Below are positions 1 through 64,000 of a DNA stretch of 64,000 nucleotides, one piece after another; position 1 is the first letter of the stretch, and every line of letters starts with the position of its first letter. Both the position numbers and the translations under genes were made by a program. The notes beneath the pieces are model-generated. The model was not told the DNA's origin, did not search any database, and saw nothing but the letters and a program-made list of their open reading frames with translations. The stretch comes from Paramecium tetraurelia (lineage: Eukaryota), in the NCBI GenBank assembly GCA_000165425.1, contig CT868207.1, positions 434,001-498,000 of the forward strand, written 5' to 3'.

Positions 1-985
1 AAGAAAAGAATTTCAAAAATCTTGTGAACATTTACGATTATGAAGAATAACACAATCACACTTATATAGTGATGGAATATTGTTCTCATTCACTTTACGA
101 TCAAATTCAAACAAACACAATTAATCCAAAAGATACAAGATACGTATTCAAATAAATCTCAAATGGCTTATATGAGCTTCATTCATAGGGTTTGGCTCAT
201 AGAGATCTAAAACCAGCAAATATACTCATATGTCAACTCTAGGATCGTGGCCATGTGTAAGAAATGTATAAATTATGTGACTTCGGAACTTCTAAAAACT
301 CACAAAGATTAACAACAGCATGTGTTGGTACTCCTTATTATCTAGCTCCAGAATAATTATAATAATAAACGTATGATAAAAGTGTTGATATATGGGCTTT
401 AGGGGCTGTTATGTATGAATTATTTACAAATACTCCTCTTTTTTCAGGTATTTATATATTGATTATGAAGGTTCGACTGTTCTTCAAATTTATGATAAAA
501 TTAAAAATTATGAAATAAATGCATAAATTGATAATCTTAATGATCTAGATATTAAGTATAAGAATTTACTAAAGAGTATGCTAAAGAAAAACCCATAAGA
601 GAGAATTAGTATAGAAGAAATACGATAGAAAATAGAAGAACGGGTTTCCATGAGTGTTGAAAGAAAACCTTAAACTAATCCAGCTAATTGCTAATTTAAA
701 GAGTTAAAATCATTAAATCTATCTAAGCCAATTAATATCCCAGGCTAAATTCAAGGCTAAAAGCCTCCACTTAATTTAAATGTCTATCCTAAGAAATAAC
801 CTTAATTTTAATAACCAAATAACACTTAACCTCCTATATTGTAAAACCAACTTTAAAATTTCAACCAAAATACTTAAACATAGAACTAGAATTTAAAATA
901 ATTCCAAATTCCATCAGAATTTTAATGGTAATAACGTAGGTCTGTGCCAGAATTAGCTTAAAACAGTTCTAAGATAGGAAAATGA
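1..985 (+). CDS. Ser/Thr protein kinase, 5'-truncated by window edge, with Q/N/P-rich C-terminal tail
   Basis: Table-6 translation gives [33 protein letters not shown] and DIWALG. 23-nt intron at 448-470; TGA at 983-985. Confidence 0.93.
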
Positions 986-1054
986 TAAAATTGTAAATGA
1001 TATTATATTTCTATAAAATGATAAAATTTTTTATCTTATGAGAATAAACTTAAA

Positions 1055-1544
1055 TCAAGAGATGGTGCATTTTTGACACCAACGACAGCTGGAATTCTAA
1101 TCTCCCTCGACTTGAACAACCTCAGGAATAGTGATTTCATAAACTAACACAAATTAGTATAACATTTTACAAACTTCCTCAATGTACTTTTTATCATAGG
1201 GTATTGCAAAATGCTTTTCTATTTCTTATAAAACATCTTCAATATGAATTATTAGTGTAACTATTTATTCTCTATTATTTGTGTCTGAATTATCTATGAA
1301 ATCTTTCATTTGTTGCATTTTAAATCCTAAAACTTCTGCATATATTTTGCTTTAATTTGATAATAAATTACTTAATAATGGGTTCATATTTGATAATAAC
1401 CTAATTCAAATGATTTCTCTCTTCGTATGCTTATTTAATTGAACTAATAAATGTTTTTGAACTCTTCTCTGCAAATTCCTATAAAAGACTTTGGGTTATA
1501 TTTTTTTATTGATTTTATAATTTATTGATATTCAATATTTTCAT
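1055..1544 (-). CDS. Small hypothetical protein (155 aa) ending in a CaaX box (CRWCQKCTIS*)
   Basis: ATG at 1544; removing one 22-nt intron (gtaatttattatcaaattaaag) gives a continuous frame to TGA at 1055-1057. Confidence 0.75.
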
Positions 1545-1583
1545 AATAATATTAAATATTATTAATATTAATATTCGTTTTTA

Positions 1584-2684
1584 ATTAGAGCAACATCAAT
1601 ATTGTTTTTACTTCTGATAAATAATATTATTTGCACTAAATCAATATATGAAATATCATAGAATGAATATGGAAGAACAGTACTGTAAGCAATCTAATTA
1701 ACTTTCAATGAAGAACCAGCCTCATTTGAGAAGACTATTGATTATACTATAATAGTTAAAAAAGAAATCCAAAATGATTAAGATGAAGATACTGGACTTT
1801 TGTCTGAATAATTGGAAACATGCGAATCTCATATTTCTTCAAATTCATTAACGATCTCAAATTCACAAATCAATTTGGCATAAGCCTAAGAACAAGTAGG
1901 CCCACTAGAATAAAAGTTATTTGATAAAAGTCATCAGGCAGAGGATAAGGAAGGTGAGGAATAGAGAAACAAATGATATATTAATAAGTTGATTTAGTAA
2001 AGATAAGAATCTGGATAATAATTTGAAAGTAAAAGAGATGAATTAACATCAATTGTTGGAACATTTAGTGAAGCTAAAAAAATTATATCTTCCATTAAGG
2101 CAGATCCAACTGCTTTAATTTAATTGAAAAACCATAAGAATAATATATGTAATTATTGAGAAGGTAACATTAGTAAATTAGATATAAATATCATCCATAT
2201 TCTATACTTTGATTCATTCAACCTATCTCTAATTCAATAAGGAACAAGCCAAGAAAAGTCATTAGAATTATTGACGATTTAATCGATGAGGTTTATCAAG
2301 TTTAGAAATTAGAAATGATAGCTGATGATCAAAGAGAAGCTGATTTTGTTAAGACCAAGTAAACTACAATATATTAGCATTAGAACTTGTTTTGAATTTG
2401 CAAATACCAGATTAAGTACTAAAATTGCTGAATTAAGAGCTGATGTGCAATATTTATAATAATAATTATTAGAATTAAATAACAATATTGCAATTAATTA
2501 AGATTTAGTCAATCTTAAAACCAAAGAAAATTCAGATTGGCAATAATCTTGCAATGATGCTTAAAATAGTGATAATGGTTTGACTGATTACAGAAACCAA
2601 TAGATTGTAATTATTGATGAGTGCCTTTCATTATTATAAGGACATGACTCAGAAATCGTCTAATTCATTTAGAAATTTGTTTGA
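1584..2684 (+). pseudogene. Trichocyst matrix protein (TMP)-like gene, apparently disrupted
   Basis: Signal-peptide-like IRATSILFLLLINNIIC, then SQNEYGRTVLQAIQL, acidic coiled coils and C-terminal SDWQQSC...RNQQIVIIDECLSLL, resembling TMP precursors. ATT rather than ATG at 1584, in-frame TGA at 1974-1976, +1 shift at the A run 2254-2257. 25-nt introns at 2149-2173 and 2359-2383. Confidence 0.65.
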
Positions 2685-2825
2685 AAAATATTAATTATTG
2701 GTAAAGACACTAAAAGCAACATTTATCCATTTATGAATCTCTTTAAGGAAAATAGAAATTCTTCAGAGATTTTGTCTACGTCCATATTTAAAGTAAAATA
2801 TGAAATCAAATATATAATAATACAT

Positions 2826-3216
2826 ATGAACTTTATGAATACTCATTCACAATTTAACTTTTCAAGAAAATCCATGCCCAGACCATTGATATCTAGACAG
2901 CTTACAAGGGAAAAGAGTTAACCAAACTTTAATCCAATAACTCCATCAGTAAGTTACCAATTAAAACTATTAGACCAAATTTCGCATTTCCACTACTAAT
3001 TAACAATTGAATCGAGAGAAGATTTAAAAAGCTAATGGCAATTATTTTAGTTAGCATGATGATACAAGTGGAAGTACTAAGATGTCAAAAGCACATACTT
3101 AATCTATATTGAAAAAACATGAAATAGAATTTAAGTAGTCTTTATTTAATCAAGAAGACAGAGAAGAAGAACTGTAATTTACATTACTTTGTTAAACTCT
3201 TGAAAAGCTATTGTGA
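2826..3216 (+). CDS. Small hypothetical protein (~121 aa)
   Basis: MNFMNTHSQFNFSRKSMPRP...; 25-nt intron at 2949-2973 restores a frame to TGA at 3214-3216. No recognised domain. Confidence 0.6.
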
Positions 3217-3287
3217 TTATTTAATATGAAATGATACAATGTTTTTGTTTTATTAGCTTTTTTTATAATAAATAATAATAAATATAT

Positions 3288-6200
3288 ATGTACCGATAAT
3301 ACGATTACCCATACTCCCCATCCAAATCATCAAATACTATAGATGATATGGAGCAAAGGCTGAATGCAGTAATTAATGCGAATGAAAAATTGGTACTTTT
3401 TTATAACTAAGATTTCATTATAGACTTTACTGTTAAAAGAAAAGATTTAAGAGAATGATTAGTTGAAAGAAAATATTGATATTCTTTACAATAATAATCA
3501 AGAACTATCTGAAATCAATATATAACTCTGTGAATAAATCAAAAGGTGTAAAAATTAGAAATGTGCTTCATTACATCAGAAAAACCACAATGAAATGGAG
3601 AGAGAACTCACATAATTAAAGGAACTCATAGTTTCAAAGGACAGAGAATTGGCAAATTATTAACAGCACTTCGAGGAAGAGTTGCAGTTAGAAATCACCT
3701 AAAAGGATTATGTAAATAATAAAAATAACGTATTAGATTGATAAAATCAAAGGTTTGGAAGAACAAAATTAATAATTAATTCACGAATTGGATTTAGTAA
3801 CAAAAAAGTTAATAGAGAGCCAAAGAGGATCATTAAATAACTACGATAATAATTACTAAACATAATAATATGAATAGATCATTGAGGATTTATAATAAAA
3901 AATTGAATAGTTGAGTAAGTTTTTATCTCAGAAGGATGAAGAATTGTAATAAAATAATAATAAATAATACCTAGTTCAAATAGAATAATTGTAAATAGAG
4001 AAGATAACTCAATCATTATAATTGGAAGAATATAAAAATAAAATTAACAAACTATAGTAAGAATAGGAAGAAAAAAATAACATAATTGATCAATTGAAAA
4101 AAAATTATAGTCTAAATTCATCTAGAAACGAAATTATACAAAAATAAAATATGATATAGAATAAACATCAATATATTAAAATAGATTAAAATGTTTTAGA
4201 ATTAAGTGATGATATCGAAACAACTGTGAAGAGAAGAACAAACTTTGATTATCAAGCAGGAAAATATAATTAATCGGGAAAAGGATTTCTAGAATAGAAA
4301 AGTCCACGTTCTTAATTTTCAGATTAAGATTCTTATTTATTTTTATGTGAAAAATTATAGTAAGATTTGTAAACCGAAGAGAAATAATATAATGACCTTG
4401 CTAATAAAAAATAAATGGCAGATATTGAAAATGATAGGCTTATTAATTTAATCAAGGAGTTAGAATACTCAATCTAAGAAAAATAATTATTAATTGAGCA
4501 TTAAGACAATGAGATTAAATCTAATTAAAGAAATATCAGGAAAAAAGAATCTGAACACAAGAAAACTATAATCTAGTAGCAAGATGATATGCAAATTTAT
4601 GAAGATAAATTAAATGCTCTTGAAAATCTTAGAAAAGAAGAACTCAGAATCTATGAATAATAAATTTCTCAAATCCAAAGTTAACTAAAGCAAAAAGACA
4701 TCGAACTGAAAAAATTGTAAGATTAAACTAAAGATAAGCACAAATTATAAGCCAAAATACAATCTCTGATTGAAGAAAATAAAGAAATATAATAAAATAT
4801 ATAAATAAAAGATTAAAAGGAAGAAGATTTAAAAACAAAGGTTGCCTTGCTTTAATAGTAACTCAAAACAAAGGAGTTAGATAAAAGTTAAAATTCAAAT
4901 AGAATTTATGACTTAGAGAGTTAGATAATATAACTAAAATTAGAATTAGAACAAAATATTATAAATGCTCAACTTTAAACTGAAATCAATTAAAAAAACG
5001 AGTAATAGATGAAATTGAAAGAATTTCAAATTAACAAACTATAAGATTAATTAAAAGAAGCAAGCAACAAATAAAAGGAAATAATTACAGAAAGAGAACT
5101 TGAAAACTAGAGAAATTATTAATAAATTGACGAGCAAAATGATTTATTAAGAAAGTAAGAGTATGAAATAAAGAGACTGCAAAATTTAATTTCTTAAAGA
5201 CCTTTAGAGAAAAATTTGAATATTTAATCTGAAAATTTAGTCTTAAAAGAATAAATTGAGGAATTATTAAATTAAGAAGCAAATTTAGAATAGAAAGTTA
5301 TAATATTAGAAACACAATTGAAAGGTAAAGATCAAGAAATAATTGTCACAAGCTAAAAGTAGATCTTATCAAATGCAGAATTGCAAACTAATATGAAAAA
5401 GTAAGAGGCAGATTTTAATGATAAGTTAATTGAAAAGGAATAATAAATATAGAAATTAATAAAAGAAAATTAATCATTAAATTAAGAGAATGAATAGTTA
5501 CTTCATAAAATTAAAAATCATGATTCTCGAAATGCTTAATTAGAAATGAAAGAATAATAAGAATTAGAATCCCATAGATTAGAAATATAAAAGAAAATTG
5601 ATCAAATTCCATTAAGTGATGATGGCACTACTTTGAGTGAATTAAATTCGTATCGTATGGATGAGTTAAAAACCTTTGCATCTTAATTGGAATCACAGAA
5701 TAAAAAGGATTTAATATAAACAGTATTAGATTAAAAAATTGAAATGGTTTAGAAGAATGATTAATTAAATAATTAAGTTTAAATAATCGAAGAATTAAAA
5801 TCAAAAATAAAAATGAATGAAGAAGAATTAAAAGATCAAAGAGAACTTGTGGAATCTAAACAAAAATAATTAGCAGAATTAAACAGTTTTAAATAATCAA
5901 TATCCTCTCTCGAAAATTAATTGAAGGTAAAAGAATAAAGTCTAAAGAAAGCTTAGGAAGAAAATAAAGAATTACAATAATAGAAACAAATAGTAATTTA
6001 GTAGAAAAAATAAAATGAAACCCAATAATAAGAATCCAAAAAACTTTAAGATGTTATCTAAAATTAAGAGTAATAAATGAAGACGAAAGATGAGAATTTA
6101 AAAAAGTTGTAAGATTAACTTAGAGAATTAGGCAAGAAGAATGAATAATTATCGAAAGATTTAAATTAAAATAAAGTCTTAAAAGATGAAGTTGAGAAAT

Positions 6201-7111
6201 ACAAGAATGCTCTTAACCAAAAGGAAGAAGAACAAAAGAACTTATAAAATTAAATTAGTAATCAGAAAAAGTAAGATGATCAAATTAAGAAATTATAGTA
6301 ACAGTTGGAAAAAGAAACAAAAACTAAAAAAGAAGAAATCGAAAAATTACAAAATGAAATAAATGAATTGAATTAAGAGTTATAGTAAGCCTAATAATTG
6401 AATTACAATTAAAAAAAATTAGAGGATTAAGTGAAGAAGCTTTAATAATAATTAGATTAATAAACTGAGAAAAGTAAAAAACAATTATAAGATTCTGAAA
6501 AGAAATAATAAAATTTACAAAATCAATTAAAGGAGACAGCTGAATAGTTATCAGAATGGGAAGAAAATGATCTTACAAAGGAAGAATAAATATAAAAACT
6601 TGTTCGATAAGTAGAAGAATATAAGAAGAAGGAGGAGATGTTTTAAAAACAAGGGAAAACTGTAAAGGAGCTCTAAGAATAATTAAAATAAGCAGAAAAA
6701 GTTAATATAGAATTATAGAAGGAAAAAAAAAATTCATAGGCTGAAAAAAATGGTTAAAAAGAAAATTTAGAATAAGAAATAAAAGAATTGAAAGAATAAA
6801 TAACCAAATTATAAAAATTGAATAATGAACTTGTTATTTATGAAAATATCATTTAAGTAGATGTTCGCAAAATGTAAGAATTGTAGAGAAAGATAGAATG
6901 CTTAGAAAATAATTAGTCATAATAAGGTTCAAAATAAAATATTGAGACAAAGAGCTAAGGCGTGACTCCAAGAAAATAAATTAGGGGAAGTTCAGTCATG
7001 AAATAAAATTAAGATTAGATTTCACAGATGACCCTTGAATAATTATAGTAGCATGTTAAAAAATTAGAATAAATAATAAAAGAAGCAGGATTAGGTCATA
7101 AAATAAACTGA
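3288..7111 (+). CDS. Large E/K/Q-rich coiled-coil protein (~1250 aa)
   Basis: MYRQYDYPYSPSK...; long open frame under table 6 with heptad-type composition and short introns near the 5' end; TGA at 7109-7111. Confidence 0.85.
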
Positions 7112-7151
7112 TAAATCCATATATTTTTATAAAATAAGTATGTTATTTTAT

Positions 7152-10003
7152 TCAATTTTTCATTTTATCAACAAACTACTTAATTTTGTCAAGGGCACTT
7201 TGAGGTATTTCAGTTTCAAATTCAGCTAATGGGACTGTAATTGTTTCTCTATTTGGGTAGGTTAGCATCTTGATTTTATAAATAAGAAATTCTTTTATTA
7301 TGTCATTTGCAACGGAAATATTATATTTAGATATGGTAGGTTCAATGCTAATATTCATAGAAGGTTCTCCTACAAAGGAAACCCAGCTACGGCCAATAAA
7401 ATTTGGTGTATAACACAACCTTAATCGGCCATTTAAAGATGTAATTTTAACTTTAATAGTTACAGGCAAATGCTTTTTAGCCCAGCTGATAGTAACAAAA
7501 GTTTCTAATTCCATATAAAAGAACCCTCTAAACGATAGTTCTAAATCAAATATGCATGAATCAGTGTTTTTTTATGGTATAAATTATAAAACCTCTGGGG
7601 GTTCACCTCCTATATCTATAAATGTAACATAAATTTCATCTAATTAAGATGGTCTCTTCTTATTTAAAGATCTATATAGTTCTGTCATAAATTTCTATCT
7701 GAAATAGATGGATTTAGTCCATTATAGAAATAATACTCTTATTAATTATTTTAATACAAATGTCTCTTTCATTGAATTTACTGTGTCATTTGGTTATCTA
7801 GTAAGTTAGCTATTAGATCTAGAACTAATTTTTGGAATAGTTGTTATATTATTATGGAGTAAACTTTAAGTTTGATTGATTTAGATTTCTTTTGGAGTGA
7901 ATGAGATGTTAGTTTAATGATCAAGTAGACTCTTTACTATTTAATCCTATTATTGATACGTTTGATCGACTAAGAATATTTTAGATAATTATTACATTCA
8001 TCAATCATTTTCATAGTATGATTAACTACACTCCTTGAAAGAGTGGCAAAAGATAAAATGAATTGAAATTTAGTCTTTGAGATGATTTCAAAATGTTAAT
8101 CAATGTATTGTTTATATTTATTTTCATATTAGCTTAATTTTGATTTGAGCTACTCTGCTTCCTATTGATATTAGAGATAATTCTATCTAAATTATTATTT
8201 CATCCTCTAATAATCTGTAAATCCATCCACTTTACCTGGATTAAATTTTTCAGAATCCTTCAAAATGCAATTGAATAAATACGTGATATTATTAATTCTC
8301 TCTTTAACTGATACTTAAGTTTCTTTATACTCTTTATATAGTTTAGTTCTGTCATCAATAAAATTGTTTGTAATCAATTTGATTTAAGCAAATAGATTTT
8401 AATAAAATTATTTATCCTTTGGAAAACTCTTTGTGAATAAATCAGTTATCCAAATATCCTTTAGTTAAACTAAATGAATTTTTATTTCATCTGATATCAT
8501 TTTCTTAATAACCTCTCCAATTTCTACAAAGAAGTCCAAACATTCTCCATCATACTTTTCAAATAAATGAATTTGATCTTCATAAAATTTGAATTTTTTT
8601 ATCAATTCTTAGAGTTCTTCTTTCTCATTCCTCATTAATCGAGGAGGGTCTATTTCATCCATTGATACTGTTCTTGATTATCGATGTAATAATAAATTTG
8701 GAGGATTTGTTTGACTCTAACTTAAATATGAATCATTTAAAGCATTCTATAATTTTAGAATATTTTTAAATGACTTCAGAAATTGTTCATAATTATCATA
8801 ATGGGTCTGTAAAAGTGATCTGATGACTGTTTGATACATAACAATAAATTATCTATCCCAATTATCTTTAAATTCATTTAATTATTAATTTGTTTTAGTT
8901 ATTGCAACTTATAATTCCTTTAATTCATATTTAGAACTTTATAATTTATGTTATATTGTAGATAATTATTAGGTCGACAATTTGATAGACATTTCCATTT
9001 TAATTAGTTTTTCTGGATTAGTTTTATTTTTTTTTAATTCTCTATACTAGGTGTTGTTAGACTCTAAATCTTTTTCAAGTAATTATTTTTATCCCTCATA
9101 ATTTTAATTTTTGCGGAACACTTCATCATATTGAGATTGGGTTTAGTTTTTGATTTTCTTAATATTTTTATATTCATCAAGATAAGTTTTCTAAATTGAT
9201 TGAATTTGAGGTTATGCTACTTTGAGAATTTAGTATCGTTACTATTAGAATATTTAATTGAGTTATTTGACTTACTATTTTATATTATTCCAATGAGGTA
9301 CTATAATGTTTCGGCCTTGAACTTATATAAAGGAGTTGAGTAATAATTATTATTCATTGGTCAGCTCTTAAAATAATATTTTATGTTATTGAGTTGTATC
9401 AATTTGATCTAAAGTTGATAAAGGTTCTTTTTTGGATAATTTACTTAATAGAGAAGCTTAATTTTAAAGGTCGAAACTCTTTTCTAGATTTGAATAGTAA
9501 GTTAATAGAGAATCTGTTAAATTCGTAACACATTAGTATTTTTAGAGTAATCCTTTTCTGTCCAATTTGATAAGGGGTAATTTTTAGGAACCGAAATAAT
9601 TCTTGATTTAATTAAGATAAAGATCTGCTTATTGGTGTATTCTGCTTTTCTATGCAGCAGGCAGATCATCAGTTTACTCAACTTATTCCATGATATCGAC
9701 TTGGCTTGGCTCATAAGCACTAAGTGATAGCGAGGAATCATTTAGTTTATCAGAGTCATCAGGTATATATGATTGAAAATTAGTAGAATGATTTATCATA
9801 GAAGCTATTTATTTGAATCCTATTGTCAATTTAGAGTTGTTAATTCTTTTCATCATGCGATAACGTAATATCCAAAAGAAAATGATTATTTCAATGTAAA
9901 TTGTATACAAGGTTCCATATAAAAAATAAATGTAATTGTTTTGGTCTAAAAGAGGAATTAAGAAGGCAATTGATATTATCAATAATGCAGTAATTAATTT
10001 CAT
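7152..10003 (-). CDS. N-terminal transmembrane, long helical/coiled-coil, C-terminal SMP (TULIP) lipid-transfer domain protein
   Basis: Track ORF 9809-10003 (two hydrophobic segments) continues in frame through TAA/TAG. The C-terminus VLFLQW...LNKKRPSQLDEIYVTFIDIGGEPPEV...LPVTIKVKITSLNGRLRL...RSWVSFVGEPSMNISIEP...LTYPN matches the Mmm1/Nvj2/TEX2 SMP pattern. One frame change near 8210-8250 (29-nt intron or indel). Confidence 0.78.
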
Positions 10004-10013
10004 TATTTTATAT

Positions 10014-11749
10014 ATGTCAATTAAATAAAAACTATATTAAACTTGGCATAGATTCTTATAAACAAATTTCAATAGTTATTTAAGAAGTGCTCCTACCCCA
10101 GGCAAATAAAGGTTGTACAAACATGTTGATATATAAAATGAATTCGATAAGTATGAAAAAGAGAGAAGAAAGTAGAGATTGCAGTTGATTGAATATAAGA
10201 ATAAATTGAAGAAAAGAGTATTAGAAAAGGAAATAGCATTAATAAAATAATTTGAATCAAGTTAAATTGATTTTGTATCGACTAATGCTTCACTTGAAAA
10301 TAGCAATATAAGTAAAGATGTCACGATGGATGAATAAAGAAGACAATCCCTTCTTAAAGAATTAGAGGAAATCAATAATTAATTGACTTAGATTGATAAA
10401 GAGAAAGAAGAATTAAAGATTTTAGAGAATGATATTGCAGTTTTAGAGCCTAATATGGTAATTCTAAGAGGAATTGAGAAGAAAACTGTATTAACCATGA
10501 TTAATTATATTGAATTTCAACATAGACATGTTTCAGGTTTGGTATTGAATCCTGAAACAATGAAAAATATAGAGACTGTTCATTATCATGTTATGAATAA
10601 TCTACCAATTCAAAGAGAGAAACTCTATGAAGTTGTTCCAGAACTATTTTAGGAAGAAATCGGAGAATTGGATGAACATAAATAACGATTAATTTAAGAA
10701 AATAGACCAACCTTAGATGTATAGGAAACTAGTGTAATCTAAATTATTGAAAAGAGTAGAATACCTGAATCAGATGATCCCATAGTCACTTTATTGAATG
10801 AATAAAGAGAAATGATGATGTTTGTTTATAATAAATGTGTCATTTTTTGTAATAAATATGATGATTGGATAGAAATGGTATATATAAGTTTAAGTAAATT
10901 AGAAATTGAAATAAGGGTTTCCAGATATAGATGCTATTATTGAGAATTTGTTACTGAGAAAAGATTTGAGTGGGATTGATCTTGAGGTATATGAAGGATA
11001 TAAAGAATTAGAAAAAATAAACGATGACTATCATAATCTTTTAGAATTGAATAAAATTAAAATTAGGAAAGAATAAAATAAATTAGAAATGCCTCCTTTT
11101 GTTGAATCTCATGAATTATTAAGAAGGGTATGGACAGAAAAATGGGAAGCTCATGTTAAGAATTCTCTCGACTTCTCCGAATCAATTTTAATCCCTCATA
11201 ACACTTATGAATCAAAATTAGATAAAGTGTTGGCAGATTACAAAAAGCAAGATATCCAAGACTTGATTGAATAATGTATCATTATTATTTAAATTAAATA
11301 GCTAATCAAGCATTAAAAGAGAAATTAGGAGGAGATTAACCAGTTCAATATTATGATAGAAAAGAAAAGGATTTAAATTTAGTCAAATAAATATAAATTC
11401 TGGGAGATGTTATGCATTAAATTCCATCTCATGAAGAAGAATTAAAAGAATTGTAAAAGAAAGCTGAATAGTTTGATAAATTATAAATTGATGATAAAAC
11501 CTAGATATATAAAAGTGAAGAAGGCAGAATCTTATTAACAGAACTTCCGAAAGTATTACATCTAAATAATAAAGATCCAAAACAAGTAATTATTATTAAT
11601 AATCTTAGTATAATTTATTGTTTTGGGCTGAACACTTTAATATTGAACCCTAAAAATTGAGAAATATCTTCAACTTTATACATTACCCAATCCTAGAATA
11701 ATAAAATAAAGAAGAGAAGCAAAAGATTTTAAAATTTATATATTAATGA
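10014..11749 (+). CDS. Hypothetical, possibly mitochondrial, protein with NDUFAF4/neugrin-like C-terminal motif
   Basis: MSIKQKLYQTWHRFLQ... joins track ORFs 10455 and 11089 via short introns. C-terminus GRILLTELPKVLHLNNKDPKQYNLLFWAEHFNIEPQKLRNIFNF; TGA at 11747-11749. Confidence 0.75.
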
Positions 11750-11767
11750 ATAAGACAACACAGTAAT

Positions 11768-13174
<1,407 letters not shown>

Positions 13175-13384
13175 TGCTGAAGTTTTTAAAAAATAAAATA
13201 ATTTAATGATTCATTGCATAGAAATTGTGTAATTTAATAACTTAATTAAAGATTTATATAAATGATTATACTTAATTATTTATTACATATTTTACATCTA
13301 TCTTCTTAAATCAATGAACTCCAATAAAGAACTGCTTGACTTGCATATTATTTATATTTATTAAATCAATTAAGTAATATAATT

Positions 13385-15724
13385 ATGTTAAGTGACCAAT
13401 AAATTTTATAAATAGTCTTAGCAGCTGACAGTATAATGGTGCACTTTTAATATTACATTACCAATGAGATATTATACTTAATAATAGGTTTATCATCAGC
13501 ACTTTTTCATGCCATTATATTTATAATTGAACAAATGACAAGAAATCAACTATCGAAGTTGTTGCTCAATATACTTAAATTAGCATAAATACTTATTGTT
13601 TCCTAAATGCTATATGAATCTTGGAGAATTTACGTTGGAATTTAAATAGTTTGCATAATAAAATTTAACTAGAAACTAACAAGAATAATGATTTTTACTT
13701 TATTTTGCATTCATTCGACATCCCTTACTTTTGCAGATATAAATTATTTAGCAACTGGAATTGTTAGAAATTGCTTGTGTTATATTTTGCTTTTAAGTTT
13801 ATTTAAGAAACACAATTATACAAGCGATTAAATGGAAGAGATCATAAAATAATTGAGTTCGGATATCTTTGTTTTTCTTGATAATAATTTCAATCCAGAA
13901 AATGAATAAGAGAATTTTCAGATCATCATGAATGATCATGTATTTCGGAGTGGAGATGAAAGAAGCGATCGTATTACTACAAATAGGGACTAGAATACAA
14001 ATGGCATTCAGCCAAAATTGATCGATGAAAAGAATACTTTTGAATTCAAAACAATTTTCAATCACTTGAAAAATACTAAAGCTAATTGGTAAGATTAAAT
14101 CTATGAAACATAATCTGATTATTTAATAGTAGTTAAGAAAGTATTTTATAATCAAAACATCAGTTCATCTAATTTTCTTAAATGTTTAACTTCATAGTAA
14201 GATCATTTTTTCATTCTTCAAAAAAAGTAAAAGCCAGTTTTAATCAAAAAACAGCCTTAAGAAGATAATTCAAAAGATAACATGAGGATTTTGAGTAAGG
14301 TCTCACATGATATGAGGACTCCTCTAAATGCTATAATAAACATGTAATTGTGTTTGAAAGATTAGATAGATGAATCTTTGGCTGAGAGATACTTAAAACC
14401 TTCTCTTAATTCTTGCAGATTGCTCTTGAATTTAGTTAATGACATATTAGATTAAGCATAACTTTAAAATAGAAAAATTCGTTTAGTATTCAAAAAGTTT
14501 AATCTCAAAAAGTTAATCAATAAAACTATCTCAATTTTTGATATTTAGAAAGAGAAAAAAGAATTAATAATTTTGCTAAATTATGATGCTAACGTACCAT
14601 AATTTATCAATAGCGACAAAAATAGAATTAGATAAGTGATTATGAATCTCCTTAGTAATGCAGTCAAGTACTCGATGGCAAAAGGTAAAATAATAATATC
14701 ATGTGAATATATGTTGAAATTTTCAACTTTTATACTCTCAGTGAGTGATACTGGCTTAGGAATTAAACCTGAGAATCTAGAGAAGTTATTTTAAGAATTT
14801 GCAAGAGTTGAAGACAAAGAAAATCTCGACAAAAATCCTAATGGAATAGGCCTAGGGTTATTAATAAGCAACGAGTTGTCAAGGCTATTATCATCTAATA
14901 ATTAAGGGATATCTGTTCAATCTTAGTATCAGAAAGGGGCAACATTTTCCTTTCAAATCTTGAATCAAAAGTTACCTGATGAAGATCTTTCAGATTCCAA
15001 AATATCAGATGGTGCCATTTAGGAAGTAAACAATTTACCAGAATCACATTTCTTCTAGTAATATAGTTGCAGCTTTAAATCCAAAGAGTTTACTATGCCA
15101 ATCATTAAATAGTTATCATTTGATAGTTAATAAATCATTCCTGCGAATAATAATTAATCAATTAAGAAGTATAATTTGAGAGTGAATTCATCAAATTTAT
15201 TATCCTCAAATCGATTACTTCCATTTAACATTGATTGCGAGAAGTCTTACCAAAGAAAATCCACCAATCAATCCAATTAAATTATTGAGTAAACTAATAA
15301 TTGGTTAGATTAAACTTCTAAATAACCTCCAGTATTAATAGTAGATGATAATGAATTTAACATAATTGTCTTATAATATATATTGGAATAATTGTATCTA
15401 ACTTGTGATTCTGCTATTTCAGGATTGATAGCTTTAAAAAAATGTAAGGAACGAGCTTTGAGCTAATATAAACTTATATTTTTAGATATCGAAATGCCTG
15501 AAATGGATGGATTGGAAACAGCAAAAAAACTTTTAGAATAAGATGCATCACTTAAGATTATTGCCTGCACTGGGAATCGATAAACAAAAGCACAGTTAGA
15601 AACCTACAAATAAGTAGGAATGTTGGGAGCCATAGAAAAACCAGTAACCAAAGCAAACTTGAAAGAGCTACTTCTTAATCTAAATACCTAGAGAAATGAT
15701 GCATAATTTACTCATTACTTTTGA
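13385..15724 (+). CDS. Membrane-bound hybrid histidine kinase (TM region, HisKA, HATPase_c, receiver)
   Basis: 2340-nt open frame. H-box SKVSHDMRTPLNAI, N-box RIRQVIMNLLSNAVKY, G1 VSDTGLGI, G2 GIGLGLLIS, receiver VLIVDDNEFN / IFLDIEMPEMDG / EKP. Confidence 0.95.
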
Positions 15725-16637
15725 TAATTAGTCATTTTATAATAAAAGTTATACATCATTTATACATTATAATCTCAGATATTAAATAAGGTAAGGGATG
15801 TACTATGAGTTTAATAATTTGATTATGGTGGTTGGCAATTATATTTCGAAGATTTTAGGAAGTAATAAAAAGAAGCTTGTTTCTATAATTACCTTAATTC
15901 CCCTTAAGAATATTATTAATTTAATTCTCAATTTATACACAACTATAATATAATTTAGTTTTTGTAATTTTAAAGCACATTCATTTTTATTGCATTTCTT
16001 TTTTATGGATGAATGAGTACTATTGTATTATTTTTCTTTATACTTATTAACCATTCGAACCATATCCTTTATAACCTAATATTTACAATAATGTAAATTA
16101 TAATAATATTTTTATATATATTACTTTAACTATATAAGGGCATTAATTTTACAATTTTTAATTTATTTTCGCTCTTCTCCTAATCACTATATGAATATAA
16201 ATGAACATCTTACCAACACTAACCAGATGAGAGATCTTCATTTTGATCAAACATTGAAATAAAACAATACTATGGAAATATATAATGTAATATCAAAATA
16301 ATATTACTAATATTATGTTTTAATTAATTTAAATAAAAATAAAGACAATCTAAAAATATGAATCATTTATATTCTACTGATGTTCGAAAAAAAAAGCAGA
16401 CAATTCCTTTATTACGAGTTCGTTAACATCAAAATTTAAGAATTTTAAAGGGGCAATAAATAAATTAGGAAATTTTAACCTTTTAAAATTTGCGATATTA
16501 TAATGAAGGCATCATTTCTATTGAATTATAATGCTGAAAGTAATAAGTATTAGTAAATTATTAATAAATATTTTTTTAACTGATATTAATATAAAAACGG
16601 GTTATTTCAAAAAGTGAAATAAGTTTTAATTAATTTT

Positions 16638-17689
16638 ATGAACAAAATTTTATTATCTTTACTTCTTGTTAGTATTTGTCTCTGTTAAGAGGGTACAAAT
16701 TATTAAGTATTATAGAAACCCTCATATAACTCGAAAATGGACTCAGTTTAACAAATCTGAATTAACTAATGACTATGGATTTTAACAAATTAACCTGTTA
16801 GACTAATTTTATCCAGGTGGGTCACTAATTAAAAATGTGGGCTGAACTATATAAGGACGAGAAAGTTATACATCATGAAATTCGGTTATTGTCCAAAGCT
16901 CATAAAATACTAAACTAATAAAGGTTTGATAGATTGAGAAATACAAGTAAGGTTAAATTTAATGATAGACACTTTGCATAGTGCAAAAAGAATACTTGCT
17001 GCCTTGAGACACAACACACATAAGAAAGAAAATACAATTTATTAGTAATGGAGAGTGAATGAAATCAAGTAATTGAAACATTCAATTTAATTGTTATAAA
17101 CATCTAAAAGTATGAATATAAGTAAATTTATAGCTGAGGATGGCAAAAAATAGTGTTGTGACAGGATTGAAAAGTTAATCAACAAATATTTGGATGAGAG
17201 AAAACATATCGCTAAATAATGTGGAAATTCCGATGTAATTAATATTCTTAAATTTAGATAACAATTAATATTATTAATGATGCAGAAGGCAAAATTGAAG
17301 TCGTCAATAGAAATTGCCAGGAAAGAGAATCTGATGTAAAAAGTGATAGAGTGGATTCTAATGAGAAAGTTATTGTTGGATAATCGTAACAATAGAAGAA
17401 GGAGGAACAAAATAGTATTACTGAAAAAAAATAAGAACAAGTTGTTGAAGAACATCACGAATCAACTGAAAGTGTCATAGAAGAAATTGCTGAGGAAGAG
17501 GAAGTAATTGGTGAAGAAGAAGTAGAAGAAGAAATAGAAATAGAGGAAACAATCATTGAGGAAACAGTTACTAAGACAACTTCAACTAAAGTTGTGGAAT
17601 TACCGAAAGATGATAGTAATGAAGTTGTAGAGGGTAAAATAGTCTCAGCTCAAGGTGTAGGAGCATGTGGAGAAGGTGGTAGAACTTGA
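16638..17689 (+). CDS. Putative secreted protein with Glu-rich C-terminal region
   Basis: Signal peptide MNKILLSLLLVSICLC, several short introns, acidic tract EEIAEEEEVIGEEEVEEEIEIEE; TGA at 17687-17689. Confidence 0.72.
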
Positions 17690-17775
17690 TTATATTAATA
17701 TTAGAAAAATATTTATATATTTTATAATCTTGTTACGTATAAAGAGGGATCTTAATAAATAAATTAATATTGAAT

Positions 17776-19376
17776 ATGTCATTAGAGGACAAATAGCAAT
17801 TTTTAGTTGATGAAATCATCAATAAGGGATACGATAGTGAGGACTTTACTAAATATATGGATAGAAAGAAAGAAAATGGCGGATAAGATTTGGATGTCTG
17901 GCTGATGGATGAATTGAAATAGGCAGTCTTAGATTATCAAAAAATGAAGAATGCAATGATGCAAATCGTTGATGATGATATTGGATTCAAGAAGAAGATA
18001 GATTGCTAAAAACTTATTGGCACTGAAATAGGAAACACAAATAATGTGCAAATTTTCATTGAAAAGTATAAATGATATCCAAATTAGCTTCGATAAGAAG
18101 GATACAGGGTTCTTTAGTCTCAGTAAATCATATGTAAATTATAGAATTGTTACACAACCATTATAATGGGCTGTCACAAGAAGATATTCAGATTTCGAAT
18201 GGTTAAGGGAAATCTTAACGAAATAATATCCTGGAGTATTTGTACCTCCTATTGCTAATAAAACTCCAACTAGATAATTCAGTGATGCTTACTTAGTAAA
18301 AAGAATGAAATTTTTAGAAGTAATTATTCAATTCCTAAATTTTTAGACATTCTTAAATCATATACTTAATTCAACAATTCTTACGAATGACAAATATTTT
18401 TGTGAATTCCTAAGAATGCAAGATGAAAAAGAATTCAAATCCCTCCAAAACGCCTCAGAGAAAGTCCAAAAAACAACGAAATTAGATAAAGTTTTTAGTG
18501 AAACAGGATAAATTGAAGTAGCTTTCAATCCTTAAACTGATAATTACATTAGAGCTGCTGGCAATTTAATGACAAGTTTAAATTTAGATTATGATGTGTA
18601 AAATTACTTCTTTATTGTTAGAATTATGAAATAATCTAAAAAAATGTTATAAGATTTTGAGGTGGTATCAACAACTATGTTTTAAATGGGTGAGTCTTTT
18701 GAAGTGCTTACCAATCATATTAATTAATTTAATTCTTCTGTGTAAGAACCAGAAAAGATCTTGAAATTCGAAGCAGTCACAATTACATTAAATAATATGA
18801 TGATGATATGGGGTAGAAATTTCTAGAATTACTTGAATTATATCTAAGATAACTTTAGAAATTTCTTCAAATATCATGACAAAGAGATTTCTCAATTGAA
18901 AGAACATCTATTGTTAAGACAATAAAGTCAAGCTGAATACTTAAAGTATAAGGAGCGTTTGGATTTGAAAAAGGAAAAGTTTTATTAATTAAAAGAATTT
19001 AATAAATGGGAAGTCTCTAAGGAAGTCTTGGATGAACTGAAACTAAATATTGATAATAAGAAATTTTGTTTGAGTGTCATGTTGCCTAAAGAAACATCAT
19101 AGTAAAATGATTTAAGGGATACATATGGCTATTATAATTTGTCTGCATATAATGAAATTAAGAGGGTCTTTGAATAGAATATTGATATTTATGCAAAGCA
19201 TTTTATTAAATTTGCTGATAGTCAGGCTAACAATCTGACCAAGGTTAAATCTTACTTTATATTTTTAGATGCATGTTACTTGGGCTGATATACAAGGTAA
19301 TTTACAAGGATTAGACTTAATTACATAACATGATTAAAAAGTCTAAATTATGCAGTAGCCAAAACCAAAGGTATGA
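17776..19376 (+). CDS. Sorting nexin (PX domain plus BAR-like helical domain)
   Basis: YVNYRI...VTRRYSDFEWLREILTKQYPGVFVPPI...KRMKFLE PX signature followed by a helical region; four short introns; TGA at 19374-19376. Confidence 0.92.
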
Positions 19377-19425
19377 AATTTTATATGCTTTTCATAATTA
19401 ATAAAAATTCAATATTAATATTATT

Positions 19426-22400
19426 ATGTACCAACATTAAAAGTCTGTCATATTAGAATAAAATTCTACTTCAACGATATCCTACTCTAGCTATTCAAAA
19501 GGAAAAAATATAGAAAAAAAAATAGAATAACATTAATAGAATTATATAACTCAATATTTAATACTCTATCCTTTTTTATAAAATATAGTTGAAGAATAAG
19601 AAAATATAATCATTACCGAATAGGATTATTAGCAGCTCATTCGATATATATTAGACTACTAGCAATCCTTTAGTAATGAAGGAAAAAAGTTATTTATTGT
19701 AGAAAGAGGAGACTATCAGGACGATTTACTATAGTAAGATTAGGATCAGCCGATTGTTTAGATTTTAAAAAAAATAATTGAAAAAAATGTATAACGGATT
19801 AAATACTGTTCATATTCTATAAAATTGTTGTCTTTCAGGTATTCATCTTCTAGAATCAATAAACGAAATTTAAGAATAATATATTGATAAACTGGCAATA
19901 GAGGATGAAAATTATAGGATAACCTTATTTAATATTATTTCGAATAAAACTTAAAAGACTTTATTGTCACATCAAAAATTTAGTAGAATATTACAAAGTT
20001 TTAACATTTTAATTGATCAAAAAGATAATTTCGATTGTTCAGAGTTATTCATAGAAAAAAGATGTAAACCAAAATTAATACTCTTATAAGATTAGTATTT
20101 TTTACCTATTCATTTTAAAAACTAACAATAAACAATTAAGGTTACTTCTGAGATTTAGAATATTTATAAATATTTTTTAAAATAAAAAATCATTTAATTT
20201 AAGCCAAAGATAATCTTATTAGGAATAGAAATAGATAACAATTTTGAATTTGAAAGCTACTATCTTAAAAAAATCATACATCAATTAAATAAGTTATCTC
20301 AAAATTCATTGATAATTTTTCCTATTAAAATGAGTAATATAAATAAAGATAAATATTTTTAAACCCTAGTTTAATGTATGAATGCTCTAAATACTTATAA
20401 ATAAGCAAAAAAGAATCATATCTAAGATAATGATAGAGCGATGAAGTCAAAAAATTATCTTCCTTATATAGAGCGAATGAGTCAAACTAGTAGGGAAAAA
20501 TAATATTATAAACTTTAACTCTAAAGTTTAAATTCAATACATAAATTAGAATAAATAAATGATGATAAAAGTTAAGAAAGATTTAATTTTCCAGTTATAA
20601 CCCCAGAAAATGAAATAGTGTATGTGATTTTATAAGATTCGGAGAGGAAGGAGTTTATTGAAATTGATTCTAACACGAAATACTACGTTTCTTATATGCA
20701 AGAATATGTTGATAATAAATTAACTATGTCAATCATTTAAAATGAACAGCTTTATTGGGGTGAAATTAATTTGAATTAGATCCAGATCAAAAATGAAAAT
20801 GAAAGTAAAAACAAAATATATTTCCAAAAGATTGCTGTATTTTAAAATAATCCAAATTCATCTTTTCTGTTAGATTAATACAAGTTTTATTAAGTTACTT
20901 TAGGTGTGAATGAAATTGATTAATATATTGGAACTGTCATTATCTATAATTTTGAAAAAAATTAAATTAAAGTTGATTAGTTTTCAGTTCAAAATGAACA
21001 AAGAATGAAATGTCATATAAAAGGTTTTACTGTTATAAAACACTCAAAAACATCATTTTCAGTTCTAAGTGGATGTAAAGATGGAGATCTATATTAATAA
21101 ATTGGAATCAAATTAGATTTGGTCGAATTCAATTCCCTTAAACTTTATTAATTTTAAAAACAATAAAGCAGATTACCTAAAGGCTATGACAACCCATTAA
21201 TCGTAAAATTTGAACCAAATTCAGATTAAGGACAAAATTTCAACTAATTTTTATATTTTGAATCGTAAACAAAATATTTTGCTTCTCCTTTTTCACCTTA
21301 TATCTATAAAATTTTCTTTAGCGAATGCAATTCAATTTGTTAAAGTCAGCCATTCTCAGATATTATGAACGCTCATCTATTTTAAAAATATTCAAAGCTC
21401 TTTAGATCAGATTAGATAAACTTAAAATATTAGAATCCCATGTCAAATAGGAAGAAATTTGATTTGATAGTTTTTGACAAAACCTTTGAACGCACTAACT
21501 TTAAAGAGTTTAATGATAATAAAGATATTACTTTGCAGAAATACTCTTAATAGAACTATTTGCATTTTAAATTTTAGTACTCTCCAAATTCTTTATTAAA
21601 GATAGATTTAAAAATGGATTCGTTCCTTTTACAAAATAGTATTGCCGATTTAAATAAAATATGTCTATATAACAATGTAATATGATTTTTATACTTATAG
21701 TGGCTGGAGGATTAAAAATTTCAGTATGTCTTTTTGTATAATAGATTATAACACATCTATTTATTATATTATTAGAAAGACAAGTCAAGGTAATATTCTA
21801 AAAGGAAGTTTGTATTTTATAATCAAGAAAATCCAACAGATTACATTCCTTTTGATGAAGTTATGATAAATGATTATTATAATAGTATGATGTGGGTTGT
21901 TAGAAAATATTATGATAGAAGTGATCCATATCTTGTTGTTTATAGTTGGTAATGAATATTGTATTAATCTAGCCATTGGATGAGACTTTAAGATATCAAA
22001 GACGCAGATATAAATGCCTAAATAAAAGTAAAGATGGATAAACTTTTTGAAATCAACATCCAAAGTAAAGTTATTGATTTAATTGGTCTTGAAGTCCAAA
22101 AAAGCAATAATGTATAATTTCAATAAAATTAAGACACTTTTAATTTGTGCCTCAACATTTATTTGCAAAATTCAAATATCAGATATGCTAAACCATCAAG
22201 AAAGCATCTAAAATTAGATCTAAAAGGGAACGTTCTTGTATGAAATCTGTTAAGCCGAATTAAATATATGTCAAGACTCTCCAATGATTCTCTTAAATTT
22301 GAATGAAAATAAGATTGCTCTTTTTTATCAATATTGTATGGTTAATTGTTTAGATGAAAAACAAGGGCAATTTCAAATAGAAATAAAAGCTAAGATATGG

Positions 22401-22919
22401 TTTGAAAAAAGTGAGTATAAACAAAATGCGGATAATTATCTAATTTACAATAGTAGTTATGACTTTAAGGATTAAGATGATTTAGAACAGACCAAAGATC
22501 AATCTTTAATTAAATTTTCATTTAATTATGAAGCATCCGATACTTTAATTCTAGCAAAAATTCTTTTAGTATAATTAACAGGATCTTCATTCGAATTTTT
22601 AATTTTTTTTGAGCAAGAATTTGGTTATTTCTATGTTGGGTTATATCAATTTTGTCAAAATAAAAATTCTATTGATTGCATGAGGATGATAAAATTATCA
22701 AAGGATACAATTTAATTTCTGCAGAGCATATCTACAAATAAATACGAAACGCTGTTTATGTAAGATTAATTAACTTATCTAATACATTCAGAAAGTACGC
22801 TACAATTATTTTTTTTTAAATATGGAAACAATTAAAAGTAGGAAGAATCTAATTAGAAGTAGTAAGAATTTAGTTAAAAGTAGGAAGAATCTAATTAAAA
22901 GTAGCTTCTACTAAATTGA
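19426..22919 (+). CDS. Large hypothetical protein with apparent frame disruptions (possible pseudogene or assembly indels)
   Basis: ATG 19426 and long coding-like stretches; the frame must change near 19770-19840, 20170-20310 and ~22200; terminal TGA at 22917-22919. Confidence 0.5.
22830..22904 (+). repeat. 21-bp tandem repeat (~3.5 copies, unit aattaaaagtaggaagaatct) encoding NQKQEES
   Basis: Units start at 22830, 22851, 22872 and 22893, with a few substitutions. Confidence 0.85.
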
Positions 22920-23258
22920 AATTTATTAATATCTATTATTCTCAATATTTATTTCATTGATATTTTTGAAATTAAACTATGTTTATATCAATTTATAATA
23001 TATATCAATTTTGTATTTTATTCAAATTTGATTATATTATAACCAAATTAATAGTAAATTCATAATAATAATTTGAGTTGATAATTAATTAAGACAAATT
23101 CCTTTCTGAAATATCATATGGTTCATAAATAAGCGCAAAATCAAAAGAAGCTAATAATTTAACTTGCAAATTTTATGATATAATAAATAATGGAAAATTA
23201 ATCCCTGAACTAACATTTATTATATCTTGATTTAAAATAAATCTAATAGAATAATCAA

Positions 23259-26200
23259 TCATTAGTAAATTTGCACCAAATATCTCATCTTTACTCTGCT
23301 TTCATCATAGACAATATATTCTGAATTTTGAGTGTAAAAACTTATATTCTTAGTCCTCTCTTATATTTAATGAGGGATTGAATTAGAAACAATTTACCCG
23401 ATGGGAACTACACATCCATTAGGCATTTTTATTTAAGACATTGGATCAGGGCCTTTGGAGCCAACAGCTTTCAAAGTATATTCAGGTTCTAATAAATATA
23501 AATGAATTCGTACTTTAATATTCAAGACAATTTTTATGGGGCTCATTGTATGCATCAATTTAATTCATGCAACTTACTTCACATAATAATAAATATCGAT
23601 ATTTTTGGTACTGATTAGTATTATTTTGGTTCCCATAAAACTAATTATATCTATGATTGATTGAATAATCTTAAGTATAATTATAGCTCTTTGAAAATTG
23701 ATCTGCAAAATAGATACCTTTTCCAAACATCGCTCCTGTATTTACTGCCCAGGAAGGTGCAACTATAATAATTTAAATATTAATTACTTTTTAATCCTAA
23801 GGCTAGTAAACTCATGAAATTGGAAATCTTTGAACCATGCCATAAAAGAATTCTAGGTCCTTGATTAAATTTGTCAAATTTCTACGCCTCTCCTTTTCTT
23901 TCGATAGCAAAGATATTTGCAATTGTAACACTTTAAGTTCTTTAGATGTATGTTTATATCATCTTATATTCTAGATCCGACGTATTCAAAGTAAGCATTT
24001 TAATATTCAATGCATTAAAACAATAAGTTATAGGATGAATAGAATTTAAATTATAATTTGCTCCAAGTAATATCTTAATAGCTTGTTCAACGTTTAGTAG
24101 TAATTCTAAAAGTTGTAATTGTTCATTGATTATTTCTTAAGTTTCCAATAATGGTAAGAGATTTTATCTCATTTAAACTTTTGGAATTAATTCATAATAT
24201 CTAGCAGACTTGTCATTGATTTCTGAATAATATTATTACAATCTCTTTAGATCGACATCTATTTAATTCATATAGAGATTGACTTCTAAAACTATTTCTT
24301 TAAGTTCTAATAATATTTCCTTAGCTTTTAGTATTGTATTTTTGTCTAACTTTTCAATTGGTACAAATCCTGTATCAAATTGATGGCTTTGTAATTCTTA
24401 TTAATATAATTTAACCTAGGAGAATTGCTCAATAACTTTGTAAATGCTAGTATCTAACTTACATTTAGGATATGGCGATTACTCGCTTAAATCAAAAGGT
24501 TCTAAGAGAGATTTGTAGCTCTTGTTATTTTAACACTTAATAAGCTGATACTTTTCTGGCTTTTTATCGAATTCTTCTTCTCCTGATTTTATCAATTTCC
24601 AATTATTGCCACCTGTTTTGGCAGCAAATATTTTACAGAATTCCTTAATTGTGGTTTCCAAATTTTCAAAGGGAGTCATTTAAAATTGACCCTGTTCCCC
24701 GATTTGACCCCATTTTGTGAACAAAATATAATTATTTCTATTTTTATCAAATAAGATTTGCATCTTATAGAATACATTTTTATGAAAGTTTCTATTCACA
24801 ATATCAACCTTAGAGAGCAAACATTACCATAGGCCATAATCTTGATCATCATAAACACTCAAATCGCCCTTAGCAATTTTGGCCTATTAATCCACAATTT
24901 ACTTATTATCAATTTCAGCTTCTATTTAAATATTCTTTTTTTCTAAGAACTATAGAGCATCTTCTTCAAAATCTACTTCATGATCTGGCCATAGTGCTGT
25001 GGCTATTACAGAAGTAGCCATTCTTTGTTATCTCAAGCTTCTAGTGTGATGAGCATTATTAGCTAAGAGTTCATCCTTCATGAGTTAAGCATCAAATATT
25101 AAAGCGTAATCTAGTGGAGTCAATCCATTATTATCTTTAAGGTTGTAATCAAATATTGTCATTAAAATTTTCAACATTTCAACATTTTCATAGGATCCGA
25201 AATCTAATGGCAAGACAACATGATGAATAGGAGTTTTCCCCTCATTATCACGCATTTAAAGCTAAGTATTAAATGAGGGCTGCCTAATCAAAAATTTCAC
25301 AAATTCTAAATTGTTATTTTTAATAGCAATATTCAATGCTGTTTAGCCTTGATGATTCTATTCATTAATGTCAATTCCGTAATCCACAAATTTTTAGAGT
25401 TTCCAAGAGTCATAAATCTTTAAGTGATCAACTAAATACATGAAGGGTTTAATATACGAATTTGTATTTAAAATTTTGAATTTAACATCCATCTTTAACC
25501 CTAGTTGCATCATCCTATCAAAATTATAATTTTAGTTTCTTTGGAAAAGTAAAGTGAAAGCATTATTATCTGTATTGTCCATCAGATTAGGATCACATTT
25601 TCTATTATATAGGAAATATTCAACTAATAAATCATTATTCTTTGAGATTGCATCATGCAGAGGTAATTTTTGATTGTTATCTTAAACATAAGGACTGATA
25701 TTCTTTTATTCAAATTATTCTACTATTTCTGATAACAAGTCTGCAGGAACTTTAGCTGAATAAATTGCGAATAAATGAAATAGGTTTTACCCATTAGAAT
25801 TTAATTTGGATAAATCCTTCTCATTCTTCACTTTCATTAAGAGAGTGAGAACTAATTAAAATTAATTTGCATTAATGGCATCTTGAATTGCATTTACAAA
25901 TTCATATCCATCACTAATTAATAAGTAGGCGACACCTTGCCATCCAAATTTAATTGCTTAAGAGAAATAACTATATTCTCCAGTTTACAAATTATTATGT
26001 AGATGTTATGGGAGATCCAAATCTTAACTAATCTTTTATTGTATTTTTTATAATATCAATCTCTCTCTTTAAGTTATTTTATCAGACTAGCTTCTCTCAA
26101 ATTGAGGAAGTATCTTTTATTATTATTATTATAATTTCTATTTATCTCTTTTACGAGAATAAAATACATTCTTCTCTGAACCATCATCGCAGGAGTTTCC

Positions 26201-29200
26201 CTCTGAATATTCATCATCTTCTTAATAATCATCGTCAGACTCATCATCTATTTAGACTTATAGCTACTACTATTAATTTTAAGCCGCTTATTTTACTCTT
26301 TCATTCTCATCCTCAATGATCATCAGTTGATCAATTTCAGGATCAGTCTTTATTTCTTCTCTGTACATCTTCTCTTTTTGTTATCTCAAATCACTTAGAC
26401 TGACAATGTTGATAACCTTATTCACATCAACCTTATTGTCAATCAACATTGTACTGAAATTAGCATGTTTAAAGAAAGAATAGGCTATTGGTGTATTCTT
26501 ATAAATATCAGGAGTATCAACAGCTGCTCCCATCTTTATCATGTATCTACCTGAAATTGCACTTCCTCTTAAGGCTGCATAATGCAATGGAGATCTTTAA
26601 TATCGATCCAATACATTAACATCACATTCTTTGAAGGCTAATAAAGATGAGACTGATTCAAATGGATCTATCTCATTTGTTGAAGTAGGTTCATTAAATT
26701 TAGTGAAGGAATAAAATAATGGAGTTCTACCATAGATATCTTTTATATCACATTTAGCTCCGAATTTGATCAATTATTATTCCATCTAAAAACTTGCATT
26801 TGCATTTGGATTACTGAAATTTATAGCAAAATGTAGTGATGTCCTACCTTTCTGATCTTAATAGTTTGGATCTACTTTGAATTCTGACAAGAAAACCTTT
26901 ACAGTCTGTAAGTCTGTTTTCTCTACAAATTAATTTAGAGGCACTTAATTCTAATTATTAACATCATTTAATTAACCACCTAAACTTATAAGTTTAACTA
27001 AAAGAGCATGCCATGAGTAATTATACTTTAGTGCTATCATCAAGGTTGGAGTGTTTCCATGAGAGTTTCTATCATTAAAATCTAAACCTAACTTTATCAC
27101 ATAATCTAAAAATGAAAATGATGTTTCATCGTTTCTATGTAATATTACTAGATTATGGTTAAAGCATTTAAAGAAATAATGCAAAGGAGTACCAAATTGA
27201 TCTCTTTGAGTAAGCATCTCATTTGGGAATATTTATAACAATTCCTTGACAAAGGAGATACTTGGAAATGACTCGAAAATCAAATGGAATATATTTGTGT
27301 TATTTTAAACTGCAGTTTAGTTGTAACTTCTCTATGTCATTACATTCGAATTTATATTGGCTCCTTTTTAAATGAGATGCTTTAATTGTTTAAACATTTA
27401 ATTTTAGTAGAAATAACCATCCTCAATTCTTTTCATTTCTAATTAATTTTATTTCTTAACTGAAATTCCTACTTAAACTGAAATTACATCATATTAAAAA
27501 TATGATGCATAAAGCTTGCAATCTGCATTTTATAGTCTCTTCTGAATTTCATTCTAAAATTACTGCTAAGGTGTTTAATTGTAGTTTGAGTATCCTTAAT
27601 TGTTATTATAATTGCAGTTCGAAGTTCCAAAATTGTTATTCGAAAATCCGAAATTGCTACTCTAATTTTAAAAAACTGAACTCCCTTAATTAGAAGAAAA
27701 TAAATTATTGCTATTTCCAAAACCAAAAGTAGTTTGAGGTTATGGTTATGCAAATATATTTTATTGTTATTACTATGGTTATGCAAATCTATTTGATTGT
27801 TATTACTATTATCCATATCCAAATGTTGTTTGATTTTAAGGTCGACCAAATAAATTATTTTATTGAACCATAGTATTCATTGGAATGTTTAATCCTTATT
27901 ATTAAACTTATTGAATTTAACCAACTGTTTATTAGTTCTGAAACAAACCTCCTGATACATTGACTTAATTCTTAAATAAATTTTCTATTACTTTCTCTTA
28001 TTTATTAGGCATCATTATAGATTCTTAAGTAATTTATTCAGATAATCTCTCTTCAAATGTTTTCTGTGCTTGCTAACCTTCTTATAATAATTCTTTTTAA
28101 AACTTATATTTATACTCATTTTCAATGTCTTAAAATATTTCATTCTTGGCTTTCACAATATTAGATTAAAACTCTTATTCAATTTTTGATGCAATGGATG
28201 TTACAAAAATCTAAATGACCTTTAAATGAGGTACAAATCCTTGAATATCAGGTTGGTGAAGTAGAGATGGATTTATCTTATCTAAAATTATTTAGAATAG
28301 TTAAATTCCAAGGTCGTCATAAAAGTACTGATTTTCAATCATAATGTGTAATAATGTTTTATCTTCTCTATTTACTATATTTAAATCAATCTAATTCTCT
28401 TAAAGAAGTTCAAGGCAGAGCTTATAATTCTTTTTAGACAACAATAATGAAAATGGGGTTAATCCATTTTCTTTTTCCTATGAGTTAATATTAGCTCCAT
28501 TTGCAATTAATAATTTGATTAATTTATCTTATATTTTTGATTGTTAACCATTAATAGCATGCAACAAGCTAGATCTGCCATCCTTATCTTAACTATTTAT
28601 GTCTGCACCATGGTCTATCAATAATTGAATGAGATCAATTAATAAATCTGAGAAGGTGCATGATAAGGCATGTTACAAACAAGTTTTACCGAATTTATCT
28701 TATATGTTGATATCAGCCTTTTTTTCTGCAATAATATACTTAATGAATTCAAATTACTCAACTGATTAATCAAACTACTTGATTAGCCCAGCGACTAAAG
28801 TTAAGCCATCATCATCAATACAATTTACATCTGTACTTTCTAATTTCAACAATGCTTTAACAATACCTATATGATTTTTTGCTTAAGCTACATTCAAAGG
28901 TTTCAATTTCCAAGAGTTGAATTCATTCTAATCAGCTCCAGCCTCAATCAAAGTTTAAATACAATCTAAAAAGCCATATGCTGCAGCATGATGAATGGCA
29001 TTATTTTTTGAGGAATCACTAATTTTAAAGTCTGCCCCATAATATAGCAATTTAGACAAAATGGCCAAATTTCCATTTCTAGCAGCCATAATTAATGGTG
29101 TTCTTCCAAATTTATCCTTAGCATTGATTCTTGCCCCTTCATCTAACAAATATTCAACCAATTCTAAATGATTATAGGCAGCAGCATAATGCAAAGCTGT

Positions 29201-30953
29201 CATTCTGTTTCTTCCTGCAAAATTAATCAACAATCCGTTTTCAATTAATATTTTTACACATTCAACGTGACCATTTTAACTAGCAAAATGAATTGCAGAA
29301 TTGCCCTCCTTATTTTTTGCTTTCAAATTAGTATTTACTACTAATAATTTAACGTTATGGGAACGACCATATTTAGCTGCTAGCATCAAAGGAGTATCCA
29401 AAAATTTATTACCTTCTCTTGCATCAACACCATTTGCTAGCAAATATTCTAAGCAATTTGAGGTTTAGGAGACAGCAGCATAATGAATTGGCTTACTACC
29501 ATTTTCATCTTAGATATTGTATTCCATTGTCTACTCCATAAAATACTTTAGGAACTGTTCGGATGGATTTATACATGCACAATGAATAGGAGTAATGAGA
29601 AAATCATTCTAGGTTTTCTTAGTAATGGATATCTTTTTTATTTAATCTAATTTATAAGTGCTGAAATTATCATCTAATGCATCATGATGTAAATAATTAA
29701 AGCCATAACCATCGAGGTTGTTTGTTAATGCATATTTGATCAAGAATTTAGCAGACTTTATATTACCACATCTAACTGCAAAAGCAACATTCTCAATTAA
29801 ATAGTGATCATATTTTGATGATTTTAGATAAATGAATAATTATTCATACATTTCACAATTTGTTTCAATCTCTAATAACCTTCTACATACTTAATTGCTA
29901 TCAAAATGATAATTTAGATCATAAACAAATGCATTGTTTCCTTCTCTATTTCCTCTACCAAGAGCAACCTTTCTCAATTTTACCCCATAAGCTTGTTTAT
30001 TATTATAACCTGTGTCTATTTCTTTTAACTGGCAAGGTAAATCTGCATAAAATCTATTTCTTTTCGTTGCATTTTACAGAAAATGAGTCAATAATTGTTT
30101 ATCTTATCTTCTAAATAGGATATCAAATATTGAAATATCATATTCTGGTCCCCATCTATCATAATAATTAGATATTCTTTTGGCTTCAAATAAAATTTAA
30201 TCCATCAGAGCCTTATTCCCTGTATTTGCTGCTCTTATGATTTCTTTGTTATTCATTCTTGTGCTATCGTAATCAATAAAATGATCTTCAGTTCCTTCAA
30301 ATTGAGTACTAAAACTCTTTAGATTTTTAAGATTTTCATTCATTTTTCTTTTCCTCTTTTTTCCCTTTTTCTTGTCTTTTTCTTCGGTTTTTCTAGATTA
30401 TCTTTATTTTTTTGGGACAGGCTCAGCTTCTGCAGATGAACTTTGTTCACTTGATTCTTCTTCATATTGACTAAATTGAGATTCTACTTATGTTTTTTAT
30501 TAGGCTGATTTTCTGGCTTTTTTTTTAATTGGTTTATCATTAGACTCCTCCTCATCATCATCAAATTTTTTCTATGATTATTTGACTTTCTATTTCAAAT
30601 CCTTAATTAAGCTTCTCTGACTTTATTTATATATCTCCATGTCTACTACATAAATAGTTTCATCTGAATGAATGACTGATATTCCTTCGATATCAACCCT
30701 AAAATATATGTACTATTTACCATTTTGTCTGCGAAGGAATTGTTGTGTATCCATTACATTTATATTATTATTTACTTTTCTTTTTCTTTTCAAATGGTAC
30801 CAATTCGGTTACATGAAATTCTTCTTCATTCTCATTCCAATCCTAAAGTAGTTTGTATAAGGTGAATTCTGTTTCAACTTTACACAATATAACTTAGTCT
30901 TTTTTTAAAATCTATTCTTTTTTGGCGCGATTGCTTCTTAAATTTCTATTCAT
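23259..30953 (-). CDS. Giant ankyrin-repeat, WGR, PARP-regulatory, PARP-catalytic protein (~2540 aa; tankyrase/PME-5-like architecture)
   Basis: Many ankyrin repeats (e.g. TALHYAAAYNHLELVEYLL, GRTPLIMAARNGNL). WGR-like FYKMQI...YILFTKWGQIG...FCKIFAAKTG. Catalytic LLWHGS, MFGKGIYFAD, NSEYIVYDE (H-Y-E). Introns of 22 (30699-30720), 25 and 25 nt give a length divisible by 3. Confidence 0.93.
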
Positions 30954-31142
30954 AAAATTTAATTTAAAATTATTTGAGAATATGCATAGTTAAGTTTCTG
31001 ATGATTTTTTATTAATTTCTGAATCGACATTATGATAGATTTATAAGAAGATATTATAAATCTATAATTCACTATTATAAATTAATTGTATTGATCTTAT
31101 TAATAGAAGATTATGTATTTATTAACCCTTACAAAAATTATT

Positions 31143-32969
31143 TCACAAAGCCTGTTGGATGATTTCGTCAATCGTTTTGTCTATTGTTCTAATATGGATT
31201 ATGAAGGATGCTGCCTTTGCTACTATATTTAAGTCTGGATCAAGAGTCTTTGCTAAACCCTCTAATACAATCATGTTTGTCAGCAGAGCTGCAAAATGAC
31301 CTTCAATGGACATTCCGTTTGCTCTCAAGATTTCCAACATAGATCTCAATACCTATCCTATATTCATTTAAGCTAAAGGTACTTTACAAACATTTGTGAA
31401 TAAATCTTACATTTCTTTCATAAATTTATCTTATACTTTTTGTTCGATTTATCTCTAGTTATATTATGCTAATTGCAACATTAGCTTTCCACATTCATAA
31501 GGTTTTCTCAAAGTTACAAACATAACTAATTTAATGAATGATGCGCGATCACTCTTATTTAAAATGGTTATCATCCCAGGGTCTAGAAAGATAATCTAAA
31601 CATCCTTTCTTGTTGAACCTTAACATCTCAAAAAGGTATGAAACAACCTTTCATCAGACTTTTTTTCTTATTTCAATTTTAACATCTATAAATAATATAA
31701 TAATCAATACATTTCCTTGATCCATCGTCTATGATGAAGTCTGATATTCTGCTATCTTTGTTAGCCCCTTCTCTATTAAGTCATCAACAATTTCATAGAC
31801 TGAATCTTGAAGAAACCATAATTGTTATTAAACCTTTTCATTAAAGGTTTTAGGAACAGGAAGGTCTTTAATTCTTATCATGATATTGCCTGCATGACAA
31901 TCTGCGTGAATAAAGTTATCATAGATCAACATTTTATAAAATGCTTTCAAACCTAAATTAGCTAGAGCATAATGCTCTTCTGTTCTTTCCTGCTTCAAGA
32001 ATTAGGTTAAAGGTATAGCATCTTCATAAGTTTCAGTGAGGATGTCTGCTGAAATATATTCTTCAATTGGCCTAGGAAATATGACATGGGGATTATTTTT
32101 AAACTTTTCACAAAAAACCTTAAGGTTTCTACCTTCAAATCTTAAATCGGTTTGATTCACAAGAGTTTTCTAAAATTCTTCAAATGTCACAGGCATCCCC
32201 AATTATTTGATTTTCAAAGTTTAACTAAAAAAATTTGCAATCTTATATAAAATTCTTATATCCATCACTAAATTATCTATGATGTCTGGATGCCTTACTT
32301 TAATAGCAACATATTCTCCATTTAATTTAGCTCTATGAACCTGGGCTATTGAGGCTGAGGCAATCGGTTTTTCCTCAAACTCATCAAAAACATCTTTGAT
32401 TTTCTTTTTAAAAGCTTATTCAAATTATTAGTTAGTCTTCTCCAAAGAATGAGGAGGAGTATCATCTCTCAATGATTCTAAAGCCTTAATTATCTCCTCT
32501 CCGAAAATATCCCCTCTATGACTGGCCCATTGTCCTAATTTTATCCATAAGGGACCTGCTGATTACAGAGTGTAAACCAAGTACTTAAGCCAATATGGAA
32601 ACAAGTAGGCCTTGAATATTAATGAAAATGGCAAAGCAATGGCCAAAGGTAAAAATTTTAATAGCAAATGCATAAATCTGATCTTTCTCCTTAAACTCTA
32701 GATCATTCTCTGAAACAAAGACAGTTGTTTTGAATTCTTCTCTCCAAAGTATTCTTATGTTAAAGCCTTGATTAAAAATGTGAATTTACTTCAGTGTCAG
32801 GAATCTGATTGTACATCGATGAAAAATGCATTTATTGATACCTTTCTCTGCCTTGCCTATATAAGATATATGAGAAACCCGCCCCCAGGCCAAGCCCTAT
32901 TTTGGTTTTGGTAAAAAAGGGCTATGATTTATTCAAATGTGTAAATGGATATTTAAGAATTTTTTACAT
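31143..32969 (-). CDS. ABC1/UbiB-family atypical kinase, ADCK2/Cqd1-like
   Basis: AGPLWIKLGQWASHRGDIF, PIASASIAQVHRA, VAIKVRHP, QTDLRFEG, NFIHADCHAGNI and LEGLAKTLDPDLN; TGA at 31143-31145. Confidence 0.92.
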
Positions 32970-33080
32970 ATAAATTTATTTAACAATCATTTAGTTAATT
33001 CAGAAACTGATTTCATATTAATATATTATTCCAATTTGCCTATTTGATTATCGAGTCTCTAAATATATAGTTACTTATCT

Positions 33081-35874
33081 TCATTCATATAAATGTGGTG
33101 TTCCAAAATAAACCATCCACATTATTATAGAATTTAAGATAAATAGTATTGACCAGCAACCTTGAACTCTTTATTGTACTTTTGCTATTTCTTCTTCTTG
33201 TCTTGCTATCAAAGTATAAAACCATTATTCATACCTTCATCTGTGTTATCACTGGTCTTATCCAATACTCCTCAGTAATATTTAGTAATATACAGTGTTA
33301 TTCGATTGATTCTTCATTATAAAGGTCTATTTTAACAAATTACGGGATGTCATTGGCACCAATTAACGAAAAATTTATTGGAATTTTATAGTTATTTGAA
33401 TCATAAAATATTTTGTTTGTTCCTCCAAAATTCAATTCTCTCAATAGAATGCCATTTGATTTGAACAATTCATCATCATCCTCATCAAATGGCTTTAAAA
33501 ATGTTTATAACGTGAATGATTCTAAGAGTTTCTCATAGAAATAGATTTTATCTTCATTCCTTAGTAAGTTATCGAAACTGATTCCATATCTCTATTTTAG
33601 GAATTCATTTGTAATTTCAAAACATCCATCAGCATTGATTTGTTTATTCTAGGGAGCATGACTTAAATAACAATTTCGTAGTCTCACCATACATTTTCCT
33701 TCTTCTAATAAGACCGCTTAAATCTACGACTTGTTTTCATTAAATTAAATAGAAATCTATTAAATTTAAACAGTTTTGTTAACTTTAATTTATTGAGTCG
33801 AATGTATATTCTATAAATTAAGAAATTATTCAATATATTTGATCTATTGATTGATTAGTTATATTAGTTTTTACTTATCTAAAATTTAAACACTTGGCAA
33901 ATAATAAGTATTATGAATTGAATTCTTAGAGGATTCTAATATTTATATTTATTGTGAATTGATCTTTGATAAATATTATAATATTTCCTCCTTTTCTTAC
34001 ATCTCATATTCATCTAGATTTTCTTATTTAAAATATGATTAAAAAGTAATCTAGTCATATCTTATATCTAATTATATGATAAAATCAGCTTGAGAATAAA
34101 TAGTGACTCTAAACCACATTAATCCTATGTTATGAATCCACCATTAACAATTATCATTAAGAAAAATGATTTATTATTCCAACAATAAACCTTAAGGTTA
34201 TGGCCAAATTGCAATTTTAGTTTCATTTTACTCAGACACAATCTGAACAAATGGTACTATCAAATATTGTATAAATGTCTTAAAATTATTCAAATATTTT
34301 ATTGGATAAGGTAGTGTATGTATATATTAAGTATATTGCAGAAAGTCCTGCAATTAAGAAATTTCAATGAATTCATTCAGTATTTTATCATTTATTTTTG
34401 CTGATAATTTCAACGTTTATTACAACTATTAAACTTCAATTTATATATTTTCTTATTTAAAAATAAAAGAAATATTCTATAATAAGGGAATATAGATCAT
34501 TTATCCAGTGAAATTATCAGTAAAAAAAAAGCATTAATGATCATCTATGCTATTATTATAGGTAGTATAGTTTTTATCTTGATGAAATGTCTTATTCATT
34601 TATAATTTGAGCTATTGGTTTTACTCATTTAAATGTTTAATCTATTCTAAATGTCGAAAATGCTATTCTTTTGCTTCCTTGATATGTACTTATTCATTAT
34701 CAATAATTTTAATTCTTAACTAGTTTATTTCTTCCTACAATAATTTGATCTACTATTTCCATTCGTAACCTTGCTTTTCAAAACCCTATTTTTCTTTTTC
34801 AATTTTATTAATTTCATTTTGCAAATGTAAATATTTCTAATCTAAATCAATTTTACTATTAGACATTTGATCTTCTTATTACTTTTTCTGGAAATGTAAT
34901 TGCACTTGTTATTCAACTTTATTTGTAATAATTTTTTCCAAATTTGAAATAGATGTCATTTTAAATGATTTTCTTTTCTTTTTTGTTTCAATTGTAGTTT
35001 CTTAATCATCCTCTATTTTACTAATTCGTTTAATTCTATAGAACTTTCCTTTGTTTATAGAATCTTCATTTGTAGTTTTCAACCTTGAAAATGCTTTCTA
35101 TGGAGTTTAAGAGTATATTTCTTAGAATTCAACAATTCTTGGTAAATCACTTTTAAGAGAATCCAATAATCTCATAATTCTGATAGTGGTTTATTTTCTA
35201 GAGGCGAACTAATTTTAATTCTATTCGTTCTGAAATATAAAGCTTCTCTATTGCAAAGCTGACTTTTGTGAAGACAGGCCTACAATTTGCTTATAAAAAG
35301 GATGAGTTATTCCAACATATTTTACTAGGAGTTTTTTAGAATTTTCATAGAATATTTAAGTGCTCTTAAATCTAAATTACTATATTTTAATACCCATTTT
35401 AAAGTAGTTTGCTTTTTCTGCGAATTTTAGCCAAATCTTCGAATGTAGCCATTTCGTAGGATTTAGCCAGTGTGATGTAACCATTTATCAACAATACAGC
35501 CTCGGATTAGTTTAGTTAAGAAAAGGCAAACTTCTCATAGAATTATAAAGCCATTTCTGCTTTCAAAAAGGCTTTGCTATGTAATCCCAGTTGGTTGTAA
35601 ATTTTTGCTGAATTTATAAAGATAATAAATTAAAGCGCATTTGGAAGTGTTTTGAGTAATTGCTATTTTACAAATCGTAAAATTGATTTGGATAAAAGCT
35701 CATTTCTAAATAAATGTGTTGATACTTATTTAATAATGCTGCAATATTGTTGAGACAAATTGCGATAACATTTATGGAATCAGGTTAGTTACGATACTCT
35801 TATATCAATATTTCATATTAATTCAACATTTATTCCTTATCAGATAGGTGAGTTATTAGAGATAATCTATTCAT
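33081..35874 (-). CDS. Hypothetical protein: TPR-like N-terminus, coiled coil, C-terminal transmembrane helix
   Basis: IAICLNNIAALL...INSAKIYNQLGLHSKA (TPR-like); frame reads continuously across 34500; C-terminus GCWSILFILNSIIMWMVYFG. Exon boundaries approximate. Confidence 0.6.
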
Positions 35875-35920
35875 AATTTATATTTATAAATAAGTTTTTA
35901 AAGGTATTAAATTAACATCA

Positions 35921-36418
35921 TCAACCACAACCCAAAAATCTAAGAAACCAATTCTTTTATCCTTTGATTTCATCGATATCTTTGGTCTATTCTGGCTTGA
36001 TTGGGCTGTAGTTGTTTGTATAATCATAAGTAGATTTTCTTTTAGGTTTCCTTTCTTGAAATGTCACATGGACAAGAGAGAATACAGAATTTTAAGTCTC
36101 CTCCAATCTGAGGTCAATTTAATATGAAGGGAGATCGGTTTTAGGTCTTCCATTCTTTTTAGCTATATAAGCCTCATAATTTCTAGGATTTTAATCTATT
36201 GGGTAATCCTTGCTGGCTACTTATAAGACACGGCTAATTGCAATTACTAGGTCAGTATGAGATGGTAGATCTATTACTATATCAATGATTTATTCTTCAT
36301 TAGATATGTAGAATCTATATGATTTTGTAAGTTGGTTAAATGCTTCTTTCAAAGGACTGATTAAAGATTTCTTAACTTGTTATTAACCTGATGTTTTTGT
36401 ACTATCAGTGCGAGACAT
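35921..36418 (-). CDS. Small protein (165 aa) with SIN1 CRIM-domain-like motif
   Basis: 498-nt intronless ORF containing IDLPSHTDLVIAISRVL...NPRNYEAYIAKKNGRPKTDLPSY; ends WFLRFLGCG*. Confidence 0.65.
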
Positions 36419-36546
36419 TAACTACTAAATGGAAAAATGTTTTTTATTTATTAGAGTTTTAAACTCAGTTAAGATTTTATTCTAATTTGTTCTAAGTATG
36501 CCATAATAATATGAGAGTATATTAAATAATATCCATTAAAAATTAA

Positions 36547-37707
36547 TCACATTACACTTATTTTATCACTTAAATATTCTGAACCTTTTCCTTATGCTCT
36601 TTTGTTCTCCAAGATATAAATTCTATCTTATAACATTTTATTCTTCTTTTCCAATTGCTCCATATTCTTCCCCATTTTTATTATACGATCCTTTGCTTTT
36701 TAAAATACCTGATAGCCATCTTTTTAAACTAACAGTTCCTTCTAGAGTTCCTATTCCTGTTTTATTTAATTAACTATACATATTATGCAGTAAATTACTT
36801 TTTTAATCGCGTTGTTTATCGACTCCAAAAGTCTTATCTACAAATTGTTTGAGTCCCAAAACTATTTGTGAATTCTGAGACTCATTTTCTAATTACGGGA
36901 TGATGTTGAATAGATTCTCTTTAATGGATGCCAAGGTAACTTTTAATTAATCTGTTTCTTAATAATTTTTTTTTAATTCTTCTTTTTTGTGAATTAACGT
37001 AATTTATAATTCGTTATAAAGTTACTATTGTTATTATATTTATTCTTTAAGTTATCTAATCTCATCATCTTATTCGTTCAATTATTATTTACACTCTTTT
37101 AGCTCTGACTCTTTGTTTATTATATTCTAATTTTGTTGCTAAACTTATTTTTCTAATTCTAGTTTAACTTTCTTCTCCTCTTCTATTTTTTCATTCTACA
37201 TTTTTATTTTGCATTCTAAATTCCCAATCTATTCTTAATAATTCTTTTCAATATTCTTAGTATTTTCTCTTGTCTCAAATAAGAGTTCATGAAGTCTTTA
37301 TAATTCATTCGACTTAATTTCTACTTCTTGTTAAAAAGCAAATAGCTTTTTTCTATACTCTTTAACTTCATCACTTCCAAAATTAAAAAATCCTTTTTTT
37401 GGTTCATTCATCTAAAGGGTTTTTACTATAGATTTACATTAAAAAAGTCTAACTTTTTCTGTAATTCATTGTATTTTTCTTCTTTTTCAAGTAATTCTTC
37501 GCATTTCCTTTTAAAAGCCTATTCGGTTTTAGCTAATTTCTGATCAAGTAATGTTTTTTAGTTATTTAATGTATGACATTTCTCTTCAAATTCAATTCGC
37601 TTCTATTCCTCTTCTGAAGCCCTTCTTTCCTCTATTTAAATTTTAGTTTTCATCTACTGGAAAGCCGTGTTAAGCTTTTTCTTGTTTTCCTCTGAATTTA
37701 AATCCAT
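36547..37707 (-). CDS. Coiled-coil protein
   Basis: MDLNSEENKKKLNTAF...; E/K-rich heptads; ends SDKISVM* with TGA at 36547-36549. Confidence 0.72.
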
Positions 37708-37735
37708 TTCATATATATTCATTGTATAATTATAA

Positions 37736-39807
37736 TCATTTCTTAGATTTCTTTTTCTTGCCTCTTATTTTCTTCCCTGTGTCAGGTATATTGGCTAACA
37801 AAACCCCAGGCTTAGGAAGTGGTACTTTTTGAGGATTCAAGTGTCCTTGAGGTATGACAATTGATTTTTGTAGGATAGTGATAGGCACGAACCTTTTTTC
37901 TGAAGCCAATCTATTTTTCAATACATTAATTTCACTAATCTAAGTTTATTTTACTTTTCAATACTTATTTATCAATATCTGATTTGATACTATTACTTTT
38001 GAATACAGTACTAAATTATTTCGAAGGTCTAGCACTTCTGAAACAGCTGGAAGACAAAGAACGATTGTTTTATATGTTATCAGCCTTAGGGTGATTAGAT
38101 ACACCTCCAGGCAACCAGCTCCCTCTCGCTTTTTTCAAGAAATCAAGTCTTTACGAATATATTCTTTGTTCCAAGTAAGCATTTTTAGATTAGAAATCCT
38201 CAGCCTCATCATCCACCTAAGTAGGTAAAACAGTATTTTCAATAATTTTAGTAACTGGAATGGCACTTTACACCATTCTGCCTTTAGGATAAGAGGTTTT
38301 ATTAAGATAATTTGCATAAGCTTTCTCTTCAGCAAGATCCATCTTTTTAGATTCATAGATATCCGAAACCTTGATACCCACATTCGAGAATTGAGATCCC
38401 ATAGATTATAGCTATGATTATCACACATTCTTATACATATTCAGATTAAAGTATTATCTCATCAATTCTACTTTTGTTCACTGCCCAGTCTTTCATAGAT
38501 TAAACCATTTCAATATCCTCCCTTTGCTCTTTTATTTCTTTGATTCTTTATTCCTAATAATATTGATTGAGCCGTGCTGCAGCCATTTTATCTTCTAAAT
38601 TAGTTGGATCATAATTGTGAAATGTTCCTTATAGCTCTCCAAGCCTTGAAGATTATCCAATCTAATAAGCTAGTTCAGTGTCTTTGTCAGCCTTAAAAGT
38701 CTTATTTTCAGGTGCGATACTAATATACTTATCTCCTCTTTCCTTCTTCTTCTTTTTTTTAGTTGGAGAAATATCCTTTTACGACTAGATTTCTTTTTAT
38801 GAACCGTAGACTTTATCAGGAGATTGCTCTTCATCTTCTTCCAATTCTTATTCAATGCCTTCTATTTTGTCTCTATCAGTAGGTTTATCCGCTTTGAGAG
38901 GAGACTCCTCCATTTGGAATTATCGTTTAGTACTTTTTTACTATTCTTCAAAAGTTTCGAAAACTGGTAAATTTGCATCGTACATCCAAGAAGACTATTG
39001 CTTAATAACAGAATATTATTAATTTGTCCTTGGTCTTGATAATTTATCAACTTAATCTACCATTTTATAAGTGGATTATGAAGTATAAGGTCTTGAATGC
39101 TGTGAAAAGCCCATTATTCCTGGAGTAGTGCCAGGTCTTGTACTTGTGTCAGACAAGAGATTTTTCCTGTGATAGCTTTTCACTCTGTCTTCAGGTGGAT
39201 CTATATCTGGATGCATCGATCTATATTTCGATTTGTAATCATCAATTCCAGATGCATACATGCTTTCATTATAAGAGATGGGTATATCTTAAAAAGTCTA
39301 TAGGATTAGAAATTATAGGTTACATAGTCTTTCTTTTCAATTAAAGATTATGTTAATTATTATTTTTATGATTTTGGTAATTAACGAAAGAACCAATTGG
39401 AGACTTTATTTAAAAATTCTAGTTACTACTACTTATTTCTAGTGCTAACAACTTCAAGTAAGGAATTCTTTAATTGTCTATAAAGGTTATCATACACAAA
39501 AGGATCTTTTAATTCTATTTATTATGATCGATGAAGTGTGACTCTTTCATTCCAAGTCATTATTTACTATTTCAGCATCTAAAATATTTGATTATTATTC
39601 AAGTATCCAGATGTTAGTCCATCTAACTCAATCTTGAAGAATTAGTTATATAACTACAATTTATAATGTAGGACGTTCGTTGAGTCTGTTAATATCTTCG
39701 ATCTTATATCCTGTTCTTGAGAGACGTTCGTTTAATTGTTGATCAATGGTTAATGGAGGCTAGACAAGAGGTTTACCATTTAGATAAAAAGAACTCTCCA
39801 TTTTCAT
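37736..39807 (-). CDS. Hypothetical protein with basic C-terminus (KKIRGKKKKSKK)
   Basis: ATG 39807; 25- and 26-nt introns join the upstream frame to track ORF 39076-39261 and on to ORF 37736-37921; TGA at 37736-37738. Confidence 0.75.
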
Positions 39808-39879
39808 TTTAATTTATTAATTAATATTTCTTATTGTATTTTTATCTGATGGAAACCCTACAATACATGATATATAAAA

Positions 39880-40711
39880 TCATTTCTGTGGTTATTACCA
39901 TTGATAGTTTTGATACTGTTGATATTAAGGGTACTGCTGATATTGTTGATAATCATAATATTGATATTGATAATAAGGATAGTATTATTGTTGATTTCTT
40001 TGTTATTGCATCTAATATTTGTATTGTCTCAATGCTTATTCTCTTTCATCAATGACTGTGAAATCATTGAGAATACTCTTTTTGTCTGCAAACTCCTCAA
40101 AGATTTTCATCATTTCTTTTCCTGTTTCCCAGTTCAAAAACACCCCATCTCTTGATCGAGTTACTTCTACATTATCACTATTAATGAATTCTAATTAATT
40201 ACCTATTTTTCAGATGCTCAAAATGCTTGTTAGGCACATCCTTTACATACAACCATTAGACGTTGAAATGGCCCTTCCATTTCTTGATTTCCCACCAATA
40301 CTGAAAACTTTCTTCCTTATAGCCTGAAGTCAATTTGGCAACTCCCACAAATTATCCACTTCTAACAACGCTGAAAAACAAGTAAACTGTTTTGCCTTAT
40401 TCCTGAGCTTCCAAGAATTTGGCATTGAGTTTCTCATTATTTTCTTTGCTTGATGTCCAGATGCCATATTTTATTGACTAAAAATAAATAGTTATTGAAT
40501 CCTTTACTTTATGGATATCGTCATCATTATTACTACGAAGTATGTAAGCATATGCCTCTGTATCTGCTAAATTTCTATTCGCTTGATTAATTTGTTTCAA
40601 AGCAGGGATTAATTTAGATGCCTATTCTAAATTAGTATAATCTTGGCATGATATGTATGGCACTTTTAAATCTCTCTTATTTCTGACATATGGTTCATAA
40701 TGATTATTCAT
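39880..40711 (-). CDS. YTH-domain protein (YTHDF-like m6A reader) with Q/Y-rich C-terminal tail
   Basis: YILRSNNDDDIHK/SIKYGIWTSS...VYLFFSVVRSGQFVGVAKL...YWWEIKKWKGHFNVQWLYVKDVPN...VTRSRDG; two introns; TGA at 39880-39882. Confidence 0.94.
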
Positions 40712-40829
40712 TAATTTTTAATCAAATTTAAATAATCAATTAACAAATAAATACACCTTTCCATTTTCATTAATATAGATTTGCTATAGTTTTAAAATTA
40801 TTTTTGATAATTAAATTATACAATATTTT

Positions 40830-42059
40830 ATGAGAAATTCCAAAAAAACCCTTCTCGTCGTTGGTGGTGGTTTTGCAGGCATGACCATAATTACTTAGAC
40901 CTATAAACAATTCAACATCGTCTTATTGGATCAAAAATCATATTTCGAAGTACTAATCCTATGTCATCTCAAGTTCGTCCCCTCAGTCTTCAATGCTTTC
41001 ATTCATCCAGAATCCATTTTCGATCTAACCCTACAATTCAAATAGAGCAAATTTGGAGTCATCTTCATACAAGGCAGATTAGTATTCTATCAATAATAAC
41101 TCTAGACTCACATTGAAGAGAATATAGCATATTATGAAGGAGGCAAAATAGAATTTGATTATTGTGCCATCACTATTGGTTCCAACTACACATATCCTAT
41201 TAAGTCTGCGATACCTAAACTATCAGATAGATTTATTGAACTTAAGAAAACTCAATAAAAGATCATCGATTCCTAAACTATTCTTATAATTGGCGGAGGT
41301 ACTGTGGGAGTAGAATTGGCTTGTGAAATCAAAGCATCTTATAAACAGAAGACAGTGGCTCTAATTACAAGAGGGAAAATATTGTCGACCATGCCTAAAT
41401 CTGCTTCTGATTATACTAAAAAAAGAATGTTGGATCTAGGAGTTGAAATTTAAGAGAATTACAAAGGACCTTCCTTAGATTCGAATTTTGATTTAGTTTA
41501 TAATTGCAAAGGTAATACTTATGACAGTGTTCGTCTTAATGACAATTTTGAAATGTTTGATCCAAAAAAACAAATTTTAGTAGATGATTTCTAAAGAACT
41601 AGAACAAATTAAAACGTATATTGTGCTGGCGACATTTGCATAACGAGCCAAAATGAAACCAAAACAGCCTTTTCTGCTGAAATGTAAGGAGAAATTATCG
41701 CCTATAATTTGAAGCATCCAAATAAACAAATTAAATCATATTGGATACCCAATACCTATATTATATCTTTGGGTGGATGGAAAGCAGTCTTTGTATTTGA
41801 ATCTTTTAGTTTTGGTGGCTTTCTACCTTACCTTATGAAACTCTTCATTGAAGTTGTTGTAGTCAATGATTTCAGAGGAATCATTGGATTTAATACTCTT
41901 CATTAAATCATGAACTATTTTGTCTATGTGATGCTCTATATCTATATGATTTTGTAATTGTTGTTTGCTATTGCTCCCTTGGGAAGTAAAATTAAGTAGG
42001 ACCAAAGAGTTGAACTTAAAAGAATTTAATAAGAAATTGAAGAATTCAAAAAACAATGA
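40830..42059 (+). CDS. FAD/NAD(P)H-dependent oxidoreductase, AIFM2/FSP1 (AMID)-like, with C-terminal hydrophobic helix
   Basis: LLVVGGGFAG, FDYCAITIGS, ILIIGGGTVGVELACEI and NVYCAGDI; two short introns; TGA at 42057-42059. Confidence 0.9.
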
Positions 42060-42117
42060 TTATATATTTCTGTTTCTTTTAGATACATTATTAACATTAA
42101 TGTAATGTATAATTAAA

Positions 42118-43165
42118 TCAATAACTATTTGCAATTGACTATAAAGTGTTTAGCATATGTTCATATTAAGATTTAAGATCTCGAGAATTTAATAAAAATT
42201 ATTCACTATTGAGTTTCAGCTCTTCATATTTTCTTTCTAATTGTCTATATTTATCATCCTCTGATTATAATTATTCTTATTAAGATTTGATTATTTGTTC
42301 GTATCTAAATTACTAAATTTTATTCATACTTGTTCAGTATACTTGTGTTTGTCGAGTAAATTTAACTATTAATATTCTTTTGTTAATCTAATTCAGATGT
42401 TTGCAATTCCTTCTCTTGCTCATATTATTTTAATTTATATAATAGTTGTTAATTTAATTCTTAAAGTCTTTGAGTGTATTTTTTATTTTCTTTTAAACAA
42501 GCTTCACATTCTTGGTATTTCTTCTCCCATTCTTTACATTATTTCTTTATTTCTTAAAAGCTTTCATTGTTAAACTCACTTTTTACTGGGGTAGATGTAC
42601 AATTCTATTGTTTTGATAATAATTCAATTTGCTTTTACTTCTTTGCCAAATCAATTTAAAGAGTCTAAATTATTATGTTTTTTTCTTTGATTTCCTTTTC
42701 CATAGACTTTAAGGCTTCTCTAGTACCTGACAATCGCATTTCCAATGATTTTATTTATTTTGTTGTATTTTCAATATTTTTTTGTGAATTCCTATGACTC
42801 TAAATGTCAGCTATACTGCTACTTCGTTTCTCCATGTAATTATTAATGGAGTCCTATAAATTATCAATTATTGATTCCTAATGATTTTCAAATTTATAAG
42901 GACCTGGTTTGTATGGAGATTCCAACAATCGACGAGGTTCAATTCGATTTGGTTATTCCTCCTCTGTTTCCTCATCAATTTTACTCAGTATTCCTTTTTC
43001 ATTTCTAAAATTTGGATTTACATTTTCATTATCATTCTCATTATCCTCTTTTGATCGTTTTTAACTAAATGAAAATCTTACTGCCTCCTGCCTTAACAAT
43101 TATTATAATTCTTGTTCCAGAATCTTATTCTCTTCTTCTATCTATTTCAAAAAAGCAGAATTCAT
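42118..43165 (-). CDS. Coiled-coil protein
   Basis: MNSAFLKQIEEENKILEQEL...; E/K/Q-rich; TGA at 42118-42120; internal intron positions not fully resolved. Confidence 0.68.
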
Positions 43166-43402
43166 TTAATTTTTAAATTTATAATACATATTTCAAGACT
43201 CATTCATAATTCATGCTTCACACATCAAAAAATGAAATCCCTGTTTATTGATGATACACAGAAGGTAATCATTTTAATAGAATATAGATACTATAGATAA
43301 TTAATACTTCTGATATTTTCTACTTATTTTTATGAGAAGTAGCAGTTTAGAATAGATTAACTATTAATTAATAAATTGTCAATAATGCAATATAAAATGA
43401 TA

Positions 43403-44111
43403 TCATGAAATAACTTATTTTTTAGGCAATTTGAATATAAATGGTTGATTGACAAATTTATAACTTTTAGTTAATAGACAACAGTTCATAAAAGTAACTC
43501 CATCTTACTCTGTTTATCCATATGCTTCATGAATATGACCAAAAAGATGGTATTTAGGTTTAATTTATAAATACTCTTTTTAACAATGCTTCATCTCCTA
43601 CATTCTTTAGTTATCCTTAAATATTAGCCTGATCGCCATGATTCAAAGGAGGGCCATGGGTAACAATAATATCACTATCTTCTTCGATTTAAGACCAAAA
43701 CACTTCAGCATCTTCACTCTTCAATTAAAAGGCCCAAGTATGAAACTCTAATGAATAAGGACTACCCCAAATCTTAATGCCCTCAATTACAACTGAAGAA
43801 TTTAATAGATATATGCAATTATCTTTTAGTGTCTATCGCAATTCTTCATCATTAAAATTCAAGCCTTTATGATGATATTCTTTTAGTTTTGATTGATAGG
43901 ATTCTTTATCCAATGATAGATCGTGATTACCAGCAATAACAATTTTATATTTAAATGGCTATTTAATCAACCATTAAATAAAAGCTAGAATTTCTTCTTT
44001 TGAACCTTTTTTAGTAAAGTCTCCACAGTGTATTAAGACATCTCCTGGAGGTAGTGGAACATTCTAACAATGAGTATCACTGATACAAACAAATGTTAAG
44101 TCATTCTCCAT
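43403..44111 (-). CDS. Calcineurin-like metallophosphoesterase (MPPED-like) carrying a +1 frameshift
   Basis: CISDTH, LIHCGDFT, VIAGNHD, VTHGPP, HLFGHIHE. Span is 709 nt (3n+1), with an extra base at ~43569-43571. Confidence 0.88.
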
Positions 44112-44643
44112 TTAAAAGAATTGAATTTTTTAATTATATATTACCAAGTAATATTGATATTACAAGTTGAGGATTTATTAAATTGAAAAATAAAATCTCT
44201 GATGAATTATATTCAATTTTATATAGGTTATCTGATAGATGCAATTGTCCAAATATTTAAGATTTACAATTTTATTCAATGGTTCCTTATCTCATACGCA
44301 GTTAAATCAAATAAAGCATGATTAAGATTACCTAATTTATAAAAATCAAAATAATTTATGTATTATTCGTTAAAAGGGATTAAATCAACTTTATTTACTT
44401 AATGCTTAATTTAATTGGATAAATAAGTTATGTTAATTAAGTATTAAATATCGTTTTACTAACTGCAATCAAATGTTAAGGATAATCTAATTAAGATATA
44501 AAAATGAGGGCCTTTTTCTTTATATTTAACAAATTTGTATTAATAATATCTTCAGATGATCATTTTAATCTTATTATATGTATTGTAATGTAAATGGATT
44601 GTAATTTAATAAAAATATTAATTAAAACGAATATCCAATATAA

Positions 44644-45189
44644 ATGGAAAGAAGAGAAGATGATGTACAATACTTTAAGGTTGATAAATCAAATGGTTAA
44701 CAAGACAAAATTATTTTAACTCTATTTTCAATATTCATGAATGCTTTAATTGGAAGTCTATTCTTTTATTTTTCAACTCATGAAAATAAGTATGGTACTT
44801 GAATTTAGTATTCAAAGGTGGTGATTAATGCAAATATTTAAGACCATGTGCATTTTGGTTTTCAATTTATTGTTTTTTTAGTCTATTTGCTTGGATGTAA
44901 AATGAAAAATAATAATTTAATTTATATTTAGAGTACTAAATCCATATGCAATTTATTATAAACACGATCAAATTTTTGATTATGCAAACATCGTTGAGGG
45001 ATCCATTAAACTAGTTTTCTTCATCGTATTTTGTGTAAAAATACGAATATTAATTAGATTTCATTCATAATTTCAAGTCATTGTGGGTAACTAGCAGTGT
45101 TAACAGCAACATACATTATTTTCAATGTAGTTGTGTTCCTGATATTATGTGGATTGACATATTTCATTAAACCTAAAATAGAAGAATGA
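44644..45189 (+). CDS. Small multi-pass membrane protein
   Basis: MERREDD..., hydrophobic segments (IILTLFSIFMNALIGSLFFYF; LAVLTATYIIFNVVVFLILCGLTYF), several short introns; TGA at 45187-45189. Confidence 0.6.
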
Positions 45190-45215
45190 ATTTGATAGTT
45201 AATTATATTTAATTT

Positions 45216-46660
45216 ATGCAATAATAATCAATATCAGATTTCGATAATCTTGAACAAGAACATTAGTTGATCGATTAAGTTAATCAGAAGTCAAAATCAG
45301 CAAAGTTTAAATAGTATAAATAGGGATAATATTATGGAGACATTCAAAACAATGTTCGACACGGATATGGTATATAGTTTAACTATTTATTATATTTTTA
45401 GGACTAATGACTTATCAGGATAGGTATTACATTGGGTTTTGGAATAATGATAGAAAGCATGGGTTCGGTAAGGAGGTATTAGACAAAGGGGATTAATATG
45501 AAGGTTAGTTTGAAGATGGAAAACCTCATGGTGAAGGTACCTTGGAAACTGCAAATGGGGTTTATTCAGGTTAGTGGGTCTAGGGAATTAAATAGGGTTA
45601 TGGGAGATGGAGAGGGAAAAACAAAGAGATTTATGCAGGAGAATGGAAATTCAATAAGGCAAACGGATATGGAAGATATGATTATTAAGATGGAGGGTGG
45701 TATGAAGGTGAGTTCAAGAATTATCTTAAATATGGTAAAGGAAAAGAAAGTTATGCCAATGGAGATTTTTATGATGGGGAATTTATTAATGATAAACCTG
45801 ATGGATTTGGAGTATATAGATGGGCTGATGGTTCTTCTTATCATGGTACATTTTGTAGTGGAGTCAGACATGGTAAAGGCTATTGGTTAAAGAATGGAGA
45901 TCCTCAGAATCACGAGAGTTATGATGGGGAATATGTTAACGATTTGAAATCAGGACATGGTGTATATAGATGGCCAAGTGGAAATGTGTATGAGGGGGAA
46001 TTCTTCAATGATCATAGACATGGATTAGGAGAAATGAGATGGGTGGATGGCTCCTTTTATAAAGGTTAATTTCACAATGGATAAATGTGTGGCCAGGGGG
46101 AATTGAAAAGAAACAATAAACCAATTATTTATGGTTACTTTGAAAACAACAAACTAGTTAGAGAATAAAAAAAGAAGTAAATTCCTAAAACCATGAATCA
46201 GAGTTAAAACAATAGTTATGATGGCAAAAGGAATTATTTTTCGCTTCATCAATCTTTTAATCAATTTTAGAATGCCTAACAAATTCAAAAATTTCATTTT
46301 AAATCTGAATCCATTGAACCCATTATTAGATAATTCAAAAGGGATTGCAATACTTCTATTGATGACATGCATAAGAGTGAAAATCAAGCCAATTAAAATA
46401 GTTTTAAAATTTCAATTGATTTAGATGATTCTTAAGGAATGAATAATTAACCCAAATTCAAATCATTAAATACTACAAGTCGTGCTTTTTAAAATCAACA
46501 GGAGAGTTTATTATCAGTTACAAATAGAACCTAAGCAACAAAGAAAGTTATCATTGATAGTGTTAAATTTAAGAGAAATTAAATCTCTTTTCGACTCTAA
46601 TCATTAAACCAATCTACTAGATAAACACAAAATTCTCTACCAAAATAAGGAGCGAACTGA
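45216..46660 (+). CDS. MORN-repeat protein
   Basis: Repeated YxGxF/W..GxG units (YYGDIQNNVRHGYG, YEGQFEDGKPHGEG, YEGEFFNDHRHGLG); one intron; TGA at 46658-46660. Confidence 0.93.
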
Positions 46661-48071
46661 TTTGTAATATATATATTTTTCTAATCATTTTTTCCATAGT
46701 TATGAAATGAATTGAAAATAGACTTCACTAAATGTTAAGAATTAAAATTCAATTTTATTTAGGAATTATTTCGAGATCATATTGAAACTCCATTCTTACT
46801 AACTTAAATTCAAATTTAAAAGGAAAAAGGAGGGGAATATTCGAAGAAGATAATTTAATGATAGTAATTTTCAACCATCTCTCCTTTAAACAGATAAACC
46901 ATTCCTTGATTAAGTTGCACGAATTTCTTAAATGTCTAATGTAAAATTTTTCTTTTTATAAACATTTTTTAAATCTCCTTTAAACTTCCCTTTTTACGCT
47001 TGCATAACGTTTTGTAGTTTAATTCATAAACACATTCAGATCCTATAGGCAAAAAAGTTCATAAAATATGTTATTTTATAAACTCAAATGTTGTTTAAAT
47101 ATATTCTTTTTAAATAACCATTCTATTAAGGTCTTATTAGATGTGAGTTCACAAATTTATATAATAATACTCGATGGATAAATAACATAAGTCAAAATTT
47201 TTAATCTGAATCGTCAAAACCCTTGAATTTTGATCTTTAGTGTTCAATTATTCTAGTGGCCAAAACCTTCTTGTAATTTAAAAGCATAGTTGGGCTTTCT
47301 TGGAATGGAATAGACTCAATTATCCTTTTTTTATCCATTTATGTCACTAGCACGGTCTATGCATCAAAATTCATTGGATTATTAAATAATTATTTTCAAT
47401 CAACTTAGATATACACTTAATTAACGCGAATAAACCTACGCGAATATAATTATTCCAATTAATTTAAAATCTTAATAAATCAATTTGAAAAATTAAATTC
47501 TTATAATAAGGTATAATCTAGACCTAAAATGAGATTATGTAAGTTTGATTCATTAAATAGGATGGAAACCTAACATATCTTCATAATAAATTCATAAGTT
47601 TTTTCATTTTTGTTGGTAAGAATATAAATTATTTGAGAAGAATTAATTGAGATCTAGAATTAATTTTTAAGTCATTTGAATTATTGTATTAAGAATTACG
47701 TAAACCTAATTTTAGACAATAATTTTTAAAACAAATATATATTTTATATATCTATAAAATAAAATAAATAATTCTCAAAAACATAATTAAGGATATTAGA
47801 AATGAAATTAATTTTCTCGGAGTATTTAAAAGTTCAAATTCAAAATAATAAGAGAGATCATTAATTATATATTATTAATGCATTCCCCAGCCATATTGGA
47901 GGATGCAATAGTATATAATCAAAACTTAATTAAAGTGGAACAATTTCATCGGTTAATGTTGACTTTAATTTCAATCTATTGGCTTCTCAAATGATTCAAT
48001 ATTTCTATTCCTTCAAATTTTTGATATTTATTTAATTATTTTATTTTATTGAAATAAAATTATATTTAACG

Positions 48072-49315
48072 ATGAGTTCAACACTTAGAGCTGACTAGAT
48101 TATTTACTTTGGAACTTCAAATACTCCATAAATTCAATGTAGATTTCATGAGGACTATTATATTCAAAACTTTTGCAAGAAACAGTATAAAAATATATAT
48201 TAATTTAGAGAATGCAGTTTACCTTTGTGTCCTGAATGTATTAAAATTCATTCTGAAGAACATGAACAAGAAAGAGTAACGAGTGATATTGATTTGTTCT
48301 CTAATTGCCTCACTGAATAATATAATAAATCATTAGAATATCTTAACCTTTGGGCAGCCGATGTCTAAGAATCCAGCAATTTATCAGAAGAGGTTTAAAA
48401 AGCATAAGAAGTATGGCATCAATGTTATAAATTAATAGTTCTAAATCTAAAAGTATCAAGAAGCAAAGAAACAATTTTATAAGATTGTAGATGATTACTT
48501 TAAGATGCTTGAATAGTAAATAATCAATGAAACTTAAAAATCGACTCAGGATTTAATTAAATTGGTAAGATCAAGACATAGAATCGAGTATTTGGAATGG
48601 AAAAATTAACATGAAAATTTAATAAAACTCAATTCAGAAAAGGTATTGGATATCTTAATTGTAGTGTTTGCCTTTTTTAATCAAAATATATTCAGATCCA
48701 AAATAAACCCCTTAAGCAATTTATTAGAGGAATCATTAGGAACATGTTGAATAATTAAACAAATTAAAATTAAACATTAGACAAGTGGTTGTTAATGATA
48801 ATCTAAATTAAATCCTTGCCTTGTTGAAACAGTATATTTATTTAACCCAAGCTGTATAAGATTCATAAATTCAACAAATACAAATTACAAACACTGTTCA
48901 ACCTATTGTATAAGTTTAACCAATAGTATAAACTCAACCTATAGTGCAAACGTAACCAATTGTGAATTAAGCAATAAATTAAAACAAATACCAATCAAGA
49001 GTTTTATAACCTTTTAGTGCCATTAGAGAGTACACACCTTTATAACCAGTTTTATATCAATAACCTCCAATAATTCCCATTGACCCTCTCTAAATTTATC
49101 CATAGCAGTTTTATCATCCAAACCCAGTTTTATAAGAACCAATGCCAATGAATTGGCCAATTGTGCCTCTGTAGTAATCGACTCCCCCTTAAATCATAAG
49201 ATCCCCCTAAAAGCTTGTATCTTCAGTTGCAGAAGCAGGGATTTTGAATGGACAATAGAGAGAGACGATGGCATAACGATATTATGATACGATGTTAAAA
49301 AATGAAATAAAATGA
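48072..49315 (+). CDS. B-box-type zinc-finger protein with coiled coil and Q/P-rich tail
   Basis: CRFHEDYYIQNFC..ECSLPLCPECIKIH; Q/P-rich C-terminus (VQVQPIVQTQPIVQTQP); TGA at 49313-49315. Confidence 0.78.
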
Positions 49316-49343
49316 TTTATAATATTAATTATTATTATTTACA

Positions 49344-51105
49344 TCATATCACATGATCTCTCTACTATTCATATTTATTGGAGAGAGTGATAGACAGGGA
49401 GTATTTGAGTTAATTCCTGTAGAAAAAGTGTGTTTATGTTTACTTTAACGATCCGAAATGACAGACTAATAATTAGTGATTGTTCTAGCTGTTAGAGGAG
49501 GAGTGTTCAAAATCATTTGTCTTCTTTTCTTCTTACACAATTTATAAAGATATTGCTATTTAAATGATGTCATTGCTATGTTATTTGGATGATCATATTT
49601 TGGTGTAAATCCAAGTTTTGGACTTTAATATAAATCAGTTCCAAACAAAGCTGATCCAGCATCTTTTTCTGGATCACTTTGATACTTTAATTTATAAATA
49701 AAGTTTTTTTCTTCAACTATTGTACCAATATCCATTTTATCTTCTCTTTCTTTGCTTCTAATTTTTTTTGGGTTGTATTTAACTTCAATATATTATTTAA
49801 CAGCTGTAAATTTAGGTTGATTGATTTTATTCACACTGATCATATTCGAGGTTTAAAAAATAGTTCTAAATTTAGTTTTCCTTACGTATTCTTATTGAAC
49901 CCACAATTTGCATTCTTCAGGGAATTTTAATAAAAATTCTTGTTTATGGATGACCATCAAAGTAGCCTCATTAGATAAGACTGTGGCATTATATTCACAA
50001 CAACCATCATCATTCATTGCTATTTCTTCTCCCAATAACTATCCCTTTGCTGCTCATATTATATATAATTGACTTAGAATGCATATCTTAGCCAATTAAT
50101 CATTTATTACTTTTTCTAATAAGATATCTCCAAATTGAATCAAGTAGAAACATTTCTTATATTGTCCATCTATAGTTAATACACAATTCTTCTAAAATTA
50201 TTCCACATCAAAACTATAAGCTAATTGTTCTAATTATTTTGATGAATAATCTCCTTAAACAGGAAACTTACCGAAAATTAAACTTTTCTTCTCCTTCATC
50301 TATTATATAAACTATTATCTAATTAAATCGAAGTCGTCTTTTTTTAAAATTAATAAGAACAAGTCTTCAGTCTATGCACATGCAGTCAATGCTCTTGGAA
50401 CATTCTCAAGTAAGGCTCTATCTCCAAAGCCATCCCCTCTTTTTAGTATTCTGACAGTTTCACCATATTTGTCACTCATCACTTGCATTTCTTGTTGTGA
50501 TATCTAGACTTTCTCATTTGTTTAACCTTACACTATGTTAGCCTTCATTTTGTCAGCAAACTTTTTTGAAACGGCAATTTACTTAAAGAAGTTAGTTCCT
50601 GAGGTTAAGGTTGTGATTTTGCTTAGGGTTTTACTAATGTAAAATTCATAATTCCAATAAATTACTCTGTTTTCAAGGGAACGGGTTTGATGAAAAAACT
50701 TTATTGTTGTTGCAATTACTTTTGATTTTCAGGAGGTTTTTAAGGGATTTGTTCTGGGGTCTGTTATTGTTATGGCCTTTACTTAATTAGAGCCACTTTA
50801 CCATTAAATATTATATATAACTTATCGTTTGACTTATCTCCTTCTTTGAAGATGACATCGCCTCCTTTAAAGTGCTCCATTTTGAATTTACCACATAACT
50901 AAGATTTCAAGGAATTATACATATAACAGACTCTCCCTTTGGGTTCCTTTTAGGTTTTTCTCAATGAAGGCATTAAAATATTATAATTGTTGTAATTTGG
51001 AATAGATCACTTAAAGATTGTCCATTGTCGGATTCAAATGGTTATTCAATAACTTTTGGAGGTTGAGATTCTAAAATTATTCTTCTCTATTTATACCTCA
51101 TTCAT
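49344..51105 (-). CDS. Cyclic-nucleotide-binding domain protein (tandem cNMP domains)
   Basis: EHFKGGDVIFKEGDKSNDKLYIIFNGKV and GDGFGDRALLENVPRALT; second domain CFYLIQFGDI...GEEIAM; TGA at 49344-49346. Confidence 0.88.
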
Positions 51106-51132
51106 AATGATTTAATTATTTTTAATTATAAA

Positions 51133-53067
51133 ATGTTGGACTCTGTATCAACTTAATTGAAAACTGAAACAGATTCTGTAAAGGACAACCCTCCAAGCAA
51201 GTTTAAGCAAAACTTCATGCAAAATAATTAAAGATTTTTAAATACTAAAAAGTTAACATACTCCAACAAAAAAATAGCGATTTCCAATTAGAAAGATGCT
51301 TGGAAATAAATGTTTGGCAATTTTTTACACGATATTAATCTTAAATAGAAGAAGGATCATACCTCTAAGGAAGCCAAAGAGGTAATTATTGCTAATCTTA
51401 AGTTTAGCATCTTTAAGATCCTCTTGTGAACGAAGTGCCAATATTCCTCCCATGTTCAAATAAGCAGTTTAAACTCTAGTTCTATAAGTATTTAGAAGGG
51501 GAACAATCGATTAATGAATTATTGAAGGCCATAAGATTTCCACGCTTAGAAGCAGTAAGTAATATTTTTATTTTGTTAGATATAATTGGATGATTAAAAA
51601 AAATAAAGAAGAAAACTATCCATTGTTTAAAAAATTAAGAAAATGAAAGCAAATGAGTTGTCTAAAACAACTGATAAGGCCCCATAATTAGACGTTGGAG
51701 GTTCAACAAAACAATTGAAAGCCCAACAATTAAGATTGATTGATCAGCGAAGATTTACAGAGGCTGGGAAATTGATGGAATTATATCAAATTAAAATTAA
51801 TAATAAGGTTCAAGTTTTAAGGGATTTTATTTAGTAAAGAGTATTATTTATTTATTATTACAGATTAAATTGAGACAATAATTAAATAAAGAATAAAGGG
51901 AAGAGGAAATTAGAAATATTCATTTCATTAAGACATTTTTTGATATCACTAATGATTACAATTAACATATCTTGGATCAATAAGAAGAATTGCAGGATGA
52001 TGCTTAATATTATAAAAAATTAGTACCATGCCAAAAGAAATTAAAGTAACTGTTGGTCAATTACGATAATGTACAACCAATCATCAGACATTAAGAAAAG
52101 CATTTTGATAGATTTGATTATCCTTCCTTAGGCATGTTAAAAAATTAAATGAATTAATACTCCAAAGATTATTTAGTTGAACTAGAATAGCAGAAACAAA
52201 TTCAATTTAAAACTGCATTAAATTAGGTTCGGAAACTATTAGAATAGCAGAATATTAAATTTTAATCAGAATTGAGAAAATCTAAAATTAAAAGTAATCA
52301 AAATTCAAAATCCCAATCTCCTCTAAATCTACATAATTAAGATAGTTAAAATCTTATAAATTCATTAAGTGATTGTCCACTTGATGTTATTGTTACAAGT
52401 CCAAAAAGGAATATTAATTCATATAAATCCTACTCTTAATTGAAAAGTTCTATTGCAGATCCAATAAAGAGGAAGGATTACGTTATTACAAAAAAACCTT
52501 TTTATCTTTTTACTAAGTAAGCAGATGGAGATAAAAATTCAAAAAATACCAAGGGATTAATTACAAATTTCGATGTTAAATTATACGACTACATCCACAA
52601 TCGGAATATTTACACATTAAACAAACAGTACTAAATTTATTGATTCTAGAGTTTAATAAAACACTTAAAAATTTCACACCTTAATAGAAAGTTAATAGGA
52701 GTAATAGTTAAATGAACAACTTGATACTTAACTTAATCAATTAAGAAAAAAAAGACTAAAATTACGTTAGCATGGGTCATTAGAGGCTTAGAGAAGAATA
52801 AAAACTGAAAAATAACAGGATGAAATTTCGGATGATCAATCACTATAATCAATTTATGAAGTCAATTTGGATGTGTATTATGATCAATCAAATTAATTGA
52901 GTAAGAAACTAAGAGAAAAGGGCGATATTGGATTTGCAAAAAGAATCAAGTAACTCATTAGGTTAGAGGAAGTCAATACGTATTAATAATTTGATTATGC
53001 ATTTAGATAATGCTTAAGAACTAATATACAAAAATTGAATAAGTCCTAAAGTTCTCTCAACAAATGA
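51133..53067 (+). CDS. Hypothetical protein
   Basis: MLDSVSTQLKTETDSV...; multi-exon open frame; TGA at 53065-53067; no recognised domain. Confidence 0.65.
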
Positions 53068-53141
53068 ATACATTTAATATCTCCATTTATTTAATTGTAA
53101 GTTAGCTAAATAATATAAATTTTTAAATTATTTATATACCT

Positions 53142-53779
53142 ATGAAAAGTAAAGACATGGATGCTCCTCCACTTAGTGAAGATGAATTAAATGAAATTTA
53201 CAATTGGGTTGATACTGTACCATTATCCAGACCCAAAAAACACATAGGAAGAGATTTTGCAGATGGAGTTTTAATTGCGGAAATTATTTAACACTATGTC
53301 CCTTCCATAATTGATATTCACAACTATAGTTTAGCTCATTCTGTTTAATAAAAGTAATATAATTGGAACACTTTGAATGCCAAGGTACTATACATCCTGA
53401 TTTATAGGTGTTTAGAAAGATGGGATTCTAAATTACCTAGAAAGATATTGATGCAGTCATTTAAGTAATCCCTGAAGCAATAGAGCGAATCTTAAAAGTG
53501 ATCCAAGTGAAATTAGATATGTTTTTGGAACACTCAGAACAAAATTAAGTGTAAAAATAAGAAAAGCCAAATGAAATTTCAAAAAATTAAAATTAAGTTA
53601 ACCATTCAAAACCAGTTGTCAACAATAAATAAAATGATAAAGATTTAGTTATTTAAGATTAAAAGGAAACAATAGAAATACTTGAACTTAAAATATAGAA
53701 ATTAGAATAATTAGTGAAATTAAAAGACAGTAAAATATAATAGTTAACTTAAAAACTATAATAAGCAGGAATAAAATGA
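53142..53779 (+). CDS. SPEF1: SPEF1/CLAMP-like calponin-homology ciliary microtubule protein
   Basis: IYNWVDTVPLSRPKKHIGRDFADGVLIAEII...HNYS...KQYNWNTLNAKVFRK; C-terminal coiled coil ETIEILELKIQKLEQLVKLKD. Confidence 0.93.
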
Positions 53780-53795
53780 TATAGTTACTCATATA

Positions 53796-54470
53796 TCATC
53801 CACATAAATTTTAGAAATAATTTTTCTCTGTGTCACTTTTACTACTATCTGTCTCACTTTTTTAAAGACCATTTTCTTAATCAATAATTTATTACTAATT
53901 TCTTTTTATATTGTTTTGTAGTTCTTCTTCATCTGGAGTTAGATCCTAAGGCTGATTTTACATTTTCTGAAAAATTGACATCCTTTATTTTTTTATTGGT
54001 TCTTGTTATTCTGAATTTTTTGTAATTAATGGAGAACTTTAAGGAGTTGTATTAGGTGTTCGCCTTTATTTTATTGAATTCATTTCTATACTCATTTTTT
54101 GGAGTATTCCATTACATTTATCATCTTCCTAATTGGATTGATCAACATTTGAGGTAGTATTGAATGTCATGGTGCTGGATTTATTTGGTCGCCTCTTGGG
54201 TTTTTGATAAAAATGTTCTAATTTTTCTAAAGGATCTGTTTTCATCTTTAGACCCAATTATTTGAGATAAGAAACAATAATTTGCTCCTTTTTTATCCAT
54301 TCATTTTCAGGATGCTAATTACTCATTATTACCATTTCGAAAGAATCATCATTCTGTTGATTTGAAGTATATAGATTTTATCCATCATTATAGTTTGAAT
54401 TCTCTTAATGAACCTCTTTTTCAGCCATAATTGCGTTTTCTGACGAATTAATTGTTGTTTCACATGACAT
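53796..54470 (-). CDS. Hypothetical protein (224 aa)
   Basis: 675-nt intronless ORF, MSCETTINSS... to NYFQNLCG*. Confidence 0.68.
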
Positions 54471-54837
54471 ATATTAACCTATATTCATACAATGTAAAAA
54501 CTCTTGAATGATGAATGAATTTTAATATATTTATTAATATCAATAAACCTTACACAAACAATGCTGAAAATTACTGCAAAATTCAGAGCTTTAGTGATTG
54601 AGATGCAAATTCAACTTGAGTGAAAATAATATTGGATTTAAACACTAATTTTATATATATGATGTCTCCTAAAAGTAAGAGATTTGCCGTAACCGAGACT
54701 CAACCTACTTACTAATAATAATTGAGATTGTCAAGAGTGTCAATATTATTATTTTAAAAATTACATTAATTGAAATAATTAAAATTACAAATAATATGGT
54801 AATTTTCGAAGGTTTCAAAGAGATGTATTAGAAAAAC

Positions 54838-55431
54838 TCATAGGTCATCTGACGGTTCCACTTCCCATCCAGTCGCTCCAAATCTCTCTTATATGGCGAT
54901 AAGGGACTTGACCTTTATTTTTGCATTGTTGGGACTAGGTTAATTAATTGAACTATTAATTGTATATTAAGTCTCAGCTCTTTGCTTTCTTACGAGTTTC
55001 CTTTATGGATAAATAGATCTTTGAAAAGGGAAAATCAGAGTATCGCTCTACTCCTTCTAAGAACAAGCCGATTGAAAGATCTAAGGATTGCCATAATTAA
55101 TATTGTCTAATTGTTTCGAGTATTTTTAGAACACCAATTTAGTTGGCATTTGATTATTGTCATCAGCAATCGAGCTACATCTAGTTTTAATGGTGTCGAA
55201 AAATTTGCTTTTAGAGGGAGAGGGTTTCTTTTCTGATTCCAATTAACTTTTTGCAAAGATTAAGCTTCGTTTTCTCATTTTAATTCGATCTGATTCTTCA
55301 GGCATTTAGTATTTCATCTTGAGCAAGGCCATTCGAGTTGACTTTTTAAGCAGTTCTAAATTGATAGCACAATTAAATCTAAATCCCATTGTTTTCTAAT
55401 TTGGAGAAACCTTATTGCTTTTCTAATTCAT
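54838..55431 (-). CDS. Hypothetical protein (197 aa)
   Basis: 594-nt intronless ORF, MNQKSNKVSPN... to GATGWEVEPSDDL*. Confidence 0.68.
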
Positions 55432-55520
55432 TGTTGAATAATATTTATTTATTTCTTATTGTATTATTATTATAATAAAAATAAAAAACATATTTATGAA
55501 TCAAATTCTAATAAATCTTA

Positions 55521-57152
55521 TCATTTCATTGACACATTCACTTTCCTAAACTTAGTCTTTGCAACCTATTCCTCTGCTATATTGCGCAAAATAGATTTAT
55601 TGTGCAACAATTCCAAATTTGTCATTTTCTCATGAGCACTCTTATTTCTACTCTATTCAATTTATTTCTTTATATCCTCTTAGTTTTATTTATAATTATT
55701 TTTGATATACTATTATAAATTACAATACATACAAGTTATTTTGCTTTTTCTTTTTATGTGTAATTCATAAGTTCTAATTTTTGTTGTAGCAATAACAATT
55801 TTTATTCTTCCTCTTCTGATAACTTCTTTTATTATTTCTGTTGAATTTACAATTACAATTATTGTTTCACTAGATCCATTTTTTCTTTTTCTTTTTATTT
55901 CTTATATTACTATTATTATCTATCTTATTCCTCTTGTTTTTTTAATTACTCCAACATATACTTTCCTTCATTCTCTTCATTTTCCTTTTACTTAGTCAAT
56001 ACCTAATGACTGTAATTACTCATGAACTATTTAATTTTGTCATCCCTCTCCCTCTTTTATTATTCTCTCCTTTCATCATCTTATATCAGTTTCTATAATT
56101 ATTATTATTACAATTTAGTATCATTTTCTTTCTAGAGTTTAAGTTCCTCTTATGCCTTTAATTATTATTTTTGTAATTTACTTTTTGACGTAATTATTCA
56201 TTTTCTTTCAAAATCTACTAAAATTTATCCTTTTATTGTTATCTTTTTTTATTTAATTCTTGGGATTCTCTACTTATTTCAAACTTTAGCTATTAAAGCA
56301 TCTCATCATCTTACAATTTTGATTACTTGTAATTTTCCCTTCTAATCTAATAAATATAAGAATTACTTCTTATGCTTTTCTTATTAAACTTACTCATCCC
56401 TTAACTTTTTTTCTTCTAATTGCTTAAGTTTGATCAATTCTTTCTTCTATTTTTCAAATTACTCAAACTCCTATTTCCTTTATTGATTCAATTGTGTAAA
56501 TTTGGCTTCTTTCATTTCTTCTTCCTTTTTTAACTCTGCCTTCTCTTTTAATTGTTTATCTAAATCATCCTTTAACTTCTATCTCAATTAGAGTTCTCTC
56601 TATTTTCTTTCTTCCTATTCCTTTTAATATAAAGCTGTATCATATTTAATAATCGCTGCCCATTCATCTTATTCATCATCATCCAATTGATAAACAGATT
56701 TCTATTTATTATCAGATGTTAATGAGTCTAACCTTGCAATTTCTATAGGGTTATTCCTTCTCTAAGTATTTTATTGTTCTAGTCCCTAAGTTAGAGCTTT
56801 TGTATTTTATTTAGAGTTATTTTCATTTTTTTGTTTATCATCCATATTTTGTAACTATTGACTATTAGACTGTTATTTTAAGGTTTTTATTATAGCTTCC
56901 TTTTCTATCTATTGCTTCTTGACTGCCTCTTGTATCTCTGCTTTCAAAGCTCTTACACCACTTTCATTAAACGAAGAGTATTTGGAATTATAATCACGCA
57001 CATAGCAAGTAATTAACTTATTTACATTTATTTATTACTTCCTTATCTATTGGCTTTTAACCAAATTCACTTAAGAGTTTATTGAGAATGAAATCAGAAA
57101 TATTGGAAGATTGCTTCTGCTTGTCCTACTTTTTTAATTATCTTGGATACAT
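55521..57152 (-). CDS. Charged coiled-coil protein (trichohyalin/TPH-like, possibly ciliary)
   Basis: DDDEQDEWAAIIKYDTALY followed by long E/K/Q/R runs; ends KFRKVNVSMK*. Confidence 0.75.
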
Positions 57153-57220
57153 GTATATTATTATGTAAATTATTGAAAGAATTTTACGTATAAAACTATG
57201 AAATGTAAATAATACAAAAC

Positions 57221-59162
57221 TCATTACTAAATCATTAAATTTTCGATGAGATTTACAAAATTTCTTTATACACTTTCTAGAACTTTATTCTAATCCACAA
57301 CATAATGTCTTTTTTCATTCTCAATGTTTCTGTGTGTAATCTTCATTAAATTAAATGACTACCAGAATTTTATTCTTCATTTATGTCTTTATATGATATT
57401 TATAGTCCATTAATTTTTTTAATTTTGATTATATGTCCACATAGGTCTTCTTCTTTAATCTGATATCAATTTACTGATCTAAAGGCAATTTATATATTTA
57501 AGGATTCTCAATAGGGTTTTCATCATTCTAACCACTTATCACTCCAAGATCAGACAAAATAAAGGGATTGGTTTTATATTTAATATCATGAAAGATATCT
57601 TAAGGATGTATTTTTTTATTTCTTATAAAATCAAAGCATTTACTTTCTGATTTAACTTTTATATTATTATCATAGATTTATACATGAATGTTTTGGAGTG
57701 TAAATTTCAACTTCAAATTCTTACGTCGATAAAATTTCCTATTAAATTTTTAGTCCGTCCACTTACATTGCAGAAAACATTTTCACATGTGGATTTGATT
57801 CAAAGACTGAGCTTCTTCTGGTAGATGAAACCTTGGATTCATTAATTGTCCTGGGATTGCTCATAGTAGGAGATTCATTCTAGATTTCTTATTATGAAAT
57901 TGACAATATATCTTAAGGAAGGGGCAGATTTAATCTATTCAAAAGTGGAGTATTTATAGTTTCAGCATAATTTCTGGTGAAATTTTTACTTAAGAAGATT
58001 TTGAGAGTATCTGAACTCATTTGACGTAAGGGAGAACTCTCTATCTCATAGTCATAGGTTATGGCTCTTTCATGATAGAATTTAGTCTTGATAAGTTGAA
58101 ATAGTACTTTTTCGATGTCTCCAAGATAATAATAGCAAACTCCCAGTTTCGAATAAACTTCATTTTCATAATCTAAGTCATTATTTAACCATGAATATTG
58201 TAGACATTTCTTAAAGAATTTGATTCCAATCTCATACTATTGCATTTTGATTGAGCAATTCCCAAGTCCAATCAAAGATTTCATTTTATATTTATCCATT
58301 GTTTATTTTGCATAATTGGCCATGATTCTGGTTTAATTATGATAGAAGATGGCCCAATCAAGCTATGATGTTGATTCAAGCATGGAGGCAGAAAAACTAA
58401 GAGTTTCAATTAACGCAATAGGTGATAGAGTTCCTATGGAGAACGTTAAAATTTGTTATGAAAAATCAATTAGCTAATTGAAATAGGATTATTACTTGGG
58501 TTTCTGCTTTGGATTTGATCAGGTCAATCAAATATTTTTGTTACTTGTAAAGGTAAAATAGATAATTTTTTAATCCGATATTGGATATATTCAATATTTT
58601 AAAATAGATAACTTATTGCTTGACTTGAGGATCGAATTTCATTCTTCTTTTCACTTCTTAAGAATCAATATTCTCTTGAGTAACAATTAATTATTTCTAT
58701 TGGGATCTGCTCCCCTATTGAAAGAGTCTGTTTTATAAGGCTGGGATGGCGTTTCTATTGGTTTCTTAAGGAGACTAGTCTTATCTGTTATCTAGACTAA
58801 ATTGAGAGTCTACTCTCCTTATCAGATCGTTTTTGTTTGAATGAAAGGTCGATCTCACTTTAATTTGACCTCTGAAAGCCGAGCTTGAACCTGAGTCATA
58901 TTCTGCTTCATTCATTCTATGAGTAAAATATCCAGTGCGTTGTGATGTGTTACAGGTTGTTCCACTTTGTAGTCTCGATTATTGGGATAGTGACTATTGG
59001 GATTTTTGCGATTGTTTTATGAGGACATTCTTTAATCTATCCGAGATTATTCAGCAATTCATACTTTTAAGAGTCTGCTAATTTGAATTAGACTGCACTC
59101 CTGAGACGTTTTTCTGAACTATCATTGGTTTTTAATTTTAGAGCAGACGAAATTGGTCTCAT
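57221..59162 (-). CDS. TPR-containing protein
   Basis: KSLIGLGNCSIKMQQYEIGIKFFKKCLQYSW...VYSKLGVCYYYLGDIEK TPR motifs; ATG 59162; TGA at 57221-57223. Confidence 0.78.
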
Positions 59163-59211
59163 CCCTTTTATTATATTATATTATTAGGTCAATTATTTAT
59201 TATTCGTGATT

Positions 59212-59923
59212 ATGATTTCCAAGAGAGCTTTAAATAAAGGGCCTCAAAGTTTCAAAGTGCACATAAGAAGATTGCCTCCACTTTTAAGAGAAGAAGAATT
59301 CTATGCAACTATCTAAGAATATTTGAATGACATTGTGATGAAATATTATGTGAAAGGCAAATTGAAGTAACAATTCCATCCATTATAAGAGAGTAAGAAA
59401 AAATAGATTCGAGGTGCTATTTATTTTTCAACTGTGATGCTGCCATGAGTCGATTCATCCAAGGATACAAGAAGGTATTCTGCGATGAAAAAGGCATCTA
59501 TTATTAACCAGACATAGGAAAGGCTTTGCTTCAGAATCAATAGGATCATCTGAGAAATAAACCCAAACCATTGGAAGGCGAATATTAGAAAACAGAACTC
59601 TACAAGAGATTTTTGAAGTTTTTAGAGGAGGAATAACTCTAATAATAAGAAATGGAAAACGCATAGACTCAATAATTAAAGGAAGAGCCAATTAATCCAG
59701 AAGATAAACCAAAGAAATTTGAGAAAGTTAAAACTCATATCATTATGGAATTAGAGAAAGAATACTAGAAAAAGAAGGAATTGAAGACTTAAATAGACAA
59801 TTTGACAACCACAAAAAACATCATCAAATTAAAATGCGAAGAGGATGGGAGAATCATTGAAAGAACGTTTGTAATTAAATAGATTATTAATTATAGATTT
59901 TCGTACCTAAGGCAAAAAATTGA
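59212..59923 (+). CDS. UPF3: Nonsense-mediated decay factor UPF3 (Smg-4/UPF3 family)
   Basis: KVHIRRLPPLLREEEF...YYVKGK...SRCYLFF...VFCDEKG...LEGEYQKTELYKRFL matches the UPF3 RRM-like domain; two introns; TGA at 59921-59923. Confidence 0.85.
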
Positions 59924-59995
59924 ATGTGAATTAAATTAACAATCAAATATTAGTAAATAATTGAATGATCATTATATAAAACAAAGTCATATTAA

Positions 59996-61534
59996 TCATT
60001 CATTTCTTTCTTAGATAACCATCAATCCATTTTAATTTTACTATTTGTATTCCCCCTTTTTTAAGACTTAATTTTCTGGATTATTAGGCTTCTCTTATTC
60101 TGCAAACTTTTCTAATGCTTACTCGTTCAAATCCTCTCTACACATCGGGCAAGTCTCATGCTTCTTCTCCACCATCCATTAATGCAAACAATCGGCATGG
60201 AATACATGAACACAAGGAGTTACTCTACAAATTGCCCCTTCATCATATTCTATTAAGCAAACAGTGCAAGCTTCAAATTGCTTAGGGTCTATCCTCCTCT
60301 CCTTAATCTTTGGATGATGACTTAAATTCTTCCATAGAATCTTCCTCATATAATGATCAAGCTATTATGAATTTATGCCATTCTTTTATCCTCTCCTTTG
60401 TTATTATGATAATTATTATTAATTTAACTGAATCTCATTTTAAACTCTATTCCTCTGTCTATATCTTATTAATGTAACTATAATCCAAGTAAGCACTAAG
60501 ACCACAGCTAGAGAAACTAAGAAGTAAATCAGCATTAAGTTTGTATTCAACGATGAATCATCGGGTGGAATACTGATATTAAAATAAAATTGGCAGGTAT
60601 CGGGAGCTACAATTGTTATTAAAAGACGCTCAAACCTAAATAGATTATAACAAAATTATACCTATTTAAATCTGGATTCTTATTCAATTCAGAAAGAGGA
60701 ACATTGGCGTATTTAGATTTTTAATCTGAAGAAAATGAGGTCTTATAATTATTTATATTTGGAGTGGGTACTCCAAATTTAAAGTTTTCATACATGAGAT
60801 ATACAATGATTGAAGAATAATCTGAAATTAGCGTATTTTAAATTCCTACTTCTAATATAATACCTTCTAATTGTATTGTTTATTCAAAGTAAAGATATCC
60901 TGTTCCACTTATTGTGACGTTTTCCAACTTTATATCTTCTGGTATTTTTATTGCCTTTTTGGAACAATCCAAATCGATACTGTCTTAATTGCAATCACAT
61001 GTACCTGAATTACAGAAGCCATTTAAAGGGTAATTGCAATTTTTAGGACATGGAATAGTATCACTCTTCTTTATTCCAATAAAATATTAATAAGTTGTTT
61101 CATTCTCCATTTTTAAATTAGTTATATAAAATTTATCACCTGATCTAAATGAATTAGCTGGTATTATTATGTTGTGATAATTCTTTTTTAGAGAATAACC
61201 ATTAGCATCTATATATGCCGCACTTATTGTTTTGTTTTAGATTGTAGTAAGATTGTTTTTACTTATAGCAAATACCAAGTTGACTTCACCATCTCCAGGA
61301 GCTGTGATATACAACCTTTAATTGAACATAAAATTACTCTACTTAAATATATTTCTAAGTGTCAACAGATGTAACTTAAAAGAACATTGTTCCATTTTCT
61401 ATTTCCTATATCACATCATATAATTGAGAACTTTCCAATTCAAATAATTCTCCATTTTGCAAGTAATCCTAGTTGATATTTATCGTTTATTATCCTAAAG
61501 TAGTTATAAAAAAGTAAAATAAAATGAGAATCAT
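59996..61534 (-). CDS. Type-I membrane E3 ligase: signal peptide, EGF-like domain, TM helix, RING-H2
   Basis: MILILFYFFITTLG; CPKNCNYPLNGFCNSGTCDCNQDSIDLDC; TM LIYFLVSLAVVLVLTWIIVTLI; CTVC...CVHVFHADC...CPMCR. Confidence 0.9.
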
Positions 61535-62288
61535 TCCTTTTATTAATAATTTATTATCAATATAATTATGAGTTATTTCAAGTATTTCTAATTGAATTCC
61601 CTATTCCATTTGATCAATCGTCACCATCCTAAAATCCAATAGACCATCCAAACCTATAAAATCAACTCCATCTTACATTTCTATAAATAGTTTTATTGAA
61701 TTTGTCAAATCATAAAAAAAGATGATTAAAAATATTAAGGAATTTTAATTAACTATTAAAATTAATTAATCCAATTACTCAATTATTAATATCTCAATTT
61801 ATTAATTAATCTGATTTCTAAAATTAAAACCCTAGATAAGCTTCCTGAGTTTATTAGGTCTCTATGAAAAGCCCAATACAATTAATCTTACTTAACTCAT
61901 AAGGTTATGATGCCCTTATTGAAAAAAAAGCAGAAAGAATAGTTCAAATCTTACTGAATTTTAGTTAAAATTAGAATATTTTGGAATATAGTTCAACAAT
62001 CAAATTAACATAATTAAAATAACGACAATGGTAAAAAAAAACCGCGAAAAATAATTTAATGAGTAAGTGTTTATTTTATTCCAATTTAAAGAAACTCATA
62101 TTGTTTACTACTCTCCTGTCTGTTAAAATACTTGTGAATCCAAAAAAATTGGATAAATATTTTATTAGATATTTTAGTATAATAATTATATTTCAGTCAT
62201 CAAAATTTACAACTAAGTTTTAGTTAAAAAATTTTGTTAGTATTTAAGATGAGACAGAGCATGGAAATATTAATTAATTTGTTTGTAA

Positions 62289-64000
62289 ATGAATCAAAGA
62301 ACACAAGAAATATAACTTAAAACTAACTATCATGAAATTAGCTTACTTGCAGGAAGACCAATCTATGAGTATGAATTAGAGATTATAAACTCAACTCCAG
62401 AATTAATCCAAGCAGCTTTTAGATAATATAGACCATAAATTTTATAATTGTTAACGAACTATATGAGTATTGATAATAAAATCTACTCGCCTAAAATAAT
62501 TGATGGAATTGAAAAAACAAGATCAAACCATTTGGGAACTTTACAAAATCAGGAAGAAGCTGAGTAAATAGTATCAATTAAGTTTATTAATCGATTAAGT
62601 GAGAATCATATAAGCAAGAACTAAATAATAGCTAGATTAATAAAGTAAGTAGTGAGAAATCAATTCTAAATGGTTTCTATAGGAAAAACTGGGAGTAAAT
62701 TATTTTGGAATTCAAAAACTATAAAATAATAAGAGAACAACTTAGAAGTATAATATGTTTATAGTTTTAGATTTGGCCAGGAGTCGAATGCATTTATTAA
62801 CCAAGTGCCTTTTAAAATTTTAAGCCTAAACTAATAATCGATTGTGCATTTAAAATTCTAAGATACAGAACTGCCTTAGAGGAATTAGACTCATTAAAAC
62901 CACATACTGAATTGATTATTGGTTAGATTGTGATGACGACCTATAATAAAAAATTTTACTAAATTTCTGGTTTAGAAATAGGAATGAATCCCAAATCAAC
63001 ATTTCAAAATTAAAATGGCGAAGCTATCACTTTTGAGAGTTATTATAGTACAAAGTATAATTAAAAAATCATTCCAAATTAACCTTTATTAAAAGCAATT
63101 GTGACTGGAAAAAAGGATGAAAGTCAAAAGGAGATATATTTAATTCCTTCTCTTTGCTAAATGACTGGGTTGACTGATGAAATGAGAAATGTAATTTGAT
63201 CATATAATTTTTAGAACTTCAATGCAATGAAAAAAATATCAGAAATAACTAAACCATCAGCTGACACTAGAATGAGAACTGCATAAGATTTTATTTAATA
63301 ACTTCAAGCCACAAAAATTATTAATAAAAAGGAAAATACCTCAAAGGAAGTTTTAAAAGAATGGGGATTAGAGATTAAAAAAGACTGCATTTAAGTCTAA
63401 GCTCAAAGGCTTGACCCTGGAAATATGTTGATGGGCAGAGATTTAAAATTAAATTTAAGAGATAGCAATACAAATTTAGAAAGACAAACACAAACTTAAA
63501 TGTTTTACACCCCTCCATAAAAACTGATTACAGGAATTATTTACAATTCAAAATTTGGCTAATAAAATTTAAAATCCTTTTTATAACATTTTAAATCGGC
63601 TTGTTAGGAATTTCAATTTGATGCGTTTTTAACACCAAAAGCCAAAGAGATGTAAAATGATAAAGAAGATGAATTGTCACGACAATTACGAGATCTTAAG
63701 TTGGAGGCTGATTAAAATTAATCACGAGTTAACTTTTTAATATTTTTGTTACCAGGTTAAAAGAAAAAGGCAAGGTTGTATAAGGCTTGTAAAGTAATCT
63801 CTATGGCTACTTTTGGTTGTGCATCTTAAGTAATTGTCGAAAAAACCTTATAAAGAAATACAAGATCAATTGTAAATAAGATTTTAATTTAATTAAATGC
63901 AAAGATTGGAGGAACTCCATGGGCATTGGATGGCATGCCAGATATGTTTACAAATTAACCTACAATGATTTGTGGAGTTGATATTTTTACAAAGGCTGGA
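62289..64000 (+). CDS. PTIWI: Piwi-clade Argonaute (Ptiwi), 3'-truncated by window edge
   Basis: N: LKTNYH. L1: LEIWPG. PAZ: IVMTTYNKKFY...YYSTKY...QPLL...YLIPSLCQMTGLTDEMR. MID: LYKACK...SQVI...KILIQLNAKIGG. PIWI start: TMICGVD. Introns 62748-62770 and 63191-63214. Confidence 0.96.

Follow-up and report, generated by a model that had tools for sequence, protein, structure and literature searches.

The Paramecium tetraurelia locus described here raises the question of what an almost charge-free, phenylalanine-studded segment is doing in the middle of a very large PARP. It was found in a window of 64,000 nucleotides (contig CT868207.1, positions 434,001 to 498,000; the coordinates below are those of the window). 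A first-pass annotation had placed an FG-nucleoporin-like island between the ankyrin arrays of a PARP, and the in-frame minus-strand peptide was indeed found, together with PARP and ankyrin domains recognized by Pfam.

The ankyrin-WGR-PRD-PARP gene lies on the minus strand (23259-30953), as do its exons, introns, domains, and loop described below, with the ATG at 30953 and the stop at 23259-23261. Its four exons encode a 2540-aa product under the ciliate code (NCBI table 6). The spliced model is free of internal stops, and across residues 1-2540 it shares 82% identity with P. pentaurelia P0002. Exon 1 (30721-30953, MNRNLRS...QTKW) matches the N-terminus of P0002/P0003 and is followed by a 22-nt GT..AG intron (30699-30720); a repeated G leaves the precise position of this intron uncertain by one base. 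The 6.9-kb exon 2 (23788-30698) holds both ankyrin arrays, the FG-like loop, the WGR domain, the PRD, and the start of the catalytic domain, which is split by introns 2 (23763-23787) and 3 (23489-23513), both of 25 nt and GT..AG. A 2456-aa readthrough ORF was rejected as the gene model in favor of these four exons, as it is wrong at both ends (the N-terminal exon and the C-terminal exons). It should be noted that the searches were run with this readthrough ORF, and that ORF numbering refers to the stop-to-stop ORF 23579-30949.

The N-terminal ankyrin repeats were matched by Pfam Ank_2 (E=4e-102, 10 stretches), and Ank, Ank_3, Ank_4, and Ank_5 were all above their cut-offs; Pfam counted the stretches but did not give coordinates for all of them. 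The best-scoring stretch, in array 1, spans ORF residues 521-612 (29114-29389). The start of array 2 was placed approximately at 26270-27202 from the translation and a crude ANK regex map, with the ANK-type motifs GTPLHYF, GRTSLHFA, GRTPLFYS, and RSPLHYAA. The WGR domain (PF05406, ORF residues 2041-2121, 24587-24829) scored 72.1 bits (E=4e-20, cut-off 22), and the PARP regulatory domain (PF02877, ORF residues 2163-2311, 24017-24463) scored 66.3 bits (E=4e-18, cut-off 26.8). For the catalytic domain (PF00644, 23259-23971, interrupted by introns 2 and 3), the first exon part alone gave 43.1 bits. The spliced product contains the LLWHGS, GKGIYFAD, and EYIVYDE motif contexts, which we take, by analogy with PARP1, to hold the putative H-Y-E triad. 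Near the N-terminus, a basic cluster, KKKGKKRKRK (mature residues 187-196, 30344-30373, regex match), is probably NLS-like, judging by its composition.

Ankyrin repeats, WGR, PRD, and a PARP catalytic domain together make up the clade-1A architecture in the section of Citarelli et al. 2010 used here (PMC2964712), and the protein is a PARP of this clade. In a FastTree tree of the catalytic region (114 rows, with no clade-4 tankyrase outgroup), it is placed beside its Paramecium orthologs (support 100), inside a 31-row clade (support 97). Human tankyrases 1 and 2 (clade 4) are likewise ankyrin-repeat PARPs, and in interphase cells a subset of tankyrase sits at the nuclear pore complex, as stated in a review (PMC12940019) with reference to Smith and de Lange 1999. 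The part of that review dealing with the pore mentions no FG tract in tankyrase. A tankyrase identity was rejected, as tankyrases carry a SAM domain and lack WGR and PRD by the clade definition (PMC2964712), whereas the Paramecium protein has WGR and PRD, and no SAM family was among its Pfam matches.

The segment itself is centered on a 112-aa core (27617-27952; ORF residues 1000-1111, mature residues 994-1105), reading GGLFQ...NNFGTSN in frame, with the composition Q30 N18 G12 F12 S10 T7 P5 L4 V4 I3 M2 R2 A2 Y1. There is no D, E, or K and only two R in this core, so the early description of an almost uncharged Q/N/S/T tract was accurate. The core is enclosed in a 140-aa D/E/K-free run (27551-27970) that agrees with the extent first proposed, 27570-27965. 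This run is the longest of its kind in the window; the second, of 64 aa, was found among 149 six-frame ORFs that each reach 150 aa or more (38,147 aa together). The core contains 12 Phe and six FG, with one Phe per 9.3 aa, or one per 11.7 aa over the whole 152-aa linker; strict FG occurs only once per approximately 19-25 aa. Its motifs are GLFQ, NLFG, TTFG, NRFA, NIFA, TTFG, FGFG, NLFS, SVFQ, SNFG, FGFS, and NNFG. The Phe dipeptides of the linker are FG (6), FQ (2), FA (2), FS (2), and FK (1), and five motifs of the form [GNS][LIMV]F[GNQSA] are present in the tract. Exact GLFG is absent, here as in all ten tracts examined. Four Tyr occur in the linker, and one Cys directly follows the core in the ORF translation. 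Six FG dipeptides were reached in a fraction of only 0.0001 of 20,000 shuffles of the linker. In a 100-aa FG-window score, the tract reached 20 and the runner-up among the 149 window ORFs reached 11, with no FG and in an apparently non-coding frame.

The Phe residues had also been called regularly spaced. This did not hold for the whole P. tetraurelia linker (gap CV 0.75, shuffle fraction 0.32, not significant) because of one 31-residue gap, but spacing was significant in two orthologs (CV 0.25, 0 of 20,000 shuffles; CV 0.49, fraction 0.025). The periodicity is partly due to two recent 33-nt (11-codon) tandem duplications detected by TRF. One, at 27741-27809 (2.1 copies, 94% matches), encodes SNRFAQPQQQQ/QNIFAQPQPQ, and the other, at 27576-27640 (2.0 copies, 81% matches), lies at the C-terminal edge of the tract.

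AlphaFold2 (alignment A1) predicted a disordered loop at ORF residues 979-1122 (mature ~973-1116, 27584-28015). These are residues 100-243 of the modeled fragment, with pLDDT below 50 and no secondary structure, with a helix before them (28-99, block pLDDT up to 95) and a helix-hairpin-helix after them (248-315, ~90). The segment is a translated loop of about 145 residues, predicted to be disordered, between two helices in the inter-array linker of a nuclear-type clade-1A PARP.

Charge-free FG-type Phe repeats come close to being a hallmark of proteins of the nuclear pore. Nup98-type cohesive FG domains, as presented in the portion of Ng et al. 2023 used here (PMC9918544), have 500-700 residues and about 50 motifs, approximately one FG or FG-like motif for every 12 residues. 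Charge depletion in them is extreme, for D and E above all, with GLFG prevalent and Y, H, C, W, V, and I avoided. The tract resembles these domains (e.g., Tetrahymena MacNup98A) in its charge depletion, in its N/Q/S/T/G spacers, in a Phe motif about every 9-12 residues, and in its fast, repeat-driven evolution (PMC9918544); disorder is also common to both, in the tract as an AlphaFold2 prediction only. Strict FG is not required, because GLFG-to-GLFS variants still form a selective phase (PMC9918544). The tract differs in being between a fifth and a quarter as long as a Nup98 FG domain (112-152 aa, approximately 12-13 motifs), in containing Y, V, I, and C and no exact GLFG, and in being an internal loop of an enzyme without a nucleoporin anchor domain. 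The Nup98-type composition claimed by the first-pass annotation therefore stands for charge, spacers, and Phe density, and not for length or exact GLFG.

Pfam searches detected no nucleoporin family, either with the whole protein (E up to 0.01) or with the tract alone (E up to 10), the latter giving only a chance-level LBP_M match. The Nucleoporin_FG profile is a weak test, however, as none of eight relatives matched it, including one with 13 FG in a 167-aa island. With residues 995-1135 of the tract as query against shorter proteins (threshold E of 1), none of 379 candidates scored, so that this search gave no sequence-level link of the tract to nucleoporins or other proteins. A PDB sequence search with the tract gave two matches, both chance-level.

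Ciliates offer further comparisons. The distinction between GLFG and NIFN repeats in Tetrahymena, stated in the first-pass annotation, agrees with the text of Iwamoto et al. 2017 (PMC5450191). In the sections of that paper used here, Tetrahymena Nups are described as having FG as well as FX repeats (X = N, Q, S, A), with nucleus-specific repeat flavors. The mixed FG/FQ/FA/FS types of the tract are similar, FN occurring also in the Nups. Tetrahymena Nup308, a large solenoid protein orthologous to Nup205, acquired a 570-residue N-terminal GLFG domain (PMC5450191). It is therefore a ciliate precedent for an FG-type disordered domain grafted onto a very large repeat or solenoid protein, but Nup308 is a bona fide pore component, whereas the host in Paramecium is a PARP with a short, internal tract. 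No FG-repeat PARP turned up in literature searches, in agreement with the first-pass annotation.

We tentatively propose, with somewhat less than even confidence, that the tract is a short, FG-like loop of cohesive stickers through which the PARP would contact pores or transport receptors, that is, FG-domain-like and not a nucleoporin. Its approximately 12 Phe (mostly xLFx, xFG, FQ, FA, and FS) would act as stickers, set among uncharged Q/N/S/T/G spacers and forming numerous weak hydrophobic contacts like those of FG nucleoporins with each other and with importin-beta-type receptors. Such contacts could help a ~290-kDa enzyme to enter, pass, or dwell at nuclear pores, with the loop working alongside the classical basic NLS-like cluster.

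The main alternative is a passive flexible linker that spaces the ankyrin arrays, with an FG look produced by slippage and AT-rich codons (TTT, AAT, TAA/CAA) under weak constraint; we consider this somewhat unlikely. The evidence comes from a comparison of four orthologs, that of the window and those of P. pentaurelia, P. primaurelia, and P. sonneborni. The loop is kept in the three other species, in frame in the deposited protein models, but its sequence drifts as a passive linker would: linkers are 35-44% identical with many indels, versus 82-87% for the flanks, and range from 117 to 167 aa. The tandem duplications within or bordering the tract also fit this explanation. Phe positions show no extra conservation relative to other residues (10 of 26 versus 88 of 278 conserved, Fisher p=0.51). 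FG is enriched in P. tetraurelia and P. pentaurelia (shuffle fraction 0.0003 for the latter) and is not kept in P. sonneborni, which has a single FG (shuffle fraction 0.40). In a sister paralog present in P. primaurelia, P. pentaurelia, P. octaurelia, and P. tetraurelia, the whole tract is deleted, and linker 2 has no FG either; the tract is therefore dispensable for the core function. Thus, conservation across orthologs, anticipated in the first-pass annotation, was seen for the tract and its Phe density despite drift but not for Phe positions, nor for FG in P. sonneborni, and the absence it had named as a refutation was found in the sister paralog and not in the three orthologs.

Composition speaks against a passive linker. 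Phe accounts for 7.8-9.4% of the linker versus 4.8-5.4% of the rest of the protein, with 13 Phe in 152 residues in P. tetraurelia, 13 in 167 in P. pentaurelia, 14 in 167 in P. primaurelia, and 11 in 117 in P. sonneborni. Each linker has two to four D+E, while DEKR make up 24.7-24.8% of the remaining protein. AT-rich drift should add K, E, and D, given that 25.7% of the possible single-base non-synonymous changes would yield a charged residue; the observed 7-9% (only 5/71, 6/70, and 4/52 linker differences) is lower (p=6e-5 to 1e-3), although the folded flanks are also low in such changes (7-18%), so that 25.7% is not a clean neutral expectation. None of the residues inserted in orthologs is charged (0/16 and 0/11, 0/27 in all). 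Judged by these alignments, composition is held in the orthologs while the sequence drifts.

Other members of the family also speak against a passive linker. The equivalent linker is strongly acidic and basic in other paralogs, which indicates that passive linkers in this family are charged rather than charge-free. Moreover, FG clusters (at least three FG per 50 aa with at most four charges) recur in separate lineages: 19 of 139 long family proteins have one, or 12 of 114 once near-copies are dropped. The same test picked out 1 of 2780 shuffled proteins and none of 14 ankyrin proteins that are not PARPs. Nine of the 12 belong to the 31-row clade (SH-like support 97), which contains every Paramecium row, and the animal (28 rows), fungal, and amoebozoan clades contained none. 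In every case mapped with the ANK regex, the FG island lies between ANK-motif arrays. Of note, the inter-array linkers of some relatives contain near-perfect mimics of the histone H3 tail, and acidic runs occur in linkers of relatives as well; both are histone-related modules. The relatives of 3.8 kaa are probably ciliate proteins.

A second alternative, which we regard as unlikely, is a generic prion-like or Q-rich domain acting independently of the pore, in which aromatic stickers would drive self-association or co-condensation on chromatin, or which would serve as a glutamine-rich activation domain. In each of the four orthologs, Q+N contribute 39-42% of the linker residues, which also include 11-14 Phe and 2-5 Tyr, and the predicted disorder of the loop is compatible with this explanation too. 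PMC7050482, in the part used here, mentions that PARPs are linked to phase separation, and the acidic runs and H3-tail mimics in the linkers of relatives would fit a chromatin role. Tetrahymena thermophila PARP6 (TTHERM_00502600) points in the same direction. Like the Paramecium PARP, this clade-1A protein is a giant (~300 kDa), with approximately 25 ankyrin repeats plus PRD and catalytic domains (PMC6502085). PARP6 is nuclear, in MAC and MIC during growth, in the MAC only in early conjugation, and then in the new MAC; H2A and H3 copurify with it, and its localization follows transcriptional activity (PMC6502085). Its nuclear location and its change of nucleus during conjugation also fit the proposed sticker loop. 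On the other hand, the sections of this paper used here describe staining of MAC and MIC without mention of the nuclear rim; they report AT-hooks and mention no FG-like tract.

The composition of the tract would serve a prion-like domain and a pore-contacting loop alike, and the present data do not separate the two. Nonetheless, Phe dominates over Tyr in the linker (F:Y at least 2.8 in the four orthologs), and FG and LF contexts are enriched. Both traits characterize FG domains more than they do domains of the FUS type. In addition, approximately 12 stickers would be a low valency for phase separation by the loop alone, given the dependence on repeat number described in Ng et al. (PMC9918544).

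Both of these alternatives, like the sticker loop that we favor, presuppose a translated segment. All three minus frames are largely open over the tract, and one plus frame spans it; openness alone is therefore no proof of coding, which rests on RNA and orthologs. The RNA evidence was drawn from one contig run and three runs of raw RNA-seq reads. A contig from run X5, 6928 nt long, covers 23996-30945, its sole gap being the 22-nt GT..AG intron 1 ('left out 22' at 30698). Since exactly this intron is missing, the contig derives from spliced RNA. It passes through the tract unbroken, with no joint reported anywhere in the gene, which bears out the inclusion in mRNA that the first-pass annotation had left to be confirmed. 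Stranded oligo-dT reads fall in the bin 27572-27838 in two of the three RNA runs (depth 0.3-0.43, too low for joint calling or quantification of inclusion). In none of the three did raw reads fall in the two bins next to it (27839-28372), which we do not read as exclusion because these libraries are oligo-dT and the 5' half of the transcript is thinly covered. The weakest alternative is that the segment is no protein feature. It would then be intronic, or germline DNA that had been retained, or AT-rich non-coding DNA in which TAA/TAG were mistaken for Gln. This alternative could appeal to the open frames, to this near-zero raw depth, and to the 23 of 30 tract Gln codons that are TAA or TAG, but it is highly improbable and largely refuted by the unbroken spliced contig, by the gene's three introns of 22-25 nt (next to which a 336-nt intron would be out of scale), by TAA/TAG/CAA/CAG shares that resemble those of the remaining ORF, by the homologous in-frame tract in the deposited models of three other species, and by the lack of any Rfam match in 26500-29000.

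The sticker-loop proposal can be extended, at a much lower probability, to a wider hypothesis that we regard as improbable. The two kinds of nuclei have pores that differ in composition, and these pores might read the FG/FX loop as an address tag. The loop would thereby set the nucleus (macronucleus, micronucleus, or developing macronucleus) that the histone-linked PARP enters and when it does so, and the loop-less paralog would then be distributed differently among the nuclei. FG loops, acidic runs, and H3-tail mimics would be interchangeable targeting or regulatory cassettes of clade-1A PARPs.

An enzyme with such a loop would lend itself naturally to testing whether a short FG-like segment is able to direct a very large cargo toward or across nuclear pores, and a ciliate cell with two nuclei would give a direct readout of pore selectivity. 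The loop-bearing and loop-less paralogs within the same Paramecium species are a ready-made comparison. Even if the loop proves to be inert, it would still document how charge-free, sticky low-complexity loops originate and persist in AT-rich genomes.

The window is AT-rich (GC content 0.22–0.31), and a protein-coding reading of it needs the ciliate code. When translated with table 6, a 2456-codon stop-to-stop frame is open on the minus strand at 23579–30949. Reading the end sequence and splicing by coordinates placed the start codon of the PARP gene (ATG) at 30953; three introns of 22–25 nt, each GT..AG, lie at 30699–30720, 23763–23787 and 23489–23513, and the four-exon model ends with a stop codon at 23259, all on the minus strand. 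The 2540-aa product contains no internal stop and is 82% identical over its full length to P0002, its Paramecium pentaurelia relative. Pfam detected Ank_2 (E = 4e-102, 10 stretches), WGR, the PARP regulatory domain (PRD) and the first part of the PARP catalytic domain in the long frame, and the nearest database proteins are each a 'Poly [ADP-ribose] polymerase' of P. pentaurelia, P. sonneborni or P. primaurelia, which assigns the window to an aurelia-type Paramecium. The Ank, WGR, PRD and PARP architecture is that outlined for PARP clade 1A by Citarelli et al. 2010 (PMC2964712). By its domains, the gene is an ordinary clade 1A PARP. A tankyrase identity was ruled out because the protein has no SAM domain. 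A basic cluster at residues 187–196, KKKGKKRKRK, resembles a classical NLS and may serve as one.

The first-pass annotation had described an in-frame, minus-strand, Phe-bearing peptide, almost uncharged and rich in Q/N/S/T, and it was borne out on each of these points. The tract occupies residues 1000–1111 of the long frame (994–1105 of the mature protein; window 27617–27952) and comprises Q30, N18, G12, F12, S10 and T7, with D, E and K all at zero. It lies within a D/E/K-free run of 140 aa; across the window's 149 six-frame ORFs with a length of 150 aa or more, the second-longest such run has 64 aa. By a simple score for FG windows, the tract again came first among these 149 ORFs (20, against 11 for the second, which has no FG and resembles a non-coding frame). 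The surrounding 152-aa linker contains six FG, a number reached by a fraction of 0.0001 of 20,000 shuffles, so FG is enriched. The regular Phe spacing also proposed was significant in two orthologs but not in the window species alone (CV 0.75, shuffle tests). Two 33-nt tandem duplications, each of two copies, are located inside the tract or on its edge, and the 9–12-residue period is therefore partly recent repeat growth.

Since TAA and TAG encode Gln, long open frames in low-complexity AT-rich DNA are meaningless by themselves: under the ciliate code, all three minus frames stay open over most of 27376–28037, and one plus frame spans the tract. A 6928-nt contig from the RNA run X5 covers 23996–30945 and lacks exactly the 22-nt intron 1, being otherwise complete; it must come from spliced RNA, as only this intron is missing, and it runs unbroken through the tract, which places the tract in mRNA. 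Since introns in this gene measure 22–25 nt, one of 336 nt would not fit their scale, and the orthologous gene models contain the tract in frame. On these three grounds, the tract is translated sequence. Its Gln codon usage resembles that of the remaining gene, and Rfam gave no family match near it. In three stranded oligo-dT runs all reads had one orientation, which fits a single transcribed strand, by the usual design of such libraries presumably the minus strand. Their depth was low (81–247 reads over 8 kb per run, with no joints reported): bin 27572–27838 had a few reads in two of the three runs, and bins 27839–28372 had none. All three runs also have reads from 31043 upward, towards a 378-aa open frame upstream of the PARP gene (31654–32790, minus strand), whose translation resembles, by its motif, an ABC1/UbiB-type atypical kinase. 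At the other end, 11 reads of run X21 break off at position 24030 and continue in a loose tail (consensus ATGGGTGAAGGC) unlike the window, close to where X5 contigs break (near 23996–24025); this tail may reflect cross-mapping from a conserved paralog.

AlphaFold2, run on a 381-residue piece of the PARP with 13 homologs, left ORF residues 979–1122 at pLDDT < 50 and without secondary structure; on one side of this stretch is a long helix, with block pLDDT reaching 95, and on the other a helix-hairpin-helix at about 90. Together with the ankyrin mapping, this agrees with the proposed location between the ankyrin arrays, where the tract is predicted to be a loop-out of the linker joining them.

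In P. pentaurelia, P. primaurelia and P. sonneborni, the positionally homologous linkers carry 13, 14 and 11 Phe, respectively (7.8–9.4% of linker residues, against 4.8–5.4% elsewhere in the protein), with 39–42% Q+N and only 2–4 D+E. Linker identity is 35–44% with many indels, against 82–87% in the flanks. Phe number and composition persist despite drift. Several findings speak against a tight constraint: Phe columns are conserved no more than other columns (10/26 versus 88/278, p = 0.51), the P. sonneborni linker retains Phe with a single FG, and exact GLFG is absent from the tracts compared. Few linker differences introduce a charged residue (5/71, 6/70 and 4/52); such residues arise from 25.7% of possible single-base non-synonymous changes, which is not a clean neutral baseline, as the share is also low (7–18%) in the folded flanks. 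The commonest Phe context across ten tracts is N/S/G-L-F-G/N/Q/S, and none of the ten has an exact GLFG. P. primaurelia and P. pentaurelia have, besides the copy with the loop, a sister paralog that also occurs in P. octaurelia and P. tetraurelia. It has linker 1 deleted to a few residues and likewise lacks FG in its second linker; the tract is dispensable there.

A search of the family for clusters of three or more FG within 50 aa and no more than four charges retrieved 19 of 139 long proteins (12/114 without near-copies). The same criteria picked out one shuffled protein in 2780 and none of the 14 ankyrin proteins that are not PARPs. In a FastTree phylogeny of the PARP catalytic region, nine of the 12 fall inside a 31-row clade (SH-like support 97) that holds every Paramecium row; the other three are one protein of the oomycete Pythium insidiosum and two further proteins. 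The animal (28 rows), fungal and amoebozoan clades of this tree have none, and its starred branches require at least seven gains or losses. With 20 Phe and 13 FG across 167 aa, residues 1286–1452 of the P. insidiosum protein P0195 form the strongest FG island of the family; it also lies between ankyrin arrays and is rich in S/T/G/A/P rather than Q/N. No FG cluster was seen in the named oomycete relatives (Phytophthora, Lagenidium). Family members of 3.75–3.83 kaa are the sole gene on contigs of 11.6–11.9 kb, which suggests gene-sized ciliate chromosomes. The window's paralog group carries its FG loop in linker 1, and its linker 2 contains an acidic/basic stretch; in older Paramecium paralogs, linker 1 is acidic and basic and linker 2 has short FG bits or a histone H3 mimic, and in P. 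bursaria both linkers contain FG bits. The two linkers seem to trade modules among paralog groups.

Near-perfect mimics of the H3 N-terminal tail were seen within linkers, or at the N-terminus, of clade 1A ankyrin PARPs from Paramecium, an amoebozoan and P0131, a 2270-aa member. In linker 2 of the P. sonneborni paralog P0024, residues 1590–1609 (ARTKQTARKSYGGKAPRKQL) match H3 1–20 at 19 of 20 positions; in a PDB sequence search (best E = 7e-7), the best 60 of 132 matches were H3 chains, H3 peptides or fusion constructs. Against this template, P. tetraurelia P0026 (from residue 1580) and the amoebozoan Pyxidicula P0032 (from residue 1539) score 17/20, P0131 (from residue 2) 19/20, and the remaining scanned proteins at most 9/20; the gene in the window lacks such a motif. 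Weaker copies adjoin a GLFGGGF bit in P. bursaria linker 1. Some FG bits may be decayed mimics, since TRSAFGQ in linker 2 of four relatives (P0023, P0025, P0027 and P0028) aligns where P0024 and P0026 show ARKSYGG. The mimic might act as a pseudo-substrate, as a site of automodification or as a reader-binding cassette; a limited literature search found no description of it in PARPs.

According to Ng et al. 2023 (PMC9918544), the conserved features of Nup98-type cohesive FG domains are a length of 500–700 residues, an extreme lack of charges, a motif roughly every 12 residues and a prevalence of GLFG. The tract, annotated at first as having this composition, is alike in charge depletion and motif density but not in length or GLFG prevalence. 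Pfam gave no nucleoporin match for the whole protein or the tract alone, although the nucleoporin profile likewise fails to match relatives whose FG islands are much stronger, and no similarity of the tract to shorter proteins was found. We tentatively favor, at somewhat below even chances, a loop that works like an FG nucleoporin domain without being one. It would be a short cohesive sticker, making weak Phe-based contacts as FG domains do, with FG nucleoporins or transport receptors as partners; alone, it probably could not form a phase. The steps of binding, pore contact and nucleus selection are all ones that we infer. The ciliate setting fits a sticker loop: in Tetrahymena, as the first-pass annotation stated, GLFG and NIFN repeats distinguish the pores of the two nuclei, the Nups have many FX repeats, and one large solenoid Nup has gained a GLFG domain (PMC5450191, PMC5824931). 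Tetrahymena PARP6 (~300 kDa), the one studied relative, is a nuclear protein that copurifies with H2A and H3 and changes nuclei in conjugation (PMC6502085).

That the tract is a passive, compositionally odd linker is somewhat less likely than the favored reading. A low-complexity domain that self-associates independently of pores is slightly less likely again. An artefact is very improbable, with spliced RNA running through the tract. Full-text searches of a collection of limited coverage yielded no account of an FG-type tract in a PARP, as the annotation had supposed, and nothing on PARP and poly ADP-ribose together with Paramecium and the macronucleus. Set against its dispensability in the sister paralog and an FG-like function that is putative, the tract is a real, expressed and recurrent feature of this PARP family.
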